Below, in pieces: positions 1 to 64,000 of a stretch of 64,000 nt of DNA. The notes below the pieces were generated by a model. That model made no database searches. It saw only the letters and a list, made by a program, of their open reading frames with translations, and was not told where the DNA came from. Position 1 is the stretch's first letter. Each line of letters begins with the position of its first letter. A program made the position numbers and the translations under genes. The stretch is from Dictyostelium discoideum (taxonomy: Eukaryota): positions 352,001 to 416,000 of the forward strand of contig CM000154.2 in assembly GCA_000004695.1 (NCBI GenBank), read 5' to 3'.

Positions 1-28800: not shown

Positions 28801-31800
28801 AGGTGGTCAATTATTAGGTATTGAAACCATTAAATTACTCCAAGCAAGTAGATTTGCCGCTAGTAGACCAGGTGAAGGTGAAGGTGAATTAAATCAAACA
28901 CAACAATCCGTTTCAAACACTGTCAAACAATTAATTTATAATATTCAAAGTTCAGTACCAGGTCAAGCTGAAATCGCCGATGCTCTTGAAATTGTTAAAC
29001 AAGCTATTATCGCTTTGAACTCAAGTGAAAGTTCAGGTAGTCGTCCAAATGCATTGGAATCACTCACTCAGGCCGCTAAAAACTTGGCTGATTATACCGC
29101 TCAAGTCGTTCAATCCAAAGGTAACTCTGAGAAAATGGGTACTCAATGTAAGAGTGCATCTGAATCATTGAAGGATGTTGTCGAGTATACTAAAGCATCA
29201 CTTTCAACCGCTGAAGGTCATCCAGATTCAATTAAAACTCTTGCCTCTAAAGTCGATGATTCAAGCAATGCCCTCTTCAACTCTTGTAAAAAGACTGGTC
29301 AATTATCAGATCAAGACAAAAAGAATGCCGCCCTCGATGCAAAGAATTTGGCTTTATCTGTACCAAATTTAATGGGTGCCGCAAAGAAAATCTCTGCTTC
29401 ACTCGTTCAATCAAATCCAGAGAAATCCAAAGATATCCTTTTGGTTGCTCAAAATATTACCATTGCCACTAGTAAATTGGTAAACATCGCTAAATCAGTT
29501 GCAAGTGGTCAATCTCAAGCTGATGTTTCTCAATTGGCAGCCACCAAGAAAGAGGTTTCCGAGTTGATTAGTAAACTCTTAAATGCTACCAATGGTCATG
29601 ATCAAGATGCCACAACCATCTCTATTGATTTGGATTCATTGTCAAAGAGTGAACAAGCTCTTTTGGATGCCTCAAGATCCACCGCTAACTACATGTCACA
29701 ATTTATGGCAATTGGTAAAACCATTTCAACCGGTACTAAAGATCCAAATGTTCATCAACAATTTAGTGGTGCCGCTCAAAATGTTTCATCTGGTGTTCAA
29801 CAATTGTTAAGTGCTATCAATGGTATGAAACCAGAGCAAAAGGATTTGGATGAGTCTATTGAAATCATTCAAAATGCCGTTGTCGATTTAGATTCTGCAA
29901 CTTTGAATGCTGCCATTGGTTTACTTGAAAACACTGCACCAGTCGGTAAAACCGCCCAAGTTTGTCAAGAGGAATTGGTTGATATCAGTAGAGAATTGGC
30001 TACCTCAATGAAAACTTTCTTGGCTGCACCAAAACAAGATCCAACCAATTTAGGTCAATCAGCTAAAGATACTGCAAACATTCTTCCAAAGATTGTAAAT
30101 ATCAGCAAACAATTAGCCTCACTCACCACCAATCCTGATATTAAACAAACTCAATTACTCTTGAGTAAGAAATTGGCTGACAATATGTTAGAGTTAATGA
30201 TTAGTGCCAAGAGTGGTGATGTTAGTGATAGTAAACAAGCATTCAATGCCTCTCAATCAATCGCTGATATTTTAACCTCTGTCAAGGGTGGTGTTATGCA
30301 ATCTCGTGATTGTGATGAATCCATTCAAATTATTGGTAAATCTAAAGAAAACCTTCAAAAACCAGCCAATGATACTCATGGTAAGACCTATCAACAATAT
30401 CGTGATGAAATGACTGAAATCGCTAAACAATTGGCTTTGGGTGTATCACAATTAGCAAATTCTGCCAAATCAAAACCAGAGGAAATCGGTTCATCTTCAT
30501 TAAAAATCGCTTCCATCATCCCACGTTTAGCTGAAACTGCTCGTTCAACTGCTGCCGCCACTAATGATGTTGCTGCCAAGAAGAAATTAATCGATTCTAC
30601 AACCGGTATCATTGATGCAACTTCAAACATTATCTCTGATGCTAAATTAGCTTCTGCCGATCATAAAAACACTCAACTCCAACAAAAGATTTCAAACAAT
30701 TTCAAAGATATCACTACCCAAATTGCAAATCTTATTGCTGCCTTAAGAGCTGGTGCTACCGCTGATCGTGATATTGAAAACGCTTGTAATGAAGTTAATC
30801 ATGTCACCACTGATTTAGATGCCGCTTCATTGTTTGCCGCTGCTGGTCAAATTGATATCGATACCGATGGTCATACCACTCAAAACATTCAAGAACAAGT
30901 TGGTAAATTGGCTCAAGATCTTAAAGACTCAAAGAATCAATTGGCTGAAGCAAGTGGTAAAACCATTGAAGATGTTGGTACATCCGCTAAAGCTACCGCT
31001 AGTATCAATCAAAAATTGGCTCATGCTACCAAAGTTTGTGCTGCTCTCACAAGTGATTCTACCACCCAACAAAACTTATTAAGTGCTGCTAGAACCGTTA
31101 GTAGTAATCTTCAACAAACCATTAGTGCCTCAAAGAATGCTCAAAAGAATCCAAACGCTGGTAACAAAGCCATCTTGGATAAATCATCACAAGAGTTGGA
31201 GGAATCAATTGATAGTTTAGCAAACTTGGTTCAATCATCAACCACAACCAAAGGTATTTCAGAGTTGGAAGGTGTATCAAGTGAAATTCGTAAACAATTG
31301 GCTGCTTATGATAGTGCAACCGCCAATGTCAATGCAAATGCCACCGCTGAAGATGTCGTTAACTCTGCCAAGAATTTAGCTGAATCCATTGCTTACCTCG
31401 TTTCAAGTTGTAACAATTCACCAGAGGATATCGCCGAAGCTTCCAAAGGTACAACCTTGGCCATTAAGAGTTTATTAGCCAATGCCAAAGGTGCCTCTGT
31501 TTTAACTGATGATGCTGTCATTCAACAAAATGTTACTGAATCCGCTAAAGCCGCCGCTCAAACTGTTTTGAAATTAATTCAAGCCGCCAAACAACAACGT
31601 AATGATCCATCAAATCCAGCCCATCAAAATAAATTATCAGAGATTTCATCAGAGGTCGTTGAATCCATTAGCACTTGCGTAAATGCTGCTGAAGATTTAC
31701 CAGAGGGTAAGAGAGCCAAGCTATTATTTGCAGCTGGTGAATCACTCGAAGAAACCGCTGAAAAAGAATTGAAAGCTGCTGCTGCCATCATTGAAGAAGC

Positions 31801-32911
31801 CACTGCCGCTTTACTCAATGCCAAGAAAAAGAGAGAACAAAATCGTATTGCTTCAGGTATTGATGAGGCTGGTATTGATGAATCCATCCTCGAAGCTGCT
31901 AGAGCAATCACATCAGCAACTGGTGTTTTGGTTCAATGTGCTACCAATGTCCAACATGAATTGGTTTTAGCCGGTAAAGTAGGTAACAAAGGTAACATGT
32001 ATCGTCGTGATCCAACATGGGCTCGTGGTTTAATATCTGCCGCTCAAGCAGTAGCTGGATCTGTCCAAGGTTTAGTACATAGTGCCAACTCTTCAAGCCA
32101 AGGTAAAGTTGATGAGGAGCAATTGGTCGCTTCAGCCAAAGGTGTCGCAGCAGCAACTGCACGTCTCGTAACTGCAAGCAGAGCAAAGGCTGACTTGAAC
32201 TCTGCTTCCAATTCACAATTGGCTCAAGCCGCTAAACAAGTTTCAAATGCCACAGCTGCATTGGTAGAAGCCGCCAAACAAGTCAATGAAGAACCAGAGG
32301 TTGAATTCGATACTACTAACTTATCAAACGCCCAAATCATCTCCAAGGAAATGGATCAACAAATTCAAATCTTGAAATTAAAGAAAGAACTCGAACAAGC
32401 CGAAAAGAAATTATTCTCAATCAGAAAGAAAGAGTACAGTGATCAAACTGGTAATCCATCACCAGCAAAAGACTCTGATAATAAACCAACCACTTCAATC
32501 TCTGTTGGTATCACACCAACCAAGAGAACAACTCAAGCTTCACCACCATCACCACCATTAACTCCAACTCAACAAGCCGCTGGCACCCCAACTTTACCAC
32601 CAAGACCATTAATGAAGAAACCAGCTCCATCTCAAGCCCCATCTTCACCAGTCGCTCCAGTTTCTGCTCCAGTTTCAAAACCATCACCAAAACCAGCACC
32701 AAAACCAGCTGCTCCAACTGCTGCCGCTCCAAATAAAACTTATACCCTTGAAGAATTAAAAAAGAAACCAGCAAACATTGATCATAGTAATTTAGAAATT
32801 TATCTTTCCGATGAAGAATTTAAAGCTGTATTCAATTGTGAACGTTCTGAATTAGCTGCTATGCCAACCTGGAAGAGAAATAATATAAAAACTAAACTTG
32901 GTTTATTCTAA
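24738..32911 (+). CDS. talB: Talin B (FERM head, rod of helical bundles, I/LWEQ region and C-terminal villin headpiece), 3 exons: join(24738..24962,25170..25790,25913..32911), 2614 aa
   Basis: The N-terminal ubiquitin-like F0/F1 region is MSLTLKIQIVRDKQVKAMKFSPTQTVAEVC, then RPLKVRLMDETVKTMLVDDS. The FERM F3 region is LLGITRDSILRLDAETKEV...LNHLRRWAASPQSFTLDFGDYEDDYVSVITTEGEAISQLLSGYIEILMKKRK. The long rod has LLxAAK-type helices. The C-terminus is a villin-headpiece (LSDEEFKAVFNCERSELAAMPTWKRNNIKTKLGLF*), which is the Dictyostelium TalB architecture. Introns have GTAAAT/AATAG and GTAAGT/CTTTAG sites with phase 0 joins. Confidence 0.92.
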
Positions 32912-33387
32912 AAAAAAATAATAATAATAATAATTAAAAAAACTAAAAAAAAAAAAAACACTAATAATTTAAAAAAAAAAAAATATATAACATTAAATTA
33001 AATAAAGTAAAATTGATTGATTGTACACTAAAAATAATATTTTTTTTTTTATTTTTTTATTTTAAAATAATAAAGCAACGAAAATGAAAATAGAAATAAT
33101 TGAAATTTCTAATTTGTTCGAATTTGATTTAGCCAAGCCACAAACTTCTTGGGCACATTTTATAATTAAATAACCATTTGCCGATTATTCATTATTTAAA
33201 TTTCTAGTTCTATTGTTAAATCTTATAATTTTTTTTTATTTTATTATAAAATTCAAAAATTTAATAAACTATAAACTGATAAAATTTTTTTTTTTTTTTT
33301 TTTTAAAATTTCCAAAACACTTAATATTTTTTTTTTATTTTTTAATTTTTTTATTTTTTCTTTTAAGTACTATTGAAAAAGAAAAGA

Positions 33388-33808
33388 ATGGAAGGTGTAA
33401 TTTATGAAACACTGATAAAAGATTATGGTGAAATAGAAAAAACAGGAACATCTATTATTGAATTTCTATTAATACTATCAATTAATGGTGTTTATATTGC
33501 AAGAGAACAACTCTTTAATTATTTCATTTATTGTAAAAAACTTTATAGTAACCAACCAACACAAAAAACAAAAAATGATTTAGATTCACAATTTTTATAT
33601 GGTTTGAATTATAACCAATACCTAATATTATCAACATTTATTGAAAAACTAAGTAATATTAACTCAAATAAAATGCAAATAATATATAATCATCAAAAAA
33701 ATAATATAAACCAACCAACCACAAGATTTGACTCTGCAATGTTTTTAATAATTGAAAATAATAAAAATCATCATCATCATATTTCAAATTCACTTTTAAT
33801 TAATAATA

Positions 33809-33893
<85 letters not shown>

Positions 33894-35235
33894 TAATAAA
33901 TTGATAGAAATTAAAAATATTGAAGATGGTTTTTTAAAAGTTTGGAGAAATTTAATTATTAGAAATGAAATTTTAATATATTTAAGAATATTTAAAAATT
34001 TTTCAAATAAAAGAATTGTTATAAATTCAAATGATATTAAAAATTTTAAATATAGAAATTATTTAAATTCAGTTGTATTATATTTAAATAATACTGGATT
34101 TGATGGTGATATATTACCTTTAAATATTACAAATTTAGAGATTATGAATAATGGTTTAAATGGTTTAATTATATTAAAAGAGAATTGTATACCAAAATCA
34201 GTGAAATCATTAAGATTCAATTGTTTTTTAGATAATTCAATACCATTAAAAAACATATTTAATTTGAATTCTATAACATCACTTGAGTTTATACAAAACT
34301 TTAATATATCATTAGGTGATTGGTTACCAAAATCATTAAAACATTTAATGCTTGGAAGTAGTTTTAATAAGAGAATAGAGTTTGGTCAATTACCAAATTC
34401 ATTAACATCATTAATATTTAAAAATGATTGTAATTGTTTAATTTCGCCAGGATCAATACCAAATTCAGTTAAAACTTTGAATTATTCATATAAAGGTTTG
34501 AAATCAGTTAATGAAAAAATTCCAAATTCAACCACAACTTTAGAGTTTATAAATGATTTTGAAATTTCAATTAGACCTGGTTTAATACCAAGAAATGTGT
34601 CAACCATTGTATTCGATTATAAATTTAAAGGTAAGATCGCCTCGAATTCATTTTCAAAGAATCTAACAAGTTTATCATTCAATCAAGGTTATTCTAGAAC
34701 CATTTTACCCTCTGATATAATACCACCAGAATCAATTACACATTTACGTATTAATCAAGATATAATTTCAAAGGGTTTCATATTTAATTGTTATTTTAAT
34801 AAATTAAAATCTCTAGAATTAATAGGTGTTGATTCAATTACACCCAATTTAATACCATCTGGTTTAACAATTTTAAAACTTCGAAATTTTTATGCTCCAT
34901 TTTCCTCTCTAGATTTTTTACCACAAACCTTAACATCGTTAACTTTGGAAAGAGTAAATAGTGAAATCACTTTTAATATTGGTGATTTTCCAAACTCTTT
35001 AACTCAATTGTCTTTGGGTGATTATTGTAAACCTTTGGATTTCAATATTTTACCTCCAAATTTAAAGACACTTTATTTACCTTCATGTGACATAAAATTA
35101 AAAATTGATAATGGTGAATTCAATTCTTTACCTCCAACAATGGAACATATTTATTGCCATATGGGAAATTATAGTATTTTAAATAATTTAGATTTAACAA
35201 TATTTTCAAAATATATAAAAATTATAGCTAATTAA
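33388..35235 (+). CDS. FNIP-repeat containing protein, single exon, about 615 aa
   Basis: The true ATG is at 33388 (MEGVIYETL). The track ORF starts earlier at a TTG. The C-terminal half consists of tandem FNIP repeats (LP.SL..L.FG..FNQ.I....LP.SV..L.F-like: IPNSVKTLNYSYKGL, LPNSLTSLIFKNDCN, LPQTLTSLTLERVNS, LPPNLKTLYLPSCDI). There is also a KVWRNLIIRNEILIYL motif. Confidence 0.8.
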
Positions 35236-35271
35236 AAAATAAAATAAAATTAATAAAATAATACGTGTATT

Positions 35272-35333
<62 letters not shown>

Positions 35334-35789
35334 AAAAAAAATAGTTTTTATAAAAATAAATCTTTATTTTCTTTTTTTTTTAATATTAGTTTTTAAAATA
35401 TCCACTAGTGGTATAATGATTTATAAAAAAAAAAAAATAGCTTTATTAATTTATAAATAAAAATATGATTCATTTAAATATAGATTATTTGGGTGTGATT
35501 CAAACATAAAATTATGGTGCATTCTATAATTTCGACCAAAAAATATATGCAATCATTCCTTGAAATTGCTCTAAATTAAAATTTAAAAAATAAAAAAATT
35601 CTAAAAAAATAAAAAATTCTGAGCTTAAAAAATTAATATTTTTTTAAAAATTTACATATCAAAAATTTAAAAAAAAAAATTTAAAATAAAAAAAAAAAAA
35701 ATTTCTTTTAATTAATTTTGATATTAATACATATAAAGAATAAATAAACCTTTCAATCATTTAAAAAAAACAAAACAACCAAATTTAAT

Positions 35790-35820
<31 letters not shown>

Positions 35821-35864
35821 TAAATAATTTCCAAAAAAAAAAAAAATACCAAATTAAATAAAAA

Positions 35865-36323
35865 ATGAAAAACTATAATAATTACACAACCAAAATAAAA
35901 TGTAACGATAAAAATGAAATTGGAAACGATATATTATTTTTTAAAGTATGGAGAAATATAGTAATTAGAAGAACAATATCAAAATTTTTGAAACAATCAT
36001 TTTGTGAATTATTTTCCAATTTAATAAAAATATATATTGAAAATTATCAAAAAAACAAGAACCAATTTTTTTATTATTTTCAAAATCTATATTCACTTCC
36101 TCCCCATTGGGAAATTGTATATTCTAATCTCCAACATCCTCTTATTTTTTTATTTGGAAATTGTTATAAATTTAATGAACAACCATTAAAATTAGATTAT
36201 AAAAAAAACCTAAAAGTAGCCAACAAGGAAAATAATAAACAAACAAAGTTTAATAAAAATTTTAAAAATAAAAAATCAAATTTTAAAAATAATCAAATAA
36301 ATATAAAACCAATTTTACACTAA
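35865..36323 (+). CDS. Short FNIP-family N-terminal-motif protein or truncated paralog fragment, 152 aa
   Basis: The ORF has an ATG and a stop. It contains DILFFKVWRNIVIRRTISKFL, which matches the DGFLKVWRNLIIRNEILIYL motif of the adjacent FNIP gene. It lacks FNIP repeats and its C-terminus is low-complexity K/N-rich. Confidence 0.35.
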   Translation: MKNYNNYTTKIKCNDKNEIGNDILFFKVWRNIVIRRTISKFLKQSFCELFSNLIKIYIENYQKNKNQFFYYFQNLYSLPPHWEIVYSNLQHPLIFLFGNCYKFNEQPLKLDYKKNLKVANKENNKQTKFNKNFKNKKSNFKNNQINIKPILH

Positions 36324-36478
36324 AATAAAATTAATTAATTTCTAAATAAAAAAAAAATTAATTAATTTATCACGCCCACACAACAAATCAATATTTTTAA
36401 ATTATTATAAATATAATTAATTGTCTTTTTTTTTTTTTTTTTTTAATTTAAAATGTATATATTTATTTTATTTATTAT

Positions 36479-36528
<50 letters not shown>

Positions 36529-36562
36529 GTTTAATTATTATTTATTATTTTTTTTTTTTTTT

Positions 36563-39500
36563 TTAAATTCTACCATCTAATCTATCTTTCATCTTTTTAT
36601 AAGATTTATGTTCTTGTTGTTCAGATTGAAGTTCAGACATGATTTGTTTTCTCTTCTTTTCATTTTCTTTTCTTTCTTCAGTTGCTTTTTTGAATTTCTC
36701 AGCTTGAATGAATTGATTATCTTTAACGATTTCTCTTAAGGCACCTTTAGTTTCTTTTTTAATTAAAGCCTTCATTTTGGCAGTATGATTTCTTTCAGCA
36801 TCAGGATCTTTGTTAAAGAAAGAGAATACTTGATTGAAACGTGGATTGAATTGACGTAATGTTTGAGGTTTACTTGTTAATAGAATCAATGGTTTTCTCT
36901 TATTGATAATTTCTTTATTAATTGAATCAATCAATTGTTTTAAAGAATTTATTTTTTCAATCAATTTCAAATTCATTGTATTTGTATCTAATTTATTTAA
37001 TAAATTTAAAATATTTGTAAATAAACTTGGCAATGATTCATTAAATTGTGATTCTGAATAAAATCTAATATATTTTTCAAGGAACGAAATTAAATAATTT
37101 AAAATATTAATTCTTAATTCATCATTAATTTCTAAATTTGATTTTGATAAATTTGAAAATTCCAATTGAGTTGGTTCAATCTTTTTAATAACATTAATTT
37201 GATTTGAAAGTTTTAAATAATTTAATGGTAATAAAATTGTTGGTATTAAAATATTTGTTGAAATTGATGCCCATTGTGAATTAATATTTGATGGGGTAGT
37301 GGTAGTAGTGGCAGTAGTGGTTTTTGAATTTTTTGAATTTTTTGGTTTAGTAGTGGTGGTGGTAGTAGTTTGAATTGTTGGTGGATTATGATTTATAAAA
37401 GTTGATAATAAACTAATTAAAAGTGATGAAATTTCTGGTGAATATCTTTTTGAAGGTGATAAATAAAAGAATAATAAATTCATAGTGAAAAGTGAAGAGA
37501 TGATATCATTAGCATTTCTAATTGGACAATGGGAGAGGAAGAAATTCAATGCTTCAATTGTTGGTGTTACAACTGGATGTTGGAAATCAGAAGTTGGGAA
37601 AACATTACCAATCAATTTAATAACTAATAACTCTTGTTGATTTGGCCAATAATTTAATTTACTTTGAATTTCCAATTTCTTACAAATACGTTTATAACAT
37701 GAATTAATTAAATCCTTTGATGTTATACCAGATACAATTGGTACATCTTGAGAAATTTCAAAAATATATTTCGATAAAACATCCAATTCAATCCAATCAA
37801 TAGGATTTGATGATTCATCTTGGTCATCCTCTTTAATTGGTTTTGCAATATTAATGAATCTTTGATATAAAATTGGTAAATAATCTTTCATTTTATCCTT
37901 ATTTTGTGGTTTAATTGAAACATGATTACAAACCCCAATACGTGTTAAAATGGTTTCTTTCTCTTCTGATGTTCTATTTAATAACCATTCATCTAATTCT
38001 TCAATTGATTTTGGTGTATCAAAGGTAAATGGAATTGTTTCATTAACTTCTTCTTTTGATTTTTTATTTGTTTTTAATTTTTTAGTTGATTTTTCTTCTT
38101 CCTCCTCCTCGTCGTCTTCTTGACCTGATAAAATTTCATCATCTTTTAAATCTAAATCAGAATCCTCTTCATCACCTTCTTCACCTTCTTCATCTTCATC
38201 ACTTTTATCTTCATCATCAGTTTCTAATTCAGATGATTGTTCATTAGTTTGGTCATCTTCACTGTCAGAATTATCTTTATTATTATTATCATCGTCGGAA
38301 TCAATTTGTGGATTATAGAAAACTGTATCTACACCATTAATATTTAAAACTTCATTTTCATCATCTAATGAATCGGCTGTTAACATTTTTGGTTTATTAT
38401 CTTTTGCTTTTAATCTATCTAAAACTTTTCTTGGTAAATTTTTATCACTATCTTTAACATTATCATCAGCTTCCAATTCAACGTAATCACCACTTGCTCT
38501 CTCTAATCTTTCTTTTTCTTTTTGTTGTAATCTTTCCATCTCTTCTTTCATTTGTTCTTCTTTAGTTTTAGTTCTATCAGTTGCATGTGCCCTACTCTCA
38601 CCTTGTAATTCATATAATAATTCATCGAAATCGTCATGTGCTTCCTTTGGTTTTTTTGTTGAATCATTAGTTGAATTTGATGATGATGATGAAGCGAATT
38701 TTTGTTCATTTGATCTTTGTTCAGCTTGGAATTTTAAGAATGCATCATCTTGTAAATTATTATTATTGCTACTATTGCTATTATTACCATTTGTTAATAT
38801 TAATTCACCTCTAATTAAATTAAATTCTTCATCTAAATCTCTAGTTAATGCTTCTTTTTTTAATTTTTCTTTTGCTCTTTCAGCTTTACCAATCTTTGAT
38901 TTTTCAATAATTTCTTGATAAATCTCTTTCTTTGATTTATGTCTATCTTGTCTTTCACCATTACCATTACTATCATCATCACCACCACCAAATCTTTGTC
39001 TTTCACTTAAAAACTCTTTTCCAACTTCATCCAATTCATCATCTGATGCGACATAATCATCATTACCTTCAGATAATGACATTGAATTACTACCTAATGA
39101 ATTACCTAATGATTGACCCATATGTGTTAATTCTTCTTGATCATTATCATTTAAATTATATAAATTTTTATTTCTCTATTTTAAAATAAAAATAAAAATA
39201 AAAAAGAAATTTATTAGTAATAATATTTTTTTCTTATATATATATATTAAATAAATAAATATTTACCAATTTTTCTCTTTGAAAACGTGCTAACATTTTA
39301 TCTTCTTCAGACATTGAAGCATCATTTTCACCAATACGAGCATCAATGAATTTATTTGATTTATTCATTTGATTCATTTCAACTAAAATTGTTTTTTTAC
39401 GTTTTTCAATTGCATTATATCTTGATTGACCTAAATCACCTGATGCACCTTTAACTTGTCTATTTAAAACTACATGTTTTGTTTTATTAACCTTTCTATC

Positions 39501-39608
39501 GAATGGATTGACAATCTTTACAACTGGTGTACTTTTTTCAATCTTATTAAATCCATTTGAAATACCACCTTTTTTGGAATTCACTGATTCTGATTTTGAT
39601 TTCACCAT
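36563..39608 (-). CDS. Nucleolar protein Nop14 (SSU processome component), 2 exons: complement(join(36563..39175,39267..39608)), about 984 aa
   Basis: Exon 1 (MVKSKSES...KTILVEMNQ...SEEDKMLARFQREKL) and the start of exon 2 (RNKNLYNLNDNDQEELTHMGQSLGNSLGS) align with yeast Nop14 (EEEKMLERFTRERQ...KRNANLFNLEDDEDDGDMFGDGLTHLGQSLSL). The C-terminus (RQFNPRFN...KMKALIKKETKGALREIVKDNQFIQAEKFKK) matches the Nop14 tail. The intron has a GTAAAT donor and an AAAATAG acceptor with a phase 0 join. Confidence 0.85.
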
Positions 39609-39870
39609 TATATTAAATATATATAATATTAAAAATAATAATAATAGTATTGTATAAAAAAAATAAAAAAATAAAAAAAAATTAATTGAAAAAAAAAAGA
39701 AAAAAAAACGAACGACGAAAAAAAAAAAAAAAAAAAAAAAAATTAAAAAAAAAAAAAAAACTTTTTTGGTAAAAAAAAAAAATCATTTTCCATTTTTTTA
39801 AGATTTTTATTTTTATTTTTACTTTCTAAAAATAATTTATTATTATTGTTATTATTATTATTAAAATAAA

Positions 39871-40128
39871 TTAAACCCTATTAAATGAAAATGTATTTGA
39901 TAATAATTGTTTAAGACCTCCCCAATTGGCAGTACTACTATTATTATTATTATTATTATTATTACTATTTAAAATACTTCGATTATTTTGTCTATATTGT
40001 TGATATTGTTGACTATTTCTATATGGTTGTTGTTGTTGTTGCTGTACATTTTTAATTCCAAATTGTCTTTTATTATTTGAATTTAATTTTTGTTGTTGTT
40101 GTTGTTTTAATGTTTTTGTATTTATTAA

Positions 40129-40164
<36 letters not shown>

Positions 40165-40949
40165 TCTACTATTTGAAACACGTTTCACAGCTATTAAAAA
40201 TAATATTATTGTAATTGCCATTGGTAATACTCTTTTTATAATTAATTTATTTCTTAAATAGAATAATTTAAATTTCAAATAAACCAATTTAAAATTATTA
40301 AATATAAAATAAAGTAATTTCTTAAAATTACCAAATAAAACCCTATTAATTGCTAATTTTAAACTTTTTAAATCTCTAATTGATAATATCTCATGTATTG
40401 ATTCATTAATTATATCTTTAATTATTGATATATTTGATTGTGTTTTTATTGGTAATTGTTCTTGTTCTTGTTGTGGTTGCGATGAATTATTTAATTCTTG
40501 TTGTTGTTGATGTTGTTGTTGTTCATTGATTAATTGTTTTTCTAATTGTTGTTGTTGTTGTTGTTGATTTTGTTGTTGTAATTTTTCAGTTTCTCTTTTT
40601 AATTGTAATTCTCTTTGATTCTTTTCTTCAAATTCTCTAATTTGTACCATTTCATATAAAGCCTTTATGAAACCATTCTTTTTCCAATCTGAAAGATAGC
40701 TATCATTTTGTAATAATGATATAGATTCATTAATTTCATTCATTCTAAACATTACATGAAATATTAATAACTCTATCAATTGTTCATATTGATCTGATTT
40801 AAATTCATTTCTATTCCTTTTTAATGCTTCAATTATTATAACTTTACTTTCATTATAACTTTTTAAATAAACTAATAAGTGAATTCTATTTAATTTTATT
40901 TGAATAATAATAATAAAAATAAAAACAATTAGAAAAATTACTTATTCAA

Positions 40950-40989
<40 letters not shown>

Positions 40990-41315
40990 GAAAACTTAAA
41001 AGGAAATTCTTTTTTAAAAAAATAATTAATAATACATACGATAAAATTAAAATATTAATTGGTGTATTTGAGATACCATCTTGATAAAATCTATTAACTA
41101 ATTTTAAAGCATCTGATGGTTTACCCACTTCATAAAGTGATTGAATTAATAATTCCATTATCCATCTACATTGACAATTGGTATCATTTTGACAACTATG
41201 ATAACACTTTGAAAATGATTCAAAAATTTTATTTGATAATGAAATGGTTGTTGTTGTTGGATTTTCATTATTTTCTTCATTGTTCGTATTAAATATAGAT
41301 GATAGTAATGGTGAA

Positions 41316-41346
<31 letters not shown>

Positions 41347-41563
41347 ATAATTTATATAATAAATTTATTAATTCGGTTATTACAATTTGAAAATTTTGAT
41401 ATAGAAATAATGTTTCAATTTTTTCTCTTTTTTTTATTAAATATTCTTCATTAATTATTTCATCGTTATTACTACTATTATTATTATAATATTGATCATC
41501 TTCATTATCATTCTCATTTTCATCTTTGTAGATTGAATTTTCGAAAATATAATTTTTTTCCAT
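39871..41563 (-). CDS. Tail-anchored membrane protein with an N-terminal helical (TPR-like) domain. Possibly a peroxin-26 (Pex26)-like protein. 2 exons: complement(join(39871..40885,41040..41563)), about 512 aa
   Basis: Exon 1 is MEKNYIFENSIYKDE...CQCRWIMELLIQSLYEVGKPSDALKLVNRFYQDGISNTPINILILS. A GTATGT donor and AAATAG acceptor lead to exon 2 (IHLLVYLKSYNESKVIIIEALKRNRNEFKSDQYEQLIELLIFHVMFRMNEIN...). The joins are phase 2/1. A single hydrophobic segment (LPMAITIILFLIAVKRV) near the C-terminus precedes an N/Q-rich tail. The Pex26 resemblance is weak and rests on architecture and short local similarity only. Confidence 0.5.
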
Positions 41564-41958
41564 TTTTAGTTTAAAAAAAAAAAAAATAAAAATAAAAAAT
41601 TAAAAAAAAGTGAAAAAAAAAAAAAAAATATTTATTATTTTAAAAAAAATAGTTTTTTTCTACTTTTGAAATTAATTTTTTTTAATTTTTTATTTTAATT
41701 TTTTTTTTTTTCAATTTTTTAATTTTTTTTTTATTTAAAAAATTCAAACGTAATTGGAAAACTGTTTTTTTTTTTTTTTTTTTTTAGGCTTGTGCTATAA
41801 TTATAAAAAAAATTAAAAAAAAAAAAAATTAAAAAAAAAAAATTAAAAAAAAACAATTTTAGTTTCAATATATATATATATACAAGTTAAAGAATTGTAT
41901 ATATAATTAGATAGAATAAAATTCAATTTAGAATTGTTTAAAACCAACAAGTTTGTAA

Positions 41959-42648
41959 ATGAGTGATAGCTTTGATGATCAATTTCCCCCATTGGTAAGT
42001 TTTTTTTTTTTTTTTTTTTTAATATAAAAATAAAATTAAATAAAAATAAATAAAAAATAAAAAACAAATAGAAAAAATAAAAAATAAAAATAAAAAAAAT
42101 AGAAAAAAAAATAAAATAAAATAAAATAAACCCATTAATAAGCTTATTAATATTTTTATTTTTTATTTTTTATTTTTTTTATATAGGGAAAAGTAACCAT
42201 CAAAAAAAAAGATGTATCATACATAAAAACATCAATGTCACCTTTGTCGACCTCTAATAACCCAACTGAAACTTACGAGCAAAATGAAAATCTAGATCAA
42301 AATAATACTCCTATCAATAGCAGTAATGATGAAATTATTACCAATACTGTTGATAATAATAATAATACCACCACTTTTGACTCATTAGAAAATTATAATA
42401 ATAGTAATAATAATAATAACTATAATAGCATTACTAGTAATTACAGTGAAAACTCTTATTTCAATAGTAATAATTATAATAGATACTATAATAATAATAA
42501 TCAACAACAACAACCAAATACAGGTACCACAGTGAATTACAATAACAATTTCAATAGCTCTAAACCATATAAAATATTTAACAAAAATTATAATAGTTCA
42601 TATAACTATCAACCACCACCGTTGCCGCAACAGCAACAACAACAACAA

Positions 42649-42686
<38 letters not shown>

Positions 42687-42866
42687 ACAACAATTTAACA
42701 GTGGTATCCCGATGAATAATAGCAATAGTTATCAAATAGGTTATAATCATAACAATAATAATAATAATGGGTTTATTCCTAATTATAATTATGTTCAACA
42801 ACAACCACCCCCACTCCCATCATCATCCTCATCACAAAATACATTTAATACAAATGGATATAATTC

Positions 42867-42922
<56 letters not shown>

Positions 42923-42942
42923 GCACAATGAACTCAAATACG

Positions 42943-43015
<73 letters not shown>

Positions 43016-56141: not shown

Positions 56142-56812
56142 TGAACTTTGATTTGACTTTTTTTCTGTTAAACTTATTAATTGTTCTGGTGGTATTTCAT
56201 TTGATTGTGGTTGATTTTCACATTGATTTGAAATGTGTTTAAAAACTTGTTCTATATTTATATTATCTTTTGCAGAGGTATCAAAGTAAGTTAGATTGCC
56301 ACCAATGTTATCTTTACACCATTGAATAGCGGCTTTCTCTGTAACTACTCTATTTGGATCATCGATTTTATTTCCTAAAATAATGAATGGAAATAAGATT
56401 GGATCTCGAATTTCTGTTTTTTCAATGAAATCATCTCTCCAAAGTTTTAAATCGTAAAGTGTCTTCTCATTGGTTACATCAAATACCAATATACAATAAT
56501 CTGCTCCTCTGTAATATGATATCTCTAAACTTCTGAATCTCTCTTGACCACTTGTGTCCCATAATTGAAGTGTAACCATATTTTCACTAACCATAACGAA
56601 ATCAACTCCAATCGTTGGTTTCAATGTAACAAATCTTTTATCGACATATCTTCTTAATATACTAGTTTTACCAACACTAAATTAAATAAATTATAAAAAA
56701 AAAAAAATAGTTAATAGCTTGTTGTTGTTGTTGTTGTTGTTTTTTTAAAATTTTTTACATACCTTTTCTCACCTATAATGACAACTTTAATAATTTTCCT
56801 TCCTTTTGTCAT
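56133..56812 (-). CDS. Rab-family small GTPase (Rab7/Rab32-like) with a C-terminal CC prenylation motif, 2 exons: complement(join(56133..56676,56763..56812)), 197 aa
   Basis: Exon 1 is MTKGRKIIKVVIIGEK. A GTATGT donor and AATTTAG acceptor join it in phase 2 to SVGKTSILRRYVDKRFVTLKPTIGVDF (P-loop and switch I), then LWDTSGQERFRSL (switch II), ILGNKID (NKxD), FDTSAKD (SAK), and it ends ...NQSSCC*. Confidence 0.85.
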
Positions 56813-56837
56813 GTTATGTGTTTTAAAAAATTGTAAT

Positions 56838-56876
<39 letters not shown>

Positions 56877-57540
56877 CTTTTTTTTTTCTTTTTTTTTTTG
56901 TTTATGTAAAAAATATAAGTACATATAAAACAAAAAAATCTATAGAAAATTTTAAAAAAAAAAAATAAAAAAATGAAAAAAAAATAAATGAAAATAAAAA
57001 TTATTAAAAAATAAAAATTCACGATGTATTAAACATTTTATAAAATTGAGTTGTGCTGGTTTGGTAAAAATCTCAAATTTTTAATTAGATAAATATAGTA
57101 AAATTAAAATTCAATAAATTAAATTTTAGTTTTATTTTTATTTTTTTCTATAGTTTTATTTTATTTTTATTTTTATTTATTTGGTTTCATTTTCATGTTT
57201 ATTTTTTATTTTTAATTTCCTTTATAATTTTTTATTTTTTTGAAAAAAGAAGAAAATAAAGAACATTTTTTTTTTTTTTTTTTTTTTTTTTTTGTTTTTT
57301 TTTTTTAAATATTGAACAATTAGTGTTTATTAAGGAATTAAAACTATATAATTAAAATTAAAATTCATAAAAAACTATAATTATATAATTTTGAAAATTA
57401 TTAAAAAGCAAAAAATTTAAAATAAAATCTTTAATAAGATCCTAGCAATTTTTTAAAGACCCAAAGGTCCTTAACTATTAAATTATAAAAAATTAAACTG
57501 CCAAGTTATTGTATTATTTTGGGTTTCATCTCTATTTAGA

Positions 57541-57560
57541 GAGTTGAACTAGCGATCTTA
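57541..57560 (-). promoter_or_regulatory. Putative external B box (ex-B) downstream of tRNA-Gly
   Basis: The minus-strand sequence ...AGTTCAACTC... lies about 27 to 36 nt 3' of the tRNA end. It resembles the B-box consensus GGTTCGAATCC, as is typical of Dictyostelium tRNA genes carrying an extra downstream B box. Confidence 0.3.
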
Positions 57561-57583
57561 TTTAAAAGATAGGGAAAATTTTA

Positions 57584-57654
57584 TGCGTATGCTGGGAATC
57601 GAACCCAGTTCGCATCCGTGGCAGGGATGCATCATACCACTAGACCACATACGC
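57584..57654 (-). tRNA. tRNA-Gly (anticodon GCC), 71 nt
   Basis: The reverse complement is GCGTATGTGGTCTAGTGGTATGATGCATCCCTGCCACGGATGCGAACTGGGTTCGATTCCCAGCATACGCA. The acceptor stem GCGTATG pairs with CATACGC, with discriminator A. The D-loop is AGTGGTA. The anticodon stem CATCC pairs with GGATG, around the loop CTGCCAC with anticodon GCC. The T-arm is GGGTTCGATTCCC. A TTTT Pol III terminator lies immediately 3' (minus strand). Confidence 0.9.
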
Positions 57655-57699
57655 TTTTTGGTGAATATTTTTCTAAATAATAGCTTTTTATATGGTAAA

Positions 57700-57929
57700 A
57701 TATCTCTTAAAGCTTCTCCAAAGATCCACAACTCCCCCTGCATCTGGTGTAACGAATAGGAAACCTCAGAACATATCTTCTTTAAATGCAAACCACACAC
57801 TAAAGAAACTCAAGAGTGCATCAACTTCATTCAAGAAAAATCTGGAGGATCCAGAATCAATTGGGGAATAGAAATCTTCAACAGACCAGACATTCCATTA
57901 ACAGCCAACGTTATTCCATTCAAAAAAAA
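57700..57929 (+). mobile_element. GC-richer fragment, about 230 bp, ending in oligo(dA). It is a putative 5'-truncated relic of a tRNA-targeted non-LTR retrotransposon (TRE5-like), about 45 bp upstream of tRNA-Gly.
   Basis: Its base composition departs sharply from the flanks (ctccaaagatccacaactccccctgcatctggtgtaacgaataggaaacctcag...ccattc + A10). It carries a 55-codon open frame and terminates in an A-run at 57916..57925. Its position relative to the tRNA start matches the known integration preference of TRE5 elements. Confidence 0.3.
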
Positions 57930-58281
57930 AATTTAAATGGTAAACAAAAAAAATTAAACTATAATTAAAAACAAAACAAATAATAAAATCCAAATACATC
58001 CCAAAATTAAAAAAAAAAAATAAAAAATAAAAAAAAATTAAAAAAAGAAACAAAATTAACGATTGAAAATTTTACTTAATTTAAATATTGTAATAAAAAG
58101 CCAGATATTTTATTAAAATAAGCATAAAATTGGTTAAAATTAAAAAATAATTTAAAATTAAATTATTTTTAATTATATAATTACAACCCACCAAAACCAA
58201 AACTAAATTTTAATATCATATTATATTTATTTTTTCCAGTTTTTATAAAAACTTGATGAATTCCCCCAAACCAGGATGACT

Positions 58282-58319
<38 letters not shown>

Positions 58320-58586
58320 TAAACATTAATACAGCCATAGCCCAGTGATTTGTGCAAGCTTTGTCAGTCAACTGGATATTAATAATAAAAAAAAAAAAAA
58401 TAAAAAAAAAAAATAAAAAAAAATAAAAAAAAAAAAATAAAAAAAATAAGAGTGGCGGAGGGAATCTTCACAAAAATCTAGTGTCGGAATTGATTTCTTC
58501 TCAAATAAATGAAAAAAAAAAAAATAAGAAAAGTAAGATAACTATTCAAAAAAAAAAAAATAATAAAAAAAAAATTAAAATATTGG

Positions 58587-58624
<38 letters not shown>

Positions 58625-58779
58625 AAAAAAAAAGATATTATTAAAACGACTGAACGCAATACATAAATACAGCAAATTACAACTTTTAATTATTTAAATA
58701 ATTATAAAAAAATAAAATAAAAAAAAAAAAAAATAAAAAAAATAAAAAAAATAAAAAAAATAAAAAAAATAAAAAAAAT

Positions 58780-58811
<32 letters not shown>

Positions 58812-59045
58812 GAAAGAAATCAAACTGCTCACATTAAAAATTTTATAAAATTTTATAATTTTTGTGCAGTTTCGAGGTAAATTTCATATGATCAAAAAAA
58901 TTAAAAAAAACAAAAAAAACAAAAAATAAATAAATAAAAAAAAAAAAATTAAATTTTTTTAAATTTACCGAGGTACAATCAATTTTAAACCAGAAATTTC
59001 ACAAAAAATAAAATTAAAAAAAAAAAAAAAAAAAAAAAAACCCAG

Positions 59046-59082
<37 letters not shown>

Positions 59083-60141
59083 CCCGGTTTACCAAAGTTT
59101 TGGTTTGGACCGCGGTAAACTTTCCCTATTGGGGGAAAACCCCACACCACCCATTCACACCACATATTAAAAAATTTAAAAATAAAAAAATAAAAAAATA
59201 AAAAAAAATAAAAAAAAATTATCTTCTCTTACAACTGTTACTTGTTTTTTTAATTTTTATAATAATAACAAAAAAAATTTTTTAAAAAAAAAAAAAAAAT
59301 TTAATTTAAAAAAATTAAAATTTCAATACCACCACCTTGCACCATTCACACAAACAGAGTAAATTTCAAAATTTATCACCATATTATTAAATTTTATTAA
59401 ACAGAAATAATAAATTTTTATATAAAAAAAATATATAAAAAATAAATATAATTATAATAAAAAATAAATAAAATTATTATTTTATTTATTACAAATACAA
59501 TAATTAGATTTTAGTAGTTTATCATTTAAATATGTATAATTTTTTTTTTTTTGTATAAATTGTTTTTATAATAAAGCATATTTTTTTATTTTCAAAAAAA
59601 ATAATATATGTATAAAAAAAAAAAAAAAAAAAAAAACTTTTATATTTTTCATTATTATAATTAATTTTTTTTTTTTTTTTTTTTTTAAATTAAATACACT
59701 TGTATACATAATAACTAGAATTTTCCTACCAATATTTTTTATTTCTTTTTCGGTATCACATTGTATTTATCTCTGCAATTTTTTTTTTTTTTTTTTTTTT
59801 ACTAATCCATTACCAATAATTAATTTTTTTTTTTTTTTAATTATCTTTTTTTTTGTTTTTATTTTTTTTATTTTTATTTATTTTTTTTATTTTTTTTTAT
59901 TTTTTTATTTTTTTATTTTCCAAACGACACTTTTCCTTCGTTTTATTAACTTTTTTTATTTTTTATTTTTTTTTCATTTTCATTTTTTTAAAAAAAAAAA
60001 ACTTAATTTAATTTCTAGAATAAAAAACAAAACCTTAAAATATACAACTGTTGAAAATTATAATTTACAAAAACAAATAAATTAAACAAATTAAATAAAA
60101 AAACAAACAAACAAATCAAATCAAATCAAATCAAATTAATA

Positions 60142-61043
60142 ATGAACGCAATTGATAATCAAAATTCAGAATCATTTTTAATAGATGAATCAACATTAGA
60201 TAGCCCATTAAATAGATTAGTTGAAAATCTTACAGAAGAATTTAAAAATGTACAACCAGAAGGATTCACAGGTAATGGTCAAGTTATTGTCAGCCTATTA
60301 ACAGAATATATAAATAATCATAATGATTGGAAAGAATATGTTTTCTATTGTCCATACTCTTATAGTAGAAATTTAATTGCCAAAAATGATATGTTTGAAT
60401 TAATGGTAATTTGTTGGAGAAGAGGTCAACCATCACCAGTTCATAATCATGAAGTATGTAAATTATTAATTAATATTTTATTATTTTATATATATATATA
60501 TATATATATTAATTTTTTTATTATTTTTATTTATTTTTATTTTTTTTTATTTATAAGGATCAAAGATGTTGGATGGGTTGTGTTAAAGGTCAATTAGAAG
60601 AAACATATTATGTATTTAGTGATACAAAGAGTACAAAAGGTGAAGGATTATTAGAACAATCATATACACATCCAATTGATAATGGTTCAGTTGGTTATAT
60701 TACAGATGAGATAGCATTTCATAGAATGCAATCGATTACAGATGAAACAATATCAATTCATTTATATTCTAAACCAATTACTGAATGTAATATTTATTGT
60801 CCAGATAAAGGTACAATCACTAGAAAGAAATTAGGTTATTTCACTCAATATAAAAAGAAAGTTTTAAATTTACCAACTGCTTCTTGTGGAAGTGTACAAC
60901 CATTATCATCAACACCAATCCCTCAATCAATTAATAATACCACTTCAAATAATAGTACAACTGTTTCTGAATGTTTAAATTCAAATTCAAATTCAACAAC
61001 TACAAATTTATCATCATCTTCTTCAAGTGTTTCTTTAATATAA
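60142..61043 (+). CDS. Cysteine dioxygenase type I (cupin), 2 exons: join(60142..60453,60558..61043), about 265 aa with an S/T/N-rich C-terminal tail
   Basis: Exon 1 is ...WKEYVFYCPYSYSRNLIAKNDMFELMVICWRRGQPSPVHNHE. A GTATGT donor and TATAAG acceptor join it in phase 0 to DQRCWMGCVKGQLEETYYVF...SVGYITDEIAFHRMQSITDETISIHLYSKPITECNIY. This matches mammalian CDO1 (WKKYVFFDPYRYTRNLV...HDHTDSHCFLKMLQGNLKETLF...IGLHRVEN...HLYSPPF). Confidence 0.85.
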
Positions 61044-61045
61044 TT

Positions 61046-61046
<1 letters not shown>

Positions 61047-61120
<74 letters not shown>
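61047..61120. repeat. 74-nt homopolymer poly(dA) tract
   Basis: Uninterrupted A-run between the convergent 3' ends of the cysteine dioxygenase gene (stop at 61043) and the alpha-mannosidase gene (stop at 61359). Confidence 0.95.
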
Positions 61121-61122
<2 letters not shown>

Positions 61123-61358
61123 ACCACTGTAAATTTTCATTAATCATTTTTTTTTTTTCATCATAACAAATATCTACAACTGGGGTTATCATCTTCATTG
61201 ATTATTATAACCATAAAATAAAATAAAAAATAAAAAAAATAAATATAAATATAAATTTTATTTTATTATTTCTTTTTTTTTTTGTTTTGAAAAAACTATT
61301 ATTATTATTATTGTTAAAATTTATTTTTATATTTATTTATTAATTTTATTTTTAATTT

Positions 61359-64000
61359 TTAATTTGAAATAAATCTAAAAGTTTTGATTTCAAATGGATT
61401 AATTTTAATTGTATCATTAAATTTATAAGATTTTGAAGATTGATTAACTTCTTCAAGACCATTACATTCAATGATTGATTTGAATGGAATTGGAAGGATT
61501 GAAGATGTAAAGTTAAAAGTAGTGGCACCACCAAAAGATTCATAAACACGCACAACAAAAGAGGTGCCATCTTCAGCTTTTTTAATTGTATCAACAATGA
61601 TGGCTTCTTTATTTGTTGAGATAAAAGTTTTATCGATATGAGTTGTAGAAGCTAAAGAGAATGGTGTTTCACTGATATAAAAGTTATTATTTAATGAATA
61701 GCCTTCTTTAATGACGGAGGCAGATTGAAGTGAACCACGATGTGGATAAATTGAGTAGGTGAATTTATGAGAACCCATATCACAAGTATCATCGGGTGAT
61801 TTTGGTGATCTTAGTAATGATAAACCAATACGACCACCTAATGTTGAGTAACCATATTTACAATCGTTCAATAATGCCATACCAAAATCATATTCACTAA
61901 GATCGGCCCATTTATGTCCGACAACTTCAAATCTTGCGAAATCCCAACTTGTGTTATAATGAGTTGGACGTTCGATATGACCAAATTGAATTTCATAATT
62001 TGCATTCTTTGCTCTAATATTGGTATCGAAATCGACTCTCAATAGTTTATGAGCTTCATTCCAATTGACATTGGTTTCGAAATCAACACGAGCACTATTG
62101 AAATGAACGATGATGGTTTGGTTAACTGAGCCATTACCACTTGGCAATCCTTTTGAATCATAGTGAACTTGAACCACACAACGAAGTGGACCATTTTCAA
62201 TGATTTTACAAGTTCCCTCCAATATTGACAATGGTTTCTCCAATGAGAAAATCTCTTGATCCCAAGCATCCCAAAATAGACAAGTATCATCGAAAATTAT
62301 TAATCTATTACCCAATGAACCATCTTGTTTAATCACTTCTCTATTTGCTGATTTTTCAATTAAACTTTTAATTCTACCATTGGAACCAATAACAATTGAA
62401 ATGAATTGATTATCAATTAAAATATCACCACTAGCATCATTCTTTTCAATTGCAGTACAAGGATAACCTGGTTTTCTATTGATAGTTCTATTATCACCAC
62501 TTGTTGAGATATTAATTGCAGAGAAACCATTTGGTGGTAAACTTACAGTACCCAATGGTAAACCATTATAAGATGTTTGAATTGCATTGATATATTGAGC
62601 TTGAATATCTTTATTTGATTTTGGAATTTCAATTACTCTACTAATTTCAAAATCATTTGCATTGAATGCTAATACAAATTCAGAATTTTTTGTACATTCA
62701 GTAGTAGAGGTGGTGGTGGTGCTGGTGGTAGTGGAAGTAGTTGGTAAATTATCGATTTTCAATAGAGTACCAGTTATATGATTCATAGATTGTGTGATAA
62801 TATTTTTACATTCAACTAAAACTTGTTGATGAATTTTTAAGATATCTTCATAGCAAACTTGAATTGATGAACCTGGTAATGCATCATGGAATTGACAAAG
62901 TAAAACTTGTTGCCAAAGTTTTGAGAGATTTGGTGATTTAAAACCTTCTACGAATAATTCACAATAGGAAGTTAACATTTCAGTGGCATGCAATTCAATT
63001 TCACATAATCTATTACCTCTTTTTGTAGTGGCTTGTGATGTATAGGTACCACGGTGTAATTCAAAATAAAGTTCACCAACCCATTTATTTAATTTTGAAC
63101 GATGTGGTTCCAATTGTTTGAAGAATTGAGCTGGTGTTGAAAATTCAATTTTTGGTATACCAGCAGTATCTTTTAGTATGGTTAAACGTTCAATCATTGG
63201 AATGGTTGGACCACCACCACCGTCACCATTGCCATAGAGTAACATTGATTCATTGCAACGGTCGATATCCTTATTGTTGCTACTTGACATTACAATTTCC
63301 TTTACATCGGCTTGTGAATTATAAGTATCAGCAGGTGGGAAATGAGTTAACACACTTGATCCGTCAATTCCTTCCCAAATGAATGTACTATGTGGGAATT
63401 TATTTAAATTATTCCAAGACAATTTTTGAGTGATAAAATTTTCAATACCCATATGACGAATAACTTGTGGCAATTGAGCAGAGTAACCAAATGTATCTGG
63501 TAAAAAGAATTCTGTGCATTTTTTACCAAATTCCTTTTCAAAGAATCTTTGGCCGTATAGGAACTGACGGATGAATGATTCACCAGATGGGAGATTACCA
63601 TCCATTTCGACCCATGTACCACCGGTGGGGATGAATTGGCCAGTGACTACTTTCTCTTTGATTCTTTCATAAAGTTCTGGATAGTTCTCTTTGGTCCATT
63701 GGTAAGCTTGTGCTTGAGATTGGGTGAATTTAAATTGTGGGTAGTAATCCATGTAGAGGATTTGTGTGGAGAATGATCTTGCACATTTCTCTTTGGTCTT
63801 TTCAAAACTCCATAACCAGCATAAATCAATATGGCAATGTCCAACTGCCCATACTCTAGTTTGTGATTCTGAATTATGTTGTGAAAAAAACTCTTTCTTT
63901 GCCAATTCAATACATTTTGAAAATGTTCTTGAATCATTTACATTACATTGGTTAATGATATCATTGGCCACCCAAATTGCTTGTTTCTTTCTTAATGATT
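61359..64000 (-). CDS. Alpha-mannosidase, glycosyl hydrolase family 38 (MAN2C1-like). The 5' end is partial: the CDS continues beyond the window end (the frame is open upstream of 63971, where the track 'M' is a GTG).
   Basis: WAVGHCHIDLCWLW, GGTWVEMDGNLPSGESFIRQFLYGQRFF, FFLPDTFGYSAQLPQVIRHMGI, ...LYGNGDGGGGPT, WVGELYFELHRGTYTSQA, QFGHIERPTHYNTSWDFARFEV, LLNDCKYGYS are all collinear with human cytosolic alpha-mannosidase from about residue 240 to the C-terminus. Confidence 0.9.
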   Translation of the reverse strand, partial: SLRKKQAIWVANDIINQCNVNDSRTFSKCIELAKKEFFSQHNSESQTRVWAVGHCHIDLCWLWSFEKTKEKCARSFSTQILYMDYYPQFKFTQSQAQAYQWTKENYPELYERIKEKVVTGQFIPTGGTWVEMDGNLPSGESFIRQFLYGQRFFEKEFGKKCTEFFLPDTFGYSAQLPQVIRHMGIENFITQKLSWNNLNKFPHSTFIWEGIDGSSVLTHFPPADTYNSQADVKEIVMSSSNNKDIDRCNESMLLYGNGDGGGGPTIPMIERLTILKDTAGIPKIEFSTPAQFFKQLEPHRSKLNKWVGELYFELHRGTYTSQATTKRGNRLCEIELHATEMLTSYCELFVEGFKSPNLSKLWQQVLLCQFHDALPGSSIQVCYEDILKIHQQVLVECKNIITQSMNHITGTLLKIDNLPTTSTTTSTTTTSTTECTKNSEFVLAFNANDFEISRVIEIPKSNKDIQAQYINAIQTSYNGLPLGTVSLPPNGFSAINISTSGDNRTINRKPGYPCTAIEKNDASGDILIDNQFISIVIGSNGRIKSLIEKSANREVIKQDGSLGNRLIIFDDTCLFWDAWDQEIFSLEKPLSILEGTCKIIENGPLRCVVQVHYDSKGLPSGNGSVNQTIIVHFNSARVDFETNVNWNEAHKLLRVDFDTNIRAKNANYEIQFGHIERPTHYNTSWDFARFEVVGHKWADLSEYDFGMALLNDCKYGYSTLGGRIGLSLLRSPKSPDDTCDMGSHKFTYSIYPHRGSLQSASVIKEGYSLNNNFYISETPFSLASTTHIDKTFISTNKEAIIVDTIKKAEDGTSFVVRVYESFGGATTFNFTSSILPIPFKSIIECNGLEEVNQSSKSYKFNDTIKINPFEIKTFRFISN

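Follow-up and report, generated by a model that had tools for sequence, protein, structure and literature searches.

Three families of TRE5 retrotransposons have been described in Dictyostelium discoideum (PMC5911963), and their transcription is oriented opposite to that of the tRNA gene (PMC3159450, PMC5911963). In the well-studied and active family TRE5-A (DRE), 59% of the copies in the reference genome lie within 47±3 bp upstream, and non-templated 5' nucleotides are frequent (PMC5391098). TRE5-C is described in strain AX4 from an incomplete consensus of 879 bp and 18 copies, 18/18 of which lie 38-95 bp upstream of tRNA genes (PMC5006619, Table 1), a full-length copy being absent (PMC5006619). 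The published identity between its C-module and the TRE5-A C-module is 78%, and a 3' B-module is lacking (PMC3159450). On the side of the target, an external B box (ex-B) has been reported at ~80% of D. discoideum tRNA genes (PMC5911963).

The locus described here, part of a 64 kb stretch of D. discoideum DNA (the window), resembles both families. As in TRE5-C, a segment carrying an ORF2 zinc knuckle and ending in a C-module terminus and oligo(A) lies upstream of a tRNA gene with its 5' end toward the gene, and is flanked by a target-site duplication; it differs from TRE5-C in being shorter (232 bp), in its 434-bp internal deletion and in its premature stop. With TRE5-A it shares the 47±3 bp position, the orientation, the oligo(A) tail, duplications in the range of 13-16 bp, a related C-module and the ORF2 domain order APE-RT-zinc finger; it differs from TRE5-A in the sequence of the ORF2 fragment (51% amino acid identity) and in that the duplicated B-module of the TRE5-A 3' UTR is absent from the family to which the window copy is assigned. 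The locus very probably comprises a tRNA-Gly(GCC) gene with its ex-B and a 5'-truncated, internally deleted TRE5-C relic with its target-site duplication, of which no function would be expected. Both the class of element and its configuration are already known, the locus being a textbook case of how retrotransposons target tRNA genes in the compact genome of D. discoideum. The consequence is one of annotation, in that the segment calls for masking as a TRE5-C relic and should be treated neither as a gene nor as a new RNA-associated element; there is little wider import. The features are collected in Table 1 together with those of the reference loci L002 to L005.

Table 1. Features of the tRNA-Gly(GCC) locus (window positions) and of the reference loci
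Locus	Feature	Position	Strand	Basis or remark
Window	ex-B, ATCGCTAGTTCAACTC	57541..57556	-	B-box consensus match
Window	T4 run in TAAAATTTTCCC, candidate Pol III terminator	57575..57578	-	5 nt past tRNA-Gly 3' end; read from sequence
Window	tRNA-Gly(GCC) gene, 71 nt	57584..57654	-	ARAGORN; Rfam RF00005
Window	Target-site duplication, tRNA-proximal copy, TTTATATGGTAAA	57687..57699	+	12/13 against distal copy
Window	Extra A at 5' junction	57700..57700	+	Alignment boundaries; outside duplication and homology
Window	ORF2 fragment (aa 823-895 of 1000-aa ORF2), probably TRE5-C	57701..57910	+	BLASTN, phmmer, BLASTP
Window	CX2CX7HX4C zinc knuckle in ORF2 fragment	57739-57789	+	In-frame TAG 57757-57759
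Window	Terminal 13 nt of probable TRE5-C C-module, cgttattccattc	57909..57921	+	Alignment to L002, L003
Window	A10, oligo(A) tail of the element	57922..57931	+	Directly after C-module terminus
Window	Target-site duplication, distal copy, TTTAAATGGTAAA	57932..57944	+	12/13 against proximal copy
L002 (GCA_054883475.1, CM142509.1)	tRNA-Ser(GCT)	5755-5837	-	Reference locus
L002	Element, 5'-truncated	5883-6740 + A8		866 bp total
L002	3' end			ORF2 stop, A-run, ~100-bp module ending ...aattgcgttattctattc + A8
L002	Target-site duplication			tgttctcgcagaa / tgttgtcgcagaa
L003 (other D. discoideum isolate)	tRNA-Lys(TTT)	5390-5464	-	Full-length relative from 5514
L003	3' end and duplication			...gcgctattccattc + A7; ggtcattgatttttaa, 16 bp
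L004 (TRE5-A)	tRNA-Asp	2873-2945	-	Element 48 nt upstream
L004	B-module			~330 bp, duplicated 5 kb apart
L004	3' end and duplication			C-module ending ...gcgttatccaattc + A12; caaatgattttca
L005 (TRE5-B-like)	tRNA-Asp	3065-3137	-	Element ~6.0 kb
L005	3' end			ORF2 stop directly into poly(A), without C-module

The tRNA-Gly(GCC) gene and its external B box

The tRNA-Gly(GCC) gene was found by ARAGORN and by the Rfam model RF00005, which covers these 71 nt over its full length (63.6 bits, E=8e-13; gathering score 29). It is the sole tRNA called by ARAGORN and the sole Rfam match at the gathering threshold in the 64 kb scanned, which is in agreement with the initial annotation, where a canonical minus-strand tRNA-Gly(GCC) had been given as the only RNA gene of the window. 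The sequence contains the cloverleaf, the anticodon, an internal A box (TGGTCTAGTGG) and an internal B box (GGTTCGATTCC), with GTTCGATTC at tRNA position 51. A T4 run shortly after the gene is a candidate Pol III terminator, and with its internal A and B boxes, this terminator and an external B box typical of the species, the gene would be a standard Pol III tRNA-Gly(GCC) gene.

The core of the external B box, GTTCAACTC, lies on the tRNA strand at 57549..57541 (-), 34 nt downstream of the gene, and fits GTTCRANNC. When the 16-mer is compared with the extended consensus GTCnnnnGTTCRAnYC (PMC3159450, PMC5391098) it agrees at 15/16 positions, the unconstrained n positions being counted, and the sole specified position to differ is the first, which is A and not G. 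The B-box-like sequence AGTTCAACTC that had been noted previously is present, and the extra B box that had been placed ~30 nt downstream of the gene is confirmed as a motif, with the distance now set at 34 nt. Genome-wide, the B-box core motif occurs about once per 7.5 kb (PMC5391098). In a survey of the nine tRNA genes of the window and the fetched loci, five carried the core on the tRNA strand 29-34 nt past the 3' end, the distance being 34 nt at tRNA-Gly and 29-31 nt in the other four. On the strength of its sequence and position, the motif is identified as the external B box already known from Dictyostelium tRNA genes; it is a putative second site for TFIIIC, which presumably binds there. 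In the five cases measured, the distance from the internal B box to the ex-B is ~52-55 bp from core to core (~55 bp at tRNA-Gly), whereas a review puts this distance at ~100 bp (PMC5911963).

Homology and boundaries of the upstream segment

The tRNA-Gly gene is separated by a 45-nt spacer (57655-57699) from a segment with a GC content of 38.7% (57700-57921), the flanks having 13.9% and 17.8% and the whole window 23.8%. The initial annotation had described this as a ~230-bp segment of higher GC content ~45 bp upstream of the gene, and it was found to measure 232 bp. The open frame that had been reported is present on the plus strand, although its length is 58 codons (57760-57933) and not 55; likewise the A10 run does close the segment, although it ends 2 nt beyond the position 57929 given for it. 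The frame does not open with ATG, is directly preceded by an in-frame TAG (57757-57759) and enters the A-tail. Translation of the plus strand gives ...KASPKIHNSPCIWCNE, a stop, ETSEHIFFKCKPHTKETQECINFIQEKSGGSRINWGIEIFNRPDIPLTANVIPFKKKI and a further stop, so that a CX2CX7HX4C zinc knuckle is split by the TAG. The window is identical to D. discoideum assembly GCA_054883475.1 over 56109-58284, which includes the whole feature, and the neighbouring proteins (one of 455 aa, record CM142511.1) are also encoded in that assembly.

The 79-aa translation gave no match in a word-indexed protein search. An exhaustive phmmer search of 1.84 billion representatives recovered 16 proteins with E-values from 2.6e-37 to 1e-17. 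The best match, P0001, is DDB_G0282541 of D. discoideum AX4 (85% identity, E=2.6e-37), which is named a reverse-transcriptase zinc-binding protein in UniRef and is encoded in GCA_054883475.1. Another, P0002, is a protein of 993 aa with an RVT_1 domain (Pfam, E=3e-32), and its residues 818-889 align with the window peptide. On the segment itself, Pfam zf-RVT gave a weak match (E=0.002, 19 bits, under the curated cut-off of 27.5 bits). At the nucleotide level, BLASTN aligned 57701-57910 with L002 6086-6295 (94.3% over 210 bp, E=1e-91) and with L003 10562-10771 (84.3%). The segment is thus homologous to the TRE ORF2, which encodes an APE-RT-zinc finger protein, and the match to a Dictyostelium non-LTR ORF2 bears out its earlier reading as a TRE5-family relic. 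Both BLASTN alignments start at 57701, and upstream of this position nucleotide identity is at the background level of ~30%; an apparent BLASTX extension back to 57634, over the tRNA gene, was for this reason discarded as an artefact. There are 12 substitutions in the 210 bp compared with L002, among them the C>T at 57757 that makes the TAG stop.

The ORF2 homology ends ~105 codons before the ORF2 terminus. After ...acagccaacg (57910) the sequence continues with ttattccattc and then A10. The string cgttattccattc matches the C-module ends of L002 and L003 at 12/13 positions each, the mismatch positions being different, and BLASTN alone also picked up a match of 20-22 nt at the C-module terminus. 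An alternative fit of the 3' junction, in which ORF2 would continue for 12 more diverged nucleotides up to a fortuitous A-run, gave 8/12 with a gap, clearly worse than 12/13 against two copies. In the reference copies the C-module terminus passes directly into an A-run (A8 in L002, A7 in L003, A12 in the TRE5-A of L004). Because the 13-nt terminus stands directly before A10 as it does in these copies, A10 is taken to be the genuine oligo(A) tail of the element.

Compared with L002, 434 bp (6296-6729) are absent, and a CG microhomology joins ORF2 to the C-module end in the junction string AGCCAACGTTATTCCATTC. The alignment shows the relic to be 5'-truncated and also internally deleted by these 434 bp; of the C-module, the final 13 nt alone are kept. 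This internal deletion, which leaves 13 nt of the 3' module, is the only mildly informative detail of the locus. Internally deleted derivatives of TRE5-A are known (TRE5-A.2). It is possible, if rather doubtful, that the junction arose from a template jump of the reverse transcriptase, with priming on the last 13 nt and a skip of 434 nt, or that it marks a small deletion subfamily of TRE5-C. Such a subfamily may be non-autonomous and keep only the extreme 3' recognition end. If either were true, the junction would inform how few 3' nucleotides the TRE5 reverse transcriptase needs.

The initial annotation had proposed a search for target-site duplications at the flanks of the segment, and a 13-bp duplication was found (TTTATATGGTAAA / TTTAAATGGTAAA, in merged form TTTA(T/A)ATGGTAAA). 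Its copies agree at 12/13 positions and abut both ends of the element, with one extra A at the 5' side. At a fixed position, at least 12/13 matches occur in 0.46% of random AT-rich pairs, and 0/577,834 such pairs match as well when the 13-mer has at least two G/C, as here. When random AT-rich sequence was scanned with a wide tolerance in position and with low-complexity stretches kept in the background, 2.6% of sites reached the observed score, in every case through low-complexity runs. The control duplications at L002, L003 and L004 measure 13-16 bp, and the A10 run and 13-bp duplication of the window copy thus have the form of the oligo(A) tail and variable-length duplication of TRE5 elements. 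Since non-templated 5' nucleotides are frequent in TRE5-A (PMC5391098), the extra A at 57700 may be such a nucleotide.

Relative to tRNA-Gly +1, the element begins 45-46 nt upstream (-46/-47). It lies on the plus strand and the tRNA gene on the minus strand, with the element 5' end toward the tRNA 5' end and the A-tail distal. In the reference copies the element starts 45 (L002), 49 (L003) and 48 nt (L004 TRE5-A) upstream, and each has its 5' end turned toward a tRNA gene on the minus strand. The window copy therefore lies within the 37-95 bp upstream range of TRE5 elements and in their fixed orientation, and the earlier proposal that the truncated 5' side faces the tRNA gene at a TRE5-type distance of ~50 bp agrees with the geometry of its relatives and with the published rule.

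Studies of TFIIIC/TFIIIB-dependent targeting of tRNA genes through the ORF1 protein are confined to TRE5-A. A likely course of events may be drawn from what is established for TRE5 and other non-LTR elements. TFIIIC/TFIIIB on the tRNA-Gly gene would guide the TRE5 pre-integration complex, and the endonuclease would nick ~47 bp upstream of the gene. Target-primed reverse transcription at -46, primed on the oligo(A)/C-module end, would then yield a cDNA of 210 nt of ORF2 and the 13-nt 3' terminus, either through a template jump at the CG microhomology or through later deletion. Staggered cleavage of the second strand would produce the 13-bp duplication, and the inserted copy would read, in order, 13-bp duplication, extra A, 210 bp of ORF2, 13 nt of C-module, A10 and second copy of the duplication. 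The 12 substitutions in 210 bp compared with L002, the TAG stop and the single mismatch in the duplication show that the copy is old and dead. Homology, geometry and duplication agree with the old 5'-truncated TRE5 insertion that had been suspected, the family being refined to TRE5-C.

Family assignment and alternative explanations

In BLASTP the window peptide shows an identity of 81-85% with the group of P0001, P0017 and P0036, of 51% with TRE5-A (P0031) and of 31% with TRE5-B-like proteins (P0040/41). P0031 was identified as TRE5-A by its duplicated B-module, and the element of P0040/41 is ~6.0 kb long with a 3' end that lacks a C-module. An A-run and then a C-module come after the ORF2 stop of L002 and L003, and a B-module repeat is present only in the TRE5-A of L004; the region in which a 3' UTR B-module would lie is deleted in the window copy. 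Over their last 87 nt, of which the window copy retains the final 13, the C-modules of L002 and L003 share 72-75% identity with the TRE5-A C-module. The L002 copy, at 866 bp, is close to the published 879 bp (PMC5006619). The C-module, the lack of a B-module, the length of the L002 copy and the peptide identity of 81-85% lead us to assign the copy to TRE5-C, a label inferred from published descriptive criteria and by elimination. The DGLT-A LTR (13-33 bp upstream) and TRE3 (downstream of tRNA genes) were each ruled out on homology, distance and side.

That the copy belongs to TRE5-A or TRE5-B is improbable. The insertion geometry and the ORF2 zinc-finger region are common to all TRE5 families, and there is a weak BLASTN match to the TRE5-A ORF2 in L004 (70% over 122 bp); however, peptide identity is far lower to both than to the C group, and the 13-nt terminus is closer to the C-group C-module than to that of TRE5-A (ttatccaattc). 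As for TRE5-B, close ORF2 identity and a 3' end without C-module would be expected, but the peptide is only 31% identical and a C-module terminus is present, whereas TRE5-B has none (PMC3159450; L005).

The segment might instead have been cut at both ends by ordinary genomic deletions, A10 then being AT-rich flank and not a tail. [quoted passage not shown] As the 13-bp duplication also begins directly after A10, we regard such an origin as very improbable. Hardly credible is a host exon or UTR, or a domesticated zinc-knuckle peptide gene. It would account for the 58-codon frame, and similar AX4 fragments such as DDB_G0282541 are indeed annotated as 'hypothetical proteins', but the TAG splits the zinc knuckle, the frame begins without ATG and runs into the A-tail, every homologue is a piece of retrotransposon ORF2, and in the 3.3-kb gap between the genes for an Arf-like GTPase and a cysteine dioxygenase (CDO) no gene was called. 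No second copy of the fragment was found in the window (matches were only poly(A) noise), and no further TRE relics were found in the 3.3-kb intergenic region by BLASTN against L002-L005 or by BLASTX against the retrieved proteins.

Observations at neighbouring and reference loci

The 3.3 kb intergenic region is unusually long, and at 58230-58510 it holds short GC-richer islands (e.g. ccagtttttataaaaacttgatgaattcccccaaaccaggatgactg, cagccatagcccagtgatttgtgcaagctttgtcagtcaactgg, gagtggcggagggaatcttcac) with A-runs of at least 30 between them. The islands gave no match to Rfam or to the fetched TRE5-A, B or C loci. At 45188-45654, 48452-48586 and 59043-59140 the window shows dense substitutions and indels against GCA_054883475.1; elsewhere the differences are mainly in homopolymer lengths. 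The last of these patches is an odd GC-rich island between runs of A30 and T36, and all three suggest poor sequence quality in one or the other assembly and not biology.

At L003 (GCA_054859355.1, JBTAPG010000066.1) a full-length TRE5-C-like element occupies 5514-13334 upstream of tRNA-Lys(TTT), with a spacing of 49 bp. A duplicated A-module is present together with a called ORF1 (439 aa), ORF2 (1000 aa) and a C-module, and ~2.1 kb at 10998-13088 interrupt the element. At 84% nucleotide identity to the AX4-type copies, it may represent a sister subfamily. At L002 three same-strand tRNA-Ser(GCT) genes lie ~4.5 kb apart (1031-10248) with an ex-B at each, and the matches of 70-74% to the window fragment at 2067-2176 and 3698-3847 suggest other diverged TRE ORF2 relics between them. 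At L005 (GCA_054883475.1, CM142511.1) an (ATA)n microsatellite lies past the poly(A) of the TRE5-B-like element at 9400-9990, followed by a second TRE ORF2 C-terminal fragment and diverged C-module-like sequence. Upstream of this one tRNA-Asp gene, TRE5 relics are thus nested and piled up.
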